Assembly (NCBI RefSeq): GCF_021869535.1
Contig: NW_026262712.1
Location: forward strand, 33,046,001 to 33,110,000
Length of the DNA stretch: 64,000 nucleotides
DNA from: Mytilus californianus
Taxonomy: Eukaryota
Reading direction: 5' to 3'
The notes beneath the pieces are model-generated. The model did not search any database, was not told the DNA's origin, and saw only the letters and a list, made by a program, of their open reading frames with translations. The position numbers and the translations under genes were made by a program. Numbering within the stretch: position 1 is the stretch's first letter; each line of letters begins with the position of its first letter. Below are positions 1 through 64,000 of this stretch, piece by piece.

Positions 1-454
1 TTCGGGATATCTGTTTGCTGTAGTCAATACAAGTTTAGTCTAGACTTTTATTCAAAATGCTCGTTTTAATTTTCATTCCTTTCAGTCTCGGTATTTTGAT
101 TTTTAAGAGGACAAAAAAGAAATTCAACATTTGTTATGATAAATAGTTCTATCGACTTTTATCAAACTAAACAACTTTATCATTCATGTTATAACATTTG
201 AATTCTTTCTTTTGAAAACAAACCAGGTAATAATCGAACCAAAATATTGATAAAGGATGTAAGATGTAGTTTTTAAAGTATATATAAAATTCTTAATCGG
301 TGTATTTTTTACCACTATCAAAAGTAGTAAACAACAACTCAATTTAAGCATCAACATGCCTTAGCATGAAACTTGTAGCAGGAAACCATTAAAAGATTTC
401 AGGATTGATGTAGCCAATTGAAATAATCTTTTTTATGTAATCGGATATTGATGT

Positions 455-890
455 AGAGATAAGAAGATGTGGTATGAGTGCCAATGAGACAACCTTCCAT
501 CCAAGTCACAATGCGTAAACAGTAAACAATTATAGGTCAAAGTGCGGCCTTCAATACGGAGCATTAACTCACACTGAACAGCAAGCTATAAAAGGGCCCA
601 AAATGACTAGTGTAAAATAAATTCAAACAGGAAAACCCACGGTCTAATCTATATAAAAAACGAGAAACGAGAAACACTCAAGAACCACATCAACAAACGA
701 CAACCACTGAAACAGTTCCTGACTTAGGACAGGTGCAAACAAATGCAGCGGGTTTAAACGTTTTAACATGCGCCAACCTTCACCCTAATCTGAAATAGTA
801 GTGTAACATTACAACATAGAAAGACACACTATAAAATATCAATTGAAATGGCTTAACTCAACCAAAAAGATATATTAACAAAAACAAATG
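455..890 (-). mobile_element. Dispersed repeat (family C) carrying a twister-like motif at 704-804
   Basis: Reverse complement of 47780-48087. Motif GGGT-GAAG-G ... T^AA-ACCC-GC-TGCA..TGCA-CCTG-TCCTAAGT-CAGG; 3' tail TTGTCTCATTGGCACTCATACCACATCTTCTT. Confidence 0.8.
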
Positions 891-3800
891 TCTTGTCTAG
901 TGAGATTCTAAAGATTGTTAATTTGATGTCTGAAATTATCAATCCAATATCACTGCCAGTTTCTTCTGAAAAAAGACATTTAAATCATTTATTTGACGAT
1001 GCATACAACACAGTGAATGCTTACTTTGTCTGTGCATCTGCTTTCATTCAAGTTCGTACAATTTCGCTTTCTTTGACTTCAATTTCTGTCTTAGCTTACA
1101 TTGGCTTTTGATATGTTTACTAAACATCGCTGTACTACTATCACATCAATTAAAGGTTTGCGGTCTCATTCTCCATCTTTGTAACCTTTTCCGATGTAAA
1201 AACAAGAGGTTTTAAAAAAGAAAAAAAAATCAATCAAAAGAAGTTGTGTTGAAATGATATGAAATCAATGGTCATAAATTGTGAAGCTTTTTATCTGAAA
1301 GTAATATACAGTTATTCAACAAGACAGTTACTTCTTCAAATGAATTTAATTTTGCAAGATACTTGTCAAGATAATGTCAACAGTTGCACAAAAGCTGATT
1401 GACTATTGTCAAAAAAGTAAGAATAAATCTCCACACATTTAACAACGTAGACTATAAGTGTTTATGCTGCAAAATAAAACAGGTTTGAATGAATAAGTAT
1501 AATTGTTTTATATGATTTGGTCCATATCAGATTGGACATCTTAATGAGTCAAGGAAATAAAGTTACATAATCTTTGAACATTGCAATCTATCTTATAAAA
1601 ACAGTAGACAAGAACATGCGTTCTATCTATCAGAAGTTAGATAATTAAAAAAAATCATCATTCAGTTATAATTCATTCAGGGTTAACATGATTGATATAG
1701 ACGATTTATGTAGCAAAATAGAGAGACAATGTTTCAAACAAAGTAAATGGGAAAAATGTAAAGAGACCTGAAAATCAAACAGGACATACACTTCTGTACG
1801 CACACTATCAAAACCAATATAAATATACAGCCATCCTAAAACTTTGATTAAGTAAAGGCAATTTCAAATTAGAATGCGGAAGCGTTATTACACTCTACGT
1901 ATGATACTCGAATTATTTGCGAAACCCAAAACAAAGTAATTTAGAAAAATGAGAACAAAACGTTCTTTTTAAAAGATAAAACGAAACTGTTATCTTCAGA
2001 TTGTAAATGAATTGAAGAACGCTTAAAATCGCTTTTTGGTAATTTAAGAATTTCTGTATAAAATACAAAATTTGTAAATTCCATTTGATGTCGATTCATA
2101 ACATTCTTTACACAGAAGCTAGACTACATCGATTTGAACATTCTTTGGTTCAAATTAACTGCCATTTTTGCAACACAAAAACAGTTTTTTTTTTTGTTTT
2201 TTTTTCATAATTGTAAGAATATCTACCAATTAATATTAGAATTGCAAACTATATTAACAAAAGTACACTACACAGTAGGTATTTATGACAGGTTTTTAAA
2301 GGAAAATATATAGCCTAATGTACATAGTCAAATGGACTATATGGAAACTTCGGAATCTAATAAAGTTTGAAAACATCACTTGCAATAGTAATAGAACTAT
2401 TAGACAATTCTAATGTGAACTAAAAGAAAATATCGTTTTGCGTTTAAATCATTTACACAATAAAGAACCAGATATCAATAATGATCTGGCACACTTATTA
2501 GATCAGATATGTAATAATGAGGTCAAGTGTTTACTTTCACATTTTTACAACTTCAATACATTCAATTAGAAAAACATGTGATTATGTCTACTTACTTATT
2601 ACATTTACATGGTTTATAAAAAAAATAGAGCAACGTACATAAACTGATTAAACAGATATCACTGTTTATAGATCTGGTGTGATCGATTTAATGTATTACG
2701 TTGGGTGTGTTGGACTTTTGTGTTAAATTGATATAAGAAAACTACAACATGTAATTTTATAAGTTATCTCATGAGAAAGCAACACAGGGATCCTAAGTAT
2801 GCTCTACTTTGCTACTAAGGTCATTGTAAAAGAATATTTGAAATAAACTGTATTTGAATTAAAAAAAAAAACGCTTAAAAAATTCTTAACATGGTTGATA
2901 TCCTCTTCATGTTCTTCTACAATTCTATTATTGGTCCAATTAATCAAATCTCAAGTATTGATTACCATAATCTTTATCTTAGTTCACAGCAGAAAAAAAT
3001 AGTTTAAAAAACAGTTTTGCGTCATTTGAATTTTTAAAATGTATCTCCACGATAATCAGCAGATATTAAACATCCCGGTTATAGCATAGTGTTCTTCATA
3101 TAATATCTTGTAATACGAGTTCTAACGGTAACTCAAAAAAAAAAGAGCTGATTTTACAAACATAAGTCTGCGGCAATCATTAAGAACTCCAAAAATTTTG
3201 AGCAGTGTGAAATGTTGTGATGTTGCCACTCCATAGATTACTTTAGTGTCAACATACGAATTGATAATTGCAACTTATATCATTCTATTTATCTTTATTT
3301 TATTTTTCATTGTGTTCCCAGTCCTGAAGGTTTATTGTCCTTTTAAATTTGATTCATTTGTATTTCCTATATTTGGATTTGACATATTTTCTAGAACACT
3401 ATTACTGAAATTACTTTCAAGGTCTTCAGTCTTCCCAAACTTCTCTTAGAAAATCAATAAAAAATTACTTAAATAACTTTATATGTTAAAAATTTTTTAT
3501 TAATGACGTTAATTTAACGTCAGAAGTCATACTTTCGACGCTGTTTAAAAAATTAGTTCATGGGAAGAAATTCTAACACTTCAATGGTTGCACCTCAAGC
3601 AATTAATGTTTAACATGTTTTAATTGCTAAAATATTCCTATGAGTTCCTTATTGATACTTGTAAAAATAATGAGAAAAGACAAATAGATTTCCTCATTTG
3701 CTATTGTTCTTTTTTAACTTTGGCTAGGAAATATCTTCTATATAGTGTTTTGTTAATATTTGATATGATATCCGTTGAAGGCATAAACGTATGGAGAGTT

Positions 3801-4277
3801 TTAATTTTTTCAAGTTTTGTTTTTCATTTATAGTTAGCTTTCGTCTTATGCTGTGACAATTAAATACATTAACCATATAAAAAATACAAAAACAAAATCA
3901 ATTCTTCACATTTTCTTATGAAATGTTTACATAATTATGATTTATTAGACACTCAGTGAAAAGAAATGTCAGCTTGTAGAATAGACCAAGAATAGTTGCC
4001 ATTGAGTAAATGTTATATAGAAAAGAATGAGAGTAGATAAGAGATATTCGTTTATGAGACAGCAACCCAATGACAAAACTAACAAATAAACACTTCAAAA
4101 GCTAACAAAACCTTTAAACAGACTTATTAAGAAGGGATATAGTTACGATACTGTTGTCAGGTCATTAAAGATTGCATATTTTGGCTTTAATATTGATTCA
4201 CTTATAGGGTCTTTGCATCGGAATTAAACATATTTATTCTAAAACCAGTTGTTGGCATGACACGGGTTATGTTCTTC

Positions 4278-4344
4278 TCATATATTTTATGATGGTATAA
4301 TACTAAACCCCTAACAGGAGGGATTGTGCCTGATATTCATATGA
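4278..4344 (+). promoter_or_regulatory. Form-2 SECIS element
   Basis: Helix I TCATAT(4278-4283)/ATATGA(4339-4344); core ATGA(4289-4292)...TGAT(4331-4334); helix II GGTATAAT(4294-4301)/ATTGTGCC(4323-4330); apical AAA (4305-4307); ministem CCC(4308-4310)/GGG(4320-4322). Confidence 0.85.
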
Positions 4345-4544
4345 TGAAGACAGAATCGTTCAATCAGTTTAATTGAGGTCTGGATCTGGCATGTCAGTAA
4401 CTGCTAGTAGTCTGTTGTTATTCATGTATTATTGTCATTTTTTTTTTTTTTTTTTCTTTTGTTTCCTATTATGACATCGGTTTCGGACTTCTCTTAACCT
4501 GAGTTTTACTGTGCGTACTGTTGTACGTTTGTTTTTTCTACATT

Positions 4545-4636
4545 GGCTAGAGGTATAAGGGGAGGGTTGAGATCTTAAAAAACATGTTTAACCCCGCCGC
4601 ATTTTTGCGCCTGTCCCAAGTCAGGAGCCTCTGGCC
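4545..4636 (+). ncRNA. Type-P3 twister-ribozyme-like motif
   Basis: P3 GGCTAGAGG(4545-4553)/CCTCTGGCC(4628-4636); P2 CCCC(4592-4595)/AGGG(4558-4561); L1 GAGG(4562-4565); predicted cleavage U4589^A4590; P5 CGCA/TGCG; P4 CCTG(4610-4613)/CAGG(4622-4625); L4 TCCCAAGT(4614-4621). Confidence 0.85.
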
Positions 4637-5629
4637 TTTGTTAGTCTTGTATCAAATTTTTAATTTTAGTTTCTTGTGTATAATTTGGAGTTTAGTATGA
4701 CGTTCATTATCACTGAACTAGTATACATATTTGTTTAGGGGCCAGCTGGAGGATGCCTCCGGGTGCGGGAGTTTCTCGCTGCATTGAAGACCCATTGGTG
4801 GCCTTCGGCTGTTGTCTGCTCTATGGTCGGGTTGTTGTCTCTTTGACACATTCCCCATTTCCATTCTCAATTTTATACAGAGGGTAGCATACAGACCGGT
4901 GTTGTTTTCTATAATATAAAAATGTTGGCCAATTTGTTTATCAAAATGATGCTTGAGATGATCAATCTTTTACAAAAATGGTACAAATAATATCGGTAAT
5001 TAATGATGAAAGAACTGATAATTATACCAATGATTATAATGCAGTCAGATTGAAATGAAGCATTATTTTGGCAATATCTCTGTTGGCTATCATATTATGA
5101 TATTGAGGTGACTTGAACAGACCACACATGATATGTTGAAAGATAGTATCTGATATAAAGTTGTTATATCATATGACGGTACAGCATCTGAAAAGAAGAA
5201 AGTATCCTCTGGTAAAAAACTCTTTTTTTTTATATGTCTAAAAATTTAAATGCTATAATGATTACAATTTGTATTTTTATGATTATTTTTAAATTGAATA
5301 TGCTCTGATCGTTGTAAGAAATGATAAAATTTTCAAAATATGTAATGTTCATTCAGTAGCTGTTACGATAAATTATTTGTGCGATTATCAAGCGAGTGAA
5401 AAGCAAATTTGTAAGAAATGAATATAAATATACAAAAAAGATAATTCGCTAAATTTGTCTCGCATGATATTACACTAGAAACAAAATGTTGAGAAATGTT
5501 AATACATTTAAGTGAATTCTGAAGCGTATCGTTTGTTTTAATATGAATAGTTAATGTTTAGAAAAATGAATCTATGAATGTTAATTCTGAGACAGAATAA
5601 TGCTGTTGACGCTTTTCATTTATGGAAAA

Positions 5630-6130
5630 AGCAAAATAACAAAAATAAGGAACTCCAACGAAAATTCAAAACAGTAAATCCCTTATCAAATGACAAAATC
5701 AAAAGAATGGAAAACAGCTGTCATATTCCTGACTTGGTAAGGCATTTCCTTAGGTAGAAAATGGTAGATTAAACCTGGTTTTATAGCTTACTTAACCTCT
5801 CACTTGTATGACAGTCGCATAAATTCATTGTCCATTACATTGACAACAATGTGTGAAAAAAACAAACAAACATAATAGGTAAAAATGTCAAAAAATTGGG
5901 GCACAACAGTAGACACTGTGTTATAATCTTAATCCATTTGAAAACAAAGAAATATGTCAACAAAGAAAAACAAAATGGCATATAGACAAGGCATATAAGC
6001 AAAACTGAAAGTCAAGAATACAAAAAAAAGGACCGTAGCACAATAACACAATGGCGGGATGAATAAGTACCGAGCCACGCCAAAAGGATATTACCAAAAA
6101 TTAATTAAACAGTAAAGGTTAATGATTTAC
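5630..6130 (-). mobile_element. Dispersed repeat (family B) with twister-like motif at 5718-5814
   Basis: P3 CTGTCATA/TATGACAG (8 bp); GTGA-GAGG-T; T^AA-TCT-AC; L4 TACCAAGT; 1-nt deletion in P4. Homologous to 9430-9695, 24545-24755 and 43164-43333. Confidence 0.75.
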
Positions 6131-7606
6131 AAAGACAATATGTTAAAATATCTAAAGTAAGGCAACCGTAATTTACAAATTATCAAGACTGATTAAGAAG
6201 ATACGAATTAAGATAACCACAAAAAACTGAGGAAATCGCATGATCTCCAAAAGAAACGAGACTGGGTGCAACGACAGGATAATCGTCGTGTCCTTTTCAT
6301 GTATCATCCGCCATGCGAAGCCACATTCATCCTAAATGTCACAATCAGAACTAGGCCACATTCGGTAAAATTACAGTTCAGACGACTTTCTTGGTATCTA
6401 GAGACCGTAGACCTAGATAAAATGTCGCTAGTGAGTTGAGACACCAGATTCATCCCTCAGCATGAAGAATTTTGTGAGTAGATGCTGTAAATTGTATCTA
6501 TTCATAGTCACTGTTTTAAGATATTGACCTACATAGATCAACAGAAGCAATTTTAGTAATTGCTTAATGATGTCTATTTTGATTCTTATAAACTGTTTTA
6601 AAATCTTCGTTTTTCTCGATTTAAATGTCTTTTAGGACATTTAGTATAGTTTTCTTTTAATTAAATGTGAAACGGTAGTATTTTCTAGGCATTACGAATA
6701 CTGGTAGCCTTTTTAGAATGTACAGCATCATCTAAAACTGACCCATTATCTATATGCCAACTTAACTGAAGTGTTCCATGTTAGCATTCAGAAATACATG
6801 CAAATATATATGACGAACTACTTTTTCTCCTGATATCTTTATAAACTGAAGGCTGGTAGCCATTTCAAATGGCATTGAATAATTCTTTTTTTTTTAAACA
6901 ATACAATTATTTTTTTTCTACACTTCACGTATCCTTCAGCTTGGAAAACATTGTTAGTTGATGCTGTATTTTTTGTCCAATCACAGTCAATGTGTTGTGA
7001 TATATTGACCTGAATAGCATGCACAAAACAGCAATCTATTTTCTGGAATGTAAATTCTACCGTTTCATCTGAATAGAGCTGAACATAACTATAGAAACTT
7101 GGTTTGTTGTACGGCCAATAAAGCTAGAAAAAAAAAGAAGATATCAAGAGGACATTAGAATGAACATTTGGGGAGTAAATTCCTAGTCTTAATCGTTTTT
7201 AGGTATATTTATGTATTTATGTATATATTTAGGGGTAGGGGGCTTTACTTCGCTGCATCTTCTTACCTCTCAACTGGTCGTCCCAACAAATTTGTTTTCT
7301 CTAAATATTCGTTAGGGGGCCATGAACTGATTCTGGTAATATTTTTACTTTTGAAAACGATTAAAAAAAATACCAGGAATTTATATTACTTATAGGCTGT
7401 GTTTAAAGAATAAGCATACACGATTCTTTAATTATGTAATCGCTATTTTACGAAATTTTCCTTTGATCTTGCTGACTGATACCTTCCTTTCTCAGCGGAG
7501 TCGAGTGATATGAAAAATTATCGCTAGAAACTTAGGGGGCACGTGGCGTTGCTAATGAAATTGACATGAAATTGACAACGTTGTCATAGGTAAAATAGCG
7601 TTAAAC

Positions 7607-7705
7607 AGATTATCATTGGTCATCTCAGCACGATTGCTTTTCTCATTTTCGACGTACCGGCTCAAGCGAGAAAATCAATCTCGTTGAGATGATCAACGAT
7701 AATCT
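7607..7705. repeat. 30-bp imperfect inverted repeat at the end of a ~240-bp dispersed element (~7470-7706)
   Basis: AGATTATCATTGGTCATCTCAGCACGATTG (7607-7636) vs CAATCTCGTTGAGATGATCAACGATAATCT (7676-7705). Confidence 0.7.
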
Positions 7706-9429
7706 ATAAGTGTTTCAATTGATTCGCTTCTAAACAACGCAGAATTGTATCCTTTGAATTTATGATGAACATAGAATTGATTCAGCAACACCTATGAAAA
7801 GCATGCACTACGTGTACAACATGAGCTTTTAGACAGCCGATATGAGGAAGTCAAATGTTTCATGTTGTTACTCTTTATGAAACAAGACATTCCACTTGAT
7901 TTGAACTTTCGTGGATAGTTGTCTCGTTGGCAATCATACCACATTTCCTTATTTTTATAATGTTATCGATAAAAACAAATTTTATGTTATTTGTATCTTA
8001 AAGTATAAAAGTATAAAAGCATTAATAAACTTAACTGTACTTATAATTGCTTTATGAAGATTGACATCAAGTTCTACAAAGCAGTAATAACTGTTGGCAT
8101 ATTAATTGGCTATAAATTTGTAAATGTTTACTCTGGTTTATTATTTTAATCATACCATTATCGTGGATATTTCATTTTACTCGTGTTTAACGGCAGGAAT
8201 TTGCACTTGTGTAGTATGTCAGTTACACAAAGACTCAAGTACGAATGAACCAAATTTAACTCGTGCAACAACATAACTGATATCGATATCATGACTTGTT
8301 ACCAAATCAACACCAATTAGAAATAGTAATTTTAAAATGTTTCGGTTTAAAAAAAATTTAAATTATTTTAAATAATCTCATTCTTTCATGACTATGATCC
8401 TTTGTTAATGTTAGGCTAAACAGTTTTAGATTTTGGATTTTTAAATATTTTGGTCTTGAGTAGCACTGAAGAGATGTTTATTGTTGAAGTGGGAATCTAG
8501 TGTAGTGAAGTTGGTGCAGTTAATATAATCCCAAGATATCGGTAATTCGTACTGAAGATTTTCTTCCTCGTTTCATTGCACTAGTGAATGTTTTTCAATC
8601 GTCAATGAGATGAAGATTTGAAATCAAAACCAACGGTGACAAATAGTGTCTGTTTCATTGATTTAAATATATTTGATGCTCGGTATATCGTTAGACACTT
8701 GTCTTTTTTTTGAAAATCATATGTTTGCGATTTTTTACTGTTAAGTTTTTGTTTTTGCTTTTTGCTTCGTTTCATTCATCGATGTCGTGGTTCGGTACTT
8801 ATACATCCCGTCAATGTGTTTGTATTATCTTTCATTTTTGCTGGTGTATTTTGTACGTGTGACTTTATGTGTTTCTTTGGTACATATGACGTGGCTCTGT
8901 ACTTTTAAAGATCCCACCATTTTGTTATTGTTCTATTATAATATCATTATGTTCTTATTCTATTATAATTTTGAAAAATACTTTGAACGACAAAATTATT
9001 TTACTCGCGTAGTGGTATTAACCATATGTGTATTCTTAAAAATTCTAAAGAACTGGATAATTTCAAATCTCGGTCTTTTCTGAAATTAGTTCCAACAAAA
9101 ACTCTTGATTTTTCAACCCTGTATACCACCATTCCCCATGTGAAACTATAGTTTTTAAATTACTTTGAACGACAAAATTATTTTATATTTCTTCCTGTGT
9201 GACGTTTACATTTTCTGGCGTCAAACACGCAACTTTATACTAAGAGTAGCAGTCACAGAAATTTATAAATAGTTCAATCCTTTATGGGTTGATTTATAAT
9301 ACATATATAAGTAAGCAATGAATGCGGTTGTTAAATTTGATAGATACTTTTTGTGCATCTTTGTTAAATGTTTGTTTGTTTTGAGATTGTGACACAGTGA
9401 TGACTGCTGTGCCCATATTTTGACAATGT

Positions 9430-9695
9430 TACCTATTATGTCTGTTTTGTTCACGCATCCTTGTAAATATAATGGAATTCGAAGCGACTGTTATACAAGT
9501 GAGAGGTATAGCGCTATAAAACCAGGTTTAATCCACCATTTTCTACATTTGAAAATGCCTGTACCAAGTCAGGAATATGAAACTTGTTGTCCATTCGTTT
9601 GATGTGTTTTATCAATTGATTTTGCCATTTCATTAGGGACTTTCCGTTTTGAATTTTCCTCGGAATTCAGTATTTTTGTGATTTTACTTTTTATT
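9430..9695 (+). mobile_element. Family B repeat with near-intact twister-like core at 9488-9583
   Basis: GTGA-GAGG-TATAGCGCTATA...T^AA-TCC-AC-C-ATTTTC..GAAAAT-G-CCTG-TACCAAGT-CAGG. Confidence 0.8.
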
Positions 9696-9845
9696 CAGAT
9701 ATGAATATAAGCCAAATGATGGAATAATTCATTTTTGTTCGTCTACAATTTACCTACAAATTGTTTATAGCAGTCTTATTTAGTTAACAAATCAAACAAT
9801 TCGTTAAAACAGATAATTGTTCTAAATATCACTAAGTTAACTAAG

Positions 9846-9918
9846 TTTTCGGCTGTTGTCTGCTCTTTGGTCGGGTATTTGTCTTTTTGACATATTCCCC
9901 ATTTCCATTCTCAATTTT
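9846..9918 (+). mobile_element. Extreme 3' fragment of the Naiad 3' UTR
   Basis: TTCGGCTGTTGTCTGCTCTTTGGTCGGG...CATATTCCCCATTTCCATTCTCAATTTTA matches ~4805-4875. Confidence 0.8.
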
Positions 9919-11804
9919 AAGATCAACCACCTTTTTTTCTTTTTTTTCTTTTTTTTGCTGAGGTTCGTGCGTGTTGCTCAGTCTTTATTTTCCACGTAGT
10001 GATTTGTGGATGAATGTTCGTTTTTTTGTCCTAATTGATTTTTGTCCAGGCGTTGTTAATTTCTCTATTTGACCTTTTTAGGGGGTTTTGAATTTTCCCT
10101 ATTTATTTTCCAAATAAGAACTGGGGTAACAATGAAATACATGTATTAAAATGGCTTTAAATGATCTTCTATCTGTTTCAAATTTCAAAAAGAAAAACGA
10201 TTGAGATATTGCATACATTTATACATTTATTAAACCTTCTCGGTTTGAAATATGCGTTAATAGCGTTTAACAGGCAATATTAAAGGTTCAAGTATGAACG
10301 AAGGTGTCTTTAATATGTGCAAAAATAAATGTTTTAGCAGAGAAATTATTAAAATCTTTGGTTTTATCTAGTTGTTGTTTTAATTTTGTTATACATTCAG
10401 TAGCTAGGTTCATAGCTCAACTTCATATAAACAATTAGTTACTCAAATTTTTGAAACAAATTACATTTTTATCAATAATAAGTTGATACAAGGCATGATT
10501 GTAAGAAACAATTTCACTTTTAATTAATAATGTGCAGATAAATCTATAAAAAAAAAATAGAAAAACACCTGTAGATTTGCTTTTCTGCACGTATAACTGA
10601 TGATTTTCAGCAAAAACAAGAAACTTCATCTTAGAAGGAACAAACACTTGCTGTCTTTTTAAAACTGTCAATTCATAAAAGATAAATATAATTCCAAACA
10701 AAATTGCAGCTGAAAATCAAATCAACTTAAATATCATAAATGTTGACGTTTTTCATTTATTTCGTATGCATTTAATTATGGCAGAATAAAAGATAGGTCG
10801 AGATGACGATTTAACATGCAAATCTTTCAAATAGATTACTTGGGTTTCTAAAATGTCTTACAATGGTATGGGAAGAAATTGATTATAAACTGTATACAAA
10901 CAACTAATTGAAAAATATCGAAATATACTAGAAGCGTGTACAGGTGAAAATTGATAAAAAATATTAAAAAACATAGGGTTTGACTGCGATTTTCATTTTA
11001 TAATATTTAGATTAGGAAAATGCAAGAGGTATTAAAAATATTTAAATGTTTTAATGTTATAACCTTGCATCGCACAAGTAAAACTCGATTAAAACATACC
11101 TTATAGTCTAATGCGTTATAGATCACTTAAAGATCAACAGAATATATGATCGTTTGATAAAGTAAGACACACTTTTACAAAATCTGCAATTTCTAGTGCA
11201 TTTGTTTTTAAATTATCCTTCTAACAGTTCAAACGAGCAACCTCATATTGTTGCGCTTATTAATAGGAAACAAACATTTTAAAGCAGACGTAATCTAAAT
11301 TGGATCTCTAAGCAATGTTTTATTTAATTGCTTTAATATTTGAACATGACAAATCTGTTGATGTGCGTTAAAGTATTCTTCATCTAATTATTAAGCACTT
11401 TTAAATTAACGATGCATTAAGTAGCCTTCCATGGTTGAAATATGTATTAGAGACAAGAAACTTTACAGGTTCAAAAGTGTAAAAGAAGGTGTCTTTAATG
11501 CGTGCAAAATTTAATTCTTCCGGAGAGGCAGTTTTAAAATTCCAGTTTTTAACTGTAGCTTGTTATACATTGCATTTGTAAGGTTTAAAGCTAAACGTAA
11601 TATTAACAATAAATTACTCAAATTTTGAAAGCCAACGGTTTCTTCTGTTATCAATTATTAGTTGATAAAATGAAAGATTTAAAACCAATATTTTACTTTC
11701 TTTTAATACAGTACAGATTAATCTAATTGGAGAATATGAAACTGTAGATTTGCTTTTTTGAACGTATAAAACTAATGATTTTCAGCAAAAATAAATGCTT
11801 TTAG

Positions 11805-12050
11805 AGATTCAACCCACCATTTTTTCTTAAAATGTTTGTACCAAGTCAGGAATATGGCAGTTGTTATCAAATAGTCCGTTTCTATGTATGTTGGCGTTTA
11901 TTTTTGTAGCAGTTCAGTGTTTATGTTGTTCCGTTGTTTTCCTCTTATAGTTGACGACTTTTTCTCGGATTTTGGTTTGTGATCCGGATTTGTTTCAGTA
12001 AAATCGATTTATGACTATTGAACAGCGGTATACTACTGTTGCCATTATTT
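11805..12050 (+). mobile_element. Family B' repeat beginning at about the twister cleavage site
   Basis: Starts TTC^AACCCACC at 11808; interrupts a duplicated module that is uninterrupted at ~21055-21080. Confidence 0.75.
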
Positions 12051-12714
12051 ATGAATTATCTTAACAGAAACAAATTCTTTCTTTTTCAGAAGTCAGAAAA
12101 GACAAATATGTTTCCAAAACCAATCAAAATAAAAAGTCCATGTTCCCTTTACAAGGAAGCAAACAATCTTTATCTTGCTTTTACAAAGTGGTGCAAGTAG
12201 TGAATTAAGGCTGTAAGTTAAAACAAGAATAGAAATCAATTAAGCTATGAATTGATTTTGCTAACTTTGAAAAACTTGAATTGCCCACGATTTTTTGCTT
12301 TTATTTCAAAATTTCGTAGCTGTTTCATTTGCAATTGAAACAGCCCAAAGGAAAATTTGGACCTTTCGTTCGTTTACGCTCGGCCTCATTTGCGGTCCCA
12401 AATTTCAGTTAGGTAATACACACATCAGCAAGGAGTATTGCGAAAAATCGTTAGGTTAACTCATGACTTACATCCATATTTAAAGACTTTGTAAATATGT
12501 CAAGTGTAATAAGATTATTATTTGCTAGATTTTTCGATGGTGTTTTTGGTTTTCTATATGGTATATTTCAGAAAGTCACCTTAGAAAGACTTTTGCTTAT
12601 CATCAATTAAAGGGTGAGGATGAAGTTCAAATGAACCATAGCACAATAAAACAAAACAACTTCACAAAAAGAAATTATATGCTAGTAATTGACAAAAAAC
12701 GCAAAAAATTGGTA

Positions 12715-13030
12715 AAATCGTCATTAAAGGATAAAAAAGGCGAATGATACCAACGGGACACCAAAACTCACAAGTAGAATAAACAAACTGATAACGCCAT
12801 GGCAACAAAAAAAGAAAAACAGACCAACAACAGTAAACAATACACACAGAAATCTAAAGACTGAGCAACACAAACCACACCAAAACCTGGAGGCGATCTC
12901 AGGCCCTCCGGAAGTGCAATCATACCCCACTCCACACGCGGCACCCGTCGTGTTGCTTATGTTAGTACAAACCCGGTAATAAGTCTAATTCGGTATGGCA
13001 CATTTGGGAAGGGGGAGGGATTGAAGTTAT
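12715..13030 (-). mobile_element. Dispersed repeat family D (CCGGAGCACCTGAGATCAC core)
   Basis: Homologous to 13984-14196 (+), 14268-14457 (-), 39225-39400 (+), 42745-43025 (-), 45843-46290 (-) and a fragment at ~9940-10070. Confidence 0.75.
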
Positions 13031-13983
13031 CATGTACAAATTTACTATAAATTTCACGTTGTTAAAATACAATATTATAGAAATACTAATGTTCAAACTC
13101 CCTCAAGCAAGGTTGATTGTTTGATGAATTTGGCTGTTTTTTAAAGTCCTGTTTTGGTAATAAAGTTCCTAGTCTGATTCGGAAGACGGTACATTTTTGT
13201 ACATCTACTTTTAAATATTAAGGTTGGTCTTCTTGAAAACCAAGCTGACTGAATACATGTTATATTTCAGGTACTACTAAGGTGTTTTGAATCGACTACC
13301 AAGATTGCAATTTGACAAAAACATGATTACAAAAACAGAAAAAGATGAATTGAATATAATCCTTGACAAAAATACGATATCTTAAAATTGTTTATTAAAG
13401 TTCTCGATTAGTAAAATCCTGTCAGATTTGATTTTATTATCGATTGTAATCTATCAAATGTCAAATGATTCCACATAGTAAAAATAGAATAATAGTGGTA
13501 CGTAAAAGTGTATATTTCTTGGTTTGTTTACTCTAATGTTTTCCCAAGACACACCTTCGTATGAAAAAAGAATCTTGTTCACGCAAATCATTAAACGAAA
13601 CTAAAATATAATTTATTTTTTATTTTATGAAAACAATAGTTAAATTCCATTCAGGAGAAAAGCGATTGGCTTTGATTTCTCTGGTGATAAACTAATAAAA
13701 TTCGATTTGTAATTCTCATTTGGTTTTAAATGCTATTTCGACGAATTTATTTTTAAAGCTATCATCTGCTCCAGATGGAATGATAGGATAAAAGTAAACA
13801 CCAGGCAACTGACAGATATTTTTGTATGTCCTCATCATTCTAAGAAATAAAATCAAATTTAACGGCTTCAAACTTTGATGACAGATTGCATTAAGGGAGT
13901 CATAACACTGTTAGACAAATTTAAAGCAGTCCATACTGAAAAACAACAGAGCGGAATAACGTCACTTTTTGAAGGAACTGTTC

Positions 13984-14196
13984 GTCCTGTGGAGCAGGAT
14001 CTGCTCACCATTCCGGAGCACCTGAGATCACTCCCAGTTTTTAGTGGCGTTCGTGTTGCTCAGTCTTTAGTTTTCTATGTTGTGTTTTGTGTATTATTGT
14101 TTGTCTGTTGGTCTTTTTCTTTTTTAGCCATGGTGTTGTCAGTTTGTTTTCGACCTATGAGTTTGGATGTCTCTTTGGTATCTTTTGCCTCTCTTT
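13984..14196 (+). mobile_element. Family D repeat, 5'-truncated
   Basis: Core CCGGAGCACCTGAGATCAC; absent from the paralogous region at ~22290-22305. Confidence 0.8.
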
Positions 14197-14267
14197 TAAA
14201 CATATATACTTTATAAAATATGTCATCAATGATATTTAGATTACTTTTATTCAAAATATAATTAATT

Positions 14268-14457
14268 AAAGAGGAGGGATGAAAGATACCAGAGGGACAG
14301 TCAAACTCATAAATCGAAAACAAACTGACAACGCCATGGCCAAAAATAAAAAGACAAACAGACAAATAGTAATACAGATGACACAACATAGAGAACTAAA
14401 GACTAAGCAACACGAACCCCACCAAAAACTGGGGGTGATCTCAGGTGCTCCGGAAGT
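14268..14457 (-). mobile_element. Family D repeat, 5'-truncated, inverted relative to its neighbour
   Basis: Reverse complement of ~14010-14196; absent from the paralogous region at ~22370-22385. Confidence 0.8.
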
Positions 14458-15676
14458 TCTTAGGACTTGAGAGATCCTACAGGTTATTTTTTTTAGTGAT
14501 CAAGTCAATTATTTTTATATGATAAAGAGAAATTGCTAACTTGTAAAAACCATTGAAGTAGAACATAGTTTTCCTACGCAAAATTTATATTTTTTTTTTC
14601 AGTTATTAGTTAAATTTTGAAAGATAATTATCCGTTACCTACCACTTTGTTTTCCTTTCAGTAACTAATATGAAGAATTCGCAGGCTATTTGTTCCGAAA
14701 ATATATAGGAGGTCCTGTTATATAGAATAGCCTGATGCTATGACATATCTCTTGTCGTGATTAAACATTATTTGGCATTGGTCTTTAAACTAGTTTGTTT
14801 ACTTTTTTCCTTTTTTAAGGTTAGCTGCCAAAGAGTCAAATGTTGAAGGCACCTAAACAAAGACTAATAACTTCCAGTAATGGTCACTTACATTCCTTTC
14901 ATAGCTTTTACCTGGCTTGGAATCTCAAACTAAGCTAAGTCGTCAACGGTTTTGGACATAACTACTTAAAAAGGTCTATAACATTGAAAGAACAGGGTGT
15001 CCTTCGCCCCTGGTTTTTATCTTACAAATAGAGCACTCTAATATTGAACTTCTTATATGCAAATAACGAATAGTTTGCGAGTATATCCACTTATAACATT
15101 TCTTGGACTTTCGATGGACTTTATCTACTAAACGGTAGGCTCATAGCTTTTCTGTCAAAGCATAACAACGTTGTGGCTTTATGTCCTTAAAAAATTCCAC
15201 AATTTACTATTTTCTATCTCTTATGGTTATGGTGACATACAACATTTGTGGAACATTGACTATCTCTCTAACGAACAAATCGTAACTTTTAAGTCAAACA
15301 TAACAAAGTCGTGACTTGCTGTTCCATACATTTTCACCAATTACTTAAGTCAACCATAACGACGTTGTGATTTGCTGTTCCAAACATTTTCACCATTTTC
15401 TTTTTCAGAAACTATTACAACATTCTGAGATTAAGGTGGAAAGGGTATTCTGTGAATTGTCTTTTTCATTTTGTCATGGCCGCGTGATAAGGAGATGTCT
15501 TATGAAGTCACTAAGTCTCGACGAGTTTGAAATTTTGAGTTTGACGCTTGGGGGAGTGGGTTTAGATTTCGTGTTGTACGAAACTACGTAGTACCTTTTC
15601 GTTGAAATGAAAGACTACCAGCATTACCAAATTAATATGTTGCACCATGCTTTCTGGTTTTTCCTGACTGGTAAGT

Positions 15677-16000
15677 GAGCGCTCAAAAACATGTATAACC
15701 CCGTCACATTCTTATGTGCCTGTCTCAAGTCAGGAGCCTGTAGTTCAGTAGTTGTCGTTGGTTCATGTCTGTCATATTTGTTTATCGTTGTTTTGTTTTG
15801 TTATGAATTATGCCGTTAGTTTTCTCAATTGAATTGTTTCATAATTTTCATGTCGGGGCCTTTTATAGCCGACTATATGGTTTGAATTTTCTCATTGTTG
15901 AAGGCCGTACGGTTTCCTATAGTTGCTTACGTCCACTTTATTCGAACTTTGGTGGATAGTTGTTCATTAGCAATCATACCTCGTCTCTTATTTTTATATT
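15677..16000 (+). mobile_element. Family C-like repeat with the 3' half of a twister-like motif
   Basis: TAACCCCGTCACATTCTTATGTGCCTGTCTCAAGTCAGGAGCC; tail TTGTCATTAGCAATCATACCTCGTCTCTT; absent from the paralogous site at ~22915-22930. Confidence 0.7.
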
Positions 16001-18074
16001 CATATCTTTAACCAATAAAAAGGTTTGGGATTTTACATGTTTTATGTAGATTACTTTGTAAAAAATGTTTCGGTCTGCCAGTGTAAATACGGAAAAATTG
16101 TTGTCTGCCCGATACTTGACATTGAGGATCATTTTGATATTTCGCGTTATTTCTCCATGAAGAGATTTCGATAAGAAAAATGAAAATAGTTAAAACTGTC
16201 ATGCAAATTGAAAAAAAAAGAATTTAAAAGACCTTAATAATAGATTAATTAGTGTGTCAGTTAAGGTGCTCATAGCATTTGTAATAAACATTAATATGCC
16301 GTTCAAATATAATTTATTTTGAAATTTCTACGATGTAACTTGAAATGAAATACTTTGTTCCAAACTACGTTATTAGTATGAATTATGAACTTACATCTGT
16401 TTGAATTGATTTTTTTCCATAATATAAAACAGTTGCTTACATGGTTAGATATTGAATTTTCAAAGATAATATTCAATCTCAATTGAATAATACAACTTGA
16501 TTGTTTTACAAGCGAAAACATTTATTGAATTATTTCAACTTAAGAAATGACCTAATTTCACATTTTCTTTGTTTGCAAAGATATATTTTTTCACTCAATA
16601 TTTAATGAAGTGTCTTTCATTCACAATCCCAGACAAAGTCATCAGTACAACTTGACATTATGGAGCAAACGTAGCATACAACGCGCAAAGGTTTTGTGAC
16701 TAAAGATCACATGAGCAATTTACTAGTCACGGCTACTTATTTACTAGTATTTGTTGTTTATAAGAACATGTAGGATCTACATATATGTTAGGTGGCCATA
16801 ATGTAATTCTAGTAATGCATATGATGTATTTGTAATTTTGAAAAAGAATAAAAAATTACAGGAATTGATATTACCTATTGGATGTGTTAAAGGAAAAATC
16901 GTTCAAGATTATATAATAAGTAATTGTATCTTATTTAATTCGATTCATAACAACGCATAATTTGATCCTTTTAATCAATAATAAACAAGGAATCGATTAG
17001 GCAAAACGCATGAAAAGCATACACAACGTGTTAAACGTAAGCTTTTAGACAGCCGATATGTGAAAGTCAAATGTTTCACGTTGTAACTCTTTATGAAACA
17101 AGACATTCCACTTCAAGTGAACTTGTATTCAAGGTTGAACATAATGTTATCAATAGAAACAAATTGTATCTGATTTGTATTTGGAAATATACATGCATTG
17201 ATGGATTTTATAGCTTGTCTAAATAAACTTAACTGTACTTATAATTGCTTTCTGAAGAATGACACCAAGTTTTACAAAGCAGTAATAACTGTTGGCATAT
17301 TAATTGACTATGCATTTTTAAATGTTTACTGTTGTTTATTATTTTAATCATACCATTATCGTAGATATTTCTTTTTACACGTGGATAACGACACTAAATT
17401 GCACGTGTGTAGTATTTCAGTTACAAAAAGACACAAGTACAATTGAATTAAATCTAACTCGTGCAACCACATAACTGATATCGATATAATGACTTTTTAC
17501 TAAATCCACACTATCAGTATAGTTGAGTTACTCGTAGTTGGTCTATAGGGTTTTTGTTTAATGATGTTTGTTTTCATGTGTGTTTACTGTTTGGTCTACA
17601 TGATTTTACCTTATATTACAGTTATTTTATTTTTATTTTCTATAAATATGTAAAAGCTAAGATAAAAAATCAGCTACTTCACTTATATGTTTTAAAGTTT
17701 TAAGCAAGTATATGCACAGGATTTTTTTTATACACAGTTTTGATTTAGAAGAAAAACTGACATGGTTTAAAAATTCTAAAAACAACACCATTACAAACAC
17801 AATCCATTTTAATATTCTTGTCATGGTTAGAAAATACATAAAATAACACCATTTCAAACTCCATCCCAATTTGATATTCTCGTACGTATCTATAAATAAA
17901 ACAAATCTATTTAATTTTCAGAAATTTACCTGTGATAATATAAACGTCACAAACATTACGTCACTTTTTGTTACGTTGATCCATTTGTGATGTCCTGGTG
18001 TGCTGCAGTAAATTCATGGGAGGTGTCGGTTGTTATTCTTCGGTTTACATGTTGTAATATACTATTATATTATT

Positions 18075-18448
18075 CATTTATGTATTTCTCTGTGCTGGGT
18101 TGTTTTGTGTTTGTTTGTACTGAATTTCTGTCACGCAGTGTTATCCATTTAGTGGTATTTTTAACATTGCCATATAAGCGGGAGGTTATGCTGGCCATAA
18201 AACCAGGTTCAACCCACCATTTTTTCTTAAAATGTCCTGTACCAAATCAGGAATATCGCAGTTGTTATCAGACAGTCCGTTTCTGTGTATGTTAGTGTTT
18301 GCTTTTTTTGTAGTTCAGTGTTTCTGAAGTTCCGTTGTTTTCCTCTTATAGTTGATGTGTTTCCCTCGGTTTTAGTTTGTTACCGGAATTGTTTTTGCTT
18401 AATCGAATTATGACTATTGAACAGCGGTATACTACTGTTGCCATTATC
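18075..18448 (+). mobile_element. Dispersed repeat (family B') with twister-like motif at 18168-18260
   Basis: P3 TGCCATAT/ATATCGCA; GCGG-GAGG-T; C^AA-CCC-AC; P5 ATTTT/AAAAT; P4 TCCTG/CAGGA; tail GAACAGCGGTATACTACTGTTGCC shared with 11805-12050, 24293-24479 and 45085-45497. Confidence 0.75.
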
Positions 18449-21400
18449 TATTAGAAATTGTTTTATTAAAATGTACTGTTTTAGAATTTTTCAAATTATT
18501 TTAAATAATCTCATTCTTTCAAGGCTTGTTAGGCCAAACATTTTGTCCATTTAACTTTTATCAACAATTGTATTAGATTTTGGGTTTTCAATATTTTATT
18601 ATTTCAATTGTTTTAATCTGTTTTCATATTTGGCAAATATTTCATTTCAAATTTTATTGTTCTTGACGTTGTAGTTAATTGATTGTATTTTGGCATCCAT
18701 TAATCTTAAAATTCTTTAATTGCTTGAGCTTATATAAATAATAATTGTAATGGTATATATAGTTGATATGTGATATTACATTTAGTTTGAGTTTATTGTT
18801 CGGTGTTGCCGAACTGCGACATAAAATGATTATATAGCAAAACATTCCTTCTTGATTCAATATAGTCAGAACGCCATTCTATTCGGCTATAATCTTCCGA
18901 AAAAGTTAATGTTAATAGTCTATATTAATATACAATATCCAATTTGCTTTATTAACCCTATTTTAGTGAATAAAAGGTTTTATGCAATGTATCAGAGCCA
19001 TGATAAACCATGTGTTTCTAAAAATAGCAGAATGCAGATGTAAATACTTTATACGATATTGGAAAACGTTGTAAACATACATGAAATTACTATTTGTCTT
19101 ATTTTGAATGCCTTTCAACTGGACCTGACTTCCTTTATGATGTTATATGATATTTCATATAATGTATATAATAATTAGTTCAATTTCAATCAATCCTTTC
19201 TAGTGCACTTGCACTTACATTGTCATTCCGAGAGATCAAAAGGCAACTTGATATTGTTACAATTATCAATTTGAAAACCCATTTAAAACAGATATAAGCT
19301 AAATTTGAATTCTGATGAAAGTTCTGTCGATTGCTTTAATATTTTACACACAAAAAATCAGTTGATGTGTGTGTGGTCTAGAGAATAATATGCTTTGTAG
19401 TATAATTCTGCAACAAATTAATGAGCACTTTAATAATAACGATAACATACATTTATTTATTTATTTAACCACCTGGGTTTGAAATGTGCATTAGCGACGT
19501 TTAACAGGCAACCTAAACTATTTAAGTGTAAAAGAAGGTGTTTTTAGTACTTGAAAAAATAAATCTTTTCGTAGAGAAATTATTAGAATCCACGGTCTCA
19601 ATTAGTTGTAATCGTATCTTTGTTTGACATTACAATAGTTAGGTTCATAGCTCAGCTTTATATTAACAATTCATAGCTCAAATTTTTAAAACCTACATTT
19701 TCAATAATAAGTTGATACAAGACATGTTTGTAAGAAACGATTTCACTTTCTATTAGTAATGTGCAGATAAATCTAATTAAAAACTAGAAAAAACAGTAGA
19801 TTTGCTATTTTGCACATATAACTTAACATCTCCGGAAAAAACGAGATATTTGATAAATTATCGAAGCAGAAACAAACACTTACTTTTTTTCAAATTGTAA
19901 TTTCAGAAAAGACAAAAACTGCTGCTGAAAATGAAATTAACATCAATATCATAAATTTTGCCATTTTCTATTTACTTTAAAAGCATTAAATTATAGCTTA
20001 ATAAAAGATAGATCGATGTGCCTTCAAAACAGAGAATATTTAGCGGCAAAATTGTCTTGAATGTTTTTTATTGGAAAGGTGCAAGAAGAAGTTAATTGTA
20101 AACTGTCTTAAAAAACTCGAAATATACTAGCAGCCTGTACAGATGAGGTTGATAACAAATATTCAGAAATATAGGGTTTGTCTTAGCATTTCCTCATTAA
20201 TAATATTTTTCTTAGGAAAATGAAAGAGCTATTCAAAATTTTCTAATTTTTCAATGTTTTAAGATTACATTGCACGAGTTAAACCAGATTAGAGACATGA
20301 CTTATAGTGTGATGCATTATTAATCACTTAAAGATCAACAGATTCGATAATCAATTGATAATGTAATACAAATCAACATTATAAATGTTCTTTCAGTCGA
20401 ACTATTCACATGCACTGAACTTATTATTCTAACAGATCAAAGGAGCAACATTATATGGTTACTCTTATTAAAATGAAATAGTTTTAAAAAAAGATATAAT
20501 ATAAATTTAGCTTTGGGGAAAGTTCTTTTGATTGCAAAAATATTTTATCCACGAAAAAAAAACAGATGTTGACGTGTGGCTTGGGGAATAATACACGTTA
20601 TACTATTCTGTAACAAACCAATGATCACTTTTACAATAACGATTAGATCCATTTATACATTTATGAGGTCCTCTGTGTTTGAAATATGTATAAACAAAGT
20701 TTAACAAGTAACATAAAAGGTTCGAATGTAAAAGAAGATGTCTTTAATTCGTGCAAAAATAAAATCTGTTCGTAGAGGAAGTTTCAAAAATTTAGGTTTC
20801 AATAAGTTGTAATTGTATCTTTGTTATAATTGTCAATATTTAGGTTTCAAGCTACACTTCATATTAACAATAAATATCTCAAATTTTAAAAACCTACGAC
20901 TTCTTCAGTTTATCAATTATTAGTTGATGCAAAGAATGATTAAAAGCCTGAATTTTTTCTTTCTATTAGTAATGTACAGAAACATCTAATTGAAATATAG
21001 GAAACCAACTGTTCATTTGCTATTTTGAACGTACATTTAATAATTTTCAGCAAAAATAAATGCTTTAATAAATTATCTTAACAGGAACACACACTTAATT
21101 TTGTTTAAAATTGTGAAGTCAAAGACAAATATGTTTCCAAAACAAATCACCTTTAAAAGTGAATGATACATTTAAGAGGGTGCAGATAAAAGTGTTATCC
21201 TCCTTTTTTGAAGTGCAAGTAGTGAATTAATGCATTAACTTACCCAAGAATAAAAATCAATCTCTCATTTGTTTTGATAATTGTTAAAAACCTTAATTAC
21301 CAACGAGTTTTTGCTAATATTTTATGTTTTTGTTGTTGCTGATTTATTTCCAAAAGTAATTGTCTGATGCTAAGGTTTTGGACTTTTTCTGTCGTTTGCG

Positions 21401-24292
21401 CTACTTTAGTATTAAGAATGTTTGCTACTCTGTTTCCAAATAACAAGCTTTTTAAAGGAATGTTATCAATTGATAGTATATAAATAAAGAAACTAAAAAA
21501 CAGGAAAAAAAGGAAGGGTTCGTGTGCTTTTTTTCGAGATATAAGCTATTGAAATTTGAATCGACTATCAAGATTACAACTAGACAAAGACATGATTAGA
21601 AAACAACAGAACATGCAAAGTAAAATAATATTTAGGAAAAATTACGATATCTTTATAATCTTTATTAAAATTCTCTATAAGTAAACTCCTGTCAGATTTG
21701 ATTTTATTATCGATTGTTAACTAACTAATTACAAATGTGATCTGAAGATTTCACATAAGGAATATAGAAAACTACTAATACTTACTGCTATTTGTTCGAA
21801 GATAATATTTCTTGAAACCTTTACTCTGATGTTTTCCCAAACTATACCCTCGTATTTTTTACCAAAATTTATTCAAGCAAATCATTAACTTAAAATATAG
21901 TTAGCAGTTCGTTTTTAATACAACCAACAGTTTTAATTCAATTCAGTAGATAAAATTATCGACTTTGATTTCTTCTGTGATGCACTGATAAAATTCGATT
22001 TGTTTTTCTCATTTTGTTTTCAGTGCTGTTTCTAAGAATTTATTTTTAAAGCTATTATCTGATTAAGACGGAAATTGTTTACTGAGTAGACGACGAACGA
22101 ATATGATTTAATACCAGTGTGCTGACAGATATTTTTATTTGTCGTTATCTATAAAAGAAAAATTATTAAATTTAACGGCACCGATCTCTGACGACAGAAT
22201 TGCATTTCAATAAATATCCTATAATAAGGATAAGGTAAAGCAGTCCAGTTCAGTAGCAAAAGAGCGGGAGTGCCTTACTTTTTGAAGGGAAAATTCCACC
22301 TTTCAAACCTCTATACTTTATAAAAGTTATCATCAATGATAATAAAAATGAATATCTCACATTATAATTTGTTAATTTGTGTTCTTTGGACTTGAGTGAT
22401 CCTGAAGATTTTTTTTTTTAAATTGAGTTGTTTAAATCTTTTGCGTTAGTCTTTGTTCTTTTTATCAAGTCTATAATTTTCATACGAAAATGAAAATGCT
22501 AAAATTTGTTATTCCATGCCAAATATTAACTGATCATTAGTTTCTTGATCAATTTAGAAGACAATTATCATTTGCCTTCATTTACTTTAAGTCAACCATT
22601 ACGAAGTTTCGAATTTCTGTCCCAATCACTTTCACAATTTACTTTTTTAACATCTATTTCGAAATTTTTTTTCAATAACAAGGTCTAAGGTCGAAAGTGC
22701 AACCTGTGTCATTGGTCTGTGACCATTTGTTAATTTTATCAAGGTCATGTGATAAAATGATATATTGTGTAGACCCTAAGTTAAATTTTTTTAGTTTGAC
22801 GCTTCAAAGAGTTTGTTTAAATTGTGTATTGTGCTAAATAGCGCTCCACTTTTTCAGTCAATGTAAGACATACCAGCATTACCCAGTAAATTTTTCGAAC
22901 CATGCTTTTTGGTTTTTCGTAAGGTTAATATGTTTGACCAATAAGAATGTTTAGGCTTTTATGTAGATAACGTTGTAAGAAAATACGTTTCGGTCTGCCA
23001 GTGTAAAATTTGAATAGTATATATCTGCCCGATACTGGATATTGAAGATCATTTTCATTTTCGTATTATTTTTCCATTAAGATATTTCGATAAGTACAAT
23101 AAAAAACAACTATCATGCGAATTATAAAACAAGTAATGCAAAAAATCTTGATAATAACCTAATTGGTGTGTCAGTTAAGGGGTTCATATTATTCGTAATC
23201 AAACTTAATTATGTCATTCCTATACTCATTGTTTTGTTTGCAGAAAAAATATTTTGAAATTTCTACACTGTGAATTGAAATGAAGTCAAGCGCTTTGTAC
23301 TAAACTACGCTATTAAGTGTGAATTATTTTAGAATGGTATGTAATATACCTCATGAGCTTACATCCCCTGTTTTAATTGCTTTCTTTCTCTAATATGAAA
23401 CAGTTGCATACAAGGTTTTGTATTGAATTTTTTCAGGTTTATTACATTCAAACTCATATTTGAAAAATACAATCTGATAATTTTCCAAGTGAAAACATTT
23501 CTTGAACTATTTCAACTAGACTGAAATTATGATATGCGGCCATGAATTCATTCTAGCAATATTTGTGTTTTTCAAAAAGAATTTAAAAAAACAGGAATTA
23601 ATATATCATATTGGATGTGTTAAAAGAAAAAGCATACACGATCCTATAATACGTTATTGTATTTTAACTGATTTGCTCAGAACCAAGTAGAATTAAATCC
23701 TTTTAATTTATGACAAAAAAAGAATCAATTCATAATAACGCATGAAAAGCATGCACTACCGGTGAAACCTGAACTTATAAACAGTCGATACGAGAAAAAC
23801 AAAACAGTTAACGTTAATGACTATTTGTCTTATTATAAATGCATTTGAACTGGTTCGGAATAGCTTTATGAATTTTGACAAACCGCAGATTGTTTACATT
23901 TGTGTAGTGAAATATGATGTCAAAATAAATCATTAGTCTGAAGAAAAGAAATCCCTATAAATTTTGTAATTTGCACTGCCATAGTATTTGTTCCGAATTT
24001 AACGGGTTTTTTTCCTTCTGCCAGGCACAAAAGCTGTAATTTCTTTCACGAGATAATTCAAGAAAATGACTTTCATTACTACACTATTTATTTATTCTCG
24101 TTAATCAAATTTTAAAATGATCATTAGTATTGCAATTTATATTATGAAATTTTTACTTACACTTGGGATGAATATTAAAATCAACGGTAAGGTGCAAGCT
24201 TGCCTTTGTGTACATTGTTATGGTTTTATTTTGACTAAAATGATCCTTATTATAATTTCCGTTTCAGCTCTTATTTTCATCTTAAATGCATA

Positions 24293-24479
24293 ATAAAAGG
24301 CAACAGTAGTATACCGCTGTTCAATAGTCATAATTCGATTAAGCAAATACACATCCGGGTAACAAACTAAAACCAAGGGAAACACATCAACTATAAGAGG
24401 AAAACATCGGAACTATAGAAACACTGAACTTCAACAAAAGCAAACCCCAACTTACATAGAAACGGACTGCCATATTCCA
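24293..24479 (-). mobile_element. Family B' 3' fragment without ribozyme core
   Basis: Reverse complement of the family B' tail, ending at the P3 3' strand (GGAATATGGCAG). Confidence 0.7.
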
Positions 24480-24544
24480 TATATCACTGAATATATTTAG
24501 TTAATATCTGACTTATAGAAATCTGTGATCAAATTTTTTCCCAT

Positions 24545-24755
24545 TTGATGTTATTGTTGTCAATATAATTGAATTCAATGCGACTTTCATACAAGTGAGA
24601 GGTTTAGTTAGCTTTAAAACCAGTTTTAATCCACCATTTCCTACATGAGAAAATATCTGTACCAAGTCATGAATGTGACAGTTGTTTTCGATACATTTGA
24701 TGTGTTCGATCTTTTGTTTTGCCATTTGATAAAGGACTTTCCGTTTTGAATGTTG
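24545..24755 (+). mobile_element. Family B repeat with decayed twister-like motif at 24584-24681
   Basis: Homologous to 9430-9695; P4 mutated. Confidence 0.7.
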
Positions 24756-24837
24756 TTAAATTTTAATACATTACTTGGAATTTAATTGATGAATATTAAT
24801 TTGTAAATGAACTTTAGTGATAAAAATGTTAAACAGC

Positions 24838-25240
24838 CTTTTTGATCTTAACATCATCTGAAAAGTCTTAACAATAAATGTTTCAGTCATTTTTAGTCCA
24901 TCGGTCAATTTCCGACTTATCCACTGAGGTCAATTCTTTGCTCTTTCCACAATTGGCTTGCACTCAATTCAGTACTGTGTTCATACATTTCGCTTAAAGT
25001 CATTCAGTACCGTTCAGTAGCTTTTCAGACCATTCCTCATGATGTTTATGTGAACAAGTATACAAAACCACTACTTAACAATCTAAACAAAGACTGATAT
25101 ATCTTTAGCAAATTGTCTGAACAGTACTGAATTAATCGCAGAGGATAAGTCTGAAAAATTGACCGAAAGACTGAAAATTACTTAACGATGTTGAGTCTTT
25201 TAAGACCTGTTCAGATAAAAATTACCATTTAAGACAAAAA
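24838..25240. mobile_element. Fold-back/MITE-like element with long imperfect inverted arms
   Basis: TCGGTCAATTTCCGACTTATCC (~24901-24922) vs GGATAAGTCTGAAAAATTGACCGA (~25143-25166); ATTCAGTACTGTGTTCA vs TGAACAGTACTGAAT; outer TTTTTGATCTTAA vs TTAAGACAAAAA. Confidence 0.6.
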
Positions 25241-26166
25241 TTAGTTAACTACTGACTAGACAAAATATTGATTGTTTCAAGGGGTCAATACAACTAAAAT
25301 TCAAAGTACAAACAAATTAATAGCCAAAGAAAAAGCAGACTGAAAAACAACAGTACATGAAACACTACACATCATGCACATAAAACTAACGAATGAGCAA
25401 TTCGAACCTCAGTTACTGTTGAAGGATACGCAGATTCAACTCCAACTGTCGTATTTCTCTTTACAACTAGAAAACGGTTGAAAGGTCGCACTCTTATGAT
25501 TCTATAGACAGCAAACGGTCTGGGATTGTGTCTAGAAGTGAGAAATATCTGTGGTACTCTGTGTCACACGTCGCATTGATCACATTAAATCCGATACGGT
25601 AACAGTTTAATGATAAGGCTTCGAATCAAAGCAGTTTGGTGAACCATTCTTGTATAACTCCTTAAAAGTTTGAAATTCAAAGGTGTGGGCGTTTCTGATA
25701 AAGGTAAATGCAAGTCAAGAAAAGCTTTTCGGATAAATGAGATTTATTCAGTTTTATGTTCAATTTAAAAAATTATCGAATACCAATACTATCTGTTAAC
25801 TAATAGTGATGTCATCAGAGTTAAATATATTCGTCTCTTAAAGATTTTACTACGTTGACGTATGATTAAAATAATCATTTTCCTTCCATGCAACTGAACT
25901 GTTTTTCAAAGAGTTAAATTACTACTAAGTAGAAGTGTTTGGTTATATACAAGCATTCCATTTAGTTTTGATATGGTGATATTCTTTTGATGCAATTTTC
26001 TTGAAACAAAATATAGCCAACTTTACGTAGTTATCTTCAGTACAATGAAATATAGCTTTTGTAAATTTCGTGCGTCCGAAAATATGTTTTGGATTTCCCT
26101 TTATCATGAACAGTCAAACATACAAACTTGAACATGTTGAAAGCCAGTGATTAACAAATACTTTAA

Positions 26167-26556
26167 GGATGTTCGCTACTCATGTTTTTGACTTTTTGTC
26201 AGATATTCGGAATCCTCTAGTTTTATCCATGTAGTGCCATTAAAAATGTTTGCCCACTAACCCCGTCTTTTCTTTTCATAATTTGATTAAATATAGTTTA
26301 AAATGCCATCTGTGAAAATCTTATCAAATCCTTGTTATTTTTTCATATTTTTTGACGGAAAAAAGGTGCCAATGTTAAATGTATGAAAAATCTAGAGAGA
26401 ATCATTTCCCGCTAAATTTTCAATGGCTTATATCTCGAAAGCAAGCTCACGGACCCTTCATTTTTTTCGGCTTTTATAGTTCCTTTGTTTATATACTTTC
26501 AATTTATAACAGTCTTTTTAAAAGCTTGTTATTTTGAAACAGAGTAGCGAACATCC
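26167..26556. mobile_element. MITE with 15-bp perfect TIRs and TTAA target duplication (Kolobok-like termini)
   Basis: TTAA(26163-26166)-GGATGTTCGCTACTC ... GAGTAGCGAACATCC-TTAA(26557-26560). Confidence 0.88.
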
Positions 26557-29500
26557 TTAACAAATACTTAAATACGTATAAAGCATTATAAGTCATGCAT
26601 AATGCACGAGAAAGGATAACAAGATGAGAAAAAATCTCATTGGTGCATCTGATTCCGGTAATGTAATCTACGATGGTATCTTGTATTTTTAAAAACATTT
26701 AAACGCGAGAAAGTCTATATTTGAACCCCCATCCCCAAAACCCAACATAGACTCTCCCTCTGCTGTTGACTGGTAAAGAAAAACACATACATGTGAACGG
26801 AAGGTCTGCTATTTTCGGAAACCCTATAACACCTTATGATTTTAACTGACCACAAACTGTTTCACTACATCAAATTCAATGATTGAAAGTTCTACATTTC
26901 ATATGTTCTCCATCAATTGTTATTAATATTTTGTATAAATATAGTCCTCTTTCAAAGTAAAACAAGTATATTGTCTGTTTGACTATGTTATAAATAATGA
27001 TAAATCAACATTTTATAACGTTAGCTCAATGTTGCAGCAAACCACCACTGCACCTCAGAAGGGGGTAAAAACTAGATACCAACATTGAAGATGGTCGCTG
27101 CTGAAATTCAAATAAACATCAATTTCATGAATTTTAATGTTCCTCATTTATTTTGTATGCATCAAATTATAGCAAAACAAAAATAGGTCGATCTGCTTTT
27201 TTTTAGATGATAAGCATTAAAACAGAGAATTTTGGGCGGTAAAAAACAGATTAAAGACATAGTGTGGTGAATTATAAATCAATTGAAAATAAACAATTTG
27301 GCTGATCTTTTGATATAGTAAGACATATTTATCTTGCACTTTGTAAATACAGCTGTTTCACAAACCACGCCTCTTTTGGTGAGATATATAATATTCATGG
27401 ATATTTTGTTTTGTTTACCTACTGGTTCCCAGATATTATCTCTATATTCCCCTAGGGAGGGATAGTACATAATTTTAGTATAAATCTTAACTCTTAGAAG
27501 TTCGGGGCATATAAATAATGAAAATATGCCGCACAGCCCTATATTTTGACCTTTGAAAAAAATAGTAATGCATATGAGCTTTCCATTCTAGAATACAATT
27601 TTTTACGAAACTTCCTAGTAAAAGTAGTACAGTTTAAGCCGTAAAAGGAGTTCCTATGGAAAATTACATTCATTGTCTATATTTACAGAATTGCAACCTT
27701 TATATAATAATCAGCGCAATTTCAGTAAATTTTTTTTGTGCACTTGTTGTACTTACATAATCATTCCGAAAGATCAAAGGGCAACTTTATATTGTTACAA
27801 TTATTAAAAGGAAAAAACAGATATTATCTACATTTGATCTCTGATGACAGTTATTTTGATTGCTTAACTATTTTACACACGAAAAAAAGGTGATGTGTGT
27901 GTGGCGTGGTCTTTAATATAATTAATAGTATGCTGTTACAAAGTAATGAGCATTTTTATAATAACGATAACATACATTTATGTAACCTTCTGGATTTAAT
28001 AGATGGTTTAGCGACGTAAAAAAGGCAACGTAAAAGATTCAAGTATAAAAGAAGGTGTCTTTAATGCGGCAAAAATGAAAACCTTTCCGTAGAAAAAGTA
28101 TTTAAATCTTCGGTTTTAATTTCTAAGTAGTTGTAATTCTAACTTTGTTATACATCACAATAGCAAGGTGCATAGCTCAACTTCATATTAAAAATAAATA
28201 ACTCAAATTTGAAAAACCTGCATTTTCTTCAGTTTTTCACTACTTTGTTGAAGCAAGGCATCATTGTAAGCCACAATTTTACTTTTTCTGTAAGTAATTT
28301 ACAGATGAATCTAATTAAAAACTAGAAAAAACACCTGTAGATATGCTATTTTGAAGGTGTAACTTATTATTTTCAGTGAAAACAAAATCATTGATAAATT
28401 ACCTTAGCAGAAACAAACACTTACTTTTTTAATAAATTGTCAATTCAGAAAAAAAACCAAATATGTTACCAAAACTGCTGATGAGAAGCTAATCAACATC
28501 AATTTTATAAATTTTGTCGTTTTCCATTTATTTTGATTGCAATTAATTTTGCAAAATAAAAGACAGGTCAATATGCCTTGTTTGACATGCAAACCTTTCA
28601 AAAAGAAGACATTTTATAAGATTACATTGCAAGAGTAAAACCAGATTAGAGACATAACTTATTTTGTGATGCATTATAATTCACTTTGAAAGCAACATAT
28701 TGAATGATCCTTTGATAAAGAAAGACATATTTACATTATACTCAGTGCACTTTCAGTCAATCTTTGCACATGTACGAGAAGTATTATTCCAACAAATCAA
28801 AGGAGCAACCTCATATTGTTACAATTATTAAAATGAAATAATTTAGAAAGAGGTAATAATCTAAATGTATCTTTGAGGAAAGTTATTTTGATTGCTTTAA
28901 TATCTTATCCACGATAAAATCAGATGATGTGTGTGTGGGTATTGGAATAATTCACTTTATAGTATTCTGTTTCAAACTACTGAGCACTTTTACAATAACG
29001 ATTAAATACTTTTTTACAAACAGATGTATTCTAAATTTAGCTTTAAAGAAAGTTGTTTTGATTGCTTTAACATTTTTTCCACGATAAAACAGATGATGTG
29101 TGTTTGGCTTGAGAATAATACGCTTTATTTTATTCTTTAACAAACCACTGAGTAGTTTAACAATAACGATTCAATACTTTTTATACATTTATGTGGTCTT
29201 CTGGCATGTCTAAGTTTGAAATATGTATAAACGACATTTACAAGGCAGCATAAAAAGGTTCAGATGTAAAAGAAGGTGTCTTTAATGCATGCAAAAATAG
29301 ATCTTTCCATAGAGGAGGTATTACAATTGTAGGTTTAAATTAGTTGTAAATGAAGCTTCGTGATAAATTGCAATATTTAGGTTTAAAACTAAATGTCAAA
29401 TTAACAATAAATAACTCAAATCTTGGACACTTAACGATTTCTTAATTTTATTAATAAGTAGTTGATGCAAGGATTGATTAAAAGCCAGAATTTTAATTTC

Positions 29501-29976
29501 CATTAGTTATGTACAGATAACTATCATTAAAGACCAGGAAACAACCTGTAAATTTGTCATAATGTTTGTGAACGTGCAACTTATGAATTTCAGCGAAAAT
29601 AAATGCTTTGATAAGTAATCATTGCAGCAACAAACACTTAACTTTTTTTCTTCAAATTATCAAGTCCATAAATACAAATATCTTTCCAAATCTCATCAAG
29701 TTGAAAAGTCAATGCAACATGTACATTTAACAGAAAGCCAAAAAAATCGTGCAAGTAATGAATTAATGCTTTAAGTTAAAACAAGAATAGTAACCAATTA
29801 ATCTGCGAATTGTTTTGCTAATTGTTGAAAACCTTAATCACCCACGAGTTTTTGCTTACATGTTATAATTTGTAGGTTACTCAATTATAAATGTAACTGC
29901 CCTAAGCTGAGTTTTGACCTTTTCATTCGTTTATGCTACTCAAGTACTAACTCTTATTTGCGGTCTCTGATTTATA

Positions 29977-30146
29977 GGGTTTAACCCACCACTTTCTTCG
30001 AAAAATGCTTGTACCAACTCAGGAATATGGCAGTCTTTTTTTTCACTTGTTCCATAGAGTGATAGCGTTTAATTTGGCTGTTTTTATGGACTTCCCCTTT
30101 TTGAGTTAACCTTGGAGTTTAATTCTTTTGATAAACCTATTTTATT
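29977..30146 (+). mobile_element. Family B-like repeat beginning at about the twister cleavage site
   Basis: Starts GGTTT^AACCCACC...GCTTGTACCAACTCAGGAATATGGCAG; flanks align to the uninterrupted paralogous site at ~12390-12420. Confidence 0.65.
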
Positions 30147-32907
30147 TAAGATAATATACAAATCCGCTAGGAGATTTGCGAAAAACCGTCAGTTTAACTT
30201 ATGATTAACATACATACCGAATCTTTTGTAAATCAAGAAATCGTCAACTGAAATAAGATTTTTATTGACTGCTAGTTCATTCAGTTGCGTATATGGTAAT
30301 CTTTGTGGTACATTTTTGTATTTTTTTTTAATTAATCTAGTTATCTCTTTTTATTTCGTCATATTGTTGTTGTTTTAGTCGCGGTGTGCTTTTGATATCC
30401 CCTTTGTATCGTTCCCCTCATTTTACAGACTCATGCTGAAAAGACAATAAAAGTTTATTTGCTATTATTTGATTCAATATTTGAATTTGGAAATGTATTT
30501 TACTTGATATCAATGCAAGGATTAAGTTTTAAGTTCAAATGAACCACATGGCAATTAAACAAAACAAACCGATAATATAGACTTAATATACAACATCATG
30601 GACAAACTTACTTTAAATTCCACGTTGATAGATTACGATATTATTAAGGAATTTTCCAATACCTTTAAGCAAAATTGATTTTAGATTAATTTGGCTGTTC
30701 TTTTTTGTCATTTATTGCCTTATGTTTCTACAAATGAACACGTCCCTGACTATCAAACGTTTAAGGTTGAGCGTTCCTGGACCTACAAAAGCGTTTCTCA
30801 CATGCACGAAACTAATAAAATGTTATTTTCCTATGCAGAAGTAAACATTATATTATAACGACAACAGGATTTGAGTATTTTAGGATCTATAAAGACATTA
30901 AATATATTTTTTAAGTAAAATCATGTTTTGAATAAATACTTTACAATAGGTTATCAACCTTCAATACAATTTTTTATCGTCATGATATATAACTAAAATA
31001 TTGTGTTCTGTAAAAGAGGCGCTGCAAGGTTTTTTGGTAACAATTCCGAGTAACATCTTTTGATGTTACACTTAATTTGATGTTTACGAATAAACTATAT
31101 ACTTTGTTCTTGTAGTTAGGCTAATAATTCGTAACCACAGCTGGTATCGGAGTTCGGAGAAATGAGGTTATTTAAATACACCGACTTCGTTGTACAAAGT
31201 GTAAAACTGGTGTAGCCTTAAGGAAACAATACTCGTATCGGTGTTTTGATAAGTTCATACGTTCTTTATAATGGCGTCAACATAAACAGAAGATGTGATA
31301 TGATTACCAATGAGACAAATCTCCATAAGAGACCACATGATACAGAAATTAACAACTATAGGTTACGTTACGGCCGTCAACAAGTCTGCAGAATATAATT
31401 CATGAGAGTAATGAGTCCAAAACAAATTATATCTAAATTAGGCTCAGAAACATACTTCATGAAGATGGCGACGAAATTTTGTAGTGTATTGTATATAGGT
31501 AAAATCTGAAAAGAAATGTTTTTCCTTTTTTTAGTTCCAATTTCGAAATTTATCCAAACGTATCGACGAACTCGAAGTTGTTTTAAACATACTCAAACCA
31601 CAAGTTCAATCCAATATTGCAGTTGCTATATAATCATAAAACAAAAAGCAGTTGCATAATTTATCTGTATGTTGTTTCACAGGAAAATGACGATAATAAA
31701 ATTCCTTCTCCTTAGAATGTAAAACAATGTACCAATTGATAGCTCATAATCTTCTGGATCCCAACATGTTTGTTCGTGAGGTTCTTTTATCAAATTGAAT
31801 GAAATCTATGCAAAAAAAACGTAATTTTTTTTTTTTTTTTTTTTTTTTTTCTTGCTTTACATTGTATGATTTGATAGGCAAAGTTTTCTGGTTCTTTGAA
31901 TATATAGCTGTAGTGTACTGAAAATTTTACCCTATGATAGCATATAGATGTAAGAAGATGTGGTATGGGTGCCAATGAGACAACTCTCCATCCAAGTATG
32001 TCCTACTCAATTACTAATTATTTTAGGAAAAACGGTACTTTTATCTGCCCTTTACTTTATTATCTTTTAAATGTGACACTGTCATAATAAAACGGTGACG
32101 ATATAAGGGACCAACGCCGAAAAGTTTCCCAGTTATGTCCACTTACCACATTTCTGAAACCTTCATCAACCGTAATTATTTTAGTCAGAGCTTTTCCATA
32201 AAGGCTATCGGCTTTGATTTCTAAAAACAATTAAACGATTTACTCAACTGTTCAGGGGTCCAATGGTGAAGTCAACACGAGGTCATCGATTTATGTCCAC
32301 TTACTACTATACTCTCTTAAGAATGTAAATAGCTCCTACATGTCTTGCTACCGAACCACTTTTTTTGGATTCATCATCATCAGGAATTTATTGGAAAATT
32401 TTTAAGTCAGCCATATATTCATTGAACCTTCGATCGGGATTGTCTCCCTATCAGACTGATCATCAGTGTCCTCGGTATCAAATTAAATTAACTGCAATTC
32501 GGCACTGAAGACAAACAAAAACGAATTCAAAACGCTTAACCGCGATATTGTTGTAGAAATATTGTATTGTATTGACATGTTTTTCATTATAATACTGGGA
32601 AGATTAGAATTTAGAAGTGTATTCTTTAGTACTTAACTAACAGATTGTAGTTTTTTTTTTAACTGATGACGTCGTCTCCATCTTAGACTTAGGTTATTCA
32701 ACTTCTGTGCATACCAGTTGTCACCTGTGTAAAATCACTTTCCATGTGACTGGTAAATACTTTGATATAGATATTTGAGAATTTCATATTTCATCTGTTC
32801 TTTTTGTTTTATTGTGAAATATTTTCGAAAAGTAAATATTAAGTTGCACTTTCCGAAAAAGGATGATGTTAATTCATATAGGGTTAAAACATTTGGAAAT
32901 ATTTTTG

Positions 32908-35900
32908 CCCTCTTTTTATTAAAAATATTGTCTCGCAAAAAAATGTCAGTAATTTTTATACCTCAGGCTGACTCATATAACAAAATTATTTTAACGCATC
33001 AACCAAAACTGACCATGATATTTTCACTTTATTATATAGATCTATATAGCCGCATAGTAAATCAGCAATATTTTTATGTCAGGATGGATTGTATAATACA
33101 AATGACAGCAACTTGCAATACAACATGTACAATGACAACAAAAAATTGTCCCCATCAATCTAGATTGCCAGCATGTCCTCTTTTTAATCAAAATATTGTC
33201 TCGCAACAAAATTTCAGTAGTTTTGATACCTCAGGTTGACTCGTATAACAAAATTATTTAAACGAATCAACCAAACCTGACCATATTTGCACTTTATTAT
33301 GTAAATGCATATAGCCGCATAGTAAATCAACAATATTTTGATGTCAGGATGGATTGTATTATACAAATGACAGCAACATTGCAATACAATGACAACAAAA
33401 ATTTGTTCCCATCAATATAGATTACCAGCATGTCCTCTTTTTATTCAAAATATTGTCTCGCATGAAAATTTTAGTAGTTTTGATACCTCAGGCTGACTCG
33501 TATAACAAAATTATTTTAAAGCATCAGCCAAAACTGACCATATTTGCACTTTATTATGTAGATCTATACAGCCGTATAGTAAATCAGCTATATTTTGATG
33601 TCAGGATGGATTGTATAATACAAATGACAGCAACATTGCAACACAATGACAACAACAATTATCCCAATCAATCTAGATTGCCAGCATGTCCTCTTTTTAT
33701 TCAAAATATTGTATCGCAACAATATTTTAGTAATTTTGATACCTAAGGCTGACTAGTATAACAAATTTATTTAAACGCATCAACAAAAACTGACCATATT
33801 TGCACTTAATTATGTTTATCTATATAGCCACATAGTAAATCAGCAATATTTTTATGTCAGGATGGATTGTATAATACAAATGACAGCAACATTGCAACAC
33901 AATGATAACAAAAAATATCCCCATCCATTTAGATTGCCAGCATGTCCTCTTTTTATTCCAAATATTGTCTCGCAACAAAATTTCAGTAGTTTTGATACCT
34001 CAGGTTGACTCGTATAAGAAAATTATTCAAACGAATCAACCAAACCTGACCATATTTGCACTTTATTATGTAAATGCATATAGCCGCATAGTAAATCAAC
34101 AATATTTTGATGTCAGGATGGATTGTATTATACAAATGACAGCAACATTGCAATACAATGACAACAAAAATTTGTTCCCATCAATATAGATAGCCAGCAT
34201 GTCCTCTTTTTATTCAAAATATTGTCTCGCATGAAAATTTTAGTAATTTTGATACCTCAGGCTGACTCGTATAACAAAATTATTTTAAAGCATCAGCCAA
34301 AACTGACCATATTTGCACTTTATTATGTATATCTATATGCCACATAGTAAATCAGCTATATCTTATTATCAGAATGGACTGTAAAATAGAAATGACAGCA
34401 ACATTGCAACACAATGACAACAAAAAATTGTCCCCATCAATCTAAATTGCCAGCATGTCCTCTTTTTATTCAAAATATTGTCTCACAACAAAATTTCAGT
34501 AATTTTTATACCTCAGGTTGACTAGAATGACAAAATAATCTAAACGCATCAACAAAAACTGTCCATTTTTGCACTTTATTATGTATATCTATATAGCCAC
34601 ATAGTAAATCAGCAATATCTTGATGTCAGGATGGATTGTATAACACAAATGACAGCAACAGTACAATACAATGACAACAACAATTTGTCCTGATCAATAT
34701 AGATAGCCAGCATGTCCTCTTTTATTCAAAATATTGTCTTGCAAGAAAAATTTCAGTAGTTTTGATACCTCAGGCTGACTCTTATAACAAAATTATTTTA
34801 AAGCATCAACCAAAGTTATATAATACAAAAAACAGCAACATTGCAATACAATGACAACAAAAATTTGTTCCCATCAATCTAGATAGCCAGCATGTCCTCT
34901 TTTTATTCAAAATATTGTCTCGCAACAAAATTTCAGCAATTTTTATACCTCAGGTTGACTAGTATAACAAAATAATTTAAACGCATCAACAAAAACTGAC
35001 CATTTTTGCACTTTATTATGTATATCTATATAGCCACATAGTAAATCAGCAATATCTTGATGTAAGGATGGATTGTATAACACAAATGACAGCAACAGTG
35101 CAATACAATGACAACAAAAATTTGTTCCCATCAATCTAGATAGCCAGCATGTCCTCTTTTATTCAAAATATTGTCTTGCAAGAAAATTTCAGTAGTTTTG
35201 ATACCTCAGGCTGACTCTTATAACAAAATTATTTTAAAACATCAACCAAAACTGACCATACAAGTATTTGCACTTTATTATGTAAATCTATATAGCCGCA
35301 TAGTAAATCAGCAATATTTTGATGTCAGGATGGATTGTATAATACAAATGACAGCAACATTGCAACACAATGACAACAACAATTATCCCAATCAATCTAG
35401 ATTGCCAGCATGTGCTCTTTTTATTCAAAATATTGTCTCGCAACACAATTTTAGTAATTTTGATACCTAAAGCTGACTAGTATAACAAATTTATTTAAAC
35501 GCATCAACAAAAACTGACCATATTAGCACTTTATTATGTTTATCTATATAGCCACATAGTAAATCAGCAATATTTTTATGTCAGGATGCATTGTATAATA
35601 CAAATGACAGCAACATTGCAACACAATGACAACAAAAAATATCCCCATCCATTTAGATTGCCAGCATGTTCTCTTTTTATTCCAAATATTGTCTCGCAAC
35701 AAAATTTCAGAAATTTTGATACCTAAGGCTGACTAGTATAACAAAATTATTTAAACGCATCAACAAAAACTGACCATATTTGCACTTTATTATGTATATG
35801 TATATAGCCACATAGTAAATCAGCAATATTTTGATGTCAGGATGGATTGTATAATACAAATGACAGCAACATTGCAATACAATGATAACAAAAATTTGTT

Positions 35901-36185
35901 CCCATCAATATAGATAGCCAGCATGTCCTCTTTTTATTGAAAATATTGTCTCGCAACAAAATTTCAGTAGTTTTGATACCTCAGACTGACTCATATAACA
36001 AAATTATTTAAACAAATCAACCAAAACTGACCATATTTGCACTTTATTATGTAAATCTATATAGCTGCATAGTAAATCAGCAATATTTTGATGTCAGGAT
36101 GGATTGTATAATACAAATGACAGCAACATTGCAATACAATGATAACAAAATCTTGTCCGCTTTAATTTAGAGTGCCAGCATTTCA
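32908..36185. repeat. Satellite-like tandem array, ~256-257 bp monomer, ~12.7 copies
   Basis: The AAATATTGT anchor recurs at ~32922, 33190, 33447, 33703, 33959, 34216, 34472, 34728, 34909 (deleted monomer), 35165, 35427, 35683 and 35940. Confidence 0.97.
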
Positions 36186-37119
36186 TCTCTGTATTCGTAA
36201 TATAAAACTGTCACTAAAGTCAGTATCAGTATTTGTATTTCCCACTTCCATGACTTCTGAATATGGATGGGTACATCACAGATTCCTGTTGGGCTATTGT
36301 GTGATGGGTTGGTCTGCGCATAAATTAGTGTGCTTGCTGAGGTGTGATGATTTAAATTCAGTAGTTCAGGATGGTTTGTATAATAAAACTATCCACCTCA
36401 TCATCCAACACTGTGACTGACATGACAGATTTCATTTGTACTTTATAATGAAAAGTATGAGAAGTTCTCTTCTAGGAAAAGTATACTGTTAGTATATTAT
36501 GTCGGTTGGTTTATTTTGTTGGCGGCTAAATATCAAGTGGCAAATATTTCATTCCCGTTCACATAAGTATATTTTTTCGGACGTTCAAGATATCATTTAT
36601 AATCCGTAAAGACCAATCTAACGAAATTGACGAGATTGTTCATAATTATACAACACCTTATGTGCAATAACACTGTTCAATTTTCCTTTGAACATTTTTT
36701 GGAAAACAGAATCGTAAATCCAAGGCAAACAAAGGTGAATGACGATGAAATATTTATAAAGAGCCTGTCAAAAATGGGGAACGAAGCAACTTTAAAAATG
36801 ATGTTGATAACCCATGATATAAAAATACTGTTCCGATGCGTGGATAACCTTTCTATCCGCCTTCTAGTTTAAATAAAATACTTACTTTTATGATAACTGC
36901 ATGTGATCACAAGTGTGTAATTTTAAAGCCATTGTTTAATGTAAATCAGAATATGAAAAAAAAAGATGTTGTAATATGTGTATAATATATATAACATAGA
37001 GTCTAACGAGTAAAGTAATTTGCTTAACTGGGAAAAAAGAACAACCGGATTATTATTATTGTTCATGTTTACAATTCGAAAAATTAAAATAAAATGAACT
37101 TCGGTTTCAACCAATGAAA

Positions 37120-37280
37120 TGTCGTACACCATTCATTCACACCATTCCCGATCGCACGTTACACAATCACACCATTCCTCATACACCATTACACCAGTCC
37201 CCTTACACCATACACCATAGCACCATACACCTTCTACCATTGCACCATATGCCATACACCATTACACCATACACGTTATT
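37120..37280. repeat. Low-complexity (CACCAT-like) degenerate simple repeat
   Basis: Repeated ACACCAT/ACCATAC units; source of the His/Thr/Pro-rich ORF at 37114. Confidence 0.8.
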
Positions 37281-40200
37281 TTGGGAAGTTTACACCATCC
37301 AAGGGCTGTACCGACGGTTTATTAAACAAAGGGTCAACCATTTTCGTAATAATGGCCAAAATAATCATAATTTATATCATATTTAGTTTTGAAAGCAATT
37401 ATCAAAGTTCGGAACATAGATTATCTGTAATGCTTGACGGTTCATTTACTTTGCATAACAATCTATGTATTTATTCTTATAATTCTAGCTCAAAACATCT
37501 AACTTTTCGAAAATACCACTGCATTTAAAATCTACATGATCAAGGATTGTGGCTAGACAAAGACATGATTACACAAATAGATAAAGAAAAATGAAACTCT
37601 GGAAAAATCTACGATATCTTTAAAATTGTTATTTGATTTATAAGGACCTGTCAGCATGGTTGGATTTGATTTCATGATCAAATATAGTCTATATCAATTT
37701 AAAATGTGATCTAAAGATTCAAAATCAGCTAAAATAGAAACAAATTTGCAGTGTTCGAAATTTACATCTTTTTATGTTTTACTCTGACTTTCTTCAAAGG
37801 TACACCCTATTTTTTTTTTAGAAAACATGTTAGTTGTCTTGTCGTTTTACACACACGTGTACACCTTATCAATTGACCAACGAAATAGACGAGTTATTTT
37901 CATCAACAAAACAACAGGTATGAATAGTTGTATTTGCCAGGTCTTACTTTTTCCCAAAATTTTCTTAGTACAGAGAATTTTTACAATACTAAAATAGAGT
38001 ATACTTTAGAAATTTAAGAAATTTTACATAGCATGCATAATTTCGAATGTAAACAGGTTTTTTTGGGGTTTTTTTCAGCTCAGTAACGTCCCTATTTGTC
38101 AGTCAAATGTAAGATATATCGGCCTTAACCAAGAAACATTTTGTCGATTTAGGATATTTGTGCATAATAAGGTTTAAATGCATAAATAAAACTTTAGGAA
38201 GTTTGGGTTTGCAAGTAAAATATTTGTAAGGTAAGATGTTTGTCTTTTCGTAAGTTTACGTCAGTAGGATACTTGATAATAAAGATGACTTTGATATGTA
38301 AGGTACTTTTTTCAGAAAAAAGATTTCTAGAATTAAAACTTAAATAATTTAAATTATCTTTAGATTAAAACAAGGTCTTTGAAACGTGCAAGAACTAAGT
38401 CATAGATTAATTTGGCATGTCAGTTTCATATTATTCGTAATACAATTTAACGATGCTGAGTTTTGTTATCGGGGGAGCCACTTCAATACTTAATTGATAG
38501 GGATGCCGCTAGGGTTCTGTTAGCTCATGCTTTTCATATAATTTAGATTTAAAAAATGTATACCTTTTCATATATTGCGTAAGTACAAATGTAACCTTTA
38601 CCTATATTGGTTGGGTTTCGTGTGTGGTGTGTTTGAAAAGTTGAATATCAAAGTGTCAAAAGAAGGGAAATTTGTGGATAAAAACACAGCGATAACACCA
38701 AGAAAGTTACAGGGCTTTTCATATAACAAGCAATGAAAACTTTATTGACCTTGTCATATATTTCTTATAGTTTTATCCACCTGTTCACATATTTTCAAGC
38801 TTGGAAATGTGACCTATTCTAGCGGCACTTCCTATCACGTTGTAAATCTTCTGCTTTAATTCCTTCTTTCTCAAAGAAGACAAAACAGTTGAACACAAGT
38901 TTATTACTGGATTTACGAAGAATAATTACATTCAAATTCGTATTTAAAAGATACAATTTGATTTTATAACAAATGAGTTATTTCAACATCAGAAATGGCA
39001 TAATTTCCAATTTCAAATCACTACATAGACGGATCGTTTATTTTTTTTTTTTATGGAAAGTATTGCCTTATTTATTCACTTCAATGCATTATATTTATAA
39101 TTGTTGTTTGCTTCTTCCAAAACAAAACATCATTAAAACTTGATTTTTACCAAACGCACCATTAAACGCGCTATGCGTCTGTGACTTTAAATGAAATGAT
39201 AATAAAGAAAAACGGCATGAATCACTACAAGAGCAGCCCGACAGGTGTCACATTTTGTGCGGGATCTGCTTACTCTTCCGGGGCACTTGGAATGACCACC
39301 TCCATTTGGTAGGGTTAGTGTTGATAAGTATTTAGTTTTCCATGCCGTCTTCTGTATACTTTTGTTAGTCAAAGCAATTGACCACCATCATTTTTTTAGA
39401 TATCAACTCATTGCGTCAATATGGACAAACTTACTTAATAAAAATCCACGTTGATATATGAATTGGGAAACTATAAAGAAACTTAAGATCTAAATTATCT
39501 AGGCAAAGTTTAATTTTGATGAATATGGCTATCATCATGATAAATGCAAAACATTGCCTCGGACGAAAACAAATTTATAAAGTGTTTTTTTTTTTTTTTA
39601 ATTTAAGAAATTACCAAAGCAATATGAACCTTATATTATATCCACTACAGAACTTGATTTGAGGATTGTAAAAGACATTTTACTTATTTTCAAAGGACAA
39701 TAACATTTAAAAACAATACTTAACAATAAGGATATCAACCTTTCGGCACTACAATAAAACTTATCATCGTCATGAGAGATAACTGAAAATACTGTGTTCT
39801 GTAAAAGAAGTGCTGCAAGGGTTTTTTTCTGATATCATATTCCCAGTTACATCTTTTGATGTTAAACTTAATTTGATGTTTGTGAATACATTTTGTATTT
39901 TGTTCTTGCATTGAAAATAATAATATGTAACTACACCTGTTACCAGAGTTATTAATGATGAGGTTTTTAAATAGACTGACTTCGCTGTAAAAAGAAAAAA
40001 TAATAACGTTACGTAACTTTGACAGCTCAAAATGACTAATATCGGTGTTCTGATAGCTTCAAAGATAATTATTGATAAAAAAAAAATAAAAGCAATAGTT
40101 GAATTCAATTCAGAAAATAAAGCTATTGACTTTGATTTCTCCGATGATAAACTGATAAAATTAAATTAATTTTTTTGTGATTCTCGTTTTTTTTTTCACT

Positions 40201-42074
40201 ACTATTTCTAAGAATTTATTTTTAAAGCTATTATCTGCTCCAGAAGGACGGTGGTCAGACGGAATAATTGAATGTTATACTAAAAAGTAGAACCAGAAGG
40301 CTGACAGATATTTTTTTTATTTGTCCTTATCTTTATGTTGAGAAAACCAAATAATTAAACGATATCAAATTATGACGACAGATCGCATTCAGAGAATAAC
40401 ACCATAATAAACAAAAGGTTAGGCAGTCCGTACTAGAAACATAGTTACCAGTTCTGAAACAAAAGGGTGGGACTACTTATTTTTTGACGTAGCAATTCTA
40501 TCTTTTTAACCTTTATACTTTATATCAAATTACCAACAATGATAATTGAATTATTTTTATTCTAATTACAATTAAAGAATTTGTGTTCTTCTGACTTGAC
40601 TAATCCTGCAGATTTTAATTTAATCTTTTCTATTAGTCTCTGCTTTTTTGATCAAGTCAATAATTTTCATGCGAACAAGAAATTTCTAAATCACATAGCT
40701 TCGTGATCTTAACAATATTTGATTTGAACTTTTCTTTGTTTACATTTTTAAAGATCACCTGATAAGGAGTCAAATATCGATGACACTGTGGACTACGACT
40801 TCTATTTTCCGAGTAATTGTCACTTACAACATTTCTGAAACCTTTAATGGGAAGAATCTCAGTGATAGCCTTGTTGGCTTGAAATCCCAAACTTGTTTCC
40901 TTTTACTTATTTTTGTACCTCTTACATTGTTTGACATACTTATAAAAAAAAGCTCCTGTTGGCCATGGCCTTTTGTCCTAACTAGGACAAATATTCAGCG
41001 GTCAAATAGCGAAGTCCATAGATCCCTACGATTGGCAGAATTAACTCAAGTTTGGAATTTACTAAACTTTCGATGGATATTATCTCCATAATTATGTTGT
41101 GGTTTGATGTCCTAATCATTTCTATCGTTTTTGTTTCTCTAAATATTTCGATTTCGAAGTACATTCAATAACAAGTTATACTGTAAAGAAATTACGGTTA
41201 CCCATTGTATTTGACCTTCCACAGTTATCAAAGTCACAAATCAATGCATTTAATACGGAAAATCGTATGTCCCTATCACATACATTTTTTCTTTAACATT
41301 GACTATGTCCTTGACAGAGGAATCGTAGCTTTTAAGTCATGCAAAACAATGACTAGTTTTCCAAAATATGTTTACCACTTACTTACATGTACTTCTTCAA
41401 CTAATAATATTTCTGAGTTAATCTAATAACAAGGTCTCGGGTGGAAAGTCACCTGTCACACTGGTCTTTGGGCCTGTTTACCTTTATCAAGGTCATGTGA
41501 TAATGAGGTTTATGTGAGGATTAGGCCGCGACTATTTGCAATTTATTAGTTTTGACGCTTGAATGAGTAGAGATAAATTTAACTATCTGCAGAGTAATGT
41601 CCGACTTTGTCGGTTAAATGCAATACTACGGGCATCAGCCAAACAGCATTTTGCTAATTAATGTAACCTGTACTTGGTTAGGTTTATATATTCAACCTTT
41701 AAAAGGGCTAAGTGTCGGTGCAGATAACTTTGTAAGAAAAGATTTGTATTGATTCCAAATAGCTTTTGTATGCCCGATACTAATATTGTACTGAAATAAT
41801 GATAATGATAAAATATGGTCTTGATAGCATGTAAGTCTTTGAGAACAAAATACTTTGGTGTGTCAGATCCATATTATTCGTAATACAAACTAATGATGTT
41901 AGTTTTATTCGAAGTGTTTTGTTTTTAGAACATGGATTTGGAATTTTCTGCACAGCATATTAAAATGAAACCCACCGATTTGTTCTGAAGTAATTCATTC
42001 ATTGTGAATTATATAAGAATGGCATGTCATTTACCTCATGAACCTACATTTTCTGTTGTAATTGCTTGTTTTAA

Positions 42075-42348
42075 GGTGGTACCTAACACTACAGGGAGAT
42101 AACTCTGTAAAAATCAGCTAAACGTTTTAATTACGTTGTATTGTTAAGGAAATATTAAGCTTCCCAATGATCAAAATTAATGTTTGTCAAACTGCTATAT
42201 AACCAACGAAATTTTTCTGATAAAGTGGTTGGTTCAAATTTTTTGAAATTTTTATATTTTTGTCAAAGGGTCAAAGTAAACATTATGTCAAAATTTTATG
42301 AAAATTAAACGAGCCAAATTCATTTTAGTCAAGGTGTTGGGTACCACC
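42075..42348. mobile_element. MITE with 15-bp TIRs (1 mismatch) and TTAA target duplication (Kolobok-like termini)
   Basis: TTAA(42071-42074)-GGTGGTACCTAACAC ... GTGTTGGGTACCACC-TTAA(42349-42352). Confidence 0.88.
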
Positions 42349-42744
42349 TTAATCAAGCCAAAACAGCTTTTTACAAGGTTTGACATTAAATTTTACAAAA
42401 TTTAATTACATTCAAACTCATCTTTAAAAGATGAAATTTGAGAATTTTACAATTACAATGATACATTGAATTATTTCAAGAGAAAAGGCCCGATTCACAT
42501 TTTGATTAGCTAAAGAGACAAATAAATGTAGTACAACCCAAAATTTTTTGGAAAGAACAGCCTAACTTATACACTGCAATATCTTATATTTACAATGAAT
42601 GGTTGCTGTTGCGAGACAAAGTCATTATTACAACTTGATCTCCTAGAGCAACAGCACCATACAACGCGCTAGGCATATATAACAAAGGAATAAAAGAGCA
42701 ATTTACTCGTCAAAGGAAATGACTTGCATGTATTTTATTAAAAT

Positions 42745-43025
42745 AGATGTACCTGCGTAAAGAGAGACGGAAGATACCACAAAGATATTCAAACTCACAA
42801 ATCGAAGACAAAATGACAACGCCATGAAAAAAAAAGAAAAACAACCAAAGCAAAAACAACAGTCAACAGCACACAACATTAAAAACTGTCTGCGCAACAT
42901 GAACTTCATAAATGCGAGGGTGATCTCAGGTGCTCCGGAAGTGTAAGCAGCTTCTGCTCTACATGTGTCACCCGTTTTGTTGCTCAGGTAAGTACAAGTT
43001 CGGTGGTGGATTTAATTCGGTACCC
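42745..43025 (-). mobile_element. Family D repeat
   Basis: GTGATCTCAGGTGCTCCGGAAG on the plus strand with the family D tail. Confidence 0.7.
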
Positions 43026-43163
43026 AAATTAAATCATAACAAAGATTAATGGCATAAATCACAACTTCAACTCCAGCCTTTTAATGAACGTTTAAGTGCC
43101 AGTGTTTTTTCGGAACTAGCTGAATACATGTTAAGTAACTAATATCTTAAGTCTAGGAAAAAG

Positions 43164-43333
43164 TACACTCCAGGGAAAATTCAAAACGGAAAGTGTCTTA
43201 TCAAATGGCAAAATCAAAATCTTAAACACAATAAACGAATGGAAAACAACTGTCATATTCCTGACTTGGAACAGGCAGTTGTTTATGTAGAGAAAGGTGG
43301 ATTTAATCTGGTTTTAAAGCTAGCTAAACGTCT
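43164..43333 (-). mobile_element. Family B repeat fragment, truncated at about the L1 strand of the twister motif
   Basis: Reverse complement contains AATCCACC...GCCTGTTCCAAGTCAGGAATATGACAG and the family B tail. Confidence 0.65.
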
Positions 43334-45084
43334 TATTATATTATTATATTGACAACTCATGCTTGACTTTATTAATTATGTAACTGTTATACTTCAAAAG
43401 GATACAACAGAAAAAGCATACGTTGTGGATCTTCCTGTTCTTATTCTACTTTTTGTTCTGCGAATGAGACTCTTTTTGTGTTTATAACTCGTGATAGAAA
43501 ACTGAAAAAAAATAAGGAATTAAAGTACAGAAGAATGTAAACACATAACAGAAGGAAAAAATAATAAGATACAAGCAGGAATAAAACACAACCATAATAC
43601 AGCACAATACGATGCGGGCAACAAATATAACACAATACCATGTATTCCAAAAGGTTAAAAAGATCCTGCTTCAATTAATAATCGGCAAATATCTAGTAAA
43701 AAAATTACTTCAAAAGTTAGAACATCTGACAAGAGCAATACGCAATTTCTACATATATTCTCTGTACGGATCTTTTAAATACGTGTAATGAAAAATGATA
43801 CCGGTATAGCAGTTCAAAGCATATTAATACATATGAATACAATGCTGATAATTGAATACACAAGATGCGCGTTTAGTATAGATAGGTGTTGGTCGATTTG
43901 TTGCGAAGTTGACGAGCATTAAAAAAAAATATAAATTGCTCTTCCAAGTCTTTTGAACGCATGTCATTATAAACCTGAGTTTCAGAATGTTGTAAAAATG
44001 CTATCATAGGCCTGTTGAACTTATCTATTCGAATGACTTTAACTGAAAAGGGACACAACCACAATTCGGAATTCAGAAGCAAATTCAATGCTACTAACCT
44101 GGTGTTTATGGGTAAAATGATAGACTGATTCGATTACAAAGCATTAGAGTCAAAAACTTTTGGAAATAGGAATAATGTTTATCGTTTATCGTTTTTATTT
44201 CAAAATTCAATTATGTATTCTGATTTTACCATATAACATAACTTTTAACGTTGAATATTGCAAACTATATATTTATCTTAATCATATGAAATAGAATTGA
44301 TGTTAAAAAAAAGAATTGATTCTAAATTAATTAGCATCAACATCGACCATTATAACTAGTACATAAACACCCATTTTATGTTTTACGTTATTAATTCAAT
44401 GTTTGAGAAGAAGAGGCACATGTCTGGGTGAATATTATCTAAACACTGTATCATCAGAATAAAAACTAAGTTAAACAAGTTTGACATTGTTTAAAAGATA
44501 AATCTTTATTAAAACTCAGCTTAAAGGAAAGCGTCTATCATACGATCGATAAGATAAGTTTATGTGAATGAAATATTTATTATTTTAATCTTGGTATCTA
44601 TGATGAGTTGATTCATAATGCTTATAATATTGCAACAAACTAACACCAGGTATTTAATTTCATGCTATGTAGGTGAATTTTTGCATTAAAATCTTTGTAA
44701 AATACATGGCACATTTTGGATACATGTTGAAAACCCTTGAAATGATTAATTGCTTTATTTGATTGGTAAACTTAATCACATAAATACTGAAGTAATTTGT
44801 ACATTCTATGCCAAAGGATCCAAATTATACATTATATGGAATATAAAAAGGCATATTTAGATAATACTTTCGTTTTCGCAGGAAATAAAGACAAAGAATT
44901 GTTTCTTCATATATTGAAAGACGTTAACTATCAACATTCATAATTTTCTAAAAGTAAAGGATTAAGAATTTCATATTCAAACAGATCATATACAGAAAAA
45001 ATATCCCATGACGAGCACAATAAAAAATTATTGGCTGACATATTTTTTGAATATCGCCAGGTGGTAAATAGAGAACACAACAAA

Positions 45085-45497
45085 TGGGTTGATCAATGTT
45101 ATTGTTTATTTGTGTGTTTCTCTGTCCTGTATGGTCTTCCATTTATTTGTATTGTAGTCCTGTCATGTAATGTTTTCATTTTAGTGTTATATTTAGCATT
45201 GCCATTAAAGCGGGAGGTTTGGCTAGCCACAAAACCAGGTTCAACCCACTATTTTTTCTTAAAATGTCCTTTACCAAGTCAGGAAAATGGCTATTGTTAT
45301 CTTATAGTTCTTTTCTCTGTGTGTTGCATATGTTTGCTTATTTCTCTGTGTGTTGCATTTTAGTGTTTCTCTTATGTCTTTGTTCTCCTCTTATATTTGA
45401 CGTGTTTCCCTCAGTTTTAGTTTTTAACCCGGATTTGTTTTTTCTCAATCGATTTATGAATTTCGAACAGCGGTATACTACTGTTGCCTTTATTTGT
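45085..45497 (+). mobile_element. Family B' repeat with twister-like motif at 45200-45292
   Basis: Homologous to 18075-18448 over its length. Confidence 0.75.
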
Positions 45498-45842
45498 TTC
45501 CTTGTACTTTTCAAGATATTGGTTACAAATTCATTATATTAAACAGATGAAGTAAACCATTTTTAATTGAAAACATTTATGAACATTATACTCCCCTTGC
45601 AAAATCTCAGCTTCTTTGTTAAAAAAGAAAAAGAAACTTTTAAAATGCAACTTAGAGGAAATGCATGCAAACAACACCCGTATTACTTGATAATTACTAA
45701 GTTTGCCTAACATATGCAGGGGGCATTGTAACAATATCTGTCCATGTTATGCATAGTATTGTTTCACTCAGCTTCAAACTGACATGTTCAATCCTCAACG
45801 TTACAATGTTGTATGAACACCTTATGGAAACTACATGTATAA

Positions 45843-46290
45843 CACAAAAGAGAGGTAAAAGACACCATAGGAATTCAAACTCATAAGTCGAAAATAAACT
45901 GAAAACGCCATGGCTAAAAAGAAAAAGAAAACAGACAAACAACACTATACAAAACATAACATAGAAAACTATAGACTAAGCAACACGCACTCTACCAAAA
46001 ACTGGGAGTGATATCATGTGCTCTGGGAGGATAAGCAGATCATGATTCAAATGTGGCACTCGTCGTGTTGATTAACAAGGTACAAACCCGGTGATAAGTT
46101 AAATTTGATAGGTCTATTCGGCGAAAATGGGATTGTAGTTACGACAATTGGAACATATATATACGTCGCCATCTGTGTAACAGATTCACCATTACGGTCA
46201 ACCAACTGGTGATATCGTCCTTAATTTACGAAGGGATGATTTTAACTTCCGCGCTTGGAACTCTTGGTTTAATGATTTATTTGTTAACAG
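45843..46290 (-). mobile_element. Family D repeat, longer copy
   Basis: Same core and tail, with ~200 bp extra 5' sequence. Confidence 0.7.
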
Positions 46291-47779
46291 CAATCAAGGA
46301 AATCCAGATGGGAAATGACATGTTTTTTTTATTACGAAAGTCACTGATGAACGTATAAAACTAATAGCACTATTCATTTTTTCTTTTTTTTTTGTTTTAA
46401 TTATTTTGTACCTTAACCATTTCATTCCACAGATAAATTTGTCATTTGTACTCAGCAAAACCTTTTGAACCGTTTGGCCGAACTGTAATTCTATTTCGTA
46501 CCATTTAGATTTAGAACTAAAAATGCTATTATAAGATTGGGTACACAATTTTACGTTAGATTATTTATCTTAGACATCAAAATATATTTTGATATTTCAA
46601 TTCAGCTTTCTATCTTTTTTATTTCAATTTTATTTAATTATTACACCTTCCCTGTTTGTTCCTGCAGAGATATCATAAAATTACTTAATTCTAGAATTGG
46701 ATCGACGTGAAACAACTATTACGAAATGATTTGCATGCAAACATGCATTAAAACACAACCTCAACCTTGAAACTTCAACATTTGATTAAGGACGACAATG
46801 TTGTACTTTTAGAAACATTGTGCGCATATTTCCATAAATTCACCTCTATTTTAACATTGTTTTAAATCGATAGAAATAAGATAAAAATATGTGTTGTTCC
46901 AGGTGCCATTTCATTAAACAGGGGTAGTTTGATAGGCTTTGAACTCTGTGTAGAAACTGACAGTCTTAAACTCTACTTTGTACATACGATATCTAAAGTT
47001 TTTCATACGATAACAAGGTGGGTTTTTTTTCTTTTAAAACCCCCCTTTTTGTTTGAATGCTTATTTGTTTATTTGAACTATATGCAGGATGAACACCTGA
47101 AATCACATCCTTGTTCATTGCCTAGTATGCAACGAACAGATTGGGCATTCATGTAGTTATATAGTGCTATGTATTTATAGTTTGAGTAAATAGCCTACAC
47201 AATCACATCGTCAAACCTTCTAAAGATATAGAATTTTGTTTCCATGATATCATATCGATATTCTATACTTAATATATATCTTTCAAAACGTGTTCTTGAA
47301 CGATGCATTTGAAGCAATTTGATAAGGTAAATAGATGCATGTTACTGACATTTAACAAATCAAGTTATCATCTATCAATTATAAATGTATGGTTGTATAA
47401 ATATTCAATAGAAAGAATTGCTTATCTTGTATCTTCCGCCTCTCTTATACATTAAAATTGTTAATTTTCGTTAGATTTTTATTTCGCGTTTTCTTAGACC
47501 TAACCTGTTTACCAGGATTTGTTTTCTATGATTGTCCATCATTCTGATGTAAACAAAAAAAACCATATGAAAGTAGATATATTTGTGATATCATGGCAGT
47601 ATTATATTAACAAGAACAATAACGATTTCTTAGCAGTTATTTATAACCCGGGGCAAAAATGTAATACAAATTTAAGGAATATTAATATTACCGTCTGTCA
47701 CCATTATGCATCGGGAACATTAGAGGGGTGTTAAGTTGGACAAATGCGGGTTTTTTTTTCGTATTCAAAAGTCCCTAAA

Positions 47780-48087
47780 AATGCCTTTTATTGTGTGTCT
47801 TTTTATGTTGTAATGTTATACCACTGTTTCGGGTTAGGGTGAAGGTTGGCGCCTGTTAAAACGTTTAAAACCCGCTGTATTTTTATGCATCTGTCCTAAG
47901 TCCGGAGCCTGTTGTTCAGTGGTTGTCGTTTGTTGGCGTGGTTCATAAGTGTTTCTCGTTTCTCGTTTTTTATATAGATTAGACCGTTGGTTTTCCTGTT
48001 TGAATTGTTTCATGCTAGTCTTTTTGGGGCTCTTTATAGCTTGCTGTTCGGTCTCATTGGCACTCATACCACATCTTCTTATTTATA
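47780..48087 (+). mobile_element. Family C repeat with twister-like motif at 47821-47922 and an internal deletion in the tail
   Basis: Same sequence as 455-890 in opposite orientation; P4 partly decayed. Confidence 0.8.
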
Positions 48088-50342
48088 TTTGCATTAAAAT
48101 TCACATATAGGGAACATGATCCTTTAAGGTAAACGTGTCATAACTTCAAATGAAAGCATGCACAGATTGTAGTTAAGGAGTCAGTAAAAACAAATATATA
48201 GAATGTATGCTTTCTTTTTAAAAGTATCAAATGTAGCAATATTTACAAGAGGTTGTTTATAGAACATGCCAAGAAGAAATCACATGTCTGGATTCCGCAA
48301 GAAATACAATATAGAACTCTAAGTAGAGATACATCTTTAGAGAAATAATTACAATATTTTTCTAATATAAGTGAAAAGGAAAACAAATCAAACTGATTTT
48401 AGCTAAACATAGGACAATGCCACAGATGTTTTAAATTGACCTTTCATAATCATTACCAAACCGTTAACAACATGCACATGATATAGACAGAGGAAAACGT
48501 TCAGTTCAAAGCAGATTAGAAGAATGATAATGTGGATAGATTTGCGCATTCGATCGATATAAGTTTGTTTATAAATTTCACAGTACTGTTTCGATTACAA
48601 ATGTAAAACAAAAGCCTGTTCTTATGAAAATTCTTAAGAAGGATCAAGTCTTACTTTCAATTTGCGTAAAATATGACTTTATTTTCCTTTTCTTCATTTT
48701 GTTCACAAGTAATATAAGAGCCTACTATGATTATATATCTAAAAGCGAGAGAGTTAAACAACGTTTCCTTAGATTGCTTTTTGTCTGTGAAGTTTCATTT
48801 TTGGTAAAGCAAAGAATCTGTTATAGGGTTATTACAAAAGACTTTAAAAACTGCATCTAAAGTGGCATTAATCCTACAGGATACATCGGATTAAACACTC
48901 AATTCCGACCTACTACAAGCAAAACGAGAGATTTGAATGCTGTTGGTTTTTTTTTATTGGATGGGGCTTGTTATTTGGATGTAAATGTCTGGACAAAGTA
49001 CATGCTGTGTAATCCCGAGAAAACTAACAAAAAGAGCAAAAAGAGCATATTAGTCCCCGAGGGTATCATCAGCTCAGTAGAACTTTTCTAAAATTGTCCG
49101 TTTATAAATTTTGAAATTATACAGAAACTGAGGTTTTAACTCCCTCAGGCAAAGTTGACCTTAGATGGATTTGGGTACTTTTTGTCATATAGCTCTTCAA
49201 CTGTTTTAGTTCTTATACATCCTTAGCTTCGGACGCATTTAATTTATAACGTGTTGTTTTCATGTTTTGAACTAGTACTATTACTTACATTGTTTAATGT
49301 TAAACTACGAACAAAACGTGATAGATAAGTATTTCTGCTTGTTCCAAACCAGAAGGTAACCCGCGCAAGCGCTATAAATCACTATTATTGATTGATTGAT
49401 TTCTTTATTTAGCTGTCCTATTATTGTTAAATAGACGTCCGGAAAATACAATGGAGCATGAAATATTTAAAAAAAAACTACTACATTCTCCATACCGCGA
49501 TTATTTTAAGAAAGGAAGATAAAGTAAAAACAAACATTAACATTTGTGACATCATATAGTTCCAGAACATTCAACTGCTTGGAGAAGTCATTCAAATTTG
49601 TATCTAAATGCATATTTTAATATAACGCATAACACCATTTCAAGTTTTAGCCAGGCGTTTTTCTTATTATTCGTTCCTTCGATATCATAAAGATATACCA
49701 ACGCATTGCTGTTCTTTTGACATTGATTGAACTTGTACTCGTGGATGGTTTATTGTATTAAGACATACATATCACTTTACAACACTTCCTGATTTTTGAT
49801 GTATTCAAATTCTAAGGCCTACATACATATCATTGATATCCTGTGGCAGTCCAAATTTATCACCCTCTATCCATGTCGTGTCATCTTCCAGAACCTTCTG
49901 ATTGTTTTTAGTTTCGCATCCTGAATAGGCATTAAGTAATTGAATAATCTATGTAGTAAACGAAAGGTATAGTAATGTCTTCCAAAATATATCTTTTTTT
50001 GGGATAGTTATTTATTGTCACTGCATATTTTCAAATATATGCAGCTTGTTACGTAAGAACACAGTTTAATTTAAATATTCTCAAAACGCTATCATACGCT
50101 TGGGTGCACTATTTTACGTTAGATTGGTTATCTATGACATTAAAAATGTATTTCGAGATTTCAATTTAGTGTTCAATCTGTATCATTTCATGGTATATCA
50201 TTTATTACAAATTCTATGAATGTCCTAGCTGAGATTTCATAAAAACATTCCATGCTAGCACTGGATCGTCGTGAAAAAAATATTGCATAATCATTTGCTT
50301 TCAAACATACATTCAAAGTTCATTATTGAAACTTTGACAAAG

Positions 50343-50600
50343 AACTCATCAAATATACCAAGATTGAAATTATGTACGCCAGACGCGCATTTAGTCTACA
50401 AAAGACTCACCAGAGACGCTCCAATCAAACAAATTTAAAAAGGCCAAACAAAGTACAAAGTTGAAGAGCATTGACGACCCAAATTTCTACAAGTTTTGCC
50501 AAATGCTGCTAAGGTTATCTATTCCTGGGATAGAAAATCCTAAGAATTTCGAAAATTCAATGTTTTGTAAACAGTCATTTTATAATTATGACTATATTAA
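50343..50600 (-). mobile_element. Retrozyme-like repeat with a degenerate type-I hammerhead ribozyme (50376-50420)
   Basis: Minus strand GCGTCT-CTGGTGA-GTCT-TTTGT-AGAC-TAAA-TGCGCGTC-TGGCGT; stem II GTCT/AGAC is intact, the core is mutated from CUGAUGA and GAAA. Confidence 0.65.
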
Positions 50601-51038
50601 TGATAATTCTTGTCAACACAGAATTCGCGGCAATGTTGAAAGATATAGTGCTTATTTTGATATCAAAGTAATAACAAAATTAAATTCGATACTTGAGATT
50701 ACAAGACATAGTTTTTATTAATGTATGAGAAAACTGACGATATTGTTATCACATGATACTACAATATTTTCATTTAAAACCCTGACTTTATCGGAGTATT
50801 TCAATAAAATGTATATAACCTTGTAGTTCTCAATCAAGAGCTCCTGACGATTTCTGTTGGATAAGCATTCTGCTGATGTTTGAGATGTAAAAAGATTTAA
50901 CAATACATAATTTTGTAGTTTTTCTTTAAACTTGAGAAGTTGGAAGACCTTAAGCAAATTTGTAATAGAAATTCAAGAAATATAGTTATTTACATCTGAC
51001 GTACTGATGCACTTCGAACATCTGCGGCGGGGATATAT

Positions 51039-51236
51039 AATGCGTTTTGTTTTGCCGAGATTAAAAGCCCCCAAAATAATGCGGTTTTGTCTTGCCGAGA
51101 TTAAAAGCCCACCCAAAGAATGCGTTTTGTTTTGCCGAGATTAAAAGTCCCCAAAATGATGCGTTTTGTTTTGCCGAGATTAAAAGCACCCAAAAGAATG
51201 CGTTTTGTTTTGCCGAGATTAAAAGCCCCAAAAAGA
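51039..51236. repeat. Minisatellite, 39-41 bp unit x5
   Basis: AATGCGTTTTGTTTTGCCGAGATTAAAAGCCCCCAAAAT repeated head-to-tail at 51039, 51078, 51119, 51158 and 51197. Confidence 0.95.
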
Positions 51237-53969
51237 TGTATTGTAAACACATTTTCATATACAAAACATGATCTTTTATATATCACCAAATCACTGTTTG
51301 CAATGAATGCATATAGAATCGTACGTTCAATATTCTGTTTTTGCATTTATAAAATATTATGAAACTTAGGTTTCAGCTCACTCAAACAAAGTAAGATGGA
51401 TTTGGCTATTATGTTTAGGTCTTTTATCGGTCACATAACTTTTTCGGTTCTTATACATCCTTTAATTAATCCTTCAATTGTTTGGCTTCGGTCATTCTTG
51501 AGGAAAGTAAATCCAAAAAAGCGCGTCGGATTTATGAAATTTATAAAACTGTGTTTCTTTTGTTTTTTTTTTTTGAAACGATAAATATAAATAAAGTATT
51601 ATGTGTGTTGTTTCTTTGAAATCCTAAAGTATCAATGTTTACATGAAGAAGTTTTATCGACCATACTAGCAGAATACATGCTTCTGAAATATTTTAGAAA
51701 TTTATATTCTTGTAGTCTTCAAGGAAGGAAAATAAATTTATCCATATGATTGTGCCACAGAAGTGATCAGTTGACGTTGATATTGATTACAGAATCATTT
51801 TACTGCATTCATTTGAAAACAAGGGGGAATATTAATTAGAAACTAGATGAGCAGAATAATAATGAAGATACAATTATCTTTCCAATTCAATTGATCTTTT
51901 TCTAATGCTAGAACTGTTTTCAACAACGCAAGGGAAAATTTGTGATTTTGTTTTTCTTTTAAACAATTAATTAAGATCGGAATATTTCAATGAAGCAGGA
52001 AAAATCATTTCAGCTACAATAATCAAAGAAAACTTCCTACACAGTGTTAAGCAACGTATTCAAAGCCACGATTACAGACACAAAAAAATCTCGAATTGAG
52101 CTACGCTGTTAGCATTTTTTTTTTTCTATCTTTGCATATGGCGTAGAACTTATCTAACGCTAATTACAAAATCCGAAAGACAATGATAGTTGATTTTTTT
52201 TAAACTTCTGATGATTTAAAATGATGCACTGTCTTAACCACAGATAAATTTAAGAATGGTACAAAAACCTAATCAACCAAATGTGCTAAATTTATTTTTT
52301 ATACAACTCATCCTTCCTAGATTCATTCTTGCCAATAATCACAAATTATTTGAATACATAGAAAGTGGTCTTCAAAGTTGTAAACTACTACCTTCATAAC
52401 TGCTTCATAGGCGAAAGGTAGGGAATATTTCACAGCTGATTTGCGCCAAAAAGATACAAAATTTTACACGATAAAGCTCTCCTTCCTTGGGTTTATGTAT
52501 CAACAAATTTGAGATAAGGTTATCCAACTCAGATTTATTTCAATATCTCTGTTCCCCATGTTATCACGTGATTAGTAAAGATATGACTTTTTACTAGCAA
52601 CTTACTAAACAACAGCGTAACACAACCGACACCAAATTGAAAAAGTGAAAAGGGGAAAAGTTGAATTGAGTTCTCGACAAACGTAATAAAAAATTGACGA
52701 AAATAGCTCACGTGTTCCTATCGGCACAAAAAAATACATAAGTTTTATATGTTGATTATGAAAATTTTAAATATAAATTGTATTTTATTTTTTGTTAAGG
52801 ACAAAACAAATTTTAAAAAACGTGTTTCATCAAAAGAAAAATAAAGTAATCAACGGCGAAGAATGCGAAGTTTGTTCTATTGTTGTGCTGTTTGATACAC
52901 CATTGTTCCACGATAGGAAAGGAGATGTAGTAATATTGGCTATTAGACAAATAACACCGTGATGAAATTACAAAGAAATGGTTGAATGCCGTATGGTGAC
53001 CTATAGTTGCTAACTTCTAGGTCATTTGGTCTCTGGATGAGAGATGTTTCACTGTCAAATATACAACATCTTCTTATTATTTGATAAATATGTTTCACTC
53101 CGCCAAATTTTTATATGCAGCTGTCAGAAACCAGACGTCTGAATTTCCATTGAACCTGTTAAGTGTGGTTTTAATTTTTCTCCATTGTTTAATTTTGTTT
53201 CAATCAATCACATGCATAATTCAAGTTCATACATAACATGTATGCAATCTAAAGTAAACAACTTGATTTTTCTGACATTGATTATCACGTATGTGTAAAT
53301 GATAACTATAATATAACTGTTAATTATAAATAGGTGGGAATTCAATTATGTGTTCACATGTCTATGGTATATGTTGTATGAGGTATTCATCACTGAAATG
53401 ATTGATAATATTTTTCATTTTATCTAATGATACATTAAAGTACGGACGTGAAAGTGTTACCAAATAATAACATTAAAGATACAACTAAAAGTTTATCATG
53501 TTTATGTATGGATTCAGGGGACAGTAGAATCCCATCCTAACCCTTTTCTGTTTTACAAATGTAGGTCCTCCCCCCCCCCCTTTTTTTTACCACTCCGATC
53601 ACGTACCCCGTATAAAAAAACTTCTTGGATCCGCCATTGTAATTGATACCTGATTTCAATATCTGTTTCCTATGTAAGGAATTAAGATATGACTTACAAC
53701 CAGTTACTTAAGTAAACAACGTTTTCTGTCCTGAAAGCAGATAAGTGCGTTTGGATGTGATCATCGTAAACAAAAGATATGTTTAAACTCTAAGACTGAA
53801 TGTTTTCAATTTGTCCGTAATTGGTAGACAAAATTTCTTTCGAGCCTGATTCACATTTCTAATTTAAGTATATGTCAATCATTTACGGACACAAGATACG
53901 CTTTAAATCTTGGTAATTTTGATGACTGATCAGATAATGAACTTCCAAATGTACTTTTGAACTCGGTAT

Positions 53970-55085
53970 TTATTGAATATGACAACATGATAAGTAAATG
54001 TATTGAGTAAAAATATAGAATGTAAAATAGTTATTACATTGATAAGTATAATCTCCTACAATGAATTAAGTGATTATCATTTATATGGGTGAATAATCAT
54101 TGAGTGGCACAATGATGTTTACATGCTTTACAATAATCTGTCATGGAATAAATGCATGATTTAACGTCCAATATACAATCAAATTTGTTGACAGTGAGAA
54201 TATTTTACTAATAACTAAAAATATTCTATGATATATAGACTAACAAGATAATAAAAACTTCCCGTTCATTAATGACAGAAAATCATTTTAGCTATACTGG
54301 CTAGCTTTAAAGGGGGCAATTAATATATCAACATAACTAGCTAACATTCCTTTTTTTCCCAATTTAAGGTTAATCATCTACGAAAGACGTCTATTGCCTA
54401 TTTTGACCAAATTTAACCATTAAAAAAATCACGCACAATCAATATTATTGTACTGATTATTCATTTACGAACACTAGAGACGCTTCAAATCTGGCTAGAA
54501 CGATTATTGCTCAAGGAATAAACTTTTAATTGTACTTTTATCTAATATAGAATCTTCTACTGTTTGATCGCAAAACTTTTAATTGTAATTTTGATTATGG
54601 TGTTATTTGAATTTGATAACATGATATGTAAATGTCTTGGGGAAAACATGGAATGTTCAATTGTTATTACATTGACAAATATTATCTTCTTAACTGAAGT
54701 GATTAACATTTATATGGATAGATATTCAATGGCTGACACAATGACATGTTATATGCTTTACAATAACTACCAGTATAAATGCATGCTTTAACGGCCAATA
54801 TGCAATTAAATTCATAGACATTGAGAATACTTTAATAATGACTGAATATATTCCACAATAAAACGAATATTTAGATAATGACAGATACACAGTCATTAAT
54901 GATAGAAAATCATCTTAGCTTTGACTAGCTAACAAGCATAACAAAACTAATACATTCCCATAACTATATAAAATTCCTATATTTAGCTTAATTTAATGTT
55001 CATAATCCATGACAGACGACTATTGCCTATGTTGACCAATTTTGACCATTAAAATCATGTAAAAACAATGTTATTACAATCATTA
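53970..55085. repeat. Old tandem duplication, period ~630 bp
   Basis: TTATTGAATATGACAACATGATAAGTAAATG (~53971) vs TTATTTGAATTTGATAACATGATATGTAAATG (~54602), colinear to ACCATTAAAA..CA..CAAT at ~54420 and ~55050. Confidence 0.8.
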
Positions 55086-55442
55086 TACAAGAGACAAATA
55101 AGTGCATATCTTCTAGAAGGGTCTTTTGAATATTTAAAACAAGATGCTCTCAGGAAAAAAAACAAACAATTGTTAAATTTTGGAAACAAATCTATTTATT
55201 CAAATTATCGGTTTTTCGAGTGAAAAAAAAAGCCAATATGCTAACGTCCATCCAATGACTATATTATTTATGTATTTAACAATCACTACATTATTTATTT
55301 ACTTAACAATCAGTAAAAAAAAACATGTATTCGTTATAGATAGATGGTTTTGGTCCTGTTTCATGTATTATGGTAGAAATTAGAAATAATTTGAAAATAT
55401 AATTTGATCGATTTCTTATTCGATTTAAGACGGACAGAAACA

Positions 55443-55505
<63 letters not shown>
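55443..55505. repeat. (CAT)21 microsatellite
   Basis: Perfect trinucleotide run. Confidence 0.98.
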
Positions 55506-55506
<1 letters not shown>

Positions 55507-55598
55507 TTCAAATGATCATCCATTAAGTATTTTCTATGATCATACTAATTTGGATGACAACTTTAAATTCATTTAGTGTAGGAGTTTTATATATTTGC

Positions 55599-56338
55599 TA
55601 CTGTATATCGGGTTTTTCTCGCGTGTGTTTTATTTTCGGTTTGTTCGCGGCACCTACAAAAACGCGAAAATTTTACCCCGCGTAAATGTCCTGCCTAAAC
55701 CTAAATTTATAGCTGTTTAAACGCTTCATGCATAAAACTGTTTATTATCGAGTTTACGCAAAATTGTTGTGTAAACTCAGATCACCCTTAAGGTGAAATA
55801 ACATCATATATAAAGTCAGTCTTTTATGTTGATCGGCAAAATATGCATAATTGATTAAGATCTCTGTTTTTATAATAATCAATTTGGTTAACCATACATG
55901 TCGTACATGTTCAAAAGTGAGAATTAGCGACATCTATCGATTGTTGTCATAACCCGAACATTTGGAATATAATGGAAAAAGAAAATTTACATAAATCACT
56001 TTTTAACGGATATTTGCACAAATATGATTTCTAATGCTTTGTTATACCAGCACAAACAGCATGAAACCTTAATTGTTTACCATACCGCAATGAGCTTAAT
56101 TTAAAAGATTACTGAATAGTCTTCGACATATGTCTATTTTTGTTGGTAGAACACGTACATCTTTTATCTGTCAGTCGATCAATTTATGTTGTTTACATAT
56201 TTAACACTACAATACGGTGATAATTTCGTGTGTATTTTCTCATTCATTGAAACTTATGCACAGTGAAAATTTAACCAGCCCATTTTGTCACTACCAAATC
56301 GAGAAAAAACTCCAACGCGAAAAAAACCCTTAAGTATA
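55599..56338. mobile_element. Possible decayed TA-flanked MITE
   Basis: TACTGTATATCGGGTTTTTCTCGCG at the left and CGCGAAAAAAACCCTTAAGTATA at the right form imperfect inverted ends. Confidence 0.4.
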
Positions 56339-57029
56339 TTGTAAATACCGCTATGAGACAATTATCATGCTTTTCAAATCGATGCTACTTCTGTATATTT
56401 AGAATTGTTTAGGAAATCCGAATTCTACCAATAGTAATATATTGGATGTCCGATTGGCATGAGAGAAAACACATTTGGTGAGAAGCATACACAATGTGTA
56501 TGCAACACTAGGTTTCAATTGCTTCAGCCGTATTGAGAATCAAAATATTTGAAATTTCATCCATACTAAATTGCAGTCCAATAACAATTCAACAATCCAA
56601 TATACATAAAACAAACAATAAGCAGCAATCAAAAAGAGGGCAACAAGCAGTCAAAAATCGTGAAGAGTTATAAGGTTTCCTTTTACAGGATGCTAGGTTT
56701 GCAAATGAAATGAAATCTACAGATGTTGGTAAAATTTAGAAATAAAATAAGCTTTCTCTTCAATGTGAAAAAAGCCTTTTCATGTTTTTTATGGTTCAAC
56801 TGTCAAATAGTCAGCATTTATAAGAAACATATTTATTTTTTAATTGTATTTTAATCCAACGCAAACTTAAAATAATTTAGAATATGTTGAGTATGCACTC
56901 AAAGAATGAACTAAGTATACACCAGTAATCATTGCTTCCAATGACTGTCAAACAATATTTCACCGAAAGATCATATAAAATCCAAATGTTTCTAGTTTTG
57001 AGTTTCGTAACTCATACTTAAGTTTTCCC

Positions 57030-57285
57030 TGGAGCCTTTTTTGGAAATATAAGCCGCCATAAAATGTTATGTGAAAATAACAAAGTTAATATTACTTTCA
57101 ATTGATTATCAATGTTCCTCCTTTTCCGCTGCCTCGTGCAGAATGTGCATACTAAAGTTTTCCATGTAGTCTTCTTCTGAAACATAATCCGCAATAAAAT
57201 GCAATGTGAAAATAACAAAGTTAATATTATTTTCAATTGATTATCAATGTTCCTCCTTTTCTGCTGCCTCGTGCAAAAGGTTCAA
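57030..57285. repeat. Tandem duplication, period 135 bp
   Basis: GTGAAAATAACAAAGTTAATATT...GCTGCCTCGTGCA at 57071 and 57206. Confidence 0.9.
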
Positions 57286-57739
57286 TAAAAGTTATTCACT
57301 ATGCAAATATTAAACATAACGTCTTTATGTTAGTATATGAAAATCAAACTATTTCAGTCCATATACATATATGTTTTCCTTAAGATGTCTTCGGTTATTT
57401 TCTTTATTTTTCGTTCAAACCAGAGGGAATCGGGGGTTCTAGATTCATGCTCTATTAGTTACAACTGTCATTCAAGTGAACTATTGAGGTTTTCATAATA
57501 ACATTGCTTTGATCAATTTGATGTATTTCTCACCTCCGAAGAGAAAATAACTTTCCGTATTTAAAAACATTTTATTACAAATTACACGCCTTCAATAACT
57601 GGCTCTTTGTCGAATTCATATGAATGGGAAAAGACATATTGTCTAGACAAAATACGTACTTAGAATATGCATTTATTCAAATTATACAAGTTTCACAAAA
57701 TATTGCAAGAACATATTATTCAGTACAAATTCAAATATT

Positions 57740-58150
57740 TGGGCGCCTCGGTGATCTCGTGGTACAAAATGATTCATGCTTCCCTGCAGTGCAGGAGGTA
57801 TTGTTTTTGTTCCCAGATTGGTTCAAACTAAAAATGGGAACTATATTATTTGCTGTGACTCCGTTAAGCACGTAGTGAAACCAAATTAAAGTCGGCTCTG
57901 AATCAAAAGTTGGTGTCCAGCAGCACAGGTTTACAAGTCATCAGGTGTACCTTTATCTTGTGAACTAGCTCGTTAAAAATCCAGCTCTGTTTTCGTCTAG
58001 GGTTCATAGGCAACCCAAATGAATGTAAAACATCCGACTAAGTGTCGTTCGAGTAAAAAAGCAGGGTGCACATATATATCACGTCTACATATGGCCATCC
58101 CGATAAATATCTAAAAAGTGCAAGTCGACGTATAACACTAATTCATCTGT
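57740..58150 (+). mobile_element. Decayed tRNA-derived SINE-like element
   Basis: A-box-like head GGCGCCTCGGTGATCTCGTGGT; central TTTGCTGTGACTCCGTTAAGCACGTAG resembles a conserved molluscan SINE domain (recalled; superfamily not determined). Confidence 0.5.
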
Positions 58151-59033
58151 CCATCTATCAAATATTTGAGAGTAATTTAGCATGTTGAACGATTTAGAAG
58201 AATATTATTTTCTATAGCTGCATAAAATTGTATCACTAAAAGGTTTTTTTTTTATTATTACACTGTAAATCCATATGGGAAGTGGTTAAAACATATATCA
58301 GCAAACATTTTGGAAAATGTCATATAAATCATACAATTTCATTCATGTTAGATAAATGTTTATTCACATATATTTTCAAGGGCCCCCTGCCTTCAATCTA
58401 GTTTCTAACTTTTTTTAAAGACTTTTTTGTACGCATATTGTATTCCGACCCTCGGCAATGCGGATATGATCAAATCAGTTTTGTATAATATAGATTAAGA
58501 AGTCAAAATAGCGTACATAAGGACCGTCTTAAACTTGCTGTGAGGTAGGAGATTTTTTGTTGTTTTTTGTTTTTGTTTTTTTTTTTTAAAGTCCATATTG
58601 TGACTTTGAGGTGATGAACAGCAATAAAATGGGTGTTCCTTTGCTTTTCTGTGTGCTTTTGCTGTGTATGTACTGATTTTGTGTTATGAATGGATACCCC
58701 ATATCCTTTGCGTTTCTATTAGTGCAAAACAATCCATAAAGACACTGAACCATATTTAAAGAATAGTTTACATACAGCAAATCCAAGATATGTGTATAAA
58801 ATTGAGAATGGAAATGGGGAATGTGTCAAAGAGACAATAACCCGACCAAAGAACAGAAAACAGCCGATGGTACCATTGGGTCTTCAACACAGCGAAAAAA
58901 TCACGCACCCAGAGAGGGCTTTAGCTGGCCCCTAAACAAAAATGTGTACTAGTTCAATGTAAGTGGACGACACACTAACTTCCAAAACATATAAATGAAC
59001 TTAAATTAAAAAAAACCATACAAGACTAACAAA

Positions 59034-59125
59034 GGCCACAGGAACCTGACTGGGGACAGTCGCAAAAATGCAGCGGGGTTAAACATGTTTTGTGAGATCT
59101 CAACCCTCCCCCTATACCTCTAAAC
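59034..59125 (-). ncRNA. Type-P3 twister-ribozyme-like motif in the Naiad 3' UTR (degenerate)
   Basis: GGGG-GAGG-G ... T^AA-CCCC-GC-TGCATTTTTGCG-ACTG-TCCCCAGT-CAGG; L4 and P4 carry substitutions relative to the copy at 4545-4636. Confidence 0.7.
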
Positions 59126-59321
59126 AATGTGAGTTAACAAACACACAGCAATACGCACAGTAAAACTCAGTTTAAAAGACGTCCGAGTCCGATTTCAGAA
59201 TAGGTAACAAAAGAAACTAGGCAAAATGACAATGATACATAAATTAACAAAAGACTACTAGCAGTTACTGGCATGCCAGCTCAAGAACCTCAGTCAAACT
59301 GATTGTAAGATTATGTCTTTA

Positions 59322-59388
59322 TCATATGAAAATCAAGCACAATCCCTACCGTCAGGGGTTTAGTAACATACCATTATAAAATATATGA
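59322..59388 (-). promoter_or_regulatory. SECIS-like element with mutated core (AUAA instead of AUGA)
   Basis: Minus strand reads TCATATATTTT-ATAA-TGGTATGTTACT-AAA-CCCCTGACGGTAGGG-ATTGTGCT-TGAT-TTTCATATGA, ~50 nt downstream of the ORF stop; homologous to the intact copy at 4278-4344. Confidence 0.75.
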
Positions 59389-59438
59389 GCAGAACATTAC
59401 CCGTATCATGCCAACAACTGGTTTTAGAATAAATATGT

Positions 59439-62400
59439 TTATTTCCGATGCAAAGACCCTATGAGTGAATCAATATTAATACCAAAATATGCCATCTTTA
59501 ATGACCTGAGAACAGTATCGTAACTATATCACTTCTGAATAAATCTGTTTAAAGGTTTTGTTAGCTGTAGGGGTGAATGTTGACATTTTTGTGCTTTGTA
59601 TAGAATATTACCATAAAGGATTGGATGTGAAATACCTGAACGTTTAAGATGTCTGCATGTTGATTTATATTTACGAATGATGTCCTTGTATCGATGATAA
59701 AATTTAGTAAATGTTTTGACTAGTTTGTGATATCGAAAACCATGATGTAATAATTTTTCAGTAATACAGTGATTTATTTCGTTGAAATTAAATACGTTGT
59801 TAAGTATGTCAATGTATGTGGTAAAGTGGTATTTTAGGATATTTGTATTTTATATATAAGTTTGATTATTTCTATATTTTTAATCTAACTTTATTATTTC
59901 AGAAGATATTATTATTAATGCACTATACGGAGTGTAATTTCAGGTTTGTTCAGGTGTGACCTTATCAGGCGTTTCACTTAGGTTTTATTGGTACTGATTA
60001 GTTCCCAATTCTTTGGTGGGAAGTTTATATTCTATATGGTCACTTTGTGTGATGGACACCATTTTCCATGTTTAGCAAATTGTAAAATTATATTCTGTTT
60101 TGGAGTTTGTTTTTCATGTTTATAAGGTCAGTAATTCTTCTTATACTAATATATTAAATATTTTTCTTTATAACCAGATTTATGCATGATTTATGAATGT
60201 TATGAATGAATGCATGTTTGAATGATGTGTAGATGTGATATGTAAGTATAATGAAAGGAAATGTAAAAGAATTTAAAATCTCTTTAATAATTGTGCTTTT
60301 ATGGTTAAATACGGTAAATTATATAAAACAGCTAAATTTCAGTAAATTGGATTAAACTATTGAATCTTGTAGAAAGAATGATTTATAATAATTTCAGATT
60401 TGAATAAAGTCATAAATTGATAAAGACATCAGATATCTTATTTTAATATGAACGTGTAGTAGCGCTATATATTTAGAATAGGTTAGTTATGATTTTAATA
60501 TTTGTACTATATGTATTCACCATATTGATGATGCACCATGTTGGCATCAACCTGATGTGATTTGAATATTGTCGTATTTCAAGCCTTCACAAATACCTGT
60601 GAGGTAGGTTTTGTTATGTTGAATCTATGTGTGTTTTGCTTATTGAAATGTCTGATTTAGAAAGTGCTTAATGTTTTGTGTGCATGTATATTCTAGTATT
60701 GCATGTATATGTTATTTTTAAATATGCTTATTTAAATTTGGTATTTAACAGTTTATTACATGACTGTTATTATGTATTACAAATACACCGACATATGCAT
60801 TATGATTAGAAATTGGCATTTAGTTGTATTCACAAACAAAAGAATTGGAGATCACTATTTCCGAACTTAATGAAATTATATATTATTATTTTATTATTGA
60901 AATGCTTGGAAAAGTAAACAGTTTTCTTGTTCATAATTGTTAACAAAATGTTTTAAAGCTATATCATGTATATAGTTATTTAATTAGATTACATCCATTA
61001 ATATAATGTATTGTTATTAAAGGGTATTATTTTGGATTACGATATATATACTTCGAAATAAAGAATCCGTAACCCTAAGACAGTTTCTTGTGTGTATTGC
61101 CCCGAAACAAGACTACATATACACGAGCGAATCGAACAAGTTGAGATATTTAAACACCATAAGATGGTGACAGTGGGAACTTCACCATCTAAAAATGGAT
61201 AATTAACAATAGGAAATGAAATGAAAAATCATCTCTTTTATCATAAATTTTGGTATTAAGCTTCCCGTTTAAGATATAGATATCAAGATCCAGGAAAGGG
61301 CAGTGTTCATTGTTAGTATTAGCTTTATCTAAAGTCAATTCAGCTGGATAAATCTCTTTTATTATTGAACATACTGAAGTCGTCATTATATATTAAGAAC
61401 CGATATATCATCCAAATATCTAAAAGTGTTATTAAATTTATGTATCAGATCTTGTTTCGATGGGTCTTTGCTGATTTTAGTCATAAATTCTAACTCATAA
61501 CAATACAGAAACAGGTCCGCAATAAGTGGTACACAGTTAGTCCCCATTAGAATTCTGATAACTTAACGATATACGGAATCTCCATAGCGAACAAAAATGT
61601 TATCTAGTAAAAATTCAAGGGCAGTTATCGAATCAAAGCAGTTCCAATTGGTGCAGTTCTTTTGTTTGTTGTTACTAAAAAAATACCTAAAAGAGTTTGA
61701 ATATTTTTATTCTAATTCTGACTTTTTAAATGCCCATTTAATTAGGTGTGTGAATTTTTTCTTAATAAGATTATAAGGCAAAGTGGTATATAGGGTATAA
61801 AAATCAAAACTTTCAGCAGATTCGAAATCACCAATATAAGCATGCAATTTAGCAAGTACTTTCAACGAATTTTTGACACTCCAAAAGTAATTAGTTCCAC
61901 TATTTTCAAAGGCCTTATTTGAACAATTCATTCCCAGGTTTTTTATTGTACCAAGTGTACTAGTAAGTAGAATAGACAGTTAAGTAGTGGAACAATGGCT
62001 TGCAGACGAAATAAATCTATATTTATAAGGTGTTTTGTGCAGCTTCGGAAGCCAGTACATAGTTGGAACTTTCATTGTATTTGGTTCTGCTTGTAAAGAG
62101 GTAGTTAAAAGTTTATGTTTGTTCCAGATGTCATTTTCCGAAAATGGAGTCGGTTGGAATGTTGGTAAATTCGTGATTTCCTTTCGCAGAACCTCGATGT
62201 AAAATTTAAGTCAAACAATAATGATATTATTAGCAGCCTTATCAACCGGAACAAAAACAAATTCAGTGGAGAGTACTTTTAGATTATGCTTGATTCGAAA
62301 AATATGGCTATTATGGTTGTTGTTAGGAGTAAAATGTTCTTTAAAATGTTTAATACGAATATAAACTATGTTCATTATTGAATTAAAAGAGGAATCAAAG

Positions 62401-63768
62401 GATTTTTTGTCAGCTTTTTCTAGTTCTATCCATTTCGAGCAGTAAGTACGGAGTGAGTCGTGGATGATGTTATGACACTCATTCCTATTAATTATTGACG
62501 GCGGGGGCGATATTTAGGTCCTTTACTGAGGAATGATTTCAACTCTCGGTCATAAACGATGTTAAGGCCTCCTGGGGAATGGGGCCATAAATGTATTTGG
62601 AATTACTGCAATTTCATGTCGAAGGTGTATTGTCACTGATATTAACATCTTTACACACTTCGCTATAATAAAACACACATTTCCGGGTAGATTTTTTGTA
62701 TACATAACAAAAAAGACGGAGTTCAGTATTATCAAAATAGCCAGGAATGTGTTCTTCAACAGAATGATCATTAAAAATACCGGCAATATTTACAAAATCA
62801 AAACCTTTATTGGCATATTTGACTTTAGTCAAATGTTTTTTATGATCTTCTGGGCGATCAATTTTTAGAAACAGTTTAGAATAACAAAATGCAGTTATAA
62901 ATGGGACGATTTCATACTTAGGACTGCAATATGGAATTGTGTTGCAATCCTCAAAAATATGGTGTAATTTATTAACAGGTAAAGAACAGAGCTTGGTTAA
63001 CAGATAATGTGTGCCCTTGTTTTTTGAAATAGTAATTAGGTCCGAACTATTTGTGTTGTTGGTACGAAACTTTCGCTGATTGCGATTTATTCTACGCCAA
63101 TGAGAACGGTTTTTACGAACAGTTTTAGAAACTATATTTAAAATGTTAACAGAATCGGTTCTTGCTATATTACCAATTCCCATGATATTATCATTTAGAC
63201 CGAGAGGATAGACTGTCTGTAATTTCTTAATCCAATTTGATTTAATTATTTTCCGTGATCGTACAAACTTTGAATGAGATTCCACAGGCTGCTTATTTAC
63301 TACTTCTAAAGGTTGAACTGTTAAATATTAAATAGGATGATTGTGCCTCTTAAGGTGTTGATAAATGATACTTTTAAATTTATTGGGTCTTTTAAAACGA
63401 TAAAGGTGTTCTTGCGTGTGTTTAGATAAAAAGCGTCCAGTTTCACTTACGTACTGAATACCGCATCCCGGTTTGTTTCGTGTGAGTAAATAGATAATAC
63501 TGTTAGTTTTTCAATTTATATCCGTTTCAAAATTTAAGGAAAATGTGCGACCATTAAACGTGGACCCTACCGTATTGTTGGTTGAAAGACGGGGACATGT
63601 AAGTCATATTTTGGCATGACACTTATCGATAGAAGGGTAATCACGATTGTTATTATTAAAAATGTTAGCGATAGTAGTATTTTTAGATAAGAGATTTTGA
63701 AGACTGAGACGTGTAGATACCCTTTGAACGAGTTTGGTATTTAGTATTTTTCCATTTTTGAGTTTCAT
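59439..63768 (-). pseudogene. Disrupted EN-RT polyprotein ORF of the Naiad element; putative former selenoprotein
   Basis: Probable ATG at 63768 and terminal TAA at 59439-59441. One continuous frame from 63768 to ~62575 with TGA at 63604, 63511 and 62614 and TAA at 63328. Frameshifts near 62570, 62500, 61390, 61210 and 61165; TGA at 62211; TAA at 61980, 61707 and 61563. The C-terminal part resumes at ~59800 after the insertion. Confidence 0.9.
59798..61117 (+). mobile_element. ~1.3 kb insertion splitting the RT C-terminus; solo-LTR candidate
   Basis: RT-like homology stops at ~61115 and resumes at ~59802. The insert can be read as TGTTA...CTACA with AATAAA at 61057-61062. No clean 4-6 bp TSD is visible; a TA duplication is the alternative reading. 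Confidence 0.5.
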
Positions 63769-64000
63769 CTTTTGTTTTTTTGTTATCCGTATTTCCAATT
63801 GAAAGGAGCAAAGACCGGCGTCCAGAATATGAACCAGGACACAGGAATTGAATAAAGTAAAAAGATAAAACTGTTCGGTTAAAGACGTCAAACGCTATCC
63901 TTCATCAAGTACCCGACAAAATACGTAAATTACAAAACCAGGGGACAAAACCAAAAGACAGGGTATATCAGGGTAGCGCCTGACGTCTAACTAAATAGAA

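Follow-up and report, generated by a model that had tools for sequence, protein, structure and literature searches.

The 3' untranslated region (UTR) of what appears, from its motifs, to be a selenoprotein-coding Naiad-type Penelope-like element (PLE) of Mytilus californianus contains a SECIS element followed by a fold of the twister ribozyme class. All lineages sampled share the order of stop codon, SECIS, twister and 3' tail, and the twister fold is real, conserved and covarying, and co-diverges with the reverse transcriptase (RT). We put at roughly 0.6 the probability that this 3' UTR combines a SECIS with a twister-class ribozyme that cuts the transcripts of the element, where catalysis, its dependence on pairing and its role are the parts that we infer. 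Under this reading, two RNA modules, the SECIS and, ~245 nucleotides (nt) further on, the twister, would be inherited together with the open reading frame (ORF).

The host element and its copies

In the window, that is, the whole 64,000-nt stretch of DNA that was analyzed, positions 4100–4877 of the plus strand hold a copy, truncated at its 5' end, of a Naiad-type PLE of ~4 kb. The 3' end of the ORF occupies 4100–4227, comprising the last 42 codons and a TAA at 4225–4227, and is 93% identical in tblastn to residues 960–1002 of the protein encoded by a full copy. In the full copy (locus L033, 5884–9890), the ORF contains TGA at four sites and ends in TAA; loci L033, L035 and L039 share four TGA codons at identical conserved Cys sites in a frame that is otherwise free of stops, and a TGA eight codons past the DKA motif was found in 8 lineages. 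Because of its truncation, the fragment in the window begins 3' of all four in-frame UGA codons. In the 1.65-Gb genome, the family has more than 3000 candidate copies, which are 95–98% alike and have random 5' truncation points and a common 3' end; candidate matches to Naiad RTs number in the tens of thousands. The flanks of 25 copies diverge immediately past ...CAATTTTA, which fixes the 3' end of the element at 4877 and, thus, the length of the tail past the predicted cut at 288 nt (4590–4877).

Pfam searches with pieces of the ORF yielded no significant domain, so that the assignment to the Naiad clade rests on motifs, namely, a GIY-YIG-like N-terminal stretch (IIYLLT-U-NKPGC...YVDETG), the linker SCNCS, PADKAANN, which has DKA instead of DKG, and YLDD, all of which were read from the translation rather than from a direct comparison with reference Naiads. 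Clam and spider Naiads have been reported to code for selenoproteins, with a SECIS in the 3' UTR and with UGA in three places, namely, for the Cys that precedes GIY-YIG, for the initial Cys of CCHH and eight residues past DKA (Craig et al. 2021, PMC8557442). The GIY-YIG-like motifs, the UGA eight codons downstream of DKA and the presence of four in-frame UGA codons all match this description and support the identification of the host as a Naiad-type selenoprotein PLE, as originally predicted. The arrangement of the copies is also of the Naiad type, with reads across tandem junctions, a repeated SECIS-twister unit in locus L036 and 5'-truncated copies. The same study reports that Naiads lack canonical hammerheads and makes no mention of twister; in agreement with this and with the original prediction, no hammerhead was found by Rfam search at E ≤ 5 in the full element.

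A second, older copy that is nearly full-length lies on the minus strand at 63768–58793, as delineated by tblastn and by alignment to the first copy, to which the stretch 59566–58793 is 85% identical. Its SECIS (59390–59321, minus; 47 bits with our model R2) and its twister (59112–59045, minus; 72 bits with our model R1) are both decayed: in the SECIS, AUGA has become AUAA, and in the twister, GCC has changed to GAC and CCCAAG to CCCCAG, and P5 is broken. The same series of motifs had been proposed for 58.8–59.4 kb; the order is indeed there, but it is to be read on the minus strand, within a near-full copy, and in both motifs it is a decayed version.

The SECIS element

The SECIS maps to 4276–4345 (plus strand), with an AUGA quartet, an AAA apical motif and UGAU on the 3' side, so that the original placement at 4278–4344, 3' of the ORF stop, holds. 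Rfam SECIS_1 matches 4279–4343 with 29.8 bits (gathering threshold, 35) and an E-value of 0.0017 in a 1.3-kb search, and the purpose-built SECIS model R2 gives 67 bits. Aligned to RF00031, the SECIS in the window shows the quartet, the AAR apical motif and a helix 2 of about 10 bp, and full copies have in-frame UGA codons upstream of it at conserved Cys positions. Across 11 elements, 12 of the 14 helix pairs are compensatory, and several relatives exceed the Rfam SECIS threshold (L036, L040 and L041, the last with two matches; four at 39–45.8 bits). The SECIS would recode the in-frame UGA codons of the element as selenocysteine.

The twister motif in the window copy

The twister core spans 4558–4625 on the plus strand, as parsed with a descriptor, and scores 75 bits with R1 and 19.2 bits with Rfam Twister-P5. 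It is enclosed by P5, a helix of 9 bp in the minimum-energy fold formed by GGCUAGAGG (4545–4553) and CCUCUGGCC (4628–4636). Within the core, P2' (4558–4561) is followed by G4562 and A4563 at the catalytic position and by one side of the pseudoknot T1 (4564–4566); further 3' are P2 (4592–4595), the pseudoknot T2 (4596–4597), P3 (4599–4601/4606–4608) and P4 (4610–4613/4622–4625) with the loop UCCCAAGU (4614–4621). The twister consensus places the predicted cleavage site between U4589 and A4590, with A4591 following. Thus, the fold, the cut at 4589/4590 and a tail of ~290 nt stand as originally predicted. With its P5-open permutation, P3 stem, both pseudoknots and conserved active-site nucleotides, the motif would belong to the twister class, with P1 putatively replaced by two self-complementary stretches.

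The folding energy is −39.4 kcal/mol (z = −3.8), a value attained by none of 200 shuffled sequences. The Rfam score lies below the gathering threshold of 37.6 bits and was obtained only in a search of 121 nt; the Rfam twister was not detected in searches of 1.3 kb, 4 kb or 64 kb, and the whole window yielded no match at the gathering threshold. At the level of the whole genome, the Rfam twister search scored 79 of ~36,000 candidates, too few to be informative. The window copy has two minority variants with respect to the family majority, A4558, which weakens P2, and U4576, which weakens the first of the palindromes described below; due to an A·C mismatch, P2 has three of its four pairs here vs all four in the family majority.

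Six further twister-like modules in the window (5728–5803 minus, 9499–9573, 18178–18251, 24595–24671, 43260–43333 minus and 45210–45283) score lower, at 23–44 bits with R1, and deviate in P2 and T2. These could be either active variants or relics.

Conservation, covariation and co-divergence

We compared relatives from at least 10 other assemblies (49–77% RT identity) and from two further families of this genome, a sample that covers this selenoprotein lineage of Naiads. Every relative with enough 3' flank has a twister match 230–770 nt past the stop, in most cases with a SECIS in between. The model R1 was built from 13 instances, and sequences on which it had not been trained matched where expected, namely, in L039 (68 bits), L043 (60), L042 (41), L037 (38) and L044 (30), and further in L051-type loci (56–71 bits), L057–L060 (69–73) and L061 (58). 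In at least nine further lineages, such untrained matches fall on the predicted place and strand, with E-values from 1e-4 to 1e-14. All core twister features were parsed by the descriptor in 12 of 14 instances.

Helices P2, P3 and P4 and pseudoknots T1 and T2 are paired in 92.3% of the alignment cells vs 28–45% in slid controls; 10 of the 17 pairs are compensatory, and none of 500 shuffles reached the observed pairing. In P2, 94% of the cells are paired, the variants (5'/3') being CCCC/GGGG, GCCC/GGGU, CCAC/GUGG and ACCC/GGGU, and two of the four pairs change on both sides, with C-G, A-U and G-U at the closing pair. T1 (87% of cells paired) occurs as GGG/CCC, AGG/CCU, UGG/CCA and AGA/UCU, its first pair being A-U in six cases and G-C in six, and T2 (96%) occurs as GC/GU, AC/GU, CC/GG and UC/GG. 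Three of the four P4 pairs are compensatory (CCUG/CAGG, AUCG/CGAU, ACCG/CGGU), and the 8-nt loop of this hairpin, U-NNN-AAG-Y, is conserved. The P3 sequences are entirely different between elements and retain complementarity, as do the differing P5 sequences in L034, L035, L036, L040 and L041. The AA past the cut site and the opposite G-A, at the position of the catalytic guanine, are invariant in all 13 aligned elements, and the nucleotide preceding AA is U in nearly all of them. The sub-threshold Rfam score could suggest that an abundant repeat resembles a twister by chance, an explanation to which we assign hardly any weight given the compensatory changes, which include both pseudoknots, and the untrained matches in further lineages. 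This covariation and the position-specific matches effectively refute chance resemblance.

The similarity of the twister motifs tracks that of the RTs (Mantel r = 0.70, with none of 5000 permutations reaching this value), which argues against another explanation, namely, that the motif is an independent, non-autonomous twister element, a retrozyme-like parasite that was inserted in or captured by Naiad tails, so that its position in series with the SECIS would be incidental. Short (~300 nt), ORF-less elements centered on a twister do occur in the window (47786–48082; 836–459 minus), and RNA reads contain other sequences joined directly upstream of P5, with loose ends at L033 9549; Craig et al. 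(PMC8557442), moreover, suggest that ribozymes may parasitize PLEs. However, the motif occupies an identical relative place in every Naiad lineage sampled, that is, in at least 10 other assemblies and in three families of this genome. It is also more economical to derive the short elements from the Naiad tail, a scenario that parallels the relationship between hammerhead retrozymes and PLE pLTRs (bioRxiv 10.64898/2026.07.22.740005). Therefore, we regard the parasite explanation as quite improbable.

Two palindromes in place of P1

Across the alignments, inspected by eye, no lineage shows complementarity of at least 2 bp adjoining the cut site between the sequence 5' of U4589 and that 3' of T1, which is where P1 would form. 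This absence of P1, which the original prediction did not note, is relevant to the way in which the motif could function. Where the 3' strand of P1 would be expected, there is a first palindrome, UUGAGAUCUUAA (4567–4578), which in the family majority is a perfect 12-mer and for which at least 12 different palindromic sequences are found across elements. A second palindrome, AAACAUGUUU (4580–4589), extends up to the nucleotide on the 5' side of the bond predicted to be cut and is replaced in other elements by AAACCGGUUU, AAACGUUU, AAACUAGUUU or AAAUGCAUUU. All 26 instances contain at least one palindrome (9.1 expected), and 22 of the 26 contain two (4.9 expected).

Twisters without P1 can cleave, if inefficiently (Liu et al. 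2021, PMC8501958), and PLE hammerheads are located in pLTRs, where the minimal ones cleave as dimers (cited in PMC6765202). The combination of conserved palindromes with the lack of an intramolecular P1 suggests low activity of the monomer and pairing of two motifs.

The same features are compatible with a rival reading, in which the twister-derived RNA no longer cuts and has been kept as an RT-binding site or as a dimerization element, with palindromes that resemble a retroviral dimer initiation site. That read ends do not accumulate at the predicted cut (see below) also fits such an RNA. Short non-coding elements have both the module and the terminal tail in common with the Naiads, which would be expected of a module recognized in trans; the terminal 72 nt of the Naiad tail also form the end of a short non-coding element at 9848–9919. 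This reading, however, does not readily account for the (near) invariance of nucleotides that are needed only for catalysis (G-A, A-A and the loop U-NNN-AAG) in the face of ~50% protein difference, and a binding hairpin alone does not require covariation of both pseudoknots. On balance, we consider it unlikely that the RNA is non-cutting.

Does the motif cut RNA?

In four RNA-seq runs, neither read starts nor read ends were in excess at U4589|A4590, with the threshold set at one fifth of the local depth, and no clear step in depth at the predicted cut. The libraries were of the standard kind, which is not meant for capturing 5'-OH or cyclic-phosphate ends, and both strands are covered about equally by reads, so that most of the signal is read-through of truncated copies; for these reasons, the null result is not evidence of absence. 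Contigs from other samples also run continuously through the motif with no end at the cut site, which says little because the type of molecule is unstated. Thus, the RNA ends at 4589/4590 for which the original prediction suggested a search did not emerge as a pile-up in these runs. Of the proposal that twister fills the role of the hammerhead, the part that concerns a conserved, covarying fold is borne out, whereas the read ends lend it no support.

Constitutive activity of a ribozyme located in the 3' UTR would ordinarily destabilize the mRNA of the element itself, which speaks against cleavage. Also, DNA copies end at 4877 rather than at the cut, so that the cut RNA is no simple template for target-primed reverse transcription. 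The Rfam score below threshold, the absence of P1 and the mismatch in P2 of the window copy are further observations on the side opposed to cleavage.

Under the preferred, cleaving reading, the twister would cut long or tandem read-through transcripts, in the manner of the hammerheads that canonical PLEs carry in their terminal repeats. Because the cut is located 3' of the SECIS, the coding RNA would retain the SECIS. In head-to-tail arrays, a cut in the upstream copy would set the 5' end of the next unit; RNA-seq reads show that transcripts spanning head-to-tail junctions exist, which keeps open the originally suggested role in setting the 5' terminus of RNA that is read from a tandem copy. 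Dependence on pairing would protect single-copy mRNA from constant self-destruction. A more specific version, possible but on the doubtful side, is that the P1-less twister is active only when two copies pair via their lineage-specific palindromes, thereby processing tandem transcripts into RNAs of unit length that bear the SECIS, end in 5'-OH and cyclic phosphate and perhaps are circularized and copied in rolling-circle fashion, and that the short twister elements are the counterpart of hammerhead retrozymes. If that were the case, rolling-circle reverse transcription of circularized RNAs would explain the pseudo-LTR architecture.

Implications and comparison with known systems

To our knowledge, canonical PLEs always carry hammerhead ribozymes; that the very successful Naiad clade has been reported without them casts doubt on whether ribozymes matter to PLEs. 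Conservation of a twister at the equivalent place would mean that the requirement for a ribozyme was kept and met by a different class. It would also be the first case of a twister associated with a PLE, and the fixed order of SECIS and ribozyme would provide a natural system for the study of a selenoprotein mRNA with a self-cleaved 3' end. Rfam twister models appear to miss thousands of genomic copies, considering the more than 3000 candidates for this family in this genome alone. The literature search found no paper joining twister with SECIS, Naiad or bivalves, in line with the original view that the combination is undescribed; the search for the loop string returned unrelated primer matches only, and the motif is absent from two papers on bivalve SINEs.

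Among known systems, the clam and spider Naiads of PMC8557442 share with this element the N-terminal GIY-YIG, DKA, the UGA sites and a SECIS just past the stop, which lies at 49 nt here vs 1–21 nt in those elements; no ribozyme was described for them, and their host genomes and families are other than the one considered here. Rfam RF02684 (Twister-P5) has the same P5-open permutation and the core strings GAGGG, AA, GC and GUCCCAAG, whereas the present motif has an inserted P3 hairpin, an unformed P1 and a loop end GU instead of GC, and falls short of the Rfam threshold. The twister T-variants of Schistosoma mansoni Perere-3/RTE (PMC8501958; PMC7761336) similarly have an unusual or absent P1, reside in a retrotransposon and have been proposed to function in transcript processing. 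They are located at a LINE-like 5' end, derive P1 in part from the target-site duplication and have been shown to cleave in vitro and in reporters; unlike these, the motif described here lies in a PLE 3' UTR, past a SECIS, has palindromes in place of P1, and its cleavage is a prediction. Finally, the pseudo-LTR hammerheads of canonical PLEs (Cervera & de la Pena 2014; Lunse et al. 2017, cited in PMC6765202) resemble this motif in being small ribozymes near the PLE 3' end or terminal repeat and in occurring in tandem or partial-tandem arrays. The minimal ones function as dimers and lack a closing helix that is stable, much as the present motif has palindromes and lacks P1, and the dimer-suggesting architecture seen here would echo them; the differences are that the ribozyme predicted here is of the twister class and that its host belongs to a clade reported to lack canonical hammerheads.

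Naiad elements and their coding frame

Two copies of one repeat were identified in the window by repeat comparison, at 4100-4879 on the plus strand and at 59566-58793 on the minus strand (85% identity to the first). More than 3000 candidate copies were detected in the 1.65-Gb genome, and the best 40 match the window copy at 94-96% identity. The oriented copies share a single 3' end and have scattered 5' breakpoints, the signature of target-primed reverse transcription; this end is window 4877, the flanking DNA diverging directly past ...CAATTTTA. Two copies, L033 5884-9890 and L031, reach ~4.0 kb. The reading frame of L033 extends from the ATG at 6238 to the TAA at 9244-9246, with four TGA codons (6400, 6493, 6526 and 7801) as the sole interruptions. 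Its translation contains a CxxxxUxxC motif, a U directly ahead of a GIY-YIG-like IIYLL...YVDETG block, a CCHH-like finger with a U at its first Cys, a CxC linker (SCNCS), PADKAANN with a U eight residues past DKA, and a reverse transcriptase (RT) with YLDD. These diagnostic motifs and Sec positions are shared with the clam and spider Naiad Penelope-like elements (PLEs) (Craig et al. 2021, PMC8557442), and because Pfam recognised none of the ORF pieces, the assignment to the Naiad clade rests on the motifs. All four TGA sites recur in the related loci L035 and L039, and eight lineages have TGA at the position eight residues past DKA, where L036 and L061 encode Cys.

An older near-full copy, whose protein is ~80% identical to that of the young family in tblastn, occupies 63768-58793 (minus strand); its matches leave a gap of ~1.3 kb between 61120 and 59807, which suggests that the RT region was rearranged or received an insertion. 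A genome-wide first look with the Naiad RT query yielded 79,303 candidates, so that a large part of the repeats in the host genome appear to be Naiads.

SECIS and twister in series

The original prediction placed a SECIS and a twister in series after the Naiad ORF, and this arrangement was confirmed well beyond the window, the order stop, SECIS, twister being the same in every lineage compared. The SECIS either overlaps the stop codon or lies up to ~130 nt beyond it, and the twister starts 230-770 nt past the stop. The Rfam SECIS_1 match at window 4279-4343 falls short of the gathering score (29.8 against 35 bits); in relatives, scores reach 45.8, with four matches above this threshold. Among 11 SECIS sequences from different lineages, the AUGA, AAA and UGAU motifs are conserved, and pairing in the consensus hairpin survives two-sided changes in 12 of the 14 pairs. 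A model built from these 11 sequences detects SECIS elements on which it was not trained, in L044 and, in decayed form, in the second copy of the window. By eye, GUGA or UUGA replaces the AUGA quartet in SECIS-like hairpins at ~3150-3215 of L039 and ~4475-4560 of L035, and both loci retain all four in-frame UGA codons.

In the related locus L036, the SECIS-twister unit is present twice (5174-5554 and 6019-6399, 845 nt apart), as expected of a pseudo-LTR. The two units are almost identical except for the first palindrome of the twister, which is AGGUACCU in one and AUGGCCAU in the other.

Twister fold, covariation and inheritance

Judged by its sequence, the motif at window 4545-4636 (core 4558-4625) is a P5-open permutation of twister. 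It consists of P5 (9 bp), P2', G-A, T1 (GGG), a 23-nt spacer, U/A-A with the predicted cut at U4589/A4590, P2 (CCCC), T2 (GC), the P3 hairpin, P4 (CCUG/CAGG) with the loop UCCCAAGU, and the return strand of P5. Rfam Twister-P5 aligns the core at 19.2 bits against a gathering score of 37.6, and only in a search restricted to 121 nt; the inserted P3 and the unpaired P1 region both lower the score, so that the motif escapes ordinary Rfam scans.

An RT-part query retrieved 3243 homologues, from which 15 contigs of at least 10 other assemblies (49-77% RT identity) were compared, along with 13 loci from two further families of the host genome. A descriptor parse found the whole architecture in the relatives, with helices that differ by lineage: CCCC/GGGG, GCCC/GGGU, CCAC/GUGG and ACCC/GGGU in P2; GGG/CCC, AGG/CCU, UGG/CCA and AGA/UCU in T1; GC/GU, AC/GU, CC/GG and UC/GG in T2; and CCUG/CAGG, AUCG/CGAU and ACCG/CGGU in P4 (5'/3' strands). 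P3 and P5 are wholly different in sequence among lineages and remain complementary. In an alignment of 13 sequences that included both pseudoknots, 92.3% of the paired cells are complementary, against 28-45% with partners slid by 1-3 columns, and 10 of the 17 pairs show two-sided change. None of 500 shuffles matched the observed pairing or covariation score, a count that overstates significance because the 13 sequences stem from no more than about five independent lineages. Neither the pair types nor the comparison with slid controls is affected by this redundancy.

A covariance model of the 13 sequences matched loci outside its training set, always on the ORF strand and 230-770 nt past the stop: L039 (68 bits), L043 (60), L042 (41), L037 (38), L044 (30), L057-L060 (69-73), L061 (58) and 11 of 12 loci of the second host-genome family (56-71). 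Twister similarity follows RT similarity (Mantel r = 0.70; 0 of 5000 permutations), which indicates that the module was inherited with the element rather than repeatedly captured. By its conserved fold, the Naiad motif is a member of the twister class without P1 and a predicted ribozyme.

The window contains other twister-like modules. A short non-coding repeat of ~300 nt, with neither SECIS nor ORF, at 47786-48082 (plus strand) and 836-459 (minus strand), starts ~50 nt ahead of a well-formed core (73 bits with our model; P2 ACCC/GGGU, T1 AGG/CCU). Apparently non-autonomous and derived from a Naiad tail, it is possibly the twister counterpart of hammerhead retrozymes. Modules scoring 23-44 bits lie at 9499-9573, 24595-24671, 18178-18251 and 45210-45283, and on the minus strand at 5728-5803 and 43260-43333; these have the loop UACCAAGU, a GGU match in T1, long P3 stems, and deviant P2 and T2. 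About 275 nt past the 9499 module, 72 nt (9848-9919) are 93% identical to the terminal 72 nt of the Naiad.

Palindromes in place of P1

No intramolecular P1 is possible in any lineage compared, and where it is missing, two self-complementary stretches fill the spacer. The first is highly variable (GGGAUCCC, GAGAUCUC, GAGCGCUC, GGGCCC, AGGUACCU, AUGGCCAU, GGCGCC and UGGUACCA among others); the second is less so (AAACCGGUUU, AAACAUGUUU, AAACGUUU, AAAUGCAUUU), and its last nucleotide directly precedes the predicted scissile bond. Every one of the 26 instances contains one or more Watson-Crick palindromes of at least 6 nt (9.1 instances expected from shuffles), and 22 of the 26 contain two (4.9 expected). 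Palindromy maintained despite sequence change points to pairing between two copies. Such pairing might assist cleavage, but RNA dimerisation without any link to catalysis fits the palindromes equally well.

RNA reads and a possible mechanism

Four raw-read RNA-seq runs were mapped to the full copy L033. Depth increases steadily toward the 3' end, alike on both strands, so that most reads come from truncated copies within other transcripts. With a threshold set at 5 molecules and one fifth of the local depth, no molecule starts or ends were listed near the predicted cut (L033 9604/9605) in these four runs of mostly truncated-copy reads, a result as compatible with cleavage as with its absence. 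In two runs, reads join the 3' end of the element to its 5' start (L033 9894 to 5884) through a 23-nt filler, which indicates head-to-tail arrays transcribed across the junction. A related ACAGAG directly follows 4877 in the window copy. One run (X22) contains a transcribed twister variant (L033 9592-9671) with its P3-P4 portion deleted and AACCCC abutting UGGCC.

The suggestion that twister takes the role of the PLE hammerheads is partly supported: a conserved fold is inherited with the Naiad, and its cleavage is predicted. Because the predicted cut lies 3' of the SECIS, cleavage there would leave the SECIS joined to the ORF, the 288-nt tail staying with the downstream sequence. DNA copies end at 4877 and not at the cut, so cut RNA could not be a simple template for target-primed reverse transcription, and a fully active ribozyme in the 3' UTR is expected to reduce the element's own mRNA. 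For both reasons, we favour a conditional ribozyme, which would chiefly process multimeric or read-through RNA.

Comparison with known systems

Selenoprotein Naiads with SECIS elements have been published, and the same study describes Naiads as lacking canonical hammerheads and never mentions twister (PMC8557442). Searches linking twister with SECIS, Crassostrea, bivalves or Naiad returned nothing relevant from a body of literature with a minority of the subscription-journal papers, so that the combination of twister and SECIS counts provisionally as undescribed. Processing of multimeric or read-through RNA has likewise been proposed for PLE hammerheads, and pairing of two Naiad twisters would parallel the minimal PLE hammerheads, which are dimer-dependent (PMC6765202). 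The known links between twister and retrotransposons are at the 5' ends of Perere-3/RTE elements (PMC8501958; PMC7761336), whereas the Naiad motif lies in the 3' tail, after the SECIS. The Naiad motif is a P1-less member of the twister class, with predicted catalysis, in a new host element and a new position.

Follow-up and report, generated by a model that had tools for sequence, protein, structure and literature searches.

A predicted twister-class motif in the 3′ UTR of a truncated Naiad retroelement copy, with two palindromes in the place of P1

Naiads are among the most abundant retroelements in bivalves and in many other invertebrates. The minimal hammerhead ribozymes of other Penelope-like elements reportedly act as dimers, a result attributed to Lunse et al. 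2017. Such hammerheads are documented in canonical Penelope-like elements (Cervera and de la Pena 2014, cited in PMC8557442), and Naiads are the clade of Penelope-like elements that was singled out as ribozyme-less, having no canonical hammerhead ribozyme, an exception that raised doubt whether ribozymes matter for the mobility of Penelope-like elements at all (Craig et al. 2021, PMC8557442). The same paper gives the diagnostics of a Naiad: an N-terminal GIY-YIG endonuclease, a DKG motif changed to DKA, a CxC motif, a KR-rich block between EN and RT, and a single ORF with a C-terminal RT and no EN after the thumb. Twister self-cleavage is site-specific and yields a 2′,3′-cyclic phosphate and a 5′-OH; stem P1 closes L1 beside the cleavage site, and about ten nucleotides of L1 and L4 are near-invariant, the A following the scissile bond and the active-site G among them. 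The O. sativa twister uses G45 as general base and A7 as general acid, and P1 is dispensable for twister cleavage in vitro, a mini-twister without P1 cutting at the wild-type rate (PMC5408937).

We analyzed a 64-kb stretch of DNA (hereafter the window) and found, within a Penelope-like remnant, a motif of 92 bases in which all elements of the twister core are present, strand by strand (Table 1). We consider it probable, at roughly 60%, that 4073-4876 is a dead, 5′-truncated, non-autonomous Naiad copy carrying a twister-class motif in its 3′ UTR, with self-cutting proposed between U4589 and A4590. A selected twister fold in the Naiad 3′ UTR would remove the ribozyme-less exception and bring in tens of thousands of animal twisters missed by Rfam models. 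It would also be the first natural twister to have intermolecular pairing elements instead of P1, and the old question of ribozyme function in Penelope-like elements would become testable with a second ribozyme class. A literature search of incomplete coverage found no paper connecting twister with Naiad, Penelope or molluscs.

Table 1 Features of the truncated Naiad copy and of the twister-class motif within it. Positions are those of the window.
Feature	Position	Strand	Basis or remark
5′-truncated Naiad-type Penelope-like copy, about 800 bp (last 45 codons and whole 3′ UTR)	4073-4876	+	
End of RT (thumb) reading frame, 45 codons	4090-4224; stop TAA 4225-4227	+	translation
SECIS-like hairpin, 52 nt past stop	4279-4343	+	Rfam SECIS_1, 29.8 bits vs gathering score of 35
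T-rich tract	between SECIS-like hairpin and twister	+	
P5 5′ strand (open closing stem)	4545-4553	+	pairs with 4628-4636; 9 bp, one G.U; MFE fold
UAUA spacer	between 4553 and 4558	+	read directly from sequence
P2 3′ strand AGGG	4558-4561	+	A4558 is a copy-specific mismatch
L1 3′ strand GAGGG	4562-4566	+	aligned to GAGGG of Rfam consensus
A-rich linker, 22 nt	between 4566 and 4589	+	holds palindromes 1 and 2
Palindrome 1, AGATCT (GAGATCTC in family majority)	4570-4575	+	at expected position of P1 3′ strand
Palindrome 2, AAACATGTTT	4580-4589	+	at expected position of P1 5′ strand
Predicted cleavage site U4589^A4590, then A4591	4589-4591	+	aligned to UAA of Rfam twister-P1 consensus
P2 5′ strand CCCC	4592-4595	+	pairs with 4558-4561
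T2 5′ strand GC	4596-4597	+	pairs with end of L4
P3 hairpin (stem 4598-4601 with 4606-4609)	4598-4609	+	cmscan alignment to P3 of twister-P1
P4 CCTG/CAGG with loop L4 TCCCAAGT	4610-4625	+	4610-4613 pairs with 4622-4625
L4 loop, in RNA letters UCCCAAGU	4614-4621	+	between CCUG and CAGG
AG spacer	between 4625 and 4628	+	read directly from sequence
P5 3′ strand	4628-4636	+	complement of 4545-4553; MFE fold, own-partner duplex energy
G+C-rich 3′-terminal domain	4737-4876	+	highest RNA depth of the element

The host element was placed through the end of its reading frame. Over 4073-4879 the locus is 84% identical to a sister copy at 59592-58793 on the minus strand, and the 4073-4876 copy and the sister copy share the same terminus, ...CAATTTTATACA. 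The tail of the sister copy reaches further (59532-59849, minus strand) and returned 1442 protein matches, the best of which, P0001 (58% identity, E 9e-29), is the last piece of a near-full Naiad ORF on a 3.3-kb scaffold, L003. This ORF contains a KR-rich block, a CxC motif, PADKA (the Naiad form of DKG), RT motifs (RYLDD) and the thumb, and it ends in a stop with no endonuclease after the RT; it starts inside a GIY-YIG-like domain whose end, ...WIKKLQTAYPLGLN, was recognized by eye and has no Pfam hit. Because the ORF tail in the window is homologous to L003, which bears the Naiad diagnostics, we assign the host to the Naiads, the DKA, CxC and KR-rich criteria having been read on this relative since the window copy is 5′-truncated. 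Pfam gave a weak RVT_1 match (E 0.013) and no GIY-YIG on the pieces of the L003 ORF, and no family matches on the ORF-tail homologues, among which the precomputed HTH_animal tag was only faint. The ORF of the element stops about 70 codons past the GFRYHKL thumb motif, and likewise in L003 and in a second outside contig, L001.

The order of the element is RT tail, stop, SECIS-like hairpin, twister and 3′ domain, and the distance from stop to twister is 318 nt in the window copy and 322 nt on L003. The outside contigs, which were obtained through protein homology, carry the motif on L003, L001 (two copies), L004 and L005 (two copies). Both L001 twisters come after RT-like frame ends, the first of them 229 nt past the stop, and the motif follows the RT tail by 444 nt on L004 and by 324 nt on L005, so that it stands after a homologous RT tail in four of the five outside contigs that extend past the stop. 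L006 gave only a weak minus-strand match, with no convincing motif downstream, and L002 ends right past the stop codon. When compared with the selenoprotein-coding Naiads of clams (PMC8557442), the element shares with them a C-terminal RT and a SECIS-like hairpin soon after the stop, is abundant in a bivalve-like genome and likewise has no hammerhead. It differs in that the paper reports no ribozyme, in that the SECIS of the window lies below the Rfam threshold, and in that the only in-frame TGA of the family-A window copies aligns to Gly and resembles an ordinary nonsense mutation.

The core letters of the motif are those of known twisters. The Rfam twister-P1 consensus, as given by cmscan, reads ccuuUAAcgCcGCC..P3..cCGGUCCCAAGCCCGg.UAAA.gGcgGAGGGaagg, and the UAA, GC, GUCCCAAG and GAGGG of 4545-4636 match it letter for letter; N-A-A, G-A-(G/A)-G and U-N-C-(C/U)-A-A-G were invariant in all 11 parsed copies and agree with the same consensus. 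By alignment to the O. sativa numbering, G4562 corresponds to Osa G45 and A4590 to A7. A reading made from the letters of this DNA alone (the sequence-only reading) had already named UAA and GAGG as the L1 strands, a T2 of GC with GU, and a 4-bp P4 with L4, and all three were found where it had put them: the L1 strands at U4589-A4591 and G4562-G4566, T2 as G4596.U4621 plus C4597.G4620 (L4 with the strand after P2), and P4 closing the loop UCCCAAGU. T1 is a 3-bp helix in this copy (C4615.G4566, C4616.G4565 and C4617.G4564), in which L4 pairs with the L1 3′ strand and G4564-G4566 supply the guanines. P2 was likewise located correctly, but in this copy it amounts to three pairs plus a C4595.A4558 mismatch. 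The essential stems P2 and P4, which flank L1 and L4, are both present in 4545-4636, and both covary among families. Osa-1-4 (PDB 4OJI) has UAA, GC, UCCCAAG and GAGGG in the same positions, one for one; it differs in being of type P1, where P1 has its full 5 bp and both P3 and P5 are lacking, and its activity is proven, whereas 4545-4636 is a predicted twister.

From 5′ to 3′, the strands of 4545-4636 run P5a, P2′, GAGGG, linker, UAA, P2, T2, P3 hairpin, P4/L4 and P5b. In twisters, P5 reportedly occupies the junction between P4′ and P2′, as is attributed to Roth et al. 2014. The same position for P5 is also found in PMC5408937. Because the open stem of 4545-4636 sits between P4′ and P2′, its topology, judged from strand order, is type P5, with the ends in P5, and not type P3. 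The sequence-only reading had described a circularly permuted twister core of type P3; the core is indeed permuted, but its ends lie in P5, and the type-P3 label fails, since in the type-P3 of Rfam the open stem directly precedes P4, unlike the strand order seen here. Two helix names change with it: the 9-bp closing stem exists, with its one G.U, but is P5 and not P3 as it had been labelled, and the small hairpin at 4598-4609 exists but is P3 and not P5, since cmscan aligns it to P3 of the type-P1 model, between T2 and P4.

Type-P5 twisters (Rfam clan CL00120) share with the Naiad motif an open P5, P2′, GAGGG, (the P1 region), N^AA, P2, T2, the P3 hairpin and P4/L4, along with the conserved core letters and both pseudoknots. 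The Naiad motif differs from them in having no P1 hairpin and two palindromes instead, in falling below all Rfam thresholds, and in its host, the 3′ UTR of an animal retrotransposon. In addition, its L4 ends in U or G and not in C, and the first T2 pair is therefore G.U, A.U or U.G. An Rfam twister match, to which the sequence-only reading had looked for support, did not appear at gathering level: no family reached its gathering score anywhere in the 64-kb window, and the best match at 4545-4636 was to twister-P1 with 13.3 bits against a cut-off of 67.2, spanning P3 and P4 only. At permissive thresholds the twister matches were partial and sub-threshold, the best scores anywhere being 24.8 bits against 39.9 (twister-P3) and 24.3 bits on L003. 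By the Rfam criterion the motif does not count as a twister, and standard pipelines would pass over it. Across the window, hammerhead families gave no match with E allowed up to 10.

Copies of the motif are numerous. Within the window, 12 occurrences of the P4/L4 string were counted at three mismatches or fewer, against 0.12 expected. Eight good copies fall into four families, A (4545-4636, and 59034-59125 on the minus strand), C, B and B′, and from these eight we built a covariance model limited to nested helices, with T1 and T2 left out. The model detected 13 window copies at E below 1e-4 and also copies in five outside contigs; with filters off, further window copies were found at 5715-5817 (minus), 43247-43351 (minus), 15663-15748, 11781-11863 and 29961-30036. 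Copies that were not part of the seed (in the window and on L001, L003, L004 and L005) scored 38-59 bits.

Across families, the paired positions change together. With one representative from each of seven families and seven variable pairs in P2, T1, T2 and P4, 46 of 49 cells were canonical against a permuted mean of 32.1, and 46 was reached in 2 of 5040 partner permutations; because the families are related, the independent events are fewer than the counted cells. The first P2 pair is C.G, A.U, U.A, G.C or G.U depending on family, T1 25.49 is C.G, A.U or U.A, T1 27.47 is C.G or U.A, and T2 13.31 is G.U, A.U or U.G, with C.G in L004. P4 is either CCUG/CAGG or ACCG/CGGU, the latter (ACCG/CGGT in DNA) occurring in L001, L004 and L005, where two P4 pairs are both changed. 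P5 and P3 have about 25% sequence identity between families, yet each matches its own partner: for P5, duplex energy was -10.3 kcal/mol with the own partner and -3.0 across families (1 of 5040 permutations as good), and for P3 it was -3.0 against +0.1 kcal/mol (3 of 5040), with covariation in all four pairs of the P3 hairpin.

In an alignment of 14 copies, taken from the window and from three outside contigs, with T1 and T2 entered as pseudoknots, 77.9% of the paired cells could pair against 63.0% in shuffles, and the covariation score was 0.467 against 0.218; neither value was equalled in 500 shuffles. As a control, partners were slid by 1-3 columns, which left 36-45% paired. T1 was 94.7% and T2 96.4% paired in the same alignment and, since both are absent from the search model, their support is independent of the fitting of the alignment. 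One result counts against our best explanation: families B and B′ have just two to three P2 pairs. The twister fold that the sequence-only reading had proposed is upheld both by its letters, which match the twister-P1 consensus, and by its helices and both pseudoknots, which covary among families. We conclude that, in at least seven element families from this genome and from other assemblies, compensatory changes have preserved P2, P3, P4, P5, T1 and T2, and that the twister fold is clearly under selection.

What the motif does not have is P1. To call P1 weak in this copy, as had been done, understates the case, as an intramolecular P1 is absent in every family examined. Across 11 copies the P1 strands showed no excess complementarity (-1.8 kcal/mol, against -1.6 for shuffles), and a hidden intramolecular P1 was rejected, there being nothing beyond chance in these copies. 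The linker of every family holds two self-complementary stretches, whose sequences are unrelated between families. Palindrome 1 reads AGAUCU / GAGAUCUC, GGCGCC, UAUAGCGCUAUA, GGCUAGCC, GAGCGCUC, UGGUACCA, GGGCGCCC or GGGAUCCC, and palindrome 2 reads AAACAUGUUU, AAACGUUU, AACC(A)GGUU, AACCGGUU, AAACCGGUUU or AAAUGCAUUU. In all families palindrome 2 ends at N-1 of the cut site or one base before it; in the 4545-4636 copy it ends at U4589, the base directly 5′ of the cut.

In 7 of 11 copies the two longest palindromes were together longer than in shuffles (P below 0.05), and in intact copies the linker gained -12 to -16 kcal/mol on homodimer formation, compared with about -6 in shuffles. The palindromes are too short for hairpins and thus point to pairing between two copies, which may gate catalysis. 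A nested cofold of the whole motif is unable to hold both palindrome duplexes simultaneously, and it is therefore no test of a two-helix dimer. We also tried a tRNA-derived SINE head as a candidate and rejected it, as ARAGORN found no tRNA and the B-box-like GGTTCAA is simply palindrome 2 plus the cut site.

Raw reads from four RNA-seq runs labelled as the same species were placed on the window at 90% likeness. They covered 4094-4876 on both strands and stopped sharply at both edges, and depth was zero in the unique flanks (3950-4021 and 4886-5000), indicating that the reads stem from other copies and that the 4073-4876 locus is not read through. About 75-92% of the family reads have G instead of A4558, which restores the fourth P2 pair, and about half or more have C instead of T4576, so that palindrome 1 grows to GAGAUCUC; the 40 best-supported read differences all lie outside 4578-4680. 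Given these two differences, and none listed in 4578-4680, the 4545-4636 copy is near the family majority but slightly damaged (P2 mismatch at A4558 and a palindrome 1 shortened at T4576). The sequence-only reading had counted it among the window's best candidates for retained activity; both changes are derived, and the reads show no sign of cutting.

In none of the four runs did molecule ends pile up at 4589/4590 (threshold, ends at a fifth of local depth), and reads span the site on both strands, which argues against constitutive, efficient cleavage of most motif-bearing RNA. This is a weak test: roughly half of the reads are antisense, copies lying within host transcripts contribute most of them, a ribozyme that depends on dimers would leave the majority of molecules whole, and a religated or circular product would restore the genomic junction and look uncut. 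The nested MFE fold (-36.9 kcal/mol, z = -3.2) keeps P5, P3 and P4. It also displaces P2/L1 by a rival helix of 4564-4571 with 4587-4594 (GGGUUGAG with UUUAACCC), which counts against our best explanation; since the helix would hide the T1 guanines, the cut site and a portion of P2, the fold may represent an alternative conformer that is inactive.

In the explanation we favor, transcripts of active elements would self-cut between U4589 and A4590, with G4562 acting as general base and A4590 as general acid, after known twisters. The missing P1 would be replaced by the two self-complementary stretches, each pairing with the same stretch of a second copy, which could be another RNA or the upstream pseudo-LTR in the same transcript, and an encounter of two copies would possibly favor cutting, in the manner of the dimeric hammerheads found in other Penelope-like elements. 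The 4545-4636 copy itself would have no role of its own, in view of its P2 mismatch, its shortened palindrome 1 and the lack of read-through from the flanks. Penelope-like hammerheads offer the nearest parallel: they too are small self-cleaving motifs (here predicted) in a repeated tail (pseudo-LTR), and in both a closing stem would be replaced by a palindrome pairing only between two copies. The differences are that 4545-4636 belongs to the twister class, that its host is of the Naiad clade, and that it has two palindromes rather than one.

A stricter form of this explanation is that Naiads carry a dimer-dependent twister, with two palindromes for P1 and activity only on pairing of two copies; we offer it tentatively, as a possibility worth naming. 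The paired copies would then be the two pseudo-LTRs, upstream and downstream, of a single full-length transcript, or would lie on two RNAs, and cutting would release a unit-length RNA that could possibly be circularized. If true, this would set a counterpart of the twister class beside the dimeric hammerheads and retrozymes known from other Penelope-like elements; all EN+ Penelope-like clades would use self-cleaving RNA, with the class of ribozyme swapped in Naiads.

Rather unlikely, in our estimation, is that the twister fold was retained while cutting was lost, leaving a structured 3′-UTR module whose palindromes are an RNA dimerization signal. Such a module could help the Naiad RT to recognize its template, or could let two genomic RNAs pair, which leads to the tandem/pseudo-LTR insertions typical of Penelope-like elements. 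It would account for RNA-seq with no cleavage signature in four runs, for the missing intramolecular P1 and for palindromes that are strongly conserved, and Naiads proliferate without any known ribozyme (PMC8557442). However, the positions needed for catalysis only (the A after the cut site, the next A, G45-A46 of GAGGG, and U..AAG of L4) are constant in every family while paired positions vary freely; a purely structural module would not need them, and their constancy therefore counts against the loss of cutting. Twister also functions without P1 (PMC5408937), a further point against this reading.

We regard as improbable an ordinary monomeric, P1-less twister of type P5 that cuts every sense transcript, its palindromes serving an unrelated purpose such as the binding of proteins to DNA or RNA. 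The core is complete in 4545-4636, and the wild-type rate of the mini-twister without P1 (PMC5408937) would allow it. Constitutive cutting, however, should pile up read ends at 4590, and none was seen; moreover, the constant end of palindrome 2 at N-1, or one base before it, argues that palindrome 2 belongs to the ribozyme. Finally, although every Rfam twister score is below threshold and the P4/L4 string is located in dispersed repeats, it is very improbable that a conserved SINE or MITE core merely resembles a twister by chance, given compensatory changes in all six helices (two pseudoknots outside the model among them), no tRNA-like head by ARAGORN, and a motif linked to RT tails in other assemblies.

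Several observations concern other parts of these elements. Sub-threshold SECIS_1 matches (cut-off 35 bits) precede the twister at 4279-4343 (29.8 bits) and both L001 twisters (6262-6332, 25 bits; 6928-6990, 28.6 bits), three different families in total, and the constant order of stop, SECIS-like hairpin and twister suggests a real conserved hairpin. The family-A ORF tail has a single in-frame TGA, at 59529-59531 (minus strand). We rejected selenocysteine for this codon because it aligns to Gly (GGA) in 4090-4224, L002 and L003; from this alignment it appears to be a simple nonsense mutation. In L003 there is a TGA where Cys is otherwise conserved (VIVVuRKYY). The G+C-rich 3′ domain (GGGGCCAGC...CATTGAAG...TCTCAATTTTATACA) recurs at 58793-58940 (minus strand) and at 9848-9919, in another family, and 4804-4875 is 93% identical to 9848-9919; because it is shared to this degree with a copy of another family, the domain may be an RT recognition module common to several families. 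Families B and B′ (9485-9586, 18167-18261, 24581-24684, 45199-45293, and 5715-5817 on the minus strand) have the twister and no upstream RT-tail frame within 1.6 kb, and they may be short non-autonomous elements borrowing a Naiad tail.

Long, near-perfect hairpins at 14141-14326 and at L001 9800-9867 gave sub-threshold matches to plant or animal miRNA families (35 and 41 bits) and look like inverted-repeat (MITE-like) elements, not miRNA genes. On L005 the two twisters, 1936-2044 (minus) and 3158-3259 (plus), lie inverted on either side of the RT tail, an arrangement that fits the inverted 5′-truncated partner copies known for Penelope-like insertions. Among the RNA reads, five in run X24 (two start points) join 4876 back to 4091 in a head-to-tail junction, as is expected for tandem copies or circular RNA, five reads being too thin to interpret. 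Loose read ends at 4875-4877 indicate that other copies continue into diverse A/T-rich sequence (agreement about 0.41), and this continuation past 4876 fits the (TA)n target preference reported for Naiads.
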